From assembly GCF_000315625.1 (NCBI RefSeq), contig NW_005434670.1, positions 330,237 to 394,236 of the forward strand: a DNA stretch of 64,000 nt, given 5' to 3'. Every line of letters starts with the position of its first letter. The first letter of the stretch is position 1. The position numbers were made by a program, and so were the translations under genes. The notes under the pieces were generated by a model. The model did no database searches. It had not been told where the DNA came from and saw only the letters and a list, made by a program, of their open reading frames with translations. The stretch is from Guillardia theta CCMP2712 (lineage: Eukaryota > Protista > Cryptophyta). Positions 1 through 64,000 of this stretch are shown here, one piece after another.

Positions 1-2623
1 CTGATCCCTACGAAGCTCGTGTCCCTCCCGTACACCTCGTGCACGGGCAAGATCACCACCAGCCGTCCCTTCCCGTCCCCCTCCTCTCCCGCTTGGAACC
101 AGCGCTGCTGCAGACAGTACGCCCTCAGCTCCCGCTTCTCGCTCCCTGACAGCCCTGATACCCGCTCGCACAGAAGCTCCACCGACCCTCCGTTCCCCGA
201 CAGAGCCGCAGTCATCACCCCTTGCAACGACGCGCTCTGTACGTACCCCCGTACAGCATCTGGTCGACTGATGTACTCCCGGTCAAGCATCCGGCACCCC
301 AGCTTCGACAGAAGGTGCTTCATCCCCTCCCCCATCGTGCTCGCCCCGTCCACCACCCTGCAGTCCTTGCTCGACACCCGGCAAAGGCTCTCCTCTTGCG
401 TAGGGATGAGCGGCCAGTCGCCAAAGCTCCCCAGCACCTCCTCGTCCCTCGCGTAGCTCCAGAACGCCTTCAGCCAAGCCTTGGTCGGCTGTCCGTCCTC
501 TCCTGCCCGCCATCGCACCTCCTCCAGCCCCCGCCACCCGTCCGGCAGCACCCGCTCTAAGCACGCGCTGACCAGTCCAGGCGTCAGGACCTTGACGTTG
601 GTGTAAGCTCCCATCGCCTCGCTCCTCATGTGCGCCAGGATCTCCTCCGGCGCTACGGGATCTACAAGCGATGCCTTCATCGAGTGCAGCAGGGCTACCT
701 CCTCGGCGGTTCCGACGAAGATGGGCTTATCCTTGGAGCTTCCTAGTCTGGTGCAGCGACCATCAGCAGTTGGAATCAGTGGAATTCCTACCAAGGACTT
801 GTAAATAGACGAATCATTGGTATGTTTGGATATCGTAATGTCCGACAGGCAATAGGTTAAAACCTCTAAAACTTGCGGAGAAGGCCAAAAAGTCTTTTCA
901 GACCCAATGAAGACTTCCCTTGTCCAACGAGGGTTCACAGAAAAAAGTGGAGCGTTTATCGTGGAAAAGCCGTTCATGATATCTGACGGAACATTCTCAA
1001 CCACGTTCTCCTTTTCTGCCAATAAAGCTTCAGAGACTGCTTCCCGATATTGACAGTTTTCAGAAAGACAGCGAGCTTCCATTGGGGTAACCCATTTGCC
1101 TCCTCCTACACGGCTGTACAATACCGCATGCACAGCACACTCCCCGTACACCCTCCGCGATAGCGACGCCCACGGCTCTCCAACCTGCGTGCTCGGCCAC
1201 ATGCTGTAGTAGCTCTCCAAGCTCTCGCCCTTCACCCTCCCCGTCAAGTGCAGAAGCAACCGCGCATACGTTGGCGCAATCACGTCCTCCACCAACGCCG
1301 TGTTCCAGTCCGCGCGGATCTTCCCCTCCCCTGTCATGTCGTCTCCTCGCCAGATGTCCCTGCGGTTAGACGAGAGCTCGAAGTACCCATTCACGTGCAG
1401 CGGCAGGTCGGTTTCGGCAGGGAGGGGGAGGAAGCAGAACGCCTTGCCCTTGACCTTGATCATGCCAGAGCCATCTCTGGAGATGAGGGCAGCTACACCG
1501 CCCCAAGGAACAAGCTTCATCTTGATGCATGCTGGATCACTCGCCATTTTCCCTACTTTGGTCCTACTGCTTGTGCAAGACGAACATACGAGCCAGGTTT
1601 CCGATTTTTGAGTTGCCCTCAGAGCGTTCTTACTCAGAATCTTGACCAGGTAATCGGATGCCACATCGCTGTATTCCAAAGAACCAGACTTGAATTTTGC
1701 CCTTGATGAGATGACTGATTGTGCTATTGCTCTCCTGCCCTGCCTGAGCTTTTCATCCATGTTGTCTATACACACCTTCCAGAGTGTAGCAGGTTCTTTG
1801 GCATCAGCAGGGTAATGCAGACATTCAATCGAGTGGACGCTTTTCAAAAACAGCAACGTGTGTGCACAGTCCTCGTAAAATTCCTCAAGGACAAGTCTGA
1901 GCTCACTCGGGCTGCAATGATGACTTGATAGCCGACTATGGCTAGCCTGCTCCGAAGTTCGCAAAGGGAGCCTAAAGAGTGTCCCATTGAAGGCTTTGTC
2001 AGATCGAGCTCCAAAATTAAAGTAAGGAGCTATCTGATCGGGGTAGTTTCGTTGAATCTCTTCTGACAGAAAGTTGATCCTTTTACCTGGATTTGCCGGG
2101 TTCACGTTGGGTAGATATTTCGCTTGGGGATCAAACATCACAATCGACGACCTTGACAGGAATGTAGGAAGCTCAGTCAAGTGGTAACATGAGTTGAAGC
2201 CTATGCCAAACCGCCCCCTGCAATCATATCAGAAAGAATGCATTTGGAGGGTTATCAAAAGCACGTTTTGGTTGGATGAGCTTGTTTCGACGACTGACCA
2301 ATCCTCTGGATACTGTCGAAGTCTTCATCGGAGAAGACAGCATCATTGTAAACGAGTAGAGATGATTGTTGAAACTGTCCAAGTTTCGGATCTGCCAGAG
2401 AGCTAGAGGGGAAGCTCCGTTCATCCAGACAGATCTTGATTTGCTGAGCTCCGGCATCGTCGGCATTCTGTATGAACTCTTTGAGGATTGTTGCTCCAGG
2501 TGGATAGTTCACCAGGATCTCTCTTATTCGTCCTGTTAAGTCCACTTGCTGCCCAAAGTCTTCGCCAAACCCCCATCCTCCGTCTCCTCGCTCCCGTCCT
2601 GCAACCCCCACAGCTCCCGCCAT
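1..2623 (-). CDS. Sacsin-like protein, N-terminal part (HSP90-like sacsin repeat region); runs off the window start
   Basis: FGQQVDLTGRIREILVNYPPGATILKEFIQNADDAGA...LLVYNDAVFSDEDFDSIQRIG, then after a short intron GRFGIGFNSCYHLTELP...MFDP...GTLFRLPLRT and later GKAFCFLPLP...TDLPLHVNGYFELSSNRRDIW. These are hallmark sacsin SRR motifs. Confidence 0.9.
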
Positions 2624-3388
2624 TTCCCCGAAACAGCTTCACTACTGCCGTCACCTGCAAACAACGTGACTGGCCCGCCTCAGAAGATAAGCGCTCCGGC
2701 CCGGGCCGTCCCGGCCGACTGTACTCACGGAGTACTAGTTTTGAAGTCCTTGAGCACCTTGGTCACGGTTGATTTGAAAGTTTCAGTGAGTTCATACCAA
2801 ATTTTATTACAAAATTTAAAATATAACTGAAACAACTTACAAAATAAATGACAAATTAGTTGTGGTTTTCATACCCTCACGGCAAACTCGGTCAGCACGT
2901 GCGTTCTGGGGTGGGCAGTGAGGAGGAGGGGGTGTTTGCCCTAGGAACGAGGGGTGTGAGGATCTGAATTGTGAGGGGTGGTTGGAGGATCATGCGGCGA
3001 CGAGATGGAATGAAAGAAATCAGCAGTGCGAGAGAGGTTTGAGGGAAGAGGTTTAGAGGTAGATCATGGCATGGTCAAGTACAATGTAGCAGAAACATCT
3101 GTACCTATTGTAGCATACAAGAACCATTCAAAGTTAGATCGATCTGCAAGGAAATGTTCGCTAGAATCTTTCTGCGACATCCGGTTGCGTGCAGAGTCTA
3201 GCATGTTTTAACGGGGGGCCAAGGATTCGGCTCTTGCTAGATGTTGCTAAGTTCAAAGAAGATCATGCTTGTGCATTCTTTTTCCTGTTGTGTCTCTGTC
3301 TCCAAACATACTGAACAACCGCTGCTGTTATTACAGAACGGAGTCAGCCAAGGAGTTTGCATCAAACTTTCGTGAACCTATATAAGTC

Positions 3389-4113
3389 ATGGTCTGGCGT
3401 GGGGGAGGCGATCAGCGTGGTGGAAGAGGAGGAGGGCGTGGAGGAGGGCGTGGAGGAGGGCGTGGGGGCTTTGGTGGAAGCCGAGGCATGGATGAGGGTC
3501 CACCAGACACTGTCATTGGTAATTTTGCCATCAAGTTTGACGCTTGTCCCTTACCTTCATGTTATTTTAGAGGCCGGAAAGTATGTCCATGACTGTGAAG
3601 GAGAGATGGTCATCGATGCCAGCCTCGAGAAGGTTATTTCCGAAACACATGCCCCCGTCGCCGTACTGATGTCTGTTTTCAGGTTCCCTACTTCAATGCT
3701 CCGATCTACCTCGAGAACAAGACCCAGATCGGGAAGGTAGAAGAGATCATGGGACCTATCCACAAGTACATGTTCTCTGTCAAGACAGTTGAGGGTGTCG
3801 TGGCGTCTTCATTCAAGGCCGGTGACAAGGTGTACATCAACCCTCAAAAGCTCTTGCCGCTGGAAAGATTCACTCAACCGAATCAGCCTCGTGGAGGAGG
3901 AGGAGCAAGGTAACAATCGTGTACTGCTTTTCCTCATTTCTCAAGTTGTCTTTCAGGGGCGGCAGAGGTGCGCCAAGAGGCCGCGGAGGAGGTGGGACTC
4001 CTCGGGGTCGTGGAGGCGGAGGATTCCGTGGACGTGGATCTCCTGGAGGCCGTGGAAGTCCAGGAGGACGTGGCCGTGGGGGATTCGGTCGTGGAAGGGG
4101 AAGAGGTGGATAG
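3389..4113 (+). CDS. GAR1: H/ACA snoRNP protein GAR1 (3 introns)
   Basis: RGG-rich N- and C-termini flank the core [23 protein letters not shown]...[25 protein letters not shown]...[20 protein letters not shown]. Confidence 0.95.
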
Positions 4114-4505
4114 ACTGGACTCGATGGTTTCAGTGTGTATCCTTTCTTTCTGGTTGGGGCCTTGCGCAATGGTCAGTGGAGAAGCTACATACCGCATATG
4201 TTCAATGATATCAGACGATGTTACGAACTCAGCATACACCAGTTTGTAAAGTAATCTATACTTTGAAGCTCTGACAATACCTGCAAAGTCATTTTATCCG
4301 TCAAGGCGTCACAGACTTGAAGTCAGATCAAATATTTTCTCAGAGCATTGCAGAGGCTTTAGTTAATTGTTGGCTTCCTTAACAATTCTAAGTCAGTTTG
4401 TCTGCCTCGTGAGTGTTTAACTTTTGAATAAAACTTGCAAAAAGCAAAGGAACAGCAAGACCCAGAGGAGCGAAGAAATGATGTACAGCCAGCCATCCTC
4501 GTAGG

Positions 4506-5180
4506 TCATGACGTGTTCCTCTTCTTACCAGAGATGAACACTATCAAACAAGAGTGTGAGATTTGCAAACCCAGGAGCGCGAAAATTTCCAGGCACAGGA
4601 TGAAGACTCGCATGCCAGGCTGAGCTGAAGGACAATACCAAACGAGGTAGACGTGCAAGGGACTGCTGAGGACGCTCAAGCAGGTGAAAGTTTGAGCGAT
4701 CAAGATCAAGCTTTCCTCTTTTTTCAGCGGCAACGAGCCGCCCGAGTACACTTTAAACCATGAACATATCAAAGAAATCAAACCCGAAACAAGAAGGGAG
4801 ACTAGTGACGCATCGTGAACGACGTCATTCCACCCGATATAGTTCCACCTTTGTTTGACAGGATCCAGAGCATCGCAGCTCATGGGCACAAAAGCAGCAG
4901 TCAAGAGCGACACACATGCAATGAATGTCGATGCTTTCCATAACCAACTGCCTTCTGCGTTTATCCAAGATATCAAATTTGCAACTCCTGTCAGGAGCAG
5001 GATCAGTTTGATCAGGGTAGCATCATGGTTTGTGGATAGGAATCCTTTGCCCTCGCACCATACTGAGGATATGACGCATCCTCTCCAAGTTTCGTGCTGG
5101 ATCAGGTGAGACGTGCACAGCAACATGGCCAACAGAACGAGAGCGCATGCGCAACATGCGCTTGTTGCCTCCACCCGCAT
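4506..5180 (-). CDS. Hypothetical multi-pass membrane protein (possibly a short extra 3' exon toward ~4418)
   Basis: 224 aa ATG ORF with about 5-6 hydrophobic segments. No family recognised. Confidence 0.55.
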   Translation of the reverse strand: MRVEATSACCACALVLLAMLLCTSHLIQHETWRGCVISSVWCEGKGFLSTNHDATLIKLILLLTGVANLISWINAEGSWLWKASTFIACVSLLTAAFVPMSCDALDPVKQRWNYIGWNDVVHDASLVSLLVSGLISLICSWFKVYSGGSLPLKKEESLILIAQTFTCLSVLSSPLHVYLVWYCPSAQPGMRVFILCLEIFALLGLQISHSCLIVFISGKKRNTS

Positions 5181-5466
5181 GGCGGGAACACCAGAAGTTT
5201 AAAAGTTTCCGCAGAAATTTTGATTCAAACCTTGAAACTTTGAAAGTTGTAGAATCTTACCCTTCGCTATGGGCTGCTACAAACTGAAGTGCAGCGCAAG
5301 CGACAGGCGGAAGAAGAAGAGAGTGGGGGGTGAAGAGAGCGTGAAGGAGGATGTAGCTAGTGGATAAGACGGTGATGGCTGTAGCAGATCAGAGCAACAG
5401 CATCAGTCAAGGGCGGGGGGGGGCTGAGCGAGGAGGGCCCGGATAAGACCCCCCGAGAGGGAGGCC

Positions 5467-8400
5467 ATGCAGACACGAATGAGCAGCTTCAGGAGGGACG
5501 CGATCACAAAAGAGCTCTTCCTGCTCCTTCTCTTCGCAGGATTCGTCATGGTGGCGAACTCTGAATGCAGCAGAGGAAGCATGGGCGTCCTGGTGGAAAG
5601 TCTCTACTCTGGCGAGTTCGGCCAGTCGGCAAAAGGTGGAGGATACGGCAGACCCCCCACCCTCGTTGCGACGTCTAGGGCGCTGTTCTTGGCAAGCCTG
5701 TATGGCCTCCTGCCGCGCATAAACCAAGAGAAGGCGGCTGAGTTCGTGATGGCGGCCACTGGTTGGAACCAGCGCAGTGCTGGGCACGAGGAAACAGACG
5801 AGGGGGCAAGACCAGTCGCAGGAAGCCTTGAAAAGGTAGAGGATTTCTATGCTGCCATCCTCTGCTTTCAGTACCTTAACATCCCCTTGCCCGAGCTGGC
5901 TGAGTTGTCCTCGTACTTTCGAAGCATGTGGGATGAGAAGAGCAGCCTCTTCGGGCCCTCGCCGGGACAGCCAGGGGACGTAAAGTCTTCTGCGCTGCTC
6001 ATGTTGGCTGCCGAGCAGTTCGGGAAGCTGCATGACCTGCAAGCTGAAGCATCGAGAATCCGGCAGATGCTCAACAACTCCATGGACGCTTCAGGCTCCT
6101 GGTTCAGCCTTCCCAAGGAGCATGTGGGAGGGTCAAACGTGATCACAGCCAACTACTATGCCGTCCTGCTAGCAAGGAAGTGTGCGTTCGAGTTTCAGAA
6201 CGCAACTGCCATGGCCAACGCTATCGTGAGTTTCCAGCAGCTGGACAAGTCGTTGCCCAAGTACGGAGGGTTCTACGGCGACCCGTCCAAGAGTTTCATC
6301 TCGCTGGAGACAACGGTCTACGGGGTTGCGACCCTTCAATTGCTCTCCATGCAGTCTGCTCAGCATCAGAGCGGCTCGCAGACAAATCAGACTTCAGACG
6401 GCAACTCCTCCGATTACTCCGAACGAGCAAGTAGAGACGTGGGTGCTATCTTGGCCAGGAGTTTGGACCTCAACGCACTCGTCTGCTTTCTGGGCAAGGC
6501 ACCCACGGACCTCAAGAGCGCCTTCTTGGTTCACCTGGCCCTCTCTTCAGTCCCTTCCCTCCTCCTTCACTCCTTTCAGACCGCCATCTCTTACGAGTTC
6601 GAGTGCTCTGACAAGCAGCTGCAGCAGACGCTGACTGGGAATGTCCTCCAGGCTGACGCGCTGTCGGCTTGCCCCTTGTCAGAGATGATGTGGTCAGTAC
6701 GGGCAGGGAGCAATCAGATCGTTCAAGGGACTTCCATCCGCCCGGAGTTGGCTGTCTCCACCTTCCGCGGGCTGCCTCACAGTGGGCTGCAAGTGAGATT
6801 GAGTGCTTCATACTTCGGTGGACACAAGGGGGCGACGCAAGTCAAGCTGCTCCAAGACGTTGACATGCCATGGAATGTTGAAACTCAGAGCTACATCGCA
6901 AGGTGAAACTCCCATGTTGCCTCATACCCCGTCCTCAAGATGTCTCTTGCAGTGAACTCGTGCAAACATCGGATTTTGTGGGAAAGTTGAAGATAGAAAT
7001 CACGGCAAAAAGCGAAGTTCCTGGCTTGGGTCAAATTTCATTCAGCGTAGAAGACACGAAACTTGTATTCGGGTGACGATCGCGCGAGTCTTTGCTGACA
7101 CTCCTGCTTTCAGATCGGGTATGGCCTCAGCATCTCCTCGCAAGCAATGGCAGACGGAAAACAAGTTCCGGTCGGTGGAGATGTGAAGTTAGGGAGCAAC
7201 TTCAGCGTCGGGCTGGTGATGTTCAATGCAATCAACGGCAACTTCCTGCAAGGGAACTTTCTCATTAAGTTTCGCGTGCTCGATGCCTCCCTTCTCACCA
7301 TGGGCATCCAGTGGTTGAACGGTGTACTCGACCTGCCGCTCCTCGTCACTGACAGCACGTGCAGGAACCAAGAACGAGGATCCGATCCGATTCAACTACT
7401 CCTTGAGCAGCGAGGCTCTGCTTCCCTCTGGGAGGCTCCACTTTATCATTGAGATCGTCGACCCTGAGAGCGGCCAGGTGTTCTATAAAGTCGGGGAAGG
7501 AGACGGTAACGGTAAACTCGCAGGTCCATACCAACACTATGCTGTGGTACAACCTGAAGCAGCAGATGGTGGCAAGCAACATCACAATCGACAAGAGGAA
7601 CGCGTCTCTGGGCGACACAGTCACCGTCGAGATGATCCCAGGGATCATGACAGAAGATAATCACTTCCGTCCGTTCACTTCCCGAACAGCAAAGCACAGG
7701 AAGTTTGTCATGGAGCTCATCTCTCCAACTGAAGATGTTGGGCGCCGCATCGAAGGCGTGCTGTCCTCAGGAGAAAACATCTCCAAGTACACCTTTGTCC
7801 GTAAGGTTGAAACCAACCTCAGGTCGCTGGGGGAGTACAGTGTGACCTTCCGATTTCTCTCGGCCCATCATGCCGGCACTCCGCAGATGCTGAGGAATTT
7901 TTGTGGCTCTGCAGCAGCCGATGAAAACATGTCGGAGGCGATCTGCGAGCATTTGAAGTTCAACGTGTCGGCCAACCTGCGGGTTGAGATGATCAAGAGC
8001 AACCCTGTTGCCGGGGGCACCATCACCTTCGGATCGGAGCTTCTGTTCGCCTTCAAAGTGATCGAGACTTCCACTCAGGTTGAGGTGCAGGCGAGTGGTG
8101 AAGACGCAGCTCGGGTGCTTCTGTACATCTTTGACTTCTCCGGGGAAATCTGCCAGCATCGCATCATTGCAGGCTCGAGCAGCGTTGAGCGAGAACGAGT
8201 CCCCTTGCCTGCTACCAACGCTTCGGAGGAACACTCGGCAAACTTGAACTCGTCGGGAGTGCAACGAAGCAACGGAGAGTTCGTCGTGCGATGGACTGTG
8301 GGGCCCAACACGGTGTTCGGGAAGCTGATCCTGAGACTCAAGATGCAGGTCAGTGTCTTGTTCTCACTCGCTCCATCATGAATGAATGACTAGGTGGTGG

Positions 8401-10025
8401 ATGGAGTTGATCAAGACCTGTTGAGCGCGGAGACTGAAGAAGCTTGGAAGTACGAGGTTCATGTCGGGGGGGAAGTGCATGGAACGATCCTCTCTGTCTA
8501 CACTAGGCAGATCATATCCACCCTCGATCCGATCTCTGACAACCTGCAGTGCAGTCAGCTCACCCTGAGCCTGCAACAAGATGCGTTTATGTACGCGATC
8601 AGGCTTTACTTGTCGTACTTGGGTGTTGAGTTCAAATACGCTCAGAGTATTCAGGATCACTCCAACAAATTCTTGGCTCGCATGTCTCCAATTAATGTAC
8701 CGATCATCGAAAGCATTCGCGTGCAAGTCGCAAACATGCCAGCGAATGCTTCGACTCTGTTGAGTTTTTTCAAGTCGAGCTCTTCGCCAGTCGTAGTGGA
8801 TTGGGTTTTACATCGAGGCAGCCTGCTAGCTGCATCTCTGCAGGAAGCTTTTTGCCGGCTACTACAACGTATCCAGATCTGGTGGAAGACCTTCAAAGAG
8901 CGTGTGGCCAGCGAGCGATGGGCGTTGTTTGTCATCAACTTTCACCTGGAAAGTGAAGGAAAGAATTTCACTGGTGCCACATTACTCGCAGATTTGAAGG
9001 TGAACAACGCAGTATCTTGCTTTCAATGATCTTTGCAGCAGTACCGTCCTACTTTGCAAGCACAATGGAAGGGGATACAGGATTTTTCGGAAATCCCTGT
9101 GTTGTATGAGAATGATGGGAGGTATCAGGTGAGACTGTTTGAAATCTCTCCGACCTGTGCTTCGGTCTACACAGCAATCGAGTCCTCACCTTCAATGTGA
9201 ACAGGTCAGCTTCTCACTCCCCATCGAAGTCGTCCGGTGAGTCTCTGTTGCGACCCCTCGGACGGAACGTGACCTTGGCCTCGTGTCTCCCCGGCATCAG
9301 GAACGGACACTATCGCATCAACATCCGTCGGCTTGTGGACCTGCAGGCCGAGACGTTGCAGCTTGAAAGAGTGAGAAAGAAAAAGGATGACGCTGACCTC
9401 CTGGCCCTCCGCCGCGGCCTGCCAGTCATCGAGACGGACACCCGGCAGTCAGACCGGCCCAACGATCACGAGCAGGTGGATGACAAGGTCAACCCGATCT
9501 TTCACATCGTAAGATCTTACACTTGTCCTATCTTGCACTCAACCGGATGTGCAGGACGTCGTGTACGAAGAAAGTTCGATCTTCTACACGTTATTGACCA
9601 AAAGCCAGCGGCTGCATTTGGGTATACTGGTAACATCGTCGACATGTCCCTTGCCTAGTCTGATTCTCTTGTCGACAGTGTTTCATCTCGATCTACGTTC
9701 TCTGCTCCCTCCTCCTCCTCCGAGCCATCATGTCGATATTGAGCATCGCTTCCTTCAAAGGCTCTCCTAAAACCAGCCACAAGGTTGGAAAGCACAAGAA
9801 GAAGAACAGGTTCGCCTCTGCTCCTCCACTGCCTGTCGTTGACTTGAGGACGCAAGGGCGCGGAGAACTCTGAGCCCTCAAAACGAGATGATCACGGGAC
9901 CTGCTCCAATTGCAAACAATGAAGAAGATCTGCCCTCTTCAAATATGGAGGCGGGTTCTGAAGAGATGGACTTGAGTTTGCAAGGAGTCCAAGGTGAAGA
10001 TTTCTTTTATGCAAGCAACATGTAA
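5467..10025 (+). CDS. Large multi-exon secretory-pathway membrane protein: N-terminal helical region (ribophorin II-like, tentative), beta-rich middle, C-terminal TRAP-delta-like domain and TM helix
   Basis: Hydrophobic leader (ELFLLLLFAGFVMVA). Long co-oriented ORFs 5467-6906, 7449-8381, 8394-9029 and 9197-9658 are joined by short GT-AG introns. Spliced C-terminal sequence LFVINFHL...LLADL...NDGRYQ/VSFSLP...NGHYRINI...VNPIFHI is followed by a hydrophobic segment and a basic tail. Confidence 0.6.
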
Positions 10026-10065
10026 ATAAAGCACAAGTCTAGTCTATCAAGCATCATATGCATTC

Positions 10066-10743
10066 TCACAGGGCTGGATAAAGAGCATCATCTTTCCCAG
10101 CCTTTCTCTGCCTTTCCTCATATTTCCTCATGAACAGCTGGCGCTGACTGAGATCTGCGAGCTCCTCCTCCCTTGCGGACAATTTCATCCGCGCGACTCC
10201 AACTTCATCGAGTCCTTTGGCGTTGTCGTCGTTGTGAGTTTGAAGTCCTCTAGAGAAGTTATGTATCTGACGAATGTCGGCCTCATATATCCCTCCTTTG
10301 GTTCCGCTCATACTCCCTCTCTTCAAGCACAGCACCCAGTCAGCTGGTTTGTTTGCGGCAGTCTTGCCATCTGGACTATCTCTGCTGCGGCTGAGCTGAT
10401 AGATCTGACCGGCCTGTAAATGCCGTTTGATCCTCATCAGTTCGTGCTGCCTCTCATCGTCCAACCCGTAAGTCTTCTGCACCATGTCCTGGCTCTCGTT
10501 GGGGTAGAGATACTGGAAGGCCTTGCGGTTTCGTTGGTACTCTTGGCGGATCTTGTCGTAAGCTCTGTCCACGTCGATACCTGGTTTCAGCCCAAAGGAT
10601 TTCCTCTTCTTCTCGCTGCTGTTCTCAGAACTTGCCGAGACGTTCTGCATTGCAGGAGCTTGGAAATTGTGTATCGAAATGCGTTCCTGCTTTCGACGGG
10701 CTTCTCCGTTGCACATGTCACAGCAACTTGCACTGTTGCCCAT
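10066..10743 (-). CDS. Hypothetical protein with predicted N-myristoylation/palmitoylation (MGNSASCC)
   Basis: Single ORF of ~225 aa with an N-terminal MGxxxS plus CC motif. Confidence 0.65.
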   Translation of the reverse strand: MGNSASCCDMCNGEARRKQERISIHNFQAPAMQNVSASSENSSEKKRKSFGLKPGIDVDRAYDKIRQEYQRNRKAFQYLYPNESQDMVQKTYGLDDERQHELMRIKRHLQAGQIYQLSRSRDSPDGKTAANKPADWVLCLKRGSMSGTKGGIYEADIRQIHNFSRGLQTHNDDNAKGLDEVGVARMKLSAREEELADLSQRQLFMRKYEERQRKAGKDDALYPAL

Positions 10744-11999
10744 CTTCACTCGATCAAACGCGTGGAGGAGTCCTCGTCACTGTTGTAGAAGCAGGTTGTA
10801 GAGAGCTGATGATTGTTATGGATGACGCAACACCTTTGAGACTCCCACAGATAATATCCTGCGACCGTGCGATGTGACAACGAAGTAGAAGATGCGAAGC
10901 TAGGATGATGCCCAACGATCAATTCATTTCCCCATCCTCAGATTGCGTAAAACTGAATCTTCAAAGTCAGCACTGAGCAAGAAAAGGAAGCAAGAGAAAT
11001 AGGTGGGTACAAGAACTCGGAGCATGAAAGCGGCAAATCTCAGTCTAATTCTCAGGATTGCACTCTAACATCTTCATCTCATGAGCATGCAGGAGTTCCT
11101 TCAAACATGTTTCCGAAAGTTCTTTCTCTTATCACTTGCAGCGCCTCATCGCTCGCATGGCTGCCGCGCTCCCTTCTCCCCTCTATCCTCCCAACCATCG
11201 CACGGAAAGATCCGCATCTCCGACCTCAGTTGGTTCGCCCCCACCCCCACCCCCCACACAGCGAGCCTCGGAGGGCAATTTGCTGACACTACCCCCGATG
11301 CACTGGACCCCTACGGTGTTGCAATGATCGATTATTCAGTTTACCCCTCTCACAAGGGGTACAAAGAATTTAAGGGGGGTACCATAATTGCCGGCAGTTC
11401 GAGGTACCCCACCCTTCCCTCCTTCTACACTTTTCCGGACCTACTGGCCACCAACTTCTCCAACCCCCACCCCCCCCTCTAAAGGGATTTTCGGGGTACT
11501 GCAGGGCCGCAAGTCTTCCCAACAAGTTGACTACCTTGTGCCATCATCCGAGCCGCCAAGTTCCGTCGGCCACCCCCACCCCCACCCCCACAACTTTGGC
11601 AACATCAATCCCGAGAGGACCCACCCCCAGCTGCCTGAGGCAGGCTGTTGACTTCGAGGCTGATGACCCGGCAAAGGAGCCTTCTCAAGGCTTCCCCGGC
11701 ATGAGAGCAGGGTGGGTACCCTTACCCACCCCAGGAATCTCATTGCAGAACTCCGAAAACTTCACCTCCTTCCATGGCAAGTTCCTTGCGTCATGAAGTG
11801 TGAGAGTCCACCGTCCGTCCAAGCCGGACCACCCCCACTACCCCCATCGCTGTTGCCCGCGGCCACAGATCACGCTGTTCAAAGCCTGGCATCCCGGTCC
11901 GGGGGCCGCTCTCGGGTACGTTCTTGGTAGCGGCGGGCGTTGAAGGTTTATTTTTACTCAACTTGGCAACGCGTTCCGCCGGTCACCTGTACCGGCGGG

Positions 12000-12420
12000 T
12001 CTCCTGACTGTCCCCGTACTGATTTTTAACTTAACTGAGGAGCCGGGAGTCCGGGTCAAGCCTCCTCCGAGTCAGTCTACTCTCCTGCCATCCTGTCCTC
12101 GTACCGTAGTACTGATTTTTAATCAACTTTGAGTAAGCGGCCGGGCGTGCGGTCACCGTACTGGCCACGTGACCGGCAGGCTTACTCTTGAAAGCCGGCC
12201 CGGTGCCAGTAAACTCAGCCACGAGTGAAACCCTTTACTCAAAGTTAAGCCTTAAATGAAAGTTTATTACTCAAAGTTGAGTTAAACTTGAATCAGTACG
12301 GGCCACTCACGGTGACTTGAAAGTTGCCAAGATCCTGATCGGACGGAGACGCCGGGTCAGTGAGTGACTCTCGGGCCTGATTGTCCTCGTACTGATCTTT
12401 AACTTAACTTTGAGTAAAGA
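12000..12420. repeat. Cluster of decayed end-fragments of the 236 bp dispersed element (motif CGTACTGATTTTTAACTTAACTTTGAGTAAA), in both orientations
   Basis: Matches near 12015, 12108 and 12388 (+) and 12234-12300 (reverse) to the element end at 23118-23153. Confidence 0.8.
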
Positions 12421-12493
12421 TGTGCTGTCAGTGACGGACCGTCGATCGGACTGAGTTCGGAAGTTGGTTGGGAGGTTCTCCCGCCAAATTATC

Positions 12494-13666
12494 ATGGCTG
12501 TGAGGCTCGTCGATTGCTCGTCCGAGGACGACGGGCATAGAGGCGGCAATGCGCTGCAGCAGGAGGCATACGTCAAGTGGCTCCTTGCCCGAGGAGTGAA
12601 CCAAGGCTGCCTCGTGCTCCAGGTGGAGCCGCCGTCCCCGGTTTATGGCATAGAGATCCTAAACGCGGGAGCGCAATTCGTTGAAGTGCAAGGAAGCGAA
12701 GAAGAAGAGGGGGAGGAATGGAGGAGCCTGATGAGAAAGGCACTCATGCGAACGGAACTTGAATTCAAACAGGAGAAAGGGGTTGACAGGTCTCGAACAT
12801 TCACATGTGGTGATTCAAAAGCAAGTCTTTTACCTTGCTCCTCGACAAAGAAATGGTGCAGGTTGAAAGTGACAGTGTCCTGTTTGAGTGAGCTGCTTGA
12901 GCCTGACAAGATGATTGGTCTTGCTTCCGTCAAGATTCGGACAGAAGAGCATCAGTCGATCCCTGCCGTTCCTGCTTCGCCTGACAAGAAACCCATGGAG
13001 GCAATGCAGGAGTCGCCATGTAGCGTCGATCAGCACAGCTCAACATTCACGGCAGGAGCGACGAACAATGCCGAAACCAGCCGCCATAGTGCAGCTACAC
13101 CGCAAACAAATCGTGCCCGTGATAGCTCGCGATCAGGAAGCAATTCATCGACGTCTCCAGGCCAAAATGATCGATCCGTGGGAAAGAATTCGGGTGGGCA
13201 GGTAGCGAAGAAAGCAACAGATGCCCTGGACTTGACGCAACCGTCTCAACGAAGCAGCAAACAAGCATCGACTGAGGATAGGAAGAACAACAGTGAAGCA
13301 GGAAAGAGATTGAAGCCAAATGCCAGTGCAGAGTCAGAGAAGAGTCAAGAACAAGCTGCAAAATCATCCGCTAAGAGAAGAAAAGAGGGCAAATCTGCGA
13401 ATATTTTGCCGCTCAATGGAGTATACATCTCAATCAGTGGGATCGAAAACCCAAGCCGAGCACAACTAAGAGAACAAGCACTTTCGTTGGGAGCTCGGTA
13501 TGCTCCGCAGTGGTTGTCGGGTTGCACGCATCTCATATGCGCCTTTCCCAACACGCCGAAGTACAGGGAAGCGAAGAAGGATGGAGGTGTGGTTGTTGAG
13601 GCTTCTTGGTTGAACGATTGTGCACGAGAACAGCGAAAATTGCCAACAAGCAAGTATGAGATGTAA
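12494..13666 (+). CDS. XRCC1: DNA repair protein XRCC1 (N-terminal domain plus BRCT1)
   Basis: N-terminus VRLVDCSSED...KWL...LVLQVE...IEILNAGAQFVEV matches XRCC1_N. C-terminus LNGVYISISGIENPSRAQLREQALSLGARY...CTHLICAFPNTPKY...WLNDC matches XRCC1 BRCT1. Confidence 0.9.
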   Translation: MAVRLVDCSSEDDGHRGGNALQQEAYVKWLLARGVNQGCLVLQVEPPSPVYGIEILNAGAQFVEVQGSEEEEGEEWRSLMRKALMRTELEFKQEKGVDRSRTFTCGDSKASLLPCSSTKKWCRLKVTVSCLSELLEPDKMIGLASVKIRTEEHQSIPAVPASPDKKPMEAMQESPCSVDQHSSTFTAGATNNAETSRHSAATPQTNRARDSSRSGSNSSTSPGQNDRSVGKNSGGQVAKKATDALDLTQPSQRSSKQASTEDRKNNSEAGKRLKPNASAESEKSQEQAAKSSAKRRKEGKSANILPLNGVYISISGIENPSRAQLREQALSLGARYAPQWLSGCTHLICAFPNTPKYREAKKDGGVVVEASWLNDCAREQRKLPTSKYEM

Positions 13667-13742
13667 TCACAATCCGACCAGACGGCAGGGTCACCTAATC
13701 ATAGCCAAAGTACAGAATGTACAAAAGAATTCGTCACAGGGA

Positions 13743-16002
13743 TTAGAGGGAGAGGATAGACTCGTCCGCAAGATGCGCCAAGATGTCCCCGATGAGATAA
13801 AGAGATCCCGTGCCTGATAAAATCTTTCAGCGTCTTTCCATCCCGCCGGTTGCTCTCACATAGAACTTCAAAGGGATATTTTTCGCCCTTGTCTTCCAGG
13901 AACGAGCAGGCAGACCGGATCCCCTCCAACGCTTCGGATATGCTCTGAGCGATGGCAACGTTGGGCATGTCGCTGTCACTCTCGTCCAGGATCTTTTGCT
14001 GCTCATCGTCAGAGATCGGTCAAGCATGACGGACCTCCGCGCGTACCTTGATAGCCTCCTTTGAATGCACCAAATATGCATCTTGACCTAGCTCACTCTC
14101 AGCGTCCTCAGCAAAACACTTCCGCCATTCCAGCACGAGCTTCTCCTGCCAAGAGTAGTCCACCGCCTTTCCCAAGTGTAAGAACACGGCACAGAGAGTC
14201 AAAGCCGGACCTCAGCACTCTTGGCTACTGACGACAATGAGGAGTCGTTGGGTAGGAAGAGCACAAGGTCAAAGAGGTTTCTCTTCCTGTCTCTGCAAGG
14301 GCACGGAGCACTGCAGCTACACTGCCGGTAAGGGCGGACAAGCTTCGCAAGCGGCGAGAGCAGGTTCTGCGCGATCCTTCCGCCGGTGGTGTTGAACAAC
14401 AAGATGGTCTTGAAGGGGGCGCATCCTTGAGGCCGAGAGTGGCCGTAGGCTCTCGTCAGCGCCTCCTCGAACCACAAGCTGCAGCACTTGAGGCTCTCCT
14501 GGGTGTGAGCCCCGTCGAGGAAGACTCGCGCCCCCGGCAGGCCAGGGAGACTGTCAAGCACCTTCGAAGGGTGTCAGAAGTCTCAGCTGGGAGAGAGACG
14601 CAGATAGATGAGAGCTAGTCAATGTGAGGAGAAGGAGAGGGGGAGGAGAGGAAGGGACAAGAGCTGGGCAATGGAGGGGACGAACGTAGAGGACCTGCGC
14701 TCTGCCTGGCCATTTCGTGTTGGCTAGGCTGGTCAACTCTATGTCATGTAGAGGCATCTTGACTGGGACCAGGTGGCTCGAAGGAGTCGATTTCTTCGGC
14801 TCCCCTTCCTCCGTATTCCACCCGTTTCCGGAAATCGTCGGAGATTGGCCCCAGGGCTGAATACGTGGGTCCTGCCACAACTTGCTGCACGCAAATTTCC
14901 ATTTCGCCACAGAAGCGTCTTGGGTCCAGTCCTCCTGCATGCGAATGGCAAACATGCGGACCAGAGCGATGGCTAGAGAGGCGTTCTGCCGCTGGAAAGA
15001 CCCATGTAGACCGAGGCAGATATTCTCGTACTTGCCGACATCGTAGTCTTCTATCCTCGAAGCTACATACAGCGGGCATCCAACTGCCGCTGCCGTGTCC
15101 TCCAATGCATCTTGCGCTTCAGAATTCTGGTCATAGACAGTGATGGCAGGGACACCTCGCTTGAAGATCCCTGCCTTCTGCCGCGCGATCTTGTCGAGGG
15201 TATCGCCGAGGATAGCAACATGGTCATAGTCGAGCAGCGTTACTCCACAGACAACAGGATGAGGGAGGACGTTGGTTGAGTCCTTGAGCCCTCCTAGCCC
15301 TACCTCGACCACCGCCACGTCCACCTGCTCCTTCTGGAACACGTAGAACCCAAGGACGGTGAGGAAATGAAAGTAATGGAGGCTGCTGCCGTACGACCCC
15401 GACAGAGCCTCGTGTACGTCCCAAAAGTAATCAGAGAACTTTTCCTTGGATAGAACAGCTCCGTTGATCCTGATTCGCTCCCTCACGTCTATCAGGTGGG
15501 GCGAGGTGAAGAGACCCGTCTTCAGCCTGGAGGTTCAACGACATCAGATTGTCATCTACAGGAGCACAGGACCAGAATCAAGACACGAGAGCAGCATAAA
15601 CGTCAAGACATCTTTCAAATCATTCGTTTCCTCCACCCAGTTGCAAGTCAATCTGATATCCTGCCCAAGATTTCTCACCCTGTTGTTCGAAGAAGTCGCT
15701 CCACGAACGCCGAGGTCGAGCCCTTGCCCTTCGTTCCTGCTATGTGAACAGTCGGCAGGCGGAGCAAGTCGATGCCCATCAGCCTATTGCTCATCGTTAT
15801 CGCACCATCACTCAGCGCCTAGCCTCCTCATCTGCCCGCGACCTCCCTACTTTCTCATTCCCCATCCTCCAGTTCCTGCAACGACCTGCCACCCTTCGCA
15901 CTCTTACCTGCAACATTTCTCCACATCTTCGAGCGTCCCGTGTTCTTGTCCTGCTCTTCCTGCTACGATGTAGCCTGATAACGCTTCCACTGCAGCTTCC
16001 AT
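13743..16002 (-). CDS. FPGS: Folylpolyglutamate synthase (multi-exon)
   Basis: GTKGKGSTSAF P-loop, LFTSPHLIDVRERIRING, VEVGLGGLKDSTN, LDYDHVAILG, KAGIFK, WPGRAQ, FLDGAHT and C-terminal TGSLYLIG. Confidence 0.93.
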
Positions 16003-16460
16003 GCCACCCTCCCTCCCCTCCCTCCCACGCCTCCCTGCCATTGTGATGTCCCCCGTCTAGCCTCTCAAAAGTTCAGACTGGGGGAATGTTTACGGCACTG
16101 AAGAGCGGGCCGGGCCCCGGCGCCGCCTGCCGAGCGGCACCGCTCAGGCCGCCCGGCCGCCGGGGCGATCACGCCCGGCCGCGACTCGCGCGGCGCTGTC
16201 CCGGTCCCCCGCCTGTCACACTCAGTGCGAGTGAGCGGCTTCCGCCGGACTCCGGGACAGTCGGGCACCGGGCCGCGGTTCGGACTGGCTGCAAGGGCCC
16301 GGCCGGATTGGCCGGCCGGGAGGCGGCTTGCGGCGCCCGGCGCTGTGTTGATGAGCCAGCACGTGCATTGAAAAGTTCTCGAAGCCCGGTAAAAGTTCCG
16401 AAAGAGTATCGTGATCGTTTCTCCGGACCATGGCTGCTCCTCCGTGGCCTCCCAGTCGCG

Positions 16461-17092
16461 ATGGCCTCCATGCTCCGCAAGCAGACCCTCTGCCTCCTCT
16501 TCTCCTCTACCCTGGCCTTCTCGCCTTCTCCCTCCTTCTTGTGGAAGGCCCCAGCTCTCCAGCGAGCGAGCCTTTCTCTCAGAAGCCCGGTAAGCGCAAG
16601 CAAACATGCCGAAATGGCGCGGGAGGCACCTCGACCGAGTGGCCTCCTTTGCCTTTCTGTACGAATTTCTGACTATGTGCGGGTAGAGATTGTTCTCGAC
16701 GACAAGCATGCAAATGGACAAGATCAATGACAAGAAGCTCTTCGTGTCCGGCATCCCCTTCGCTCTCAGCAGCGAAGATCTTCGGGAGGTTTCTCGCGAG
16801 TCCATTCATCTCCTCCCCCTGACATCTCATGCAGACGTTTGAAAAGTTTGGGCCCGTGGAGGACTCGTACGTAGTCAAGGATCGTGAGACTGGCCGGTCA
16901 AGAGGCTTTGCGTTCATCACCTTCTCCTCCAAGGAGGCTGCCTCGCAAGCCTGCAGCGCGTTGAATGAATCAGATCTTGGAGGAAGGACCGTTAAGGTTT
17001 CCTTTGCCAAGGACAGGGATGATCAGCCTAGGGGAAAGCAGGACCGTCCTCGCAGAACCTTCAAGCCTCGTGGCTCCAACAACGACGAGTGA
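16461..17092 (+). CDS. RRM RNA-binding protein with bipartite plastid-type leader
   Basis: Signal peptide ending STLA-FSPSPS followed by an S/R-rich transit-like region. RNP2 KLFVSGI and RNP1 RGFAFITF. Two short introns. Confidence 0.88.
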
Positions 17093-17240
17093 TCGGTGGC
17101 GAGCGGTAGAAGAAGTTAATTCATTGACTCGCCGTGGCCGATTAAACTTTTCAAACGTGCCCGATGTTGTTCCCTTTATCTTTGAATCTTTCACTATCAT
17201 ATCAGCTGCACACTCTCACACGCGTGCTTTCCTCGACCTC

Positions 17241-18400
17241 TCAGCTCCCACATCTTGAGCCGACATGTTTCTCCTGTCTCTTTACCTGAGAACAACCTCG
17301 AAACGAGCACAAGACGTCACCTGGCCGTTGAAAGTCTTCAAGCAGGGGAGGACCGAGAGCAAAAGGAGGCTCCTCCAGGTTCCAGGGCTTCGTCCTCGTC
17401 TCTTCCTCTCCTCCTCCCTCCTCGTGACTACAGGAAGGTCCTCTGCCATGGTTACTCAAGTCTGCAGTAGTGCCTGAGTTTGAAAGCGCTGCAGGCCGGA
17501 TCAAGAAATACCCATGTTGGAGGACGAAGAGCAAGAAGTAGCGATGAGATATGTCGATCCACTGCAAACGATGTTTCGAAGAGCCTCCACAACAAGTCAC
17601 GAGGCACGTGAGAGTGATGGAAGATTCACCTTGAACGCCTGATAAAGTGACATGTGCTGGAAAACATTTCGACACAAGATCACATCGAACCGGCTGCAAG
17701 ACCAAACATAAGGCCAAGAAACAATACATCCCCTCTCAACCGTCTGATAGGAATGTCTACAACATCCTGCCGCAAGGCAACCAGTGAGGGGCAACAATTA
17801 GCCATCGCCAAGATATACGAAATTTCCAACGCACCCAGAGGTAGAAACGCAGCCCCAGCTCCTTGTTCCTCCGATCCTCTCTCGCAGCTCCCACCGCTCG
17901 TGGAGAGATATCAAGTCCGGTGTATCGCAGCTGCTCCGTTGCCCAAGAGCCAGGCCGGATGAAAGAATCAGCACCAGCACCAGCACCAGCACCAGCACCA
18001 GCACCAGCACCAGCACCAGCACCAGCAGCGACAGGAGGGGAAGGAGGGAGAGGGGGGTGGAGCAGCAGAAACTATCAAGATCGATTCTAGTCACCTCGCG
18101 ATAGGCGAAGAGCCTCCACTGCCATCTTGCATCCCCACAACCGACGTCCAGCAAGGATCGAACCTTTTGACAACCTGTTCGTCACATTCTGCTGTAGCTT
18201 CCCCAGCTCACCTGTAGCTGTGCAGTTGCGTTGTTGAGGAACTCCAACGTCGCAAGCATATCCTGCACGAGACACTGACAACTCAAGCGTTCTCCCATCC
18301 TCCGCCCACCTCCTCCTTGACGGCTGAAACTTGAGTTCGCTGACTGTCAGTCAGGAGCAAACCTCCCTCCTGCCCCCTCCCTCCTTACCTCAGCTTGCTT
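17241..18400 (-). CDS. Class I SAM-dependent methyltransferase domain (multi-exon; may be the 3' part of the upstream gene)
   Basis: Exon pieces LLDVGCGD (motif I), YTGLDIS (motif II), FDVILCRNVFQHM, ALRNIVCSGSTYLIAT and WNLEEPPF. Confidence 0.7.
17969..18028. repeat. (CCAGCA)n hexanucleotide microsatellite, intronic
   Basis: About 9-10 perfect units. Confidence 0.9.
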
Positions 18401-18430
18401 CATCCTCTCGAAGATCCTGTGGCTCCGACC

Positions 18431-19992
18431 TCAACATCTTGGTGAGTCCCAGCATCCCCAGCAATCTGATACATCACCGGAGAAGATAAGGTCTATCAGA
18501 TCTTCTCGCTCCTTCTCGCTGCTTCCTCCTCCTTCTCCCTCGTCGTCTGGAGCATGGGATATGTTCTGAGACCATCCCTCATGATATTCCCCATCCTCTG
18601 CAAACATACGGAAAGGCCAGCTTCTCTCCCGGACCTGACCCTCCTCCGTATACTCGTCGACAAACAACCAGACTTGTCGCATGCTCAAAGAGGGCTTCTC
18701 CTTGCCATCCCTTCCTCCTTCCATCAGCGAGATTTGTATCCAAGGCTTCCCCCCCTCGTACAGAGCGTGCAGGCCCGGCAGAGGAGCAGGCACGACGTCC
18801 TCGAAGTTTACCTCACTCAGCGTCGTCTCACTTAGCAGGTCGTTTCGGACGATTATGGCATTGATGGCATCGGCGAACATGTAGATCATCCTGTACCCGT
18901 GGAACCTCGCTAGGTTGTCAAGGGCCCTGGCGCTCATGCCGTAGTAGCAGGTGCCATGAGGAAACCCTGCCAAGCGACTTCCTGTCCAGTGCATGTCAGC
19001 GTCGTAGGGGACCGTGAAGCTCTCGGAGGACTCGAAGTTTCTGTTGACCTCTGCGATCACAACACGGGGAGAGAAGGAGTTCAAGAGGCTGTCAAGTACC
19101 CAGAAGTCGTTGTAGTCGATGTCGATGCTAAGCAAATCAAAGCGTCTCGGAACGCCCTGGGATATCAGCGTCTCCACGATGTTTTCCTTGGTGATGAAAC
19201 ACTTCAACAGAGAAGCGTTTGCATGCAAGGATGTGTTCTCGTGCCCTCCGTCGAGAAGTACAGCTCTCCATCCTTGCTCCTCCCACAGCATCCTCGTGTT
19301 GATCTCAGAACCGTCCTCACACCCAAACTCAACCGCAAACTTGTTCGTTGATCCCAGGAAAGAGAAAACCTCCTTCAGCACCCCATCCTCCCCATTCTGG
19401 CTGTACACCTTGTTCTCGTACTTGTACAGGTTTGATATCCACTTCAACTCATCCAGCGTCCTCTGCGACCACTGCTCGAGCTCTCCTGACAGCCTTAGAG
19501 ACTCGAACCTCTGCACCTTTGCTTGCAAGGCAGAGACGTTCTTCACAAGGATAAAGGGCCTCACGGAAGAGCTTTCAATCGCATGGCCATTTTTATCCAC
19601 AATATCCACTACAATGAGCGGCGACCATGACGAGTTCACCAGAACATTCACGTTCATCTCACACCCGTTCAGTACCCTGGCATGCGGATTGTGCTCCCAG
19701 CAATCGCAGGATGTGCCTGAGTGGGAGAGCGATCCAAAACTTGTCAAGATGGTCCAGTCGCTGCATTCCTGAAACCAAGACACGTCAACGAGGCCGTGGA
19801 CAACAACAAGATCACCTCGCGAGCAAGATTCATGTCCGACACGAAGAACTGCAGGTGAAACCTGCCATCCACTGGCGCTACGATCGTCTGTCCTGCCTTT
19901 GGGCTCAAGATGTGAATCTTCCACGCCCATGTGGAGGAAGGGCAGCAGACTAGCAAGAATGCCGCAAGGCTGCAACCAGCCATCCATCGCAT
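18431..19992 (-). CDS. Signal-peptide-bearing FkbM/Methyltransf_21-like methyltransferase
   Basis: Leader MRWMAGCSLAAFLLVCCPSSTWA in the 19992 frame. Core YSQNGEDG...FAVEFG...NTRML...GWRAVLLDG...FITKENI...FDLLSIDIDYNDFWV...SPRVVIAEVN. Confidence 0.8.
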
Positions 19993-21176
19993 CCTCTAGA
20001 TAGACATTCAATCCCAGCGCATGAGGCACAGGAGAGGTGAAAGAAGGTGGAGCGACCGTAGCACGACTCTCTACCTCTCTTCCCCTCCCTGCTACTTGAA
20101 TATGCCACCCGCCATTCCAGTGTTCTACACGCCCGGTTCAAATAAAAATACTTTTACCATTGCACTGATTGACTGATCATGGATCAGTCGGATGAAGACT
20201 GTAGATATGATACTACTTCGGAGGCTAGGTACTCTACTGAGAGGCAACTTCGCCGAGTCGACTCGGCGCAACTTCCGTTGAACGGTTTCGGAGTTCACAG
20301 CCGTCGGGCCGCGGGGCGGGGCTCCCGGGTCCGCCGCCGGGAGACCCGGGCCGGGCGCCGGGCCGGGCCCGGGCCTGAGCCCCGGCGGTCACCCCGCGGC
20401 GGGCCCGGGCCCGGGGGGGGGGAGCGCCGCAACTGAGCTACACGGTGACGCCCCGGTCACCGGCACGGTTGAAAGCTCAGCGGCTTGAAACATCCGATCA
20501 TGGCCCGGTGACACTGAGTACCACTCGGCTTACCGTTGTAGTACTAGTAACGCCGGCACCCGAACTTCACTTGATCGGACGCCGCAGGGGCATACTACGA
20601 CCGAACGGCGGTACCGTCGGGCCCCAGCTGGCTAAAACTTGAAACGAACGACAAACACTCCCCGGCTGAGATCATCATGGCATGGGACTCGGCGCCGGGA
20701 TTCCCAGAGTCCCCGGAGCCAAAAGTCAATCCTCGAGATCAGGGGAGTCCCGTTCCCCAACTTTGTGACTGGAGAGTCCCGTCACGGCCCTCTCTGAGCC
20801 ACCGGGGTACTCTCATAGTGCGGAGATAGGGATCGGACCGGTGGTGAGAGGCGGGGGCCGGGTCCACGGCTTCGCCATGGTTGCCGTTTAACTGGATGAG
20901 GCTCAGCCCCGGGCCTTTAGCCCGTCACGCCCGACGTGACGATGAACGGTTTACCACCAGATGCGCCCGAAAGTCCACGCCGGAAGTGGGAAGAGACATT
21001 AAGACAGGTGGGGTAGTGACTGATAGGGCAAGACCCGGGACATTGTCCTACTTTCCAGGGGTGTAAGGCTGCCCTGATTCCCCCAGGGGTGGGGGTACCG
21101 GAGTGAGTGGAGCTCCCAGGCACATAAAAGGAGGAAGCTTGGCTGCTGTGGAGCATACATTTCGAGCAACGACAGC

Positions 21177-21653
21177 ATGACACCAACCGATATGAGCGCC
21201 TTCGTCGAGCTATGGGGCTCCTCGCCCTGCGTGAGCCCCGTCAGCAGCAGCACCAACCTCGTCTGCGACTTCTCGCTCCTCCAGGCTCATCACAGCGACA
21301 TGGCGTTCCTCCAAGACTGGGAGGCGATGGAGACAAGGACCATGGCGAACAAGCACGCAGAGGAGGAAAAGGAGGAGGAAAAGGAGGAGGAGTCAGCCAG
21401 GCGATGCAGGCCAAGCCGAGGCGTAGACGGGGAGAGCAAGCATCACGAGGACTGCGCCCGCGGGGCGAGGGAGGGAAGGTGCAACGCCAGGGACGGATGC
21501 TGTACCGCCCCCAGGTGGGGATCTAGAACGAGGGACACGAGAGTACCCAGGGCAGGATGCCGAGCCGGGCAGGGCTCTTCTCTTCTGTGTAAAGCGAGCG
21601 GAGGGAGGGGGAGAGGCTTGGTATGTAGTATAGGCGTGTATGCGGATCAATAA
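21177..21653 (+). CDS. Repeat-encoded 158 aa ORF (identical at 23200-23676 and 24991-25467; frameshifted at 26782)
   Basis: ATG ORF with CATAAAAG ~55 nt upstream and AATAAA overlapping the stop. No recognised domain. Confidence 0.3.
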   Translation: MTPTDMSAFVELWGSSPCVSPVSSSTNLVCDFSLLQAHHSDMAFLQDWEAMETRTMANKHAEEEKEEEKEEESARRCRPSRGVDGESKHHEDCARGAREGRCNARDGCCTAPRWGSRTRDTRVPRAGCRAGQGSSLLCKASGGRGRGLVCSIGVYADQ

Positions 21654-21658
21654 ACATA

Positions 21659-22163
21659 CCGTCACCCCCTCGTACAGTGATATGAGCTGAGAGTCAACAG
21701 GCTCGTAGACGTTTGAGTCAAGTTACCGACTGAGACAGAGCAATCCGGGTGGCTTACCCCATGTCTGATATCAAGTTGTGGCCGAGAGAGCAGAACTCCA
21801 AAGCTCACTGACACTGGGCTGTGTCAGGAGCCAGAGCTCGCAGTGACAAGACGAGCCGAGTCCTCACGGTCCACCACGTTGCCTGTAACAGCCATCGCAA
21901 CGGCCCTGCGGATCGAGCTCTCTCGCCCGTACACACCTGTAGGCGTAGAACAGAGCTATAAACGCTTCTCTCACAGGCTCCAGCCAGGCCTCGTCACTTG
22001 CGAACGGCGGCCTTAGCCGCTCACCGTGACGTGCATGCTGCCTTGTATCATACGGCCATCGCTAGCGGCAGTGCTGGACTGTGCTGCCGCACGAGGACCG
22101 ACACCATCCCTTCAAGAGGAAGGTAAGGGAGTACACAAGGCCCGATGAGGTTGTGAGGGTCTC
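21659..22163 (-). mobile_element. TA-bounded segment, inverted relative to copies 2-4 of the array
   Basis: Reverse complement of 23682-24190 and 25473-25981. Flanked by aaacaTA and TAcagttt. Confidence 0.85.
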
Positions 22164-22917
22164 TACAGTTTCACGGGCACTGAAGTTAGCTGCCAGTAGC
22201 CTGAGTCACGGGCAAGTTGGCTGCCCGCGGCCTGTCACTCAGGCTGTGCCGGCTTGATGATTGGAACTTCGGAACCTGTCACTTGATTCAGGCACGGTGC
22301 CGAGGGAAAACCGATCAGTATTGATCGCATCATAGTAAACAGATTATGGGATCGGACAATCTTTACTCAAAGTTAAGTCGGATGCCCGGCCGTTGAAGCT
22401 TTGACTCTCGCTGACGATCCGATGGTTTGAAAAGAGTTCAAGTGTGTTTCACGACAACCCCTAAGCTCACCCTTTGGTCGATCCAGCCGTAAGCAACCGG
22501 TGTCCGTGCCAGCCTAAAGTCAATCCTCGAGATCAGGGGAGTCCCGTTCCCCAACTTTGTGACTGGAGAGTCCCGTCACGGCCCTCTCTGAGCCACGGGT
22601 ACTCTCATAGTGCGGAGATAGGGATCGGACCGGTGGTGAGAGGCGGGGGCCGGGTCCACGGCTTCGCCATGGTTGCCGTTTAACTGGATGAGGCTCAGCC
22701 CCGGGCCTTTAGCCCGTCACGCCCGACGTGACGATGTTTACCACCAGATGCGCCCGAAAGTCCACGCCGGAAGTGGGAAGAGACCTTAAGACAGGTGGGG
22801 TAGTGACTGATAGGGCAAGACCCGGGACATTGTCCTACTTTCCAGGGGTGTAAGGCTGCCCTGATTCCCCCAGGGGTGGGGGTACCGGAGTGAGTGGAGC
22901 TCCCAGGCACATAAAAG

Positions 22918-23153
22918 GGGTTCGGCGGCGGCCACCGCGACATCGCTGGCATGGCCGCGCGGGGAACTTGTCCTGCGCGCCGTTAAGTGAAGGTATCAGT
23001 TAAGCTTGGGGGACAGCAGTCGGCAGGATTAGGTTTGGTTCTCGCTGTCTTTTCTCTTCTCGCCGTTTGGGCCTGTGCGACAGTGTCAGGGTCAAGCCTC
23101 CTCGACTCTCCTGATTGTCCTCGTACTGATTTTTAACTTAACTTTGAGTAAAA
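22918..23153 (-). mobile_element. 236 bp non-autonomous insertion element with GC-rich hairpins at one end
   Basis: Present only in array copy 2. The empty site cacataaaag|gaggaag is seen in copies 1, 3 and 4. Confidence 0.9.
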
Positions 23154-26100
23154 GAGGAAGCTTGGCTGCTGTGGAGCATACATTTCGAGCAACGACAGCA
23201 TGACACCAACCGATATGAGCGCCTTCGTCGAGCTATGGGGCTCCTCGCCCTGCGTGAGCCCCGTCAGCAGCAGCACCAACCTCGTCTGCGACTTCTCGCT
23301 CCTCCAGGCTCATCACAGCGACATGGCGTTCCTCCAAGACTGGGAGGCGATGGAGACAAGGACCATGGCGAACAAGCACGCAGAGGAGGAAAAGGAGGAG
23401 GAAAAGGAGGAGGAGTCAGCCAGGCGATGCAGGCCAAGCCGAGGCGTAGACGGGGAGAGCAAGCATCACGAGGACTGCGCCCGCGGGGCGAGGGAGGGAA
23501 GGTGCAACGCCAGGGACGGATGCTGTACCGCCCCCAGGTGGGGATCTAGAACGAGGGACACGAGAGTACCCAGGGCAGGATGCCGAGCCGGGCAGGGCTC
23601 TTCTCTTCTGTGTAAAGCGAGCGGAGGGAGGGGGAGAGGCTTGGTATGTAGTATAGGCGTGTATGCGGATCAATAAACATAGAGACCCTCACAACCTCAT
23701 CGGGCCTTGTGTACTCCCTTACCTTCCTCTTGAAGGGATGGTGTCGGTCCTCGTGCGGCAGCACAGTCCAGCACTGCCGCTAGCGATGGCCGTATGATAC
23801 AAGGCAGCATGCACGTCACGGTGAGCGGCTAAGGCCGCCGTTCGCAAGTGACGAGGCCTGGCTGGAGCCTGTGAGAGAAGCGTTTATAGCTCTGTTCTAC
23901 GCCTACAGGTGTGTACGGGCGAGAGAGCTCGATCCGCAGGGCCGTTGCGATGGCTGTTACAGGCAACGTGGTGGACCGTGAGGACTCGGCTCGTCTTGTC
24001 ACTGCGAGCTCTGGCTCCTGACACAGCCCAGTGTCAGTGAGCTTTGGAGTTCTGCTCCGAGTGTCGGCCACAACTTGATATCAGACATGGGGTAAGCCAC
24101 CCGGATTGCTCTGTCTCAGTCGGTAACTTGACTCAAACGTCTACGAGCCTGTTGACTCTCAGCTCATATCACTGTACGAGGGGGTGACGGTACGGTTTCA
24201 CGGGCACTGAAGTTAGCTGCCAGCAGCCTGAGTCACGGGCAAGTTGGCTGCCCGCGGCCTGTCACTCAGGCTGTGCCGGCTTGATGATTGGAACTTCGGA
24301 ACCTGTCACTTGATTCAGGCACGGTGCCGAGGGAAAACCGATCAGTATTGATCGCATCATAGTAAACAGATTATGGGATCGGACAATCTTTACTCAAAGT
24401 TAAGTCGGATGCCCGGCCGTTGAAGCTTTGACTCTCGCTGACGATCCGATGGTTTGAAAAGAGTTCAAGTGTGTTTCACGACAACCCCTAAGCTCACCCT
24501 TTGGTCGATCCAGCCGTAAGCAACCGGTGTCCGTGCCAGCCTAAAGTCAATCCTCGAGATCAGGGGAGTCCCGTTCCCCAACTTTGTGACTGGAGAGTCC
24601 CGTCACGGCCCTCTCTGAGCCACGGGTACTCTCATAGTGCGGGGATAGGGATCGGACCGGTGGTGAGAGGCGGGGGCCGGGTCCACGGCTTCGCCATGGT
24701 TGCCGTTTAACTGGATGAGGCTCAGCCCCGGGCCTTTAGCCCGTCACGCCCGACGTGACGATGTTTACCACCAGATGCGCCCGAAAGTCCACGCCGGAAG
24801 TGGGAAGAGACCTTAAGACAGGTGGGGTAGTGACTGATAGGGCAAGACCCGGGACATTGTCCTACTTTCCAGGGGTGTAAGGCTGCCCTGATTCCCCCAG
24901 GGGTGGGGGTACCGGAGTGAGTGGAGCTCCCAGGCACATAAAAGGAGGAAGCTTGGCTGCTGTGGAGCATACATTTCGAGCAACGACAGCATGACACCAA
25001 CCGATATGAGCGCCTTCGTCGAGCTATGGGGCTCCTCGCCCTGCGTGAGCCCCGTCAGCAGCAGCACCAACCTCGTCTGCGACTTCTCGCTCCTCCAGGC
25101 TCATCACAGCGACATGGCGTTCCTCCAAGACTGGGAGGCGATGGAGACAAGGACCATGGCGAACAAGCACGCAGAGGAGGAAAAGGAGGAGGAAAAGGAG
25201 GAGGAGTCAGCCAGGCGATGCAGGCCAAGCCGAGGCGTAGACGGGGAGAGCAAGCATCACGAGGACTGCGCCCGCGGGGCGAGGGAGGGAAGGTGCAACG
25301 CCAGGGACGGATGCTGTACCGCCCCCAGGTGGGGATCTAGAACGAGGGACACGAGAGTACCCAGGGCAGGATGCCGAGCCGGGCAGGGCTCTTCTCTTCT
25401 GTGTAAAGCGAGCGGAGGGAGGGGGAGAGGCTTGGTATGTAGTATAGGCGTGTATGCGGATCAATAAACATAGAGACCCTCACAACCTCATCGGGCCTTG
25501 TGTGATCCCTTACCTTCCTCTTGAAGGGATGGTGTCGGTCCTCGTGCGGCAGCACAGTCCAGCACTGCCGCTAGCGATGGCCGTATGATACAAGGCAGCA
25601 TGCACGTCACGGTGAGCGGCTAAGGCCGCCGTTCGCAAGTGACGAGGCCTGGCTGGAGCCTGTGAGAGAAGCGTTTATAGCTCTGTTCTACGCCTACAGG
25701 TGTGTACGGGCGAGAGAGCTCGATCCGCAGGGCCGTTGCGATGGCTGTTACAGGCAACGTGGTGGACCGTGAGGACTTGGCTCGTCTTGTCACTGCGAGC
25801 TCTGGCTCCTGACACAGCCCAGTGTCAGTGAGCTTTGGAGTTCTGCTCCGAGTGTCGGCCACAACTTGATATCAGACATGGGGTAAGCCACCCGGATTGC
25901 TCTGTCTCAGTCGGTAACTTGACTCAAACGTCTACGAGCCTGTTGACTCTCAGCTCATATCACTGTACGAGGGGGTGACGGTACGGTTTCACGGGCACTG
26001 AAGTTAGCTGCCAGCAGCCTGAGTCACGGGCAAGTTGGCTGCCCGCGGCCTGTCACTCAGGCTGTGCCGGCTTGATGATTGGAACTTCGGAACCTGTCAC

Positions 26101-28604
26101 TTGATTCAGGCACGGTGCCGAGGGAAAACCGATCAGTATTGATCGCATCATAGTAAACAGATTATGGGATCGGACAATCTTTACTCAAAGTTAAGTCGGA
26201 TGCCCGGCCGTTGAAGCTTTGACTCTCGCTGACGATCCGATGGTTTGAAAAGAGTTCAAGTGTGTTTCACGACAACCCCTAAGCTCACCCTTTGGTCGAT
26301 CCAGCCGTAAGCAACCGGTGTCCGTGCCAGCCTAAAGTCAATCCTCGAGATCAGGGGAGTCCCGTTCCCCAACTTTGTGACTGGAGAGTCCCGTCACGGC
26401 CCTCTCTGAGCCACGGGTACTCTCATAGTGCGGGGATAGGGATCGGACCGGTGGTGAGAGGCGGGGGCCGGGTCCACGGCTTCGCCATGGTTGCCGTTTA
26501 ACTGGATGAGGCTCAGCCCCGGGCCTTTAGCCCGTCACGCCCGACGTGACGATGTTTACCACCAGATGCGCCCGAAAGTCCACGCCGGAAGTGGGAAGAG
26601 ACCTTAAGACAGGTGGGGTAGTGACTGATAGGGCAAGACCCGGGACATTGTCCTACTTTCCAGGGGTGTAAGGCTGCCCTGATTCCCCCAGGGGTGGGGG
26701 TACCGGAGTGAGTGGAGCTCCCAGGCACATAAAAGGAGGAAGCTTGGCTGCTGTGGAGCATACATTTCGAGCAACGACAGCATGACACCAACCGATATGA
26801 GCGCCCAAGTTCGTCGAGCTATGGGGCTCCTCGCCCTGCGTGAGCCCCGTCAGCAGCAGCACCAACCTCGTCTGCGACTTCTCGCTCCTCCAGGCTCATC
26901 ACAGCGACATGGCGTTCCTCCAAGACTGGGAGGCGATGGAGACAAGGATCATGGCGAACAAGCACGCAGAGGAGGAAAAGGAGGAGGAAAAGGAGGAGGA
27001 GTCAGCCAGGCGATGCAGGCCAAGCCGAGGCGTAGACGGGGAGAGCAAGCATCACGAGGACTGCGCCCGCGGGGCGAGGGAGGGAAGGTGCAACGCCAGG
27101 GACGGATGCTGTACCGCCCTCAGGTGGGGATCTAGAACGAGGGACACGAGAGTACCCAGGGCAGGATGCCGAGCCGGGCAGGGCTCTTCTCTTCTGTGTA
27201 AAGCGAGCGGAGGGAGGGGGAGAGGCTTGGTATGTAGTATAGGCGTGTATGCGGATCAATAAACATAGAGACCCTCACAACCTCATCGGGCCTTGTGTGA
27301 TCCCTTACCTTCCTCTTGAAGGGATGGTGTCGGTCCTCGTGCGGCAGCACAGTCCAGCACTGCCGCTAGCGATGGCCGTATGATACAAGGCAGCATGCAC
27401 GTCATGGTGAGCGGCTAAGGCCGCCGTTCGCAAGTGACGAGGCCTGGCTGGAGCCTGTGAGAGAAGCGTTTATAGCTCTGTTCTACGCCTACAGGTGTGT
27501 ACGGGCGAGAGAGCTCGATCCGCAGGGCCGTTGCGATGGCTGTTACAGGCAACGTGGTGGACCGTGAGGACTCGGCTCGTCTTGTCACTGCGAGCTCTGG
27601 CTCCTGACACAGTCTGAGCCGCTCTGCCGTTACGGCCCTACCCACGGCTGTTACGTTCACCCTCACTGATGGAAGCCAAGTTGCCGGCAGGGCAAGTTTA
27701 TTGTCAGGCTCTCACTCTATCACCGCACCACATCGACCATTCTTCAATGGCAGGTATCAATCATTCTTCCTTGAGATGTCTCTTGTGACATGTTACGGTC
27801 TGGTTGCTGGTCAATTCGGCGCCTGCTCGTCTGGCACGGTTTTGCATTCCGAATGACTGCATCTGCTTTCTCTGGCTTTACTCAAAGTTAAGTTAAAAAG
27901 CAGTACGCAGTGTCTCTGCAGGTTTGCGGGTGATTGGGTATGTGTGGGGAAGAGGGTATAATATCTAATTCTGGGAGGAGGGGTCATTTTCCCAACATCC
28001 CAGGGGTGATCAGGACAAGGGGTGCTTCGGATACTTGAAAATTGCCAGGTGCAGCGCAGGTTGATCATGTAGGAGGTGGGTGGGGTGGGGGGGGTACCCC
28101 TACCACCCTCTGATGTAAGAACCCCCTTACTTCTGCGGCCTCCGACGCCGATCGAACCCCCACCCCTACCTCTGACCCTCCACAAGCCCCTCCTTTTATC
28201 TACATAATTCGCACCAGGTACCCACCCCGTGTGTATTATTTTAGCCCCCACCAACCGTCCCAAAGAGTAGGTCAGCGCAAGCACGGACAACGGAGGGGCG
28301 GGCGAAGGCATGAAGGGCAAGCAGTGGAAGGAGGAGGAGGAAACGTGAAGGCAGGGCTTGGAGAGCAGAGAGGGGAGGTGCTGCAAGAAGGATCAGGGAA
28401 TCTATCACACGAAGTTTAAACCGAAGAAAATCTTACATTGGACAAGGCATCACTGAAAAGAATATAATAGGACCACAGTACAACTGGCGCTGGGACCCGA
28501 AGGCAGCATCAGAACTGAAACGGCGAGCAAAGACGAAAAGAGCCCAGTAAAGGTTGAGAGAAGGACAGAAGTGAAAGATATTGTGGTGCGGTGGTAGTGT
28601 GATC

Positions 28605-29687
28605 ATGCACGGAAATTCGGGGCGATCGACAAGCGTTGGCGACATCCGTTGTCAAGAATGTGGGGCAAGATTCTCGACCAACTTTCAAATGGGGAGCCAG
28701 CATGCCTGTAAACGATGTCTCGCTAAGTACAAGAGCTCGCGGAGATGCATCTCATGCGGAGTCAACATCGTGAGCATTCGATCTTACCCTTCGACTATTA
28801 CTTCATGGTACTGCTCCACTTGTTCTAACGCGTCCGGATGCCACGCGGATGGCTTGCGATCCACGGAGAGTCTTGACAGTTACAAGGTCTCTCACCTGAA
28901 GTGCAAGATGAAACCCACCACTACTAGTCAGTCCGTCGGATGGGAGAAAATGAGACTCGTTCACAGTCACGAGCCCACGAGCACCACCACTACATGCAGG
29001 AAGTATGACAATAGTAGGATGATGGGGGAGAAAGCAACGCTTGTAAATACGGAGGTAGGAAGTCCCCTGGAAACAACAAGCTGTTCCAGCTCTTCGTCAC
29101 TTGTTCAGACAAGAACACCGGAGATCGAATGTGATCCCTTGGGAACTATCATCGACAGCGTTCACCAAAAAAGTGATTTGATGCCCCCGGTATGTAATGG
29201 ACGATGCTTTTAAGACCACGAAAGAGAGGATGATAGAGATATTTGCAAGGATGAAAGGATGAGGGCGTTTTTGATGATGACGTAGTTTGAAATGGGCGAA
29301 GAGCCGAATGATTGAGTGCACTGAATTGATTTGTAGGTTGATCGCAGACATGGCGACAAGGTTGAAAAGATGACCAAGAGAGTTGTCGAAGAAAAGGTGG
29401 ACAAAAACAACAAGGCAAACGATGATGAAAGAAAAGAATGGCATGCTCCTACAGTTTCAAAGGATGCCAGCAAAGAACGACCACTGAAAAGTTTGAAATT
29501 CGTTGAGGATCAGACCCATCATTTTGCAAGCGAGAGGCAACCAGAGGCCAGCAATTCGCAAGGGCCATCTTGCAGACAACAAGAACTCAAAAGGTCGAGC
29601 ATGCAGGCGGTAGAGGCGAGGAGATTCTGGGCTGCCAAAGTCGTCTACGAACGAGCGATCCACACAAGATTGCCAACCTTTGACTGA
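28605..29687 (+). CDS. Hypothetical protein with N-terminal CxxC zinc-binding clusters (one intron, ~29190-29337)
   Basis: CQEC...CKRC...CISC...CSTC in exon 1. A second exon is in frame with ORF 29370-29687. Confidence 0.55.
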
Positions 29688-29749
29688 CGTACAAACTTAT
29701 TTGAGGTCACCTGTTATGATATCTCTAGTTTCTATATGTCTGGTGGTTT

Positions 29750-32700
29750 GCTATACGAACAAATGTAACGTAAGCTGATTCTCGTGATACGAATCCAATG
29801 CCTTGATCCCATACCATACCTTGCAGTGCCAAGTTGCAAGTTGATCAATGAAGTTTTCACGGAAAAGATTGATTTACTATGTTTACAACACGCGACCTTG
29901 ATGTCACGAGGGAAAAAATTATTGGTGGTAGAAAGAGCATACAGTGTTCAAGACAGCCAGCAATTCATCGCGCTCTGTACATTGTGCATTTGCAACGCTG
30001 CTGCCGTTATCAAAGTGACAGTACGAGGACTGATGACATCGAACAACATCACGATCACTCCACTGTCATGTCGACACGAGGGGATGAGAAAGGGCATAGC
30101 GAACAACCCGGACCTGCAGCTCCAGTCATTCACCCTCGCTCGCTGCCTCATCACTTTCCTCCACGTCGCATTCCTCCTCTCGCTCTATCCGCATGACGCC
30201 GATGAAGGCCTGGAGGTGAGCTGAGGAGGTGAAGGCAGGAGGGAGGGAAGACCTCTCGACACATTGGGCAATGGCGACGTGCAGGTCCGAGATCCCAGAT
30301 GGCAGTAGCGCAGGCGACACAGACGCCACCTGTTGAGGTTTAGGCGAGGAAGGAAATGAGAAGAATTGGGATGATGGTGGTGAAGGGTAGGGGAACCCTG
30401 ACAAGGGAGGATGGGAGAATGACTTGAGCAAGGAGGAGGAGGAGGAGACGATGATCGAGAAGCTTACCATGGCCGCACTCGAGGAGGATAGCGTCACTTG
30501 CGTGATCCAGACAGACACAGCAGAGCGAGTCAGTAGCTTCTTCACCTTCACCTGGGAGCCTCTTGAGCTGATACCAGCACGACTCGAGCTTACTACTCTT
30601 TTACCTTGCTCCTCCCCCGTTGACGTCAGTGCCTCATGCGAGCTCCGATCCTCCTTCCTCGTCTCTTGGCTGGCTACGAACACAACGTTGGCGTTGACGC
30701 AGCTTGCGATGTTGCCTCGGGTTCCTGCACCATGTCAGAAGATGCGAGAAAAGGCATCGTCCTCGCCTTCTAGCCTCCTGTACAAGACGTTGGACACCCT
30801 CAGCATGCGGGTAGGAGGCGCCTTGGAGGTCGTTATCTCTTCTCCTGACCTTATGACTCTGTGAGATCCGATGGCTTGCACGCCCTACTGATGTGTCAGC
30901 ACATTTCCAGCTCCTCGTCTTCCAACCTGCTCGCGGTTGAGGAGACTCCCTTGCATCCTTCCGTGGATCCACTTGCAGAACATACAGCGAAAGAAACAAA
31001 AGACGAAGATGGCAAAAGCGGTTCCTCCGAACCACCACTGCAGGGCCATCAGGTTGAAAACAAGTGCAAGGGACGTCACCTTCCAGAGCTCGAAAACCGA
31101 GCCGAGATGATAGATCACCATAGAAAACTTGTCGTTGGGAACCGAGTCTCCAATCATTCTCACCTCCACATACACTGAAGTGTCCGGGTCCCAGGCGTCA
31201 ACCTCTACTTGTAGCCCTGCTACTCCATCCGCAGTGTATCCCCACTTGGAGAGCGGCCAAATTCGGGTCTGCTTGTTGATGGTAGAGTAGCTCGCGATCT
31301 GCACTGCAGCCGACAGACTCTGCCACGAGCTGTACGTCCGCACTGAGCTGATGTCAGACGTGCTCGGCATCAGCTGGACGAAAGCCTGGCCTGCAAGCCC
31401 GCTCTGCGGCTTGAAGGAGAAGAGCTGGACTCGGGAGCTCAGCTGGAAGTTGAAAGTTTTGTCGAGGGACACAGGATTCGAGCAGGCGGAGACAGGGAGT
31501 ACGCGGCAGGTAGCGTTCGCGTCGCTTATCAGCGTCCACGTTGCGAGTGAGTGTCCCAGGCGATGCAGCATCAAGGTAGAGGAGGTCTGCAGCCCGTTGG
31601 AGGACTGATTGGAGATGGTCTCCTGATACCTCGCGTTCGCCTCTGTCGCTCTCTCGTTGATGTTGCTCCACACCTTCACCGTTGGGCTAGCACCGTCTAG
31701 ACACGTCAAGCTCAAGAAGATGACGGCAGCGTCGAAGCCTTGCGACGGCTGAAAGGAGCGTGAGAGGGAGCGTGAAAGGAAACAGGAGCGACAGGATGTA
31801 CCTGGAAGGAGAGCATGACGTGAGACCCTTGCGTGAAGGAAACGTCCAGCCCCTCTAGGGGCAGCGACGTCACCTGAGCGACAGAGATCAGAGAGAACTC
31901 TTGGCAGACAAGCATCTCTGTGCCTGCGAGATGGCTGCCTCCACTCTGACATGCTGACTTTGACCTCCTGCCTCGACCCTCAGGTAGAGATCCTCTCGCG
32001 AGAGCTGCGGCAGGTTGACTGCCCCCGTCCCCTCCACTTTGTACTCGAAGATCGATGAACCCGCCTGCGTCATCGGAGCCAAGGACCGTCGGAGGTACCA
32101 GCACCCCTCGCGTATCTCATCTTTTGAACTCAGGATCTGACTTGACGTGCTTGATAGCTGCTCACTGTTCAAATCCACTGCAGCTGGCGAGGCCTCAACT
32201 TGGGTCCCCGTCTGATTGCGATGCTCAGCCCCTACGTCCTCACTTGTGCGAGTGACAAGAGCTTCAGCTCTTGAACGAGCTCCAACATCCTTCGCCCCAT
32301 CCACTGAATTCGTGACGTCCTCATCTGCCATCGTTCCCATCAGGCGCATCAAGATCGGATCACCATCATACGTGGTGTGAAATGAAGAGCAACATTCATG
32401 TACACTTCGGCACCGAACTCTCCCACTGCAAGCTTTACAACTTTCGTCTCTGTAGAGGAGCCCGCGTCAAAGTTCCCATGTTAGTTCGCAAAGCATAACC
32501 TCTCGCAGGAACGTCAAGGAAGAAGCTAGTAGCACTCGGTACAACCTCTTCTCGCACGTCATCATGGATTCGCTACATTTCAAACGTCATTTGCGCCTTC
32601 ACCCACTGACAAGAAGTCAACGGAACCGACCTTAAGTTGCAGTTTCGGGCCAGTGCTGACAAAAAAGCATACTATCACCGGGTTCACGGGCTCGGGAAGA

Positions 32701-33133
32701 GACGAGGTACCTTGCAGGGCACAAGAGCGGGACAAACCTGGATCCTCCCTCATCAAAGCATCGAACGCAACGCTGGTCCCTCGTAACCTGCCTTCCAGTC
32801 AGAGGTTGTACCAACATCTTAACTAGTTTCAGTTGCCTCCAATGGTGAACTGGTAACTGACTGACAAACATCCGTTCGAGGGCCCGAAGGTTCTGCTCAG
32901 ATGATGTTCAGGGTGATGAAGGGGACAAGGAGAGAAAGACTCAAAGAAATCAGAGTAAGAGAGGAGGGGAAGGGAGGGGAGGGGAGGGGAGCAATCCGAT
33001 TGGGGACCAGATTGGAACTACCTGTGCACTGAACACTGGGCCAAGAGATCGATTCACAGGGGTTCGTATCACAGGGGACGGAGAGGAAGGCAGCGAAGAA
33101 AAGCAGCAGCAAGGTAAAACTTGAGCCACTCAT
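29750..33133 (-). CDS. Hypothetical multi-exon secreted/membrane protein (3' end uncertain)
   Basis: Signal peptide MSGSSFTLLLLFFAAFLSVPC. Co-oriented ORFs 31888-32352, 30885-31952 and 30126-30683. TM segment WWFGGTAFAIFVFCFF. Confidence 0.5.
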
Positions 33134-34269
33134 AGTTCTGGTTCTTTGATCTCTCCTGACATCTTGACACCAACAACACATGACAAGGCTATCGTGCTGA
33201 CCCCCACTGCAGCAGCTGCTGCTCGCTCCCGCTCATTATGCACACGTCGCTGGTATACCGAGTCTTCATTCTCAATCCAGTTGCCTGTGATATCAGCTCA
33301 GCATAACAGTCTCAATTCATTGTTTGCCCCATCTCCCAACTCCATAGCCAGCTCTGGCCATGCAAAACAATCTTGGCAAGACAGTCCTACATGCTTTGTT
33401 CTCGACCAGCGTCAAGAAAATTCATTGCATTCCCCAATCTCATTAGGTCTTCTTCTTCTGGTACTGGTACTGCAAGGCTCTCTCTCACTGCCGCTATGCC
33501 CTGATTCATCTCCTGTCAATCATCGACTCTCCTGACTATGATCGACCCAAAGAGACTCTCATTCGATACAGATTCTGCCTACATCCAGGTTCTTATACAC
33601 ATCCCTAGCGCTATCCACATCATGGATCGTCAACCTGGATTCAGTGTCTGCGCGCCATAACATCTCTATGAGATAATGCCAATCCATGATCTTTGTCCCC
33701 TGACGCCTTCCCATGTCTCCTATGTCCTCTCAAGCACATTCTGACTTCAAGGGACCTTTTCAAGTTTGTTCATTTTCCTCTCTCTCCCTCTCTCCCTCTT
33801 GCCCCCCCCCCCCCCCCTCCCTCTCCCTCTCCCTCTCCCTCCCTCCCCCTCTCGCCCTTTCTCTCCTCCTCGTTCCCATCCCCAGAGTTGCCGGACCCAC
33901 CTAGTACTCTTGCAATATACTTGACTAAAAAACAGCCGGTAGAAGTCACGTGATCACCATTCGGTAACTACCCTCCCCGTACTTTGACTACCCCTTCATA
34001 TAACTATGAATTGACTATGAATCACCCCTGCGAGACACCACCCCTACCCCAGTATTCTGTCAGTTGCGCCCTTGTCGTTGTGACCTTCCTCATAAGTAAC
34101 GAGGATAGTCACTGAGTGCCGCACGGCAATGAAGAAAGGCCCGGGGCCCGGGGCCCGGGGCCCGGGGCCCGGTTGACCAGCCCCGGCGTTTTCAAAATTT
34201 CGTGATTGAATATCCGGCGAAACTCATTTAATCTTGTTCACCCGTTTCCGCGGCGGCAGCAACGGTGAA

Positions 34270-36793
34270 ATGGCGGAAGGTAGGGAGGATGATGTTCCGC
34301 TGCGGCTGCTGCGCGCGAAGGAGCATGAGAGCTCAGCGTCTTCACAGAAGAAGATGCGAAAGAAGAACTTCAACACTGAAAAGATCTACATGTATAAGAT
34401 CCAGAAGGTTGCCAGGTTTTTCAGCGAGCGATCGAAATCCGACGGCGATGCTGAATTCGCCTCTGCATTGGATGAGAAGGGACAGCTGAAATTGCCGCTC
34501 TCTTGGCCGTGCATCCAGGCTTTGTTCGATCATCTCGCAGAGGGTAGGTCGCATCCTCGGAAAAAAAGGAAAAAGGGAGATTCGAATGTGGAAGCGAGCG
34601 AGGGCAAAGACGATGAGGTAGGGGAGGATGGTGAATCGCTTCAGAGCATATCCGTAGCGACCTTACAAGGATACAAGAAAGCACTTAAATTTTATTATAG
34701 AGAGCAAAATGTTCCTTTCACAGCAAGAGGACTCGAGGATTCCAACAAGACTCTGGATGCAAGCATTGATGGTATCCTTGAAGAACATGGGTTGCTAGAG
34801 TACAAAGCGGATCGCAGATCAAAATCCAAACTAATGAAGAGTTCGTTGAGCTCACACAGATATATAGAACTTTGCAAGAAGATTATTACATTGGGATCCG
34901 AAGAGAGGGGTGCAGAGCTTGGGTCGAACGGGCTGTTCGGGCATGTGGCAGCAACTTTGATGTGGAATTGTTGTTGCAGCAGCAGTTGTCTTGACGGCCT
35001 CAATCTCGACCATTTCGACTGGGTTGGAGATTCTCTCAAGCTGACCATCATCGAGCCGGTTGATGAAGGTCATGAGGAAAGCTCAAATTCAAATCCAGGA
35101 GCTGTGACCACAAGGACTGTCAGTGTGTTTGCCACTCCGTTTAGCCCGGAAACTTGTCCCATTTTGGCGCTTGCCCTATACGCCTTCACCCACCACAGAT
35201 ACTGGGAAGGTAACAACTTCTTCCTCGGCTCCGAACAGAAGCAGAGGTTCGGATTCATCGTTCAGGGAACCATTCCGCAGGCAGAGCTGCAAGCGGACGA
35301 GTGGCGGGAGCTAGGTGAGAGAAGCCATCTTATTCGCTGAAGAGTGACGATGTGGTTACTTCAAGGTGCTAACCTTCTCAAGAAAAGCGCGGTGAGCTTC
35401 CTGTTCAGATCAAAGGGAGGACCTCCTTCCCAAGACATTAACCGCAGGGCGAATTGGACCGGGGAAGCACCCTCAGTGGATAACCAGTCGGCGGCGACCC
35501 CATCGCCCGATGGCGATCAGCTTTGTGGAAGAATCCTCGCTGGAATGGATATGAAATCTCCTGACTTTGACGTCCTGTCTCCACATTTCACTCTGAAAGG
35601 CTACGAGGAGATCGAGAGTGTCGGTTTCGAACGCTTCATGGTGGGCTATCATACGTGTCCCGATAGTTTCAAACGGTGTATCCCGGTCTTCCTCGCCAAC
35701 ATCATCTTCCACTTAAAAACCTTGCAATCATGGTTTCCAGCACAACATCCTGTATGGAAAGCTCCAGTTTTCGGTGTGTTCGGCACAAGCACCCTCCCGA
35801 AGCTCGCAGACTTTCAGAGAGAAGTTGTCCTCTGTCATGGCATGTGCTCTGACTGCGGTGTGAAAGCGACTGGCGTTCCTCGTGATCATGCTGCGAATGT
35901 TCGGGCCAAGAGAGATATCAAGATGCCTATCAAGAAGTCTTCAGGTGTACAGGATCTGAAGTCGGTGATTGGCGACGAGGTAGCGAAGCTTCGAATCGGA
36001 CTGCATGAGGACATCTTGCGTACGTTGAACTCGAGGATTGAAAAGTTGAATCCGGAGGGCTCCAATCGCGACGAGATTGACAGCTTCAAGAAGGCGATCA
36101 CGGATGATCTGGTTGCGACTGTCAATGCTCGATGCGACAACCTTGCCGGGTCCGTCCAGGCGTTCAGTGAGGCCAAGTACCAGCTGGACACTGAAGAGAA
36201 GAATTCAGGAGTGCACGAGCTCTTCATTAGCAACTCTTTTGCCGGTGACCTCTTCCTGTGGAACGGATCGTATCATATCATCCCTCAAAAGTTCAGATTC
36301 CCGTCCAACGTCAACTGCAAGGCCTTGTGGGAGAGGTGGCACCTGGGTCAGGACATCGTCGTCGACGGAGTTTCTCGCCGGCTCGGTCCCCTCAAGCGCC
36401 TGGCAGATCCGCAGTACTCCAAGGAACTGAGAAACATCAAGATGAAGGGGATAGTGTCAAAAGCGTGTCAGGTAATGAACCTTGTGGAGGAGACGGCGAG
36501 GAGTCTGGGTCTTGTGAAGCAAGGGGAGCCCATCTCGGAGAGCAACTTCCTTTACAGCTTCGACCCGGCCTTCGAAGAGGTCGTCAAGCGCCACTATGGC
36601 ACTGAAGCTGTCAGCAATCTGCCACGATACAAGAAACTGTCGTATAGGAAAGTGTTTGATAAGCTGGACGGCGCGTCAGACCTCAAGGATGACAGGTGAG
36701 CGGGTCTGCTCGTTCTGATGATGTTTGATTCCAACTTGCAGTGAAAATGACAGCTCCAACGATCCCGACATGGATGCGCAGAACGACGACTAG
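34270..36793 (+). CDS. Crypton-type tyrosine-recombinase-derived protein, apparently catalytically dead (2 introns)
   Basis: ORFs 34234 and 35344 are joined in frame by a 51 nt GT-AG intron (35315-35365). Crypton-like motifs TLQGYKKALK, LMWN, DHFDWVGDSLK, VFATPFSPETCPILALALY, GGPP...RANW, GDQLCGRILAG, PHF and C-terminal FRFP...LWERWHLG. NLS PRKKRKK. Confidence 0.8.
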
Positions 36794-37100
36794 ACGATAA
36801 GCCAAGCCGGGCAAACGTGAACACGACCGTATGATGAATTGACTAGTATCGCTTTAAGTGTATAATTGAACTTCTCTATATATGCATCCGAAAGACCGGC
36901 GGGCCCGGGGCTCTTTCAGTTCTCTCAGTCACCGTCAGTTACAGTAGACTGAGGCTGTCCAACCCGGGGACTGGCTACCGCCGCGGGGCCCGGCGGGCGC
37001 CATCCGATCATTGACGGAATCGTGGGAGTCCGACTCCTGGCTGCTGCAGTTTGTGCTGATGAATCTGAGGCGGGCTGTTAAAAGGGGGTGTAAACTGGCA

Positions 37101-38628
37101 ATGGCGTCGTGTCGGGGAGCGACATGGCTGGTCCTAGCGGCGATGATGTTGACAGCAGAAGTTGCGAGCGCCTTCAGATGTCCATCACTTGCGCTGGGAA
37201 GAGCAGGAGCGAGGGGAGGAGCACGGGCTTGTTCTTCGTGGAGAGCAGGTAAGTGATGTCGATGCCTGTCAAGATTTTCGTGACGGTGACGAGAAGGGTT
37301 TGTTGACAGACTTCAAAGTGTTCTTTGATGTTGTAGTGGACGAGAAACCAGCTGGGCGCATGACTTTCAAGGTTTTCCACTGCCTTGCGCTGTCGCCATC
37401 CCAACGTGACGCTGTTTGCTTGTTCAGGTGTCGCAAGACTTCTTGCCCAAGTGAGGTGCTGCCTATCGTCGAGCTTGACACTGAAGGACGTACAGGACAA
37501 CTGAGAACTTCCGAGCACTTATGAGTGGAGAAAAGAGGTGAGCGATGAAAGTGAGAGAAGCTTCAATGATGGTATTGTTCAGGATCATCGACCCTCTGCT
37601 TTCCTATCAGAACTGCCAGTTTGAGTATGGCCCGCAGTATGTGGAAGGGACGGGCAACTACAAGGTCCGCTCAACGACAGGGGAGGAGGAAGAAAGGAGC
37701 ATGACGGGAAGTGCAGTGGTCGCATGTCTGCAAAGGAAGGGAAAGAACGTCTTCGGGAAGGAGAAGATCGCCGAGCCCCAGGACCTCGTCACCTGCCGTC
37801 ACAAATGCCCTGGCCCTGTCGACCTCCTCCTCCTCGTTGCCGCCTGTGACTCGTGGATTGGGGCAGGGCGGGGGATACTATTATGGCATGGAAGTAGATC
37901 TTGTCAACGCTGATGCACCTGATGAGGAAGACGATGCTGGTGCGGATGAGACGCGAGGAAGCTTGCGAGGACGATATCTTGTATCTTTGAAATATGGCAG
38001 CGCCAGCACACATGTAGAGGAACTCAAAGTCACAAAAGAGCAGCAGGCTTACACAGAAAGGCAGATAGCAAGACAGCTGAGTGAAGACGTCGGAGGAGGA
38101 AGTTGGAGAAGAAACAGAAAGTAGGATTTGTGGGGAAGGAAGAGTGCTAGGGGGCAGTTGAGGAGGAGGCCCTGAAGGAGGCTCACATGAGGCTGGCAGG
38201 GCGCAATCTCATCTCAACACAACTGCAGAAGCCTCTCGGTCTCATCCTTGAGGAGGAGCCGAGCGGTCAAGGAGTGTTCGTCGCTGAGGTAGCTGTCGGA
38301 CAGACTGCCCTCCTCCTGCTGACTTGCTGCTTTCCAGGTTTCTCCCGGCAGCAATGCGGAGAGGAGCGGAAACATCTTGCCGGGGGACTCGGTTGTGAGG
38401 GTCGGGGAGGAGGACTGCTCAGCTGCGACTCTTGAAGACGTGCTCAACCTCATCGGCAATGCCAAAAGTTTCGTTTCCGTCACATTCTGCCGGTATTTCG
38501 AGCCCCGTGTCCTCTGCCTCCTCGTCCTCCTCGTCCTCCTCGTCCTCCTCTTCCATCTCTACCTTTTGCATCTTGGCCCTCATGATGCTACAACTGCAGG
38601 TCTGAACCGTCGATGGCGAGTGACGTGA
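37101..38628 (+). CDS. Plastid-targeted protein with a divergent cyclophilin-like N-terminal region and a C-terminal PDZ domain (multi-exon)
   Basis: Leader ...TAEVASA-FRCPS. KVFFDVVVDEKPAGRMTF...TTENFRALMSGEK...LSYQNCQF resembles the cyclophilin N-terminus. KPLGLILEE...GVFVAEV...PGSNAERSGNILPGDSVVRVG...LEDVLNLI is a PDZ domain. Confidence 0.65.
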
Positions 38629-39348
38629 CAGTCTTGACCATCCCTGTTGGAGGCCCTGGTGAGAGGGAGGGAGAGGCAGAGAAGAACCTGAGGAGAGGAC
38701 TGCGATGCCGTGACTCGTGAGTACCATCAGGTCATGGCATGTCAAGATTCGACATCATCCGCGTGAGCGACTCCCCGTCCTCCTGGAAGTAAAATACTTC
38801 AGTTGCCCTGCAATTCAGCTGAGCCTATGCTGGCAGGCAGCGCTTGCTGCTGAATCAAGCGGTCATTGGGAGGATGGAGGAAACGACTCATGTCTTCTGT
38901 CAACTGAGACTGACATGTCGTCATCAGAGCGGCAGGAAAACTCTCCAGCTGATGGCAAGGGCTAGGTGAGTTGTCAAGTTCCGGATGTCGTTGAGATTGA
39001 CGAGCGATCTCGTTGACAGGAAGGCGCCAAGGATAGTTGACTGCGGGGTCTTGTGAAAATGCAGGGGGAGCTTCACATGGCAACGGATTTTCTCTCTAAG
39101 GTTGAGAATTACAAGAGCCGGCGGCTTCTATACCGACACGCGAGACACCTCTTGTCACACGACTCCTCGAGAAGACATGTGTGATCGGAGGGGAGGACGG
39201 TCGCGTCGCGACTACTGGAGGAAAGAACTCCCCTTGGGTCTCAGCTGCCAAACGTGTCACGCTTGCAAGGATAGAGACTCGTCCAGACTGACAGGAGTGA
39301 TGCACAAGTTGAGGTCCGGCATCTCCTCGCCGTCAAGCTGCATCCGAG

Positions 39349-40456
39349 TCAGAGGAGGGAAGACGGACGAGGGAGGGAGGTGATGAAACGGGCGCGACGA
39401 CGACGGGAGGAAACACGAGGATGAGGCACCTGCTCGTCTGAGAAGAAGGAGACCGGCCTTACATCCAATTTGAGCTGTGGCCCCACACCATTCATCTCCG
39501 TCTTGTGCGCAAGCATCAACTCCTTGAAAGTTGTGAAGTCCGCGCAGCTGACCTGGTCGAGAGAATGTGAGAACAGACGAGGTCGGCCCCAAGGGAGGAA
39601 GAGGCTTCACCAACACGTCGAAGACGTCACTTGATCGCATCTCTTCCTCCCTCGCGCTGGGGGGATCTGTTACACTGTGCAGAGAAAGATCAACTAGGCT
39701 ACATCAACAACTCCATGAAGTCGTGCATGGAGAAATCAGGGATGGTTGCTTTCAATCGTGCGTCGAGAAAGCCTTCGATCAGTTCAGTCTGTGAAGCAAC
39801 TAGTCAAGATCTGAATGAAAACGAAGGGTCGATCGCACATATTTGCCGAAGAGCTCAGTGTAAATGATCTTGTTTTCATCGGTATCTTCAAAAACAGCGC
39901 TGTGTTCATTCTGGAAAATACATTCAGAAACCGTCGTAGTGACAAGGAGCCTTTACAGCAAATTTTCTCTGTAGATCATGAAATTCGTCATCTGAAGAAT
40001 TGTCACTTGCGCATCTTCACATTGACAGTTGCAAGACCAACCCATAATTATGTCTTCCAGAGCACCCACAATCAGATCAAACTTGTCGTCCTCTTCATTG
40101 TCGCCTCCAACGCTGTCAGGAGCGAGAAGTTAAACTCTTGTAGCATGGCAGAGACTCACCTGACAAACGAGATATCCCCCTCCTCGTCTGATAACCCGTC
40201 AAGTTCCAGACCTTCAATGTAACGTGAGCAAGAAGAGGGCATGTTCACCTCAGCAAGAATCATGACATGCTCTACCTTCTTCGTGCTCTTCAAACTCACC
40301 ATCATCGTCGTTTTCTAGCACCTCTGAGCACTAGTCAGACCCTCACAGATACAACTCTCTCATATCCTTTCATCGCTTCTCGTGCTCATCAGCTCTCCTC
40401 CTCCCCTCTTCATCACCTTCAACTTCCTCCTCCACGTTGGCGTATCTTCCTGCCAT
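39349..40456 (-). CDS. ARL2BP: ARL2-binding protein (BART domain), many tiny exons; both ends approximate
   Basis: Spliced exons read DDKFDLIVGALEDIIM/DDEFHDLQRKF/..VFEDTDENKIIYTELFGKY/TELIEGFLDARLKATIPDFSMHDFMELL/..SDVFDVL/VSCADFTTFKELMLAHK, matching BART. Confidence 0.88.
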
Positions 40457-41667
40457 ACGAGGCTAACCGTAACTGCGCGCGTAACGGAATCTTGAAATCA
40501 CGAAACTGGAGTCGGCATGTGGCAGGATGAGGCCCGCCGGTTCCGACCGCCGGGCCGTCCGGTTCAAGTTGGTTCTCGGCGCTGTTTCTTTACTCAAAGT
40601 TAAGTGAAAGTCGGGCTTTTCTCCGAGTTCGGAGTGAACTTTAACTTTGAGTGAAAGGTGCCTCATCTCTCGTGAGGGGCACTGGCACCGTGACGGGGTA
40701 CGGCAGGCTCAGTCCGGGGCCGCGGCGGCGCCGCCGGGCCCGGTCAAATGATGATGTCTACAGGCTACCGGGTCTGACTGAAGTCACTGATTTCCGAGGC
40801 TCTCTCTACAGTTCAAGCGGGTTGATCTCTCAGTTGTCTGCCACCAATTTCAATCAAGGGCGAGACTTTAGCCCGCCGCTTGTCGGGGCCGGGGGACAAG
40901 GCTGCCGCTGCCGCTGTGCCACGGTGTTACTAAATAAGGATGGGTCATATGATCCCGTAGTCCGGTCACGGCGCAGCCTCCTGGCACCTCAGTGAGCCCT
41001 GCCGGGCGTGGATGTTGAACTTGCGGCTTGAGAGGTCGCAGCCTGAGCCCACGCGGTAACCTATCAAGGGAAGAGGACTGAAGGGTTTTGTCACGGTGGC
41101 TCTTCTGACCTGCTCCTGTTTGTTCTTTCTGCTCATCTTCTCTACCTCATCCTCAGTTTCCTCCTTCTGCTCCTTAGCGGCCTCGACCCCTCTTCATCGG
41201 ATTCAGGGTATACAGGTTAGCAAGCTCCAGCGTGACTCCCGCAGTCTTTGCCGCTTTCAGTCCATACAAACTGTGAAATGACCAAGCCTCCATCTGAGAA
41301 CGTCTAAGCTCCAAGTTGCACCTACTCCTCTGTCCTCTTTCTCCTTCCCAAGCCTCCTCCTTCTTCAGCCTCCTCTTCCTTTCCCTCCCCGGGGGGCCTG
41401 CTCAGCCTCCTGCACTCCCATCTCACGCTATCTGATCGGCTCTTGTACGTCCCTAGCCCCACCTCCGCACCTCCGCCTTCTGCTCTCTCCTGGCCGAGAT
41501 AGCCTGCAATTTGGAACAGTGGCGAAGTAATGCCATGATACGATCGAAGTGCAAGTGAGCCGTCAAGAAGGTAATGGGTGAAAGAGATATTTGGAATATC
41601 AAAATCTAGGGAAACTTTGGAAGGCTCAGTAGGTCAAAAAGACTACGACGAGCATTGTGACTCTGGT

Positions 41668-42519
41668 CTATTGCACGGTCATATCCAGCTTGAATGCAGC
41701 AGTACGAGCAAGAACATCGTCTTGGAATTGTTGTAGTAGTCCATTTGCTTCATCCTGAAACGAGTATCTGAAGATATTAGAAGGATGCTCTTGAAAAATT
41801 GGATCCTGGATGGGGTCAGCCATTTGTTCTATGACATGATCATGGCTTTGCTCAACAGCATCATGCTGCATGTTTTGAGTCTGCTGGAAAGACATGCTTT
41901 CGTTTCCTTGATTAAATCCTAGAGCAACACAGAGATGAAGGCAATGGGCTGCTGTATCAGTTGGGTTGCTTCCATAAACCATAGAACTCAATTGGAAAAA
42001 CGCGCCTTGATCTGCCGTATTCATTTGAATCAGTTTTTGCACATATTTAGTGACTGCTTGTTGATTGTTGTAATTCTTCAAGCAAATTTTGAGGGCATCC
42101 ACATATCTGAATTTCATTTCATTTGCAATGCTTATTAGGACTTGATGTACCGTCGAGATGTTGCTTACTGACAGGTTTGACTTCTCCCTTTGAAACATAT
42201 ACGATGTTCGAATAACGTCACTGAAGAATTTTGTGTGGCACAGATATTCGTTCTTCAACAGTTCTGCTTCTGCTCTCTTGATAGGATCAGATATTGCTCT
42301 AGGAGAAAGATTCCAACATTCAAAACCGCAAAATTTGCTTTTGGGATACTTCGCTTTCATGGCATCATTTATGACGTGAACTGCTGCTGTGCTTTCAAGT
42401 TGATCAAGCACAGATTGAAAATTTCCACATTCTGACAAGCTGATGTGCAGAGTATTCATCGTGGTATTCATCAAGACCTGCGCGAAAACATCAATGCATA
42501 ATTCCTTAAATAGCTTCAT
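41668..42519 (-). CDS. Hypothetical protein (likely an additional 5' exon)
   Basis: 283 aa ORF, more AT-rich than its neighbours. No recognised domain. Confidence 0.55.
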   Translation of the reverse strand: MKLFKELCIDVFAQVLMNTTMNTLHISLSECGNFQSVLDQLESTAAVHVINDAMKAKYPKSKFCGFECWNLSPRAISDPIKRAEAELLKNEYLCHTKFFSDVIRTSYMFQREKSNLSVSNISTVHQVLISIANEMKFRYVDALKICLKNYNNQQAVTKYVQKLIQMNTADQGAFFQLSSMVYGSNPTDTAAHCLHLCVALGFNQGNESMSFQQTQNMQHDAVEQSHDHVIEQMADPIQDPIFQEHPSNIFRYSFQDEANGLLQQFQDDVLARTAAFKLDMTVQ

Positions 42520-43075
42520 TTCGATATCTTATGAATACATACACACTTTGGGGGATTCCTGTAAAACGCTCACAAAATCATTCTGCTTCCTTTCACTATC
42601 TTGTTCTGTGCAGACTTTCTTTTCTACAACCTTCATTCTTCCCATCTTGTGACCAAAGTCGATGGCCCTAGGAAATGGCGCCAACAAAAGTTTGCGGCTC
42701 GCGTGGAAGGATAGGGGTGTGTTGCAGATTAAAGCAGGTGGGGTGGGTCCAAATTCTAAAAGCGAGGCAACGCCAGGACAACAGCCAGCAAGAGTTGAGA
42801 CCCCCGATCCATGGCATGACGGGATTTCATTGTTGCTCCCCCCTCCCTCTCCCCTCCCCTGCTACCTCCTCGCGTCACTCCCACGTGACAGCATATCTCA
42901 TCTTCATCTTTTTCCTCCTACTGCCAGATACCCAGACGACTTTCAACACAGGCTGCAAAAATTTCCTTCCATTGCTTCTACATCGCGAAAAAGGAGGAAT
43001 GGAAGAAGCACCAGATGAGTTGTTTCGAGGCGCAGGATGGAATGGTGGTAGTGGGTAAGTGATTACCAGCTTATC

Positions 43076-43668
43076 TCACTTACTCGTTGCCTCAAGATCT
43101 TCGGTCTCTGACGAAGCTTTTGATGTAAGGCTGCGAAGAAAGAACGGAAGGCTGGAATCAATATCAGACGACTCGTTGCATTTGTCTTCTTCGGATGAAG
43201 AGGTGACCTGATCTTGTAACCATGGGATTGTGAGAGTGTGATTGTTGTCAGGGCAAAGATGTGCCAAGATGGATGAAAGTCCTTGTGCAGTCAAGGAGAG
43301 GAGCCTTGGTTCATGTGTACCGGAATTCGACCGGCTTGTTCAAGTTTGACGTAAGCATCCAAACTCTGCTGTAGTAGCGAACCGATTTGGGAATGACTCG
43401 TGCTGGAACAACTGCTTGTTTGAAGCCAAGGCTGTCATCCGACAGGTGGGTGACATTGCTTGCTACAGCTCGATGCTCTCGCATGCACTCTAACCAAACA
43501 TGCAGCGAAGACGAGAGGATCTTCTGGGGATTCAACCATCCTGACCCGGAGTGATGCATCATGATGCTGTGAATGTGATGCTGAATGATGAATAGATCTG
43601 AGAGGCAAGAGCTCTTGACCAACCAGACATATTACAACAAGTTGATGGCAAGAGCCAGGTCACACAAC

Positions 43669-43741
<73 letters not shown>

Positions 43742-43761
43742 GGTGGTGGTGGTGATGATGA

Positions 43762-43795
<34 letters not shown>

Positions 43796-43926
43796 GGTGA
43801 TGATGATGATGATGGACGATGATGGTGGTGGTGGTGGTGGTGATGATGATGGTGGTGGTGGTGGTGATGATGGTGGTGGTATATACAAGGCTCGTTCGCG
43901 TACCTCGAGAATAATGGTGGTGGTGG

Positions 43927-44009
<83 letters not shown>

Positions 44010-47000
44010 GTAATGATGATGATGGTGATGGTGATGGTGATGGTGATGGTGATGATAGCGATGGTGATGGTGATGGTGGTGATGGTGGTGGTGATGATGA
44101 TCAGAGTTCTGCAGGCTGCGAGTGCCCTGGATATTCACCCGCAAGCAACTCAACCCCGTGCTCTTGCGACGTTTGAACCAGGAGATCTTGAGGATCGCGT
44201 ACCTCAAGAAGTCGCCGAGAGTTCCGATGTGCTCTTGTTTCCTCCATTTCATTCATCTTCACACAATTCACCCTTAGCCTGTTGCACGATCGACAGCGAC
44301 AGGCACGGCGGGCAAGTCTGATACAGAAGGTCTTGTTTGTCATCAGCATGTCATTCTTACTCATTGCACTGCACTTTACAGCATCTTGAAAAGAACGTCC
44401 TGTACGGTGAGTCGCCCTTGTGCCTTGACGGTTGATTGAGCACCCGAGAAGATCGAGATCAGTTTGCACCCTCGAGTTCTGTGAAGCCGTATCAGAATGC
44501 TCCCAGATACCTCTACATTGATGTGAGTGTCAGAGCTGTCAAAGAGGTCAAACTCAAGACAGGGATGTAGATGTAGCTCTAGGATTTTGCTGCAGTGATG
44601 AACCAGTGGAAAGAGTTGAGGAGAAGAAAAGGACGATGATTGAGGAGGGGTCGCATTCAACCTCTCACCCTTCCCTGCCATCAGATGGAATTTGGAAGCT
44701 TCGCTTTTCGTCTTTCCTGGTCAAGCTTACGGTGAAAGATTCTCATCGTCTTCGCCGCTGACTTTCGTTCCTTCAACAAGCGAGTACGTCGACCTCGTGC
44801 TGGCCGTCAAGTCAGGATCCCTTGATGGGCTCAGACTTCCACATCGCAACTTTCGCTCTACTGTGCTGCAAGTGGACCCAACGAGTCTCTCTGATCTGCT
44901 GTGATTTGAACCTGCTGGTAGATCGGAGAAGCGCTGGACTCTAGCTTGGTCCGATACTTCGAGGAGGAGACTCGGAGGCATGCGGGGACTTGCGAGGAAG
45001 GTCGCGTATGCCTCAGCCTCTCTTGCTACGGGCTCATGGGGACGGCAGGGTATGGGATGCTCTACCGACGGCGCGTGGTCGACGAGAAGGAGGAGCTCAA
45101 CTTTCCCGGACCTCTTGTCCTGGTCTTATCTTCGGTAACGAGTGGCTCTTTTCGAAAGGAGGTGAAGACTGTTGCAGGAGATTCAAGTGCCAAGCTCGCT
45201 AGTGGCAGTGGCGAATCTTTCGCACGGGTTCAAGGTCTGCTGACTTGTTTCCTTGCCCTCGTCTCGAGCTTGTCCAGGTTGTCGAGTTATTGAGCCGACT
45301 GGACGTGGGTATTCCCAAGTAGCGGTTGACATGAAATCCTGCTGAGTGAGAACAGATGAGGAATTCCGGTGTGTCACTGCTCCTGATCTCTCCTACGCCA
45401 AATGCAAGATGCAGGCAAGTCGAGCAACTCTGAGGACGAAAGATCTCAACTGATACCGCAACAGATCATCGAGTGCTTCGGTATCGGACTTCGTCGGCCC
45501 GAGATCTACAACAGCCTTGCAGAGTTACAGTGAACTTGAGTTTGATATCCTTAAACATGCTTTCTGTCTGTTCGTATCGTCTGCATCAGTCCGAATCTTC
45601 CTCGCTGACTTCGTCCTTGCTGGGTTCTTTCTGACTTCTCCGCAGAACCTGCAATATTGTTTTCACCTAGAGAACGCTGAGCCTTCTGCTTACCCGGGAC
45701 ACGTTGGGGAATGCATGGGTAAGGAGGCTAGCGTCCAAGAAGTCTTCGATGTTTCTTCTCTTCTTCTTGGTCCCATCTCCTTGTAGGGATGGGTCAGGGA
45801 CGTGCTGGAAAGTCTCATCAGACACCCAACAACCCACACGCGATCGCTTTACCTCGTCGGAACTTCTTTCCTCCCTCCGAGTGCTCTTGTGTGATCTGTT
45901 GACGCATCTCCGCAACCATCTGTGTTTGTCTTCTTTTGACTTAGCAAGGACCTCTCGCAGTTTCACAGCATCCTGAGAAGGTTACATCAGTAGAAATCTT
46001 GATGAGCATGCAAACGAGACCATGTGATCTGCCAACGCCTTGACGTGGGAAGCAGACATGCTGTCGATGCAAGCAACGACAAGAGCAAGAGAACCATCTT
46101 TTAAGCTTGCAACGTCTTCAAACGACATGAGCGACAGCCCTTCCCTTCTACCTTCCTCGTCAACAAGACTCAATAAGTCTTCTTGTACCGACATCTTAAC
46201 CCACGGTATGAGTTCAGCTAGTTCTGCTCTTGTGAAAGCTTGAGACTGCAGCTTGAGTGTGTTGCTGTCCCAGCTCTCAACCTCCTCGGAGATCAAGAAC
46301 AATCTTTTCCTTGCGGCTGACAAGGAGGCAAGGATCAGATTCCTCTCTGCCTGCGAGGTGACGGCAAGGGTTTCTTTGAGCTTGTAAGCAGGCAGCAGTT
46401 GAAGAGCATGCTTCCGCTGGTCGGGGGAAAGAACGCAAAGAGCACTCGCCCTCTCGTTAGGTGGCAACTCAGACAAGACCTGAAGAGAAGAAGGCGATCA
46501 GTGACTAGCAGGCTGGCAGGGCAACTGACCCCCGCCCGAGTCTCGTGGGAGAGTGCAGAGAGGATCGCTTTCAAGGAGGACGCTTCCATGTGCATCATCA
46601 CGGACGCGAGGGGGTGGGGTGCGACGAGCTCTGATAGTCTCTTGAGGTGAGGGGAAGAGCAGGCGAGCAGGTCCTTCATGCGGGACTTGTCGTCGCCCTT
46701 CAAGAACCTCAGGCATCGCTGAAAGTCCTCCTGATCGTCGCTGGGAAGAGTCGACAAGAGGTTTGCGACCTGTTGCTCTCGCATCATCGCCAGGCCCTCC
46801 ACGTACAGCTTCCCCTTCATCCCTGCGATGCTCGTCAGTTTGCCTTCGTCTGCCAGGAACTCCATCGCTGATGCTCGCTCCTCCGCTCCCATCTGCTCAA
46901 GAACGTCCACAAGTTTTTGGCGTGAGAGCATTTCAAACAGCCCCTTCTTGTCCGCATGCTGGCACCGGACCATCTCCAACATGTTTTGTATCGGCAGCCA

Positions 47001-49164
47001 GTCGAGCAGGGTCTCCGGGTCCTCCCTCCTTGCAAGCGCGCGCAGCTGCTCCCATCGCACGTCTGCGCTCATCTCCTCGAGCCTCATCACCATCTGCAGG
47101 TGACTGCCAACGGGCTCCGAGCACAGGGAAGCGACAGTCTGCTGCTGCCACCCATCGCAGACCTCAAAGAGAGAGGACGCGATACATGCCGGAAGCTGCG
47201 ACAGCATTTCTGCTTTCCCCTCCTCGTCGCACCTCTCAAATGCGAGCATGAGAACAGCAGGCGGGATGTGAGCGAACGCTTCTGAAATCCACGTGATGGG
47301 GAGGTGTTGGATCACAAGCTGCAGTTTGAGAGGTGAAGTTGCCCTGACGAGGATCGCAATCTCTTCCAGGTTCGCATACATCAACCCCAGCGTCAGAGTC
47401 TCGAGCTCCATCCCTTCCACCTCGCTCTGTCGCTCCACTTCGTCAAGATGCCTCACGTTCTGGACTAGACGGATGGCAGCTTGAGCAGGGCCGGGAGATC
47501 ATTGAAGACAACCTGTCACACTCGTTCAGACTCGTGCTTGGCACTTGACCAACACACCTCTCTATCTTCTTGCGAGCAATGTCCCAGCAATGCTACAATA
47601 GTCTTTGGCTCGCAATCGCCAAGAAACGATCTCCGAGACTGCTGATCGGTTCCGAGAAGAACGCTTGCCAGCATCTGATCGCTAGTGTCATATACGAGCA
47701 TATCAAGGCAGCAGCTTTCCTCGGGAGCAAGTGAAGCGTTGGTGGGGTTCAGCTGCGCAATGGTTGAGGCGTAGAAGACAAAAAGATTGCTGCTCACCGA
47801 CATGTTTGTCGTTTCGTTCGCACCCTCCGATGACTGCATCGATGTTTCTTCCGGCTCCTCGTCAGCCACAGCACGCGTCCTCCTAGAGAGCACCTAGAGT
47901 TTCTTCACGAGCTGCTCGAGTATCACAAACACCAGCACCGTGCAAGGAAGCAGAGCTCTCTCCTTCCTGTGCTCTCGCCCTCTCTCCTTGTCAGCCCCGG
48001 AGTGTGGAGAGGCGGGTCGCTCCTTGAGTTCTTTCATCGCCTGCGACAACTGCTGCAGACTCCCTCCCATCTCTCTCGCTATCTCCTGACTCAACTTCAT
48101 CCCCAGCTGCCAAACGGCTTCATGTCGCTGCAACTTGGCATGAGCCTCATACACGTGGGTGCGGTCGCTTTTCAAGATCAACATGGCCTCCTCTAAGATC
48201 TCAGCAAGACCCTGCAGCACCTGCTTTTTGAGGGCTGCTACACTGCTTGCTCGCAGACTCTCTTCGATGCCTTCATTCGCTTTCAGCTCCAGTTCACGCT
48301 TCAATCCTGCCATTTCCTCACGCAAAGTCAAGACTTGGGATTCAGACTCCTGTAGCTTGTCATTGGCTTGCTGCAAGCTTTGCAATCTCTCTTGTAGGTT
48401 GTGATTTTCCTTTTCCATACTTGATAGTTTACTCTTCAATCCATCAAGCTCTTGCGTGCATCGTTTTTCCAGTTGTGATGCTTCAGACATTGACTCTCGA
48501 AGCGACTCAATCATGATGCTCTGTTCGCTGCATTTAGCCTGGAGGGTTGCAATTTCCTTAGCTCTTCTCGCCATCTCTCTCTCACTCTCTTTCTCCAACA
48601 ATTCTTTTTCGTATTGAAACTCATTCTCTTTCTCCTCGAGTTGCTGTTGAAGTGCTTTACATCGTTGTTCTAGTTCATCTTGATGCGATTGCGCGAGTTC
48701 ATGGAGAAGAGGCTTGTCGTTCCCCTTCAACAGCTCGCCCGAGTAATATCCCACAGAGATTCGCTTCTCCTCCAGGTCAGCCCACTCCTTCAGGCTGTCT
48801 CGGTACTTCATTCCTTCACTCAGCGCTAGTTCCAGGTCAGACCCTGTTGCAGTCTCAATCATCGCAAATGGACAATGCTCATACTGAGTTGTAAGTTTTG
48901 AGATTCAAGGACGTGGCATCTTTCTGACATTCTCAGAACCTCGTCCTTCACGCTTCATGTCAGAAGAGACAAGCCTGAGCTCCATGACAAGCTCCTCACA
49001 TTCGCCTTCTCCACGCTCTTCTGTTGCCTTCTGAGGCGTTCAACCAGCTCCAGGAACTGCAGCGTCTTGTGCCGCGAGCTCTCTCGCCCCCGGCTGTCCT
49101 GCAAGTCAAGGTGGTATCTACTCTTGAGCTCCTCGTTTATGTCCTCCATCGACTTGCCCGCCAT
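43076..49164 (-). CDS. Very large multi-exon hypothetical protein: N-terminal coiled coil and MgtE_N-like helical repeats
   Basis: Co-oriented ORFs 48955-49164, 47894-48862 (E/K/Q/L heptads), 47516-47893, 46335-47456 and 45982-46476 (repeated 'LxxL..EER..L' helices), then smaller exons down to 43076. May be more than one gene. Confidence 0.55.
43669..44101. repeat. Compound (GAT)n/(GGT)n trinucleotide microsatellite in two tracts
   Basis: Two tracts separated by ~33 nt of unique sequence at 43881-43913. Confidence 0.95.
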
Positions 49165-49545
49165 CCATGACCTCCTCTCACTTCAGCTCCCTTCACCTCA
49201 ACCACACGCAAGACAAACTCACTGCAGGTACTCCTCCACCCGATGAAAGTCGTCAGGAGCGAAAGTCGCGAAGAAGATGCTGAGCTCTTTCTTCAAGGCG
49301 CGGGCAGCTTGAGACTGTTGTCTTATCTTGTACTTGCTCTCTTGGTGCGAGTTGTGAACGTTCTCAAGCCTAAGATTTCACGGAGATGTCACACTCACGC
49401 CCTTCCTCATTCAGTCTTCCCTCCCCCTCCCTCCCCGCCCCTCTCCATCTTTTAGCATCCTGAGGAGACATCATGCACACTTAGCTGGGTCAAACATCCG
49501 ACGGCGACTAGTCAGAAAAAGCAGAAGCAGCCGCTCAGCAGCAGC

Positions 49546-49546
<1 letters not shown>

Positions 49547-49603
<57 letters not shown>
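49547..49603. repeat. (GCAA)n microsatellite
   Basis: About 14 perfect units. Confidence 0.95.
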
Positions 49604-50403
49604 TAGCTGAGCAAGTAATTGAGCAAGCCTTTCATTTGTCATGCAGTCACTCTCACCATGCCGACGACATGTCTGTACCAGTAGCCACAAGAGTCCTAAT
49701 CTGGTCTTTACTCAAAGTTAACTTAAATCAGTACCATTAATCTTGGCCGGGCCGCCTGCCCGGCCCGGCCCGGGCCCTTCAACTTGATCGCCGGCACAAG
49801 TTGACTGACGAGTGCCAAGTAGTGTCAGACTGCCGAAGCCTACCCCTCCTTTTGATATAAACAGGACGGGTGTGCAATGAGACCCAACGGACCACCCGTC
49901 GGTGAGCGCTCATAAAGACTGGGGTATCATCAAGTAAACAAGGACATAGGGTGGTCATTTGTGATTTGGTGGTAAAGTGAGGAAAGGAGGTACTTTTGTA
50001 CGTAAATTAGGGGGTAGGGTAGCCAAGTTTGCATTTGAGAGGTAGGGTCAGGATATTGTTTATGGGGGGTGGTAGGGGGTGTTGAAGTGTGGGGTGGGGT
50101 GCGTGTGAACCCCAAGAGCCACCGGGATGGAGGGGACGCCGCTCCTGGAGCCGAAGAAGGTGAGGGGGGGGAGAGAGGGGGGGGAAGGGGGGGATGAGGA
50201 AGTGAAAGAATAGAAGCAGAACTGAATCTGAAGTTCGGGGCAAGGGAGCGGGGGGAGATGATGTGAAAAGACGGACATGGTTGGACGACGATATGTGTTA
50301 AAGAGTATGTGGCACCTTGGAGTGGTACACGCTACCTCATTAGCGGTTCGCAATTGTGAAGTTTGCACTTGTGAAGCGTTGTACGATTCTCTGGCGATTG
50401 TAT

Positions 50404-52248
50404 ATGGAGAATCTTTGTCTTCAGAACGAAACGTTTCGTTCTGTTTCGTATAGAATCATCGCACTTGAGTCATCGCAATTGATTTTATTGCTAGATCCCC
50501 AAATGGCGAAGAATCAACATACCCGCTGTTATTTCCGTGGCCTGCATTTCACTTGCTGTCTTGGTGGTGTACTCTGCTATGCATAATGAGCAGGCACCGG
50601 TCATTGCGGACCTCTCGCTGTCACCAGCTGTTGCATACATACCTGCCGTGGGCCAACAGAGACTACAGTACATCTATGTCCCTGAGCAGGCGCTGCAGCA
50701 ACAGAAGAAGAAAGCTTCAAAGTTCACGACACCAGAGGATCCTCTCTACTTGCCCCAGCCTTTGCTTCCTTCATTTGCAGTTGCAAACGGAAACATCCTC
50801 GCTGGGGCAGGAAACAACACCACTGCCGACGGTGGTCTGCCTCCATGGCATGTTCGGTCTTGCGCCATTTCGTCGTTGGTGACTCAGGCAAAAGGGGTCC
50901 TCATTCAGTGGGACAAGTGCGGGTACATGTTCCAGGGTCAACCCAAGTTTGAGGATCCAGCAAACCCCATCGCTCCCAGTGCGGATGGCACAGTCGGAGT
51001 GATCTCTGCTCCGGCGGACGACAAGGAATGTACCCCGTCCAAGATGAACTCGCCCAAGTGCAGGTAACCGGGCGATCCTTGTGTTTTGGGATACGAATTC
51101 TTGACGTTGCTATACTGTAGAAAAGAGTTCACACGTACCATCGCCAGAAATGACCACGATACTCTTTACAAATGCATGTTGAGCATTCGCGGTCTCTCCC
51201 AGACTTGTGAGGATTTGGATGTCGTAACGGCCAAGGAAGGAAGCTGATTTTCATTGTTTACAGGCGATACCTACTCTGCTTGTGGTCCCACCCCTAGCGT
51301 GAACTCACCCATCAAGTCTTTTGGAACACAGTCTGTTTGCAATGCGCCTGACGGAGGATACTACAAGGAGCCGGAAGTTGAGCGCATGTGCGGTGTTTGC
51401 GAAATGTTCCATGCAGTCGCAGGCGCTGCGGTCACCCCACACTACCGCGACACTGTGAACGGTAGCGAGTATGAGTTTTTGTTCAAAGTAACTGGATTTT
51501 GCAGAGGATGAAAGCAGCGGTGGAGGCTGTTTCGCACACGGTGCCACAGTTGTGGTGCAACACTCTGGCAGAAAGAATATCCAGGACGTCCAGGTGGGAG
51601 ATATGATCCTTGGCTCAAACCAGGTAGTCGTGACATTGGCATGAATGTGGGGAACGAGTGAGGGGCTGAATGGAATGCACAGGAATATCGTAGGACATAC
51701 TTTATTCACGATCACGAGAAGCCTTCCGAGACTTTGAAAATCTCAGTCGGACAGGAGGAAATCGAGATGACCCCCTCACATTTCCTTCCTATCTATTCGG
51801 CGGAGTGTGGTGAGAAGTTTTGCCAGTTTGCCAAGCTTGTTCCAGCCGCTTCTGTCAAGCCCGGAGATTTCCTGTACACCCAAGGTGGCTTTGAGATGGT
51901 GAAGGGCGTAAGCTCAAGCCGCTCCTTCGTCCGTTATTTGCTGGTTGAAGGAGGAAATCTCATGGTGAACGGGGTCCTTGCCTCTGTTCAAAGCACAGCA
52001 GCTGGAGCACTTGAAACTCTGCCTTTCAGGTTCCTGGACACGATCTTTCCTGGCAGCCTTGAGGTTCGTCCTGATAAAATAGTCGTGTGCCTGCCTGATC
52101 CTTCTTTCAGGCCCCGGCTATCAAGCAGGCCCTTCGCACCGTCCTTGAGTCTCCTATGCTGCGATCGTTTGAGACCTTGATCGCTAGAACGCATGCTCTT
52201 CCCATCACCATTGCCCCTCTCCTCGTCTCATCTAGCTCAAGCAGTTGA
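50404..52248 (+). CDS. Hint (Hedgehog/intein)-domain protein with N-terminal membrane anchor and Cys-rich region; start approximate
   Basis: GGG-CFAHGATV...IQDVQVGDMIL (block A), IEMTPSHFL (TxxH), AASVKPGDFL and GNLMVNGVLAS. Hydrophobic segment VISVACISLAVLVVYSAM. Confidence 0.88.
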
Positions 52249-52494
52249 GCAAGTGCGACGACAGGCTACGTATGTCGTTCTACGATATTAATAAAGTCAT
52301 ATTGAGTTTATTAAGATATTTCTCAGAGTGCCAATGGTCATCATTACTGACATCGAATGCCTCCTCTAGGCTCTTCTTGACGTCCCTGCCCTGAACAGAA
52401 AAACGACACGCATGTGCCCTACACATCTATCGCGACCCTTCCACTGACGATATACTCAAAATGGTTTTCAGTTGGAAAGTTGCCTACAGACACC

Positions 52495-53060
52495 TCCTCT
52501 TTCCCCTTCCCCTCCCCTCCTTATCTTTGTCCTCGTCCTTGTCCTCGTCCTCGTCCTTGTCCTCGTCCTCGTCCTCCTTCTCTGCCTCCTGCTCCACCGC
52601 CACCGCCTTCGCCTCCTTCTCGTCCTCCGCCTCCTCGTCCTGGACCTCTTCCTGCTAATCGTCATCCTCCTNNNNNNNNNNNNNNNNNNNNNNNNNNNNN
52701 NNNNNNNNNNNNNNNNNNNNNNNNNNNNNNNNNNNNNNNNNNNNNNNNNNNNNNNNNNNNNNNNNNNNNNNTCCTCCTCCTCCTCCTGCCTCCTCCTCCT
52801 GCTCCTCCTCCTCCTGCTCCTCCTCCTCCTCCTTCTCCTTCTCATCCTTCTCCTTCTCCTTCTGTCACTCCTCCTCCTCCTCCTTCTCCTCCTCCTTCTC
52901 CTCCTCCTCCTCCTCCTCCTTCTCCTTCTCTGCCTCCTTCTCCTTCTCTGCCTCCTTCTCCTTCTCTGCCTCCTTCTCTGTATCCGTCTCTGCATCCTGC
53001 TCCACCACTACCGCCTCCGCCTCCGCCTACGCCTCCGCCTTCGCCTCCGCCTTTCTCGCC
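52495..53060. repeat. CT-rich low-complexity repeat spanning an assembly gap (N run 52672-52771)
   Basis: (CCT)n, (TCCTCG)n and (CCTTCT)n tracts, plus 100 N. Confidence 0.9.
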
Positions 53061-53689
53061 TACGCTGAGGTTATTTTGCAAGTCGAGACGGTCAGCTTCC
53101 TGAACTAGTCTTCCAGGTCCCTTAAGTATGTTTTAGATCAATTCTAAAAGATATTTTGATATTTTAAAAATAAATGAGTATTTTAAATAAAATATAGTTT
53201 TAAACGATCGGAGCTGTAAAGACTGCACCATCCAATGCCCGTGACCCTACCCCTCACGCTACCCCACCCACTAAAGGAATTGAAACCTGGATGGTGTACT
53301 ACCCCCACCATCAATATATCTGAGTCACACACGGGTTCCGTCGACTATGAGTACCCTACCCCTATCACACCTCCCCTGTATCCCAATCCGATTTCTGCTG
53401 TGATCTGTAGCCGACATCCAATTCGGTACACGCCACCGCGGAACGGTTACAACGGTTACAATAGTAAGTAAAGGGCCGTGGTCGGTATGAGTCGAGATCT
53501 CTCACGTCAGTCGACGGCGACTACAATCGCGGCTGAGCTTCAACGCTCAGAGCCATGACAAGATCAGAGCAGCCGCACAACGTGAGAGGGGAGGGGAGGC
53601 GGAGGCAGCGGAAGGTACAACTCTGCTAGTTTAGAATAGAAGTAGACGGAAAAATGAAAGAGGAAAGAACTCGAGAGCCTTAGGGCGCG

Positions 53690-55760
53690 TACGTTAGTCT
53701 CACGTCAGCCTTGAAGTGGAAGGGGACCATCCCTATCACCCATGTCAGCCCCTCGCAACCTGCCAGTTTCAGCTGGAATCACCTAACCACCCGGCCGACC
53801 ATTTCTCGGGCACCAGTCCAGCTCGACGGAAGGCCGTGTGAAGAGTATTCTGCCCCGCTTGCTGTCAGCTAAGAGAGGAACCCAGCATTTTATCACCTCG
53901 TAGAGCGGTGCTGGAAAGAGCGAGTCTATTCTTGCACGAAACTCTTGAGCCCGCGACTGCTCCACCTGCTCACCGTCAGCTCTCTCCAACGTAGACTTCT
54001 GGCTCACCTGAAACCCCGTCCAGCCAAGGAAGGAATCTGCTTGCGAGTCGCTGAAAGGAAGCGCTCTGATCAGCCCATCCGTAGCGCTGGCCCCCTAAGT
54101 CAGCCATGTTCCGCTACTCAAGCTCTCAGTACCTGAACTGAAGCTCGCGGAGGATGCATTCATGTTGACTCTTGATCTGCAGCCTCGTGCACAGGTCCAC
54201 CTGCTCAGTGGTCAATTTTCTTGCACTCCTCCCGCTCCTCCCACCTGACGCTGAAAGTTTGGATCTTGAAATGCTGAGTCGTTCTGCAAACAGATTGAGG
54301 ACAAGTGCAAAAAGGAGTCCTCCTTCACCTTCCTCCTGTCCTCCCAAACAGCTCGCATCCGCTTCACTGTCTCCAGCCAATGCTCCTGCCCTTGTCTCGC
54401 TTTCCTCTGCATTCTAATCATCGCCGTCCTCCATCTCCTCCTCCTCCTCCTCCTCCTCACCTGCATTTCTGGCCTATTCCTGACATGTGCTCCGCTCCCC
54501 TCTGCACGAGGCTGGGAGGGTTCGGAGTCGTTCAAATGAGGAGGTTTTGCTTTGAGCAAGGAGCTGCTGGTCCCGTTGGCAAGAATAGGTGTGCTAGCCT
54601 TGACGCTGATGGGATGAACGACCTGAGGGGAGGAAACAGGGATAGAAACAGCTAGTGGATGGGAGATGATGTTCTCGACTGTTGCATTGCTTCGATTTGA
54701 GGCGTAGGAGGTCGAGGTAGAGGGCGTCTCGTCTCTGTTGGACACGTGATCTATGGCCTCGTGCGATTCGTCCTTCACGTGAGTCGTATCTGGCTTCTCT
54801 TCTACTTCCTCCTTGTCGCTCTGCCACTCACAGTCATCATCGCCAATCACATCACGCTCTGATTCCTCCGACACCTCATTCGCCTGTTGACTCCCGTCGT
54901 CGCTCCAGCCTGATCGCGTCAGCACGGACTGCTCTGAGATGACAGCGGGTATCGCGTGCACGTCTCGCTTCCTCGACGATATGTGATTAGCTGACTCGAA
55001 TCCCGTGTGGTCTCGCTTCCTCGAGCTGCCTATCGGCTGCTGCCATGACAATCCCGTTCTCCCGTATTTCAATGCACGTTCATTCGTCTGCTATATCATT
55101 TCATCAGCCTTGCGCGTCAAACACAAGCGGCATACCTCCTGCAGGTCTTCTTGCTCGATCACCTCCAGAAACGTCTCGAAGCCCTCGACTGAGCCCGACA
55201 TGCTCATGGGCGCATCGATGGAGCCGTGTCGTCCTCGTAGCCCCGAGATGAGAGAGAACGAACCTTCCCCAAGTCGCGGGATGTGGGTTGGCTGCGCGTT
55301 CTCAGGTGTAGCCGAGTTGGAGTGACGATCGCGAGAGTCGAGCTCGGGGGTGCGAGGAAGGAGCGGGGTCTCAGACTGGGTGGATCCGAAGAGATTCTCA
55401 TCCAGACTGCCTCCAGACAGCATCATAAGCGACGCTATGCTACCTCTACTTCTGTTCCGCATGTCCGTCACCAGACAGGCCGGCGCGTCCATCCAGTTTT
55501 CCTCAGGCTTTATGGAGGGAAGAATGTTCTGGATGGCCTGGTCGAGGTGGCGATGCTGATCTGAGCTGCTGTTCTCATGGCTGTCGAAGTTGTCAACGGA
55601 ATCTTCCATCGACAGGGTGCTGAAGATCCTCGAGCTTTCCAGCGGCATCTTGGATCTGCGGAATTGTCAGCATCAGGCAGACCCCTCAGCAACCTTGATG
55701 CGGACGACCTGAAATGAGATACTTGGCGGTGTTGACGATCTCAAATATGTACAATGATCT
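53690..55760 (-). CDS. Hypothetical multi-exon Ser/acidic-rich protein; limits uncertain, may extend to ~56420
   Basis: Co-oriented ORFs 55091-55648, 54212-55072 and 53783-54007 with short GT-AG gaps. Confidence 0.45.
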
Positions 55761-57066
55761 TCGTTGTAGAACCTAGCACGAAGTGGTCACAGCAAGCAGA
55801 GCAGAGCTGGCGTTAAAAGCGCATATCATCTCAATTCAAACAGGTTTCAAACGACGTGTTTTTCGTGTAAATCCCCGCCAAACATGACAACGAGCTCTTG
55901 ATTCGCTCTGATCCACACTAAACAAAACACTCGATCTAGACTAAAAGTAAAATGTGTTAGTTTCAATGGGTATCAAGGATCGTCACGGAACCAGATAAAT
56001 ACCATCCGCAAACTAGAGTATCAGATCAGCAAAGTGTTCACAATGCGACAACCTTCAATAAAACAGCTGTTTCTTTGCATATGTTTCAAACCACAGAGGA
56101 CTTCGACACCTTCAGAACAACTCGCTGATCAATGAGTTCTGATGACTCGCATGCTCCCTAAATGCAGGCACAGATGGCATGTATGTATGGATGTTCATGC
56201 ATATCTCGGCAACCTCTACTTCTATGTCTTTGTCTATCTATCATGTTTGGTCGCATCTTCCTCCTCCCCCTGCCATGGCGCTTGGGTGAAGGTGCTGGTC
56301 GAGCCCCTTCTATCTTTCAGCAAAGCTTTTACGACAAGGGTTATCTTTTGCTTTCAATTTACATTTCCAGCTTCATCAATTTTCCTTCTTACCCAGAATT
56401 TGGAGAAGCAATTTTCATAATTTCATGTAATTACTGAAACTTTTGATCGAAGAATCGAAATCGTTGAACCCCCTTTCTAGATTCATTTTTCCATCCTTGT
56501 ATGGTGCGACAAGGACCCCGTAGGTTTCCTTTCATCGCACCGGTCGTGCAACTGTAAAAACTGTGATTTAAAAGTATTTTACTGTACGTTTTAAAATTTA
56601 GGGGAAGCTAAAAACTCAACGATCTGTTGAGATTATTTCTCAGAAAGAGGAGATAAAACTCTTTTTGTACGTCATCGAGAAAATAAAGCATAAATATGTT
56701 TTAAAACTTTTATTAAATGAACTCCTGAATTTAAAGAATATTTTAAACAGTTTTAAAATATCAAGATCCGGCTGTATATCTTACAGCTGCTCACCCTCCT
56801 GTTTGACCAGGCACGCGCTCAATTCAGTGAGGGGTGGTCACATGACGGGTGGGGCCTGGCGGGAGGCATCACTCCGTGACTCACAGGCAGGAAACTTGAA
56901 AAAGGCGGCCCGGGGTCGGTACCGTACGGTCGCGTGGCACTGCAGTCACGGCGCGGCAGCGGCGGGCCCCGGCGGGCCCCGGCTCAGCTGACAGTGAACT
57001 TCGGAAGCGGCCCGGGCTGTGAGGCTCGGAACTTCGGAACTCCGAAGGCTTGCCGCTGAGTTGGCC

Positions 57067-57230
57067 GGGCAGGATGCCATGATGGGGTTTGGTTCTCGCC
57101 GCAGGCTGTCCGATCTTTTCTCTTCTCGCCGTTTGGCCAGTGCGACAGTGTCAGTGTCCTCGTACCCGGGCCCCCCCGGTACTTATTTTTAACTTAACTT
57201 TGACGGTAAAGGTCAAGCCGCTCTTCGACC
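57067..57230. repeat. Decayed copy of the 236 bp element
   Basis: Shares ggtttggttctcg, ttttctcttctcgccgtttgg, gtgcgacagtgtcag, tgtcctcgtac and tttttaacttaactttga with 23022-23153. Confidence 0.85.
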
Positions 57231-58512
57231 GTCCCCCCAGGCTCCCGGTCCTGATGTCCGGCCGCCGGGCCGCCGCCGGGGCCTCAGCGGCCTAGCCTGA
57301 CCGACCGAAGTTCCGATTCGTCCGGACGGGAGTCCCGGGCCCGGATGCCAGCCTCCCCGGTCCCCCGGGAGCGGCCGCGGTTGCACGGCCCGGCCCGGCC
57401 CGGCCTGCGGCGCGGCACTGACCGACAGTGTTAGTATCGGCCCTCGGCTCGGATGATCAAGTCAACCGGGCCCCCCGGAATTCAGGCTAGGAAAACTTCG
57501 GAAACTAGTAATTTCTTATTCAACGTCGGACTAGATTTCTTATTGACAGGCCCTGAGCATTGAAACAAAGGAGCCTGGGGGAGGATAAAGCCTACAAACT
57601 TGAAACCTGCCTCAATGAAATACTAGAAAACGAAGGAGGCAGCGGCGAAAAGTAGTGCCGGCGAGAGGCTCATCGGAAGTTTAGCTAGTAAACTGTCGTT
57701 TAGCTGTTATCATTAGCTGATAAACTTGGTGAACTGGACTACTGACTACCCCCCCCCCCTCTCGGAGGCTCTTCCCCTCACATGACAGGACGAGGGACCC
57801 GTACTCCTCTATCGGCAGTAACTTGATCTAAAACGGGAACGAAAGAATCAGACTCTCATTAACGCCGCCATGTTTGCTGTCCTTCACGAAACCTTCGGTC
57901 ACATGCTGGGCAACTGGAAGGAAGAGGTGAGCTACAAAGCGCAAGACTATTGTGTCTAGATCCTGCAGTTCCTCTTGAAGTCACGTGCTTCAAGTTCATC
58001 TTTCACATCGAGTTGCCCTGAACTTCACGTCGCTACCTAATACGTGTATTGCGGCTTCCGGGTCCTGCGAGGCAAGAGGACCGTAACTGATGCACCGTGA
58101 TATCATCATCACAGAGTTGTCACTCTAACTCTCTCTGTTGTGCGTTTATTGCTGCCTGCCATGTGTGAATGTTTGATTTGACGTGACATCAATAACCTGG
58201 CACCATGATTTTTCCTGAATGCGATGCAATCGTATGAGGAGAACTTGAATGCATGTATTACACTTTTGAACTTAACCGATGTATCGAAATCAGATCAACA
58301 ATGGAAAGGATACTATGTTTAATCAACGCAAGATTATCGTGAAGGTTGACACTATCACTAAGTAACTTATCAATTGGAATCTTGCCGTTATCTGACTCAT
58401 CGAAAGGGCCGAAGGCGTCAACAGCATCGGGGAGTTTGAGAGCTAGATGGCAGACTTCATTTCACGTTTGTCCGGCTGATAGTAAAGATAGTGCAATGAC
58501 CATCAGCATTGT

Positions 58513-59745
58513 CTATAGAATTCGACTACCCATGGCAGAGTCTATCAAGGCCAAAGCCATCTCAACAGTCTCCTTGTTCTCTGACTCGCTGCCCAACCCA
58601 GGATTTACTTCCACCTGCTACAGCGTCACAAGGACGAATGAATCAGCTACTGTACCATGTCAAGTGATCCAAGTTGTCCCGTGCCTGAGACGGCTTCGAC
58701 TAGATAATGGGCCTCACGAAAAGTAAGGCCTCCTCGCACTGCTGTGCCAGTGCTTGGTGCATGTAAGGGATCGACAGCATCTGTTGTGACATTAGAAAAG
58801 AGACAGAGAAATGAATCCATGAGAGAGCAAAGATTTCTCCAGACCAATGTCGTAGCTGCAATGCAACGGTCGGCCATAAAGTTGATCAAAAGTTCGTTCC
58901 ATTACACCAGCGATTCCTGAAACCGTCATTAGCAACAGCACCTGGTTAAAATCGAATAGATTCGATGGCTCACCATATCTGTCTACATGTTGCATCGTGA
59001 AGCAAGTTATACCAAGATCCTTCAAAATTTTCCTTTCGGCTAGGCTCCTCAGATGAAAAAAACTGGAGACATGGGTGATACCTGGATCGACGTCTCGGAG
59101 ACCGATGTATACTAATTGTGCAGGGTGCAGCGGTGGAGTGCTTTCAAGCCAATCCCATCCAGGAAATAGCGTTGGTTCAACGAGTCTTGTCAGGAACGCA
59201 ACTGGCATACCATGCATATTGCCCGACGTGCTCAGCTCGGGAGTGTTAATGTCTGCATGTGCATCCACCCAGATTACTCCCGTATTTGGACGGGCCTTCA
59301 AGATCCCTGCGACCGTTCCTGCTCCGATGCTGTGATCTCCACCCAAAGTAAGAGCAAAATTCCCTTCACTTGCAGCATAAAAAGTGAGCTCATGCACAGC
59401 TTGGCACACTTTTCCAACATTGTAACAATTCTTGGTCTTTCCGGACAACAGCGAGTCCGGCTTCGGATCATTCTCATGTGGAGGATCGATGGCAATGTCA
59501 CCGTTATCGCGTACTGTCCAACCCAACTCCTCGAGCTCTCCTCTCAATCCAAATTTTCGAAGCATTTGGGGACCATAATCAGTACCATGATTTGGCTGCC
59601 CATAGACCATTGGCACCCCAAAGACTGAGCATGTCTTAGGGGACTTGAGGAATGAAGGAAATGGAATATCTGCTGGATGAACTTGACGAAAGACCCTTTG
59701 AGTGTAAGACCTCGACGATGGACTGTTGATCAAATACTTCTTCAT
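58513..59745 (-). CDS. Arginase (ureohydrolase, multi-exon; 5' end may extend to ~59996)
   Basis: GGDHS, DAHADINTP, SGNMHGMPV, YIGLRDVD, SYDIDAVDP...PSTGT...GGLTFRE and DMVEVNP. All Mn ligands are present. Confidence 0.95.
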
Positions 59746-60245
59746 CTAGTAAGCAAACATCATTCATTCGTGCTTATTTGCATGACATGTCTTCACCTTG
59801 CTAGGATTGCAAAAGTACACCATGTTCTGACATGCTTTTGTATGATAAACATTCTTCATCCTGGGGAAATTTATCAGTAGATGTTATTATGAATCTTTGG
59901 GTGAACTTGACAATCAAGAAGAAAAGTCGAAACGAATTCGACAAGGGAAAATGTGACAGTGGCAAGAGCAAGTAGTATCGTGTTTCGATAGCTCATATCT
60001 CCATCATGTTTACATAGCTCATAGTAGAATCATGTTTACATAGCTCATATCCCAGGGATCATCCTAAGCGACACACACGAGATTCAGCTCCTCTCCCTCA
60101 TCATCATTTTTCAGCGCTGTTGCAGAGTTTGTTTGCAGGCACTTGAACTCTGAGGCGTGCTAAGTCCGACTGTCTCTAGTCGGCCGCGCGGCCCGGGGGC
60201 TGGCCCGGGGCCCGGGGGCGATGGCCCGCGCATCAGGAGTGAGAA

Positions 60246-63200
60246 ATGCGATGGAGGGTTGGATCGCTGGCAGCTGTCATGGTGGCGTCGAGCCTCGTAG
60301 GCGAAGCGACTTGGGAGAGAGAGTCGAGCAGACGAGCAGCCCCATCATGCGCGGTCTCCTTCAACTCGATCCTCTGCTCCAGGGTCTCACTTGGCTCCCT
60401 CAAGCTTCGAGGTGGCGGAGGCGGGGCACGAGAAGTCAAGACGAAGGCTACCAAGAAGAAGAAGCAAAAGGAAGAGGAACAGCCCGTCATGCAGACCAAG
60501 GCGAGTGCTGTGGATGGCTTATCCCGCGCACAGAAAAGAGCAGCCAAGGAGGCTGCGAAGGAGCAAAGACGAACCGGCTTGACACGAAACCAGAGGTATG
60601 TGAGCTACAACGCCCTTTGATACTATGATGGATCTCATTCTTTCTACAGAGAAGATAGTGAAAGCGATGGCAATGACCCGATCCGCAAGTTGCAAGAGCT
60701 CAAAGACAAGAGAAAGGTGAACAAACTGAAGGCACAAGCTTCTTTCGATGGCTTCCTGGAAGCAGAACCCCCTCAACCAGATGACAAGAGAAAGAAAGCA
60801 ACTCAGATTGACGATCAAGATGCAGGCAAGGCAAGAATGTCCCATCAACATATCAAATCGCAATCCTGCTCGGCTGGGAAGGAAGGAGACAATCGCGGTA
60901 AAACTGGTTTGCAAGGAGGGGATCGACAAGTAGGGCAGTTGTTGGAGGGTTGTCAGTTGGAGGAATGGAAATCTACTTTTGCCAAGGAGAAGATAACGTA
61001 TGAGACTCTGTTTGACCTCAACAACCAAGATCTCGTCGATCTCGGCCTGGCGTTGGGCGAGAGGAAGCGGCTCCTCAAGGCCATCAGCCAAGCAAAAAGC
61101 AGCTCGGCAACGCCAGAAACAGAGCAGGGCTTAATGGCAGCGTCACAGGAGGGGAAGGGATCTGAGATTAAAACAAATCCGAAAACCATGGGACAGAACC
61201 GTCAGATGCGAGGTGACGTGGATGAGGAACACAGTCAACCGCCTGATGTAGAGGACTGTCAAAATCTTCTCGCCGATGTGAGGCTGGGAGGAGAGAGAGA
61301 TGAAGGTAAGGGAGGGAAGGCTCTGCTCGCCGCTTACTATGAGCCTGACGTCGATGAAGAGATAAAAGGTAGGAAGCGGCAGGAGCGCAGGAAGAAACCA
61401 GAGGCGGAGAAAAACCTGAAGGCTGGTGAGCATTACAGCGCTTTGGAGTGCTGGGTATCCTTGTGACCCTCAAGTCAGAAGTTGCAGATGGAAGAGAAGA
61501 AAAAGTTGAGAGAAGACTTGCTGATGACCTGCTGGACTCCCTCGTAAGCTCGCGGTTGATACTCGCGCTTGTCATGTTTTCATGCTCCCAGGCAAAGAAG
61601 CAAACAGAAGTTGAAGAAGGTGAAGAAGAGGAGGAGGAGGAGGAAGAAGGCAAAGACTTATGTGAAGCAAGGTAAGGAGGAGGGAGAGAAGAAATTGAAG
61701 TGAAAACCTTTCAGTCCTGTGATCGGAGGAGCGATGCAACTTGAAAATTTCGCATTGACGCAGCGGGGATCGAGCGTAGAAGGAGGAACAGAGAGCATGA
61801 GCAAGGACATCAGTGTCTCTGGTTTTTCGATCAGCGTTGGAGGAAAAATTTTGCTGGAGGATGCAGAGCTTCTGATATCTGCGGGAAACCGATACGGTCT
61901 GGTGGGTCCCAACGGGCAAGGCAAGTCGACGCTCCTCATGCACATCGCCAAGAAAGCGATCGCGATCCCCCGGCACATCGACATCCTGATGGTGGAGCAG
62001 GAGATCTCAGCGAGCAGCAAGACTCCCCTACAGCTTGTGCTCGAGGCCGATGTCCAGCGGGATGTGCTGCTGCGAGAGCGAGACCAGCTGGAAAAGCAGC
62101 TGGCGAGGAGCTTCGACATGAAGAAGCAAGAGAGGCTGCAGGAGGTCTACTCCAACCTCAACGCCATGCGCGCTGACGCCGCTGAGAGCGCTGCGAGACG
62201 CATCCTGCTGGGATTGGGATTCCCCATGGCGTGGCACGAGAGACCATCGTCCTCCTTCTCTGGGGGTTGGAGGATGAGAATCTCCCTCGCCCGCGCCCTC
62301 TTCATCCGCCCAACTCTTCTCCTCCTCGACGAGCCGACGAATCACCTTGACCTCAATGCGGTGCTTTGGCTGGACGACTACTTGAGAGGATGGGAAAAGA
62401 CTCTCATCGTGGTCTCACATGACGTGGAGTTCCTCAACTCCGTCTGCACTCACACCATCCACCTGCACGAGCGCAAGCTCTACTACTACCGAGGAGGATA
62501 CGACTCTTTCCGCTCGCAATTCGAAGCCAAGCAGACGGAGAGAACGCGAGCGTGGGAGAAGCAGCAAAAGACTCTCCGAGCCCTCAAGGCGTCTGGCAAG
62601 AGCAGAGCGCAGGCCGCGGAGACTCTGGCTAAGAAGGGGGGGAAGGGAGCTGAGAAAAGCAAGAAGGGGGGCAAGGGAGGCAAGGAAGAGGAGCAGAAGC
62701 AACCTGTGATCCTCTCGAAGCCCAAGGAGTATGAAGTTCGATTCCACCTCCCCGAGCCTCCCGAGCTCTCCCCTCCCTATCTGCAGCTCTGCGACGTGAG
62801 CTTCTCCTACGAGCAAGGGCCTCACGTCCTCACCAACGTCAACCTCGGCCTCTGGCCCGACTCTCGCGTCGCAATCGTCGGGGCCAACGGCTGCGGAAAG
62901 TCGACGCTGCTTCGGCTCATGCTGGGTGAGCTGACCCCCAGTAAGGGGGAGGTGAGGCAGAACCCGAAGCTGCGAGTCGGGAGGTACAGCCAGCACTTCG
63001 TGGACGTGCTGCCGCTGGAGCAGACGGCAGTGGAGCATCTACAGGCGCTGGCAGCATCGCACGGGAACTCGATGCTAGAGGGAGTTCAAAAGTGCCGGCA
63101 GCAGCTGGGGCGATACGGGCTTGAGAGCAGAGCACACGTGATCGGGCTGAAGCATCTGTCCGGGGGTCAGAAGGCTCGAGTCGTGCTCGCCTCCCTCGCG

Positions 63201-63803
63201 GCGTCTGTGCCGCACGTGCTGCTATTGGACGAGCCGACAAACCACCTGGACATCGAGAGCATTGAGGCGCTGGGAGATGCGCTGCTGGACTTCAAGGTGA
63301 GACAGCTGAAGACAGACGGGGAGGCGAAGAGAGCGGAAGAGATAAGGATAGAGGAGGGCGGAGGGATTAGAGGAGGGCAGAGGGATCAGAGGAGGGCGGA
63401 GGGATCAGAGGAGGGCGGAGGGATCAGAGGAGGGCGGAGGGATCAGAGGAGGCTGCTAACGAGGTCTCAGGGGGCAGTAGTGCTCGTCAGTCATGATGCG
63501 CGGCTGATCCGTCGAGCCATCAGCAGCAGCAGCAAGGGAGAGATCTGGGTGGTGGGAGACGGGAAAGTGACGCCTTTCCTCGGGGACATGGACGACTACC
63601 AGCAGTTGGTGCTGACGCAGATGGAGAAGATGATGGAGGGATGCGATACCAGGTGAGCCGAAGAGACTGAGAGGTCACGTGACTTGCAGCGGCAGGGGCA
63701 TGAAGCTGCAGGCAGTCGAGGGAGCGACTACGACAGAAGCGCTTCCAAGCAAGAAGGGAAGGATGAGAGCAGTCTCCAATAGCAAAAGACAAGATGAAGA
63801 AGC

Positions 63804-63884
<81 letters not shown>

Positions 63885-63915
63885 AAAGGAGGGGGAGGGG
63901 GAGGGGGAGGGGTAG
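60246..63915 (+). CDS. ABCF-family (ABCF1/ABC50-like) soluble ABC ATPase with N-terminal leader and SAM domain
   Basis: Two NBDs (GPNGQGKST, FSGGWRMR, LLLDEPTNHLD; GANGCGKST, LSGGQKAR) and no TM domain. Upstream exons carry a hydrophobic leader with LRGG, a K/E-rich region and a SAM-like motif. Confidence 0.85.
63351..63452. repeat. ~19 bp minisatellite (GAGGAGGGCGGAGGGATCA) in the ABCF intron
   Basis: About 5 units between GT at 63296 and AG at ~63470. Confidence 0.85.
63804..63882. repeat. (GACGAG)n repeat, probably encoding a poly-DE tail
   Basis: About 13 units. Confidence 0.85.
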
Positions 63916-64000
63916 GAGGAAGACTGAAAGTTTTTGGCGGGCGAGGGATGGAAGGCCAGATAAGAAAAGGATATGGAGCATCAGGCGTGAGGAGGCGTCC

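What the first reader, a model, noticed from the sequence alone, without database searches (positions are those of the whole stretch)
34270..36793. Catalytically dead Crypton tyrosine recombinase retained as an intact gene (candidate domestication)
Seen: ~800 aa uninterrupted spliced frame, NLS, host-type short introns and no obvious element ends. By-eye comparison with Crypton motifs: the catalytic Arg position (WNLxxR) reads WNCCCS. The Lys loop (KxDQxG) is replaced. HSxRKG reads NLLKKS. The Tyr expected before GDQxxGR is absent (TPSPDGDQLCGR). Structural motifs and the C-terminal FP...LWxxW domain persist. Established: Crypton domestication produced yeast Ndc10/Cbf2 and Gcr1/Msn1/Hot1, and animal ZMYM/KCTD1/QRICH1. 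Inference: an independent domestication giving a DNA-binding, chromatin or element-regulating protein.
Basis: partly seen in the sequence, partly recalled or inferred. Interest (0 to 1): 0.75.

Follow-up and report, generated by a model that had tools for sequence, protein, structure and literature searches.

The report
Dead Crypton recombinase kept as gene
A single-copy gene of the alga Guillardia theta descends from a Crypton jumping-gene enzyme, has lost five of the six residues needed to cut DNA, and is still conserved, expressed and under strong selection, so the alga has most likely reused it as a DNA-binding protein, a known kind of event that has not been described in this group of algae.

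Summary
Window 34270-36793 (+) encodes an 808-aa, three-exon gene with GT-AG introns of 51 and 46 nt. It belongs to a very large Pfam-less family (5633 cluster representatives). An AlphaFold model of a paralogue matches Flp, Ndc10 and Cre (Z 13-16). About 20 paralogous loci lie in this 87-Mb genome, including a 3.4-kb element with 99-100% identical copies that keeps R-K-H-R-W-Y. The window copy reads S / replaced loop / N / K / W / no Tyr, so only the Trp survives. It keeps 21 of 24 conserved columns after the Tyr but only 13 of 30 before it. It is single copy at DNA level and has no element ends. Hanusia phi has a full-length 808-aa orthologue (88-91% identical) with the same dead site and the same two exon junctions. 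A metagenome contig carries a 97.8% identical genomic orthologue, giving dN/dS 0.08 (39 synonymous and 12 non-synonymous changes, p 7e-17). So this is a domesticated Crypton recombinase. DNA binding without cleavage is an inference. The public model GUITHDRAFT_160772 (641 aa) probably skips 167 coding residues. Other agents of this scan reported sibling cases elsewhere in this genome. It is a new member of a known kind.

The parts
34270..35314 (+). Exon 1 (348 codons plus the first base of a split Gly codon). It holds the N-terminal SAM-like/core-binding domain, an acidic linker, and the first half of the recombinase catalytic domain.
   Evidence: Open frame. 100% identical to residues 1-348 of the public model P0179 and 91% identical to Hanusia P0178. 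Weak Phage_int_SAM_4 hit at residues 25-54, at the same place as in paralogues.
35315..35365 (+). Intron 1: 51 nt, GT..AG, phase 1, with an in-frame TGA.
   Evidence: Sequence. Removing it gives exact colinearity with the intronless paralogue on contig 76 and with P0178 and P0001. The same position and phase are found in the element copies C342 and C93 and in C64. GT/AG are kept in L041.
35366..36695 (+). Exon 2 (443 codons). It holds the second half of the catalytic domain, the post-Tyr helical domain, a Cys/His-rich strand region, a helical hairpin and the C-terminal domain.
   Evidence: Open frame. AlphaFold model with pLDDT 82.7. 88% identical to P0178. 12 of the 13 differences from L041 in 35366-35862 fall on third codon positions.
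36696..36741 (+). Intron 2: 46 nt, GT..AG, phase 2.
   Evidence: Sequence. The junction KDD|S is matched by P0178 and by the public model P0179. GT/AG are kept in L041.
36742..36793 (+). Exon 3: a 16-residue acidic tail plus the TAG stop.
   Evidence: Translation. The same tail is present in P0179, and a similar one in P0178.
34555..34578 (+). Basic cluster PRKKRKKG, a likely nuclear localisation signal. A second cluster, KKMRKKN, lies at 34348-34368.
   Evidence: Coordinates. Equivalent basic patches are present in all paralogues. The NLS function is inferred, not tested.
34978..34980 (+). Box I catalytic Arg replaced by Ser (motif WNCCCS, 34963-34980).
   Evidence: This column is Arg in 100% of 133 family representatives. 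The same Ser is found in L041 and Hanusia.
35059..35100 (+). The beta-hairpin that carries the catalytic Lys (family motif K.DQ.G) is replaced by an acidic/Ser-rich loop.
   Evidence: The Lys column is 99% conserved, and the Asp and Gly columns 93-95%. All three are lost here.
35368..35388 (+). Box II: the family motif HS.RKG reads NL.KKS (His to Asn, Arg to Lys).
   Evidence: The His and Arg columns are 99% conserved.
35455..35457 (+). The Trp of the family AGWSLG motif is retained. It is the only catalytic-set residue kept.
   Evidence: The column is W in 122 of 148 filled rows, and the window has W. Its equivalence to Cre W315 rests on spacing recalled from memory.
35482..35532 (+). Site of the missing nucleophile Tyr (family motif DRYI), followed by the conserved GDQ..GR motif.
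   Evidence: The Tyr column is 100% conserved in 147 representatives, and the window has Ser or no equivalent residue.
35881..36177 (+). Long helical hairpin (about residues 172-270 of exon 2). It is the least conserved part.
   Evidence: AlphaFold secondary structure. VIA-align matches only generic helical hairpins. 72-82% identity to Hanusia here, against 94-100% in the C-terminal domain.
36244..36348 (+). Core of the conserved C-terminal domain (W.G..H..P..F.FP......LW..W..G). This stretch is 100% identical to the Hanusia orthologue.
   Evidence: The fold was not identified.

Best explanation
This is a host gene made from a Crypton-type transposon's tyrosine recombinase (a domestication, or exaptation). 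Shown: it descends from a cryptophyte clade of Crypton-like elements that is still mobile in the same genome. It has lost the catalytic Arg, Lys, His, second Arg and the nucleophile Tyr. It is single copy without element ends. Its orthologues in a close relative and in the genus Hanusia share the dead site. It evolves under strong purifying selection. Inferred: the protein is nuclear. It uses the retained two-lobed recombinase clamp (N-terminal SAM-like domain plus catalytic-domain scaffold), the well-conserved post-Tyr domain and the C-terminal domain to bind DNA without cutting or rejoining it, as yeast Ndc10 and the animal DUF3504 proteins do. The helical hairpin may mediate oligomerisation. 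Its target DNA and cellular role are unknown.
For: Family and fold. The AlphaFold model of paralogue P0001 (pLDDT 84, pTM 0.83) matches Flp (Z 16.1), the Ndc10 DNA-binding domain (Z 15.0) and Cre (Z 13.4 over 275 residues). All 50 top rows are tyrosine recombinases or Ndc10. The window exons match P0001 at E 1e-64 and 1e-75.

Active relatives. A 3.4-kb single-gene element has copies that are 99.3-100% identical and an intact catalytic set.

Loss of the active site. R, K, H, R and Y are 99-100% conserved in about 145 representatives. The window reads S, replaced loop, N, K and no Tyr. The erosion is local: 13 of 30 conserved columns are kept up to the Tyr, against 21 of 24 after it.

Single copy. 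The nearest paralogue is at most 42% identical, and the 6-kb locus is unique at DNA level.

Selection. Against the genomic orthologue L041 (97.8% nt identity, introns and splice sites kept) there are 39 synonymous and 12 non-synonymous differences: dS 0.078, dN 0.0064, dN/dS 0.08, Fisher p 7e-17. 39 of 52 coding differences are at third codon positions (p 1e-9). An element copy pair (C43/C93) gives 0.44.

Orthologue and expression. Hanusia phi protein P0178 is 808 aa, 88-91% identical, has the same dead residues and has both exon junctions as predicted.

Tree. The window plus L041 sits inside the cryptophyte clade on a long stem of 1.48 changes per site, against 0.5-0.7 for its neighbours.
Against: No direct evidence of DNA binding or of any function. 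That the Hanusia protein comes from a transcriptome is recalled from memory. Synteny beyond about 100-140 bp of flank could not be tested, because L041 is only 2.8 kb and no Hanusia genome was available. The fold was modelled on a paralogue and on exon 2 alone, not on the whole protein. The C-terminal domain has no identified fold. The tree was a quick search, and the sister relation of the window gene to the Hanusia/multicopy clade has only 85% support.
Confidence: 0.85

Rival explanations
1. It is a transposon-derived regulator of the Cryptons that are still active in the same genome. A dead recombinase that still recognises Crypton ends, or that forms mixed oligomers with active recombinase, would repress or steer their transposition. 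This rival concerns the function. It accepts the domestication.
For: Active, nearly identical relatives coexist in the genome. The DNA-binding lobes and the oligomerisation-type helical hairpin are retained while the chemistry is lost. Several other members of the same subfamily have also lost Arg and Tyr: contig 76, contig 93 and Hanusia P0180.
Against: No evidence of binding to element ends. The window protein is only 33-40% identical to the active element's protein, so shared site specificity or mixed oligomers are not assured. Its branch is long.
Confidence: 0.15
2. It is a decaying or non-autonomous transposon relic whose open frame is intact by chance, evolving neutrally.
For: It belongs to a transposon family, and other degenerate copies exist in the genome.
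Against: dN/dS is 0.08 with p 7e-17. The 808-codon frame is intact in three organisms. The locus is single copy without ends. Conserved non-catalytic columns are retained.
Confidence: 0.02
3. It is still an active recombinase or nuclease that uses non-canonical residues.
For: The fold and the Trp are retained, and a Lys replaces the second Arg.
Against: The nucleophile Tyr, both Arg, the His and the hairpin Lys are all gone, and the Lys loop is replaced. No family member among about 145 lacks the Tyr and Arg I while being multicopy.
Confidence: 0.03

Closest known systems
Ndc10/Cbf2 of budding yeasts (a Crypton-derived kinetochore DNA-binding protein)
   Same: Tyrosine-recombinase fold without a working catalytic site, kept as a host DNA-binding protein. 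Ndc10 structures are among the best structural matches of the family model: 3sqi Z 15.0, 6p7x Z 14.7, 4aco Z 13.9. Its derivation from Cryptons is stated in PMC3212892.
   Different: No detectable sequence similarity beyond one NDC10_II hit at E 0.086 in 63 relatives. Different eukaryotic supergroup and a separate origin inside a cryptophyte element clade. No evidence of a centromere role.
DUF3504 genes of animals (KCTD1, KIAA1958, ZMYM2/3/4, QRICH1, WOC), which are domesticated CryptonA recombinases
   Same: Crypton recombinase domain conserved as a host gene after loss of most of R-H-R-Y (PMC3212892). Here too the Tyr and both Arg are lost, with purifying selection and expression.
   Different: No DUF3504 Pfam match. 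The whole element protein is kept as a stand-alone gene rather than one domain fused to host domains. The known range is narrow (Guillardia and Hanusia).
Crypton transposons (CryptonS/CryptonF type; Goodwin 2003; Kojima and Jurka 2011, PMC3212892)
   Same: The parent family here is a roughly 3.4-kb element that encodes only a tyrosine recombinase with a conserved C-terminal region. It has no long terminal repeats, is low in copy number and carries an intron. Relatives occur in stramenopile algae.
   Different: The window gene is immobile, single copy and catalytically dead. Assignment to a named Crypton group was not possible without Repbase sequences. The TATGG termini typical of CryptonS were not seen at the ends of the local element.
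Flp recombinase of the yeast 2-micron plasmid
   Same: Best structural match of the family model: Z 16.1, 246 residues, model range 25-498.
   Different: Flp is active and has the full catalytic set. Sequence identity is only 7-8%.

Membership tests
Tyrosine recombinase superfamily (fold) | Two-lobed fold: an N-terminal core-binding/SAM-like domain plus a C-terminal catalytic domain like Cre, Flp or lambda Int | tested here: met
   The model of paralogue P0001 matches Flp at Z 16.1, Cre at Z 13.4 (275 residues) and XerH at Z 12.6. The window exons are homologous to P0001 over their full length (E 1e-64 and 1e-75). This was tested on the paralogue, not on the window protein itself. The exon 2 model is confident (pLDDT 82.7).
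Tyrosine recombinase superfamily (enzyme) | Catalytic residues R-K-H-R-(W/H)-Y | tested here: not met
   The window reads S, replaced loop, N, K, W and no Tyr. The same holds in L041 and Hanusia P0178.
Crypton transposon (mobile element) | More than one copy, definable element ends or short terminal direct repeats, and an intact recombinase | tested here: not met
   Single copy, no flanking repeats, dead active site. Paralogous loci in the genome do meet this feature: a 3.4-kb element with 99-100% identical copies.
Crypton-derived (domesticated) host gene | Descent from element recombinases (nested among element copies in a tree) | tested here: met
   The window gene sits inside a cryptophyte clade (99% support) together with the multicopy elements. 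This was a quick tree on the exon 2 part only.
Crypton-derived (domesticated) host gene | Orthologues in other taxa with the frame kept, and purifying selection | tested here: met
   L041 gives dN/dS 0.08, p 7e-17. Hanusia phi P0178 is 808 aa and 88-91% identical.
Crypton-derived (domesticated) host gene | Expression and correct splicing | tested here: inconclusive
   The Hanusia protein shows both junctions spliced as predicted. That this record is transcriptome-derived is recalled from memory. No G. theta transcript data were available. The public G. theta model uses a different acceptor for intron 1.
Crypton-derived (domesticated) host gene | Conserved genomic position (synteny) | not testable with these tools
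   L041 covers only 143 bp upstream and about 90 bp downstream. These flanks do align. No Hanusia genome was available.
GCR1_C DNA-binding domain (PF12550) | Match to the Pfam model in the C-terminal region | tested here: not met
   No hit at E up to 1 in the window exons, and none at E up to 0.1 in 63 relatives. There is only an Atlas feature lead at 0.87 to a cluster in which 20% of members carry GCR1_C.
DUF3504 | Match to the Pfam model | tested here: not met
   No hit.

The most novel reading that the evidence does not exclude
The window gene and its sibling catalytically degenerate paralogues form a host-kept set of Crypton-derived DNA-binding proteins. The siblings are GUITHDRAFT_113076 on contig 64, the intronless gene on contig 76, and the second Hanusia protein P0180. 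On this reading they recognise Crypton ends or related repeats and control the Cryptons that are still active in the same genome, acting as transposon-derived repressors, or they have taken over a chromosomal role such as centromere or repeat binding, as Ndc10 did.
Probability: 0.15. Interest if true: 0.7.

Novelty: new member of a known kind. Interest (0 to 1): 0.45.

Why it matters
Crypton recombinases are known to have been domesticated in yeasts (Ndc10, Gcr1) and in animals (DUF3504 genes). This would be a well-supported case in cryptophyte algae, a distant branch of eukaryotes. Unusually, the parent transposon family is still mobile in the same genome, so the parent enzyme and its dead descendant can be compared directly. 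The work also corrects a public gene model (641 aa to 808 aa). It points to a very large recombinase family (thousands of clusters) that has no Pfam model.

Tried and rejected
These attempts gave nothing useful:
- Pfam on both exons and on paralogues gave only sub-threshold Phage_int_SAM_4 hits.
- PDB sequence searches with each exon and with a 17-row family profile found nothing relevant.
- Foldseek and VIA-align on the exon 2 model gave no clear match.
- The Atlas search on the C-terminal 158 residues gave only leads below 0.9, including one GCR1_C-bearing cluster.
- A search for terminal direct or inverted repeats around the gene found only chance-level short matches.
- A paper search for the metagenome project PRJEB17505 found nothing, so the organism behind L041 is unknown.
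- A paper search for Crypton plus Guillardia found no report of these elements or genes.
- One call failed on reversed coordinates and one on a size limit. Both were corrected and repeated.

Readings rejected:
- A neutral relic is rejected by dN/dS 0.08.
- 'Host-type introns' as evidence of domestication is rejected, because the element copies carry the same intron.

Exons were searched by reference. The full-length comparators were natural database proteins (P0178, P0001) and the intronless open frame L008:1333-3885:-.

Full report
**1. What is in the sequence.**
- An ATG at 34270 opens a frame that is interrupted once by a TGA at 35338 and ends near 36699.
- A GT..AG intron of 51 nt (35315-35365) removes the TGA in frame.
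- A second GT..AG intron of 46 nt (36696-36741) joins a short acidic tail that ends at TAG 36793.
- The product has 808 residues.
- I never built or searched the joined protein. Exons were used by reference (window:34270-35313:+ and window:35368-36693:+). Full-length comparisons used natural database proteins and an intronless paralogous open frame.

**2. Which genome and how many copies.**
- The assembly has 87.1 Mb in 669 contigs, and the window is contig 4:330237-394236.
- The public protein that matches exon 1 at 100% is GUITHDRAFT_160772 of Guillardia theta CCMP2712, on a contig of 1,275,965 bases. That is the length of contig 4.
- Six-frame searches of the genome with each exon find the locus itself and some 20 or more paralogous loci. 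None is more than 42% identical.
- The 6-kb locus has no other DNA match in the genome apart from low-complexity words.
- No direct or inverted repeats bracket the gene.

**3. The family.**
- Pfam, PDB sequence search and a family profile against the PDB recognise nothing, apart from weak N-terminal Phage_int_SAM hits. The best is 4e-6 among 63 relatives.
- A profile search of 1.84 billion representatives finds 5633 clusters at E up to 1e-3 and 1243 at E up to 1e-30.
- Most lie on metagenome contigs of about 3-3.5 kb. Some come from chrysophytes and from Hanusia phi.
- An AlphaFold model of the paralogue P0001 (GUITHDRAFT_113076, contig 64), built with 148 relatives, is confident: pLDDT 84, pTM 0.83.
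- Foldseek gives Cre first (probability 1.0, TM 0.64 on the target), then XerH, Ndc10 and Flp.
- VIA-align gives Flp Z 16.1, Ndc10 DNA-binding domain Z 15.0, Xer Z 13.7 and Cre Z 13.4 over 275 residues. All 50 rows are tyrosine recombinases or Ndc10.
- Five columns are 99-100% conserved in the family: Arg (WNL..R), Lys (K.DQ.G), His and Arg (HS.RKG) and Tyr (DRYI). A Trp nine residues before the Tyr is present in about 82%.
- Their spacing (27, 82, 3, 34) is close to that of Cre. The Cre numbering is from memory.

**4. Active relatives in the same genome.**
- The paralogues fall into two groups.
- Group B, to which the window gene belongs, includes an element of about 3.4 kb whose copies on contigs 43, 342, 1, 53 and 4 (at 207 kb) are 99.3-100% identical.
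- That element has a single two-exon gene with the full catalytic set.
- Its ends are definable, and it has no long terminal repeats.
- This matches the definition of a Crypton (PMC3212892).
- Intron 1 has the same position and phase in the window gene, in contig 64, and in the element copies C342 and C93. It is absent from the contig 76 paralogue.

**5. The dead site.**
- The window protein has Ser for the first Arg.
- An acidic, Ser-rich loop replaces the Lys hairpin.
- Asn and Lys stand in for His and the second Arg.
- There is no Tyr. Only the Trp is kept.
- Of 54 columns conserved at 85% or more in the family, the window protein keeps 34, against 50 for the active element.
- The losses are concentrated before and at the Tyr: 13 of 30 are kept there, against 21 of 24 after it.

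**6. Orthologues, selection and expression.**
- A word search with exon 2 found a 449-aa protein on a 2806-bp ENA metagenome contig, L041.
- L041 aligns to window 34127-36881 at 97.8% identity. It has both introns, their GT/AG sites and no stop.
- Nei-Gojobori counts over the three exons, with split codons skipped, give 39 synonymous and 12 non-synonymous differences: dS 0.078, dN 0.0064, dN/dS 0.08, Fisher p 7e-17.
- 39 of 52 coding differences are at third codon positions, p 1e-9.
- For contrast, the element pair C43/C93 gives 0.44.
- The 90% clusters of the two L041 products also hold P0178, an 808-aa Hanusia phi protein from EukProt, and P0179, the 641-aa public G. theta model.
- P0178 is 91% identical over exon 1 and 88% over exon 2. 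It carries the same dead residues, and its sequence runs across both predicted junctions exactly.
- The C-terminal domain is 100% identical over 50 residues. The helical hairpin is the least conserved part, at 72%.
- The loss of catalysis therefore predates the Guillardia-Hanusia split, and the protein has been kept since.

**7. The public gene model.**
- P0179 uses the same donor for intron 1 but a distant acceptor, and so leaves out 167 residues.
- In that stretch (35366-35862), 12 of the 13 differences from L041 are at third codon positions, p 2e-5. The Hanusia protein contains it.
- The 808-aa form is therefore the better model.

**8. Tree.**
- On the exon 2 part (65 rows, quick IQ-TREE search) all G. 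theta and Hanusia sequences form one clade with 99% support.
- Within it, the window gene plus L041 groups with Hanusia P0005 and the multicopy element (85% support).
- Contig 64 and contig 76 pair with each other (97% support).
- The stem of the window gene is 1.48 changes per site, against 0.5-0.7 for its neighbours. This fits a burst of change after the loss of catalysis, followed by the present constraint.

**9. What it most likely does.**
- Shown: descent from a Crypton recombinase, loss of the active site, single copy, conservation and purifying selection.
- Inferred: nuclear localisation through the two basic clusters. DNA binding without cleavage through the retained recombinase clamp and the conserved post-Tyr and C-terminal domains. 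Possible oligomerisation through the helical hairpin.
- The fold of the C-terminal domain could not be named.
- GCR1_C is not supported by Pfam and is only a weak Atlas lead.

**10. Novelty.**
- Domestication of Crypton recombinases is established for yeasts and animals (PMC3212892).
- The paper library holds no report for cryptophytes.
- Other agents of this scan reported similar dead Crypton genes on other pieces of this genome. I confirmed in passing the degenerate sets of the contig 76 and contig 64 genes.
- This is a new member of a known kind.

Noticed in passing
window 35314-35865: The public model GUITHDRAFT_160772 (XP_005840989.1, 641 aa) joins exon 1 to a distant acceptor and omits 167 residues. 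The Hanusia orthologue has these residues, and they evolve as coding sequence: 12 of 13 differences from L041 are at third codon positions. The 808-aa form is the better model.
   Followed up: yes
L008:1333-3885 (G000 contig 76, minus strand): An intronless 851-aa open frame of the same subfamily has Arg to Leu, His to Ser and Tyr to Cys. It lacks the intron that the element copies and the window gene share. It is possibly a second domesticated gene, and possibly a processed copy.
   Followed up: partly
G000 contig 64:166086-168374 (P0001, GUITHDRAFT_113076): A single-copy annotated paralogue (794 aa) has only the box II His changed (to Gln). Its status, active or domesticated, is open.
   Followed up: partly
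P0180 (Hanusia phi, 832 aa): A second Hanusia protein of the same subfamily, about 40% identical to the contig 64 and contig 76 genes, has also lost Arg (to Ser), His (to Asn) and Tyr (to Cys). Tyr to Cys recurs in contig 76, contig 93 and this protein.
   Followed up: partly
L042:5523-8912 and its copies in L043-L046: A 3.4-kb Crypton-like element has 99.3-100% identical copies on five contigs. Its left end reads ...ACTAAACAGACC and its right end ...AAAAAATTGATTA(G)A. It has a short subterminal inverted match (CTAAACAG / CTGTTTTAG) and a possible TAGAA repeat at both junctions of one copy.
   Followed up: partly
window 34138-34172: A (GGGGCCC)n microsatellite lies about 100 bp upstream of the start codon. 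It is one 7-bp unit shorter in the metagenome orthologue L041. The rest of the 143-bp upstream flank differs at only one base.
   Followed up: no
window 33770-33890: A long C/CT-rich low-complexity tract (poly-C plus CTCCCT repeats) lies upstream of the gene.
   Followed up: no
window 37103-37600 (+): The next gene downstream starts about 300 bp after the stop codon. By eye it looks like a cyclophilin-type prolyl isomerase with a signal-like N-terminus. This was not tested.
   Followed up: no
family-wide: This recombinase family has 5633 cluster representatives at E up to 1e-3 in the 1.84-billion-protein library but no Pfam model. Most members sit on metagenome contigs of about 3-3.5 kb, which is about the size of one element.
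   Followed up: partly
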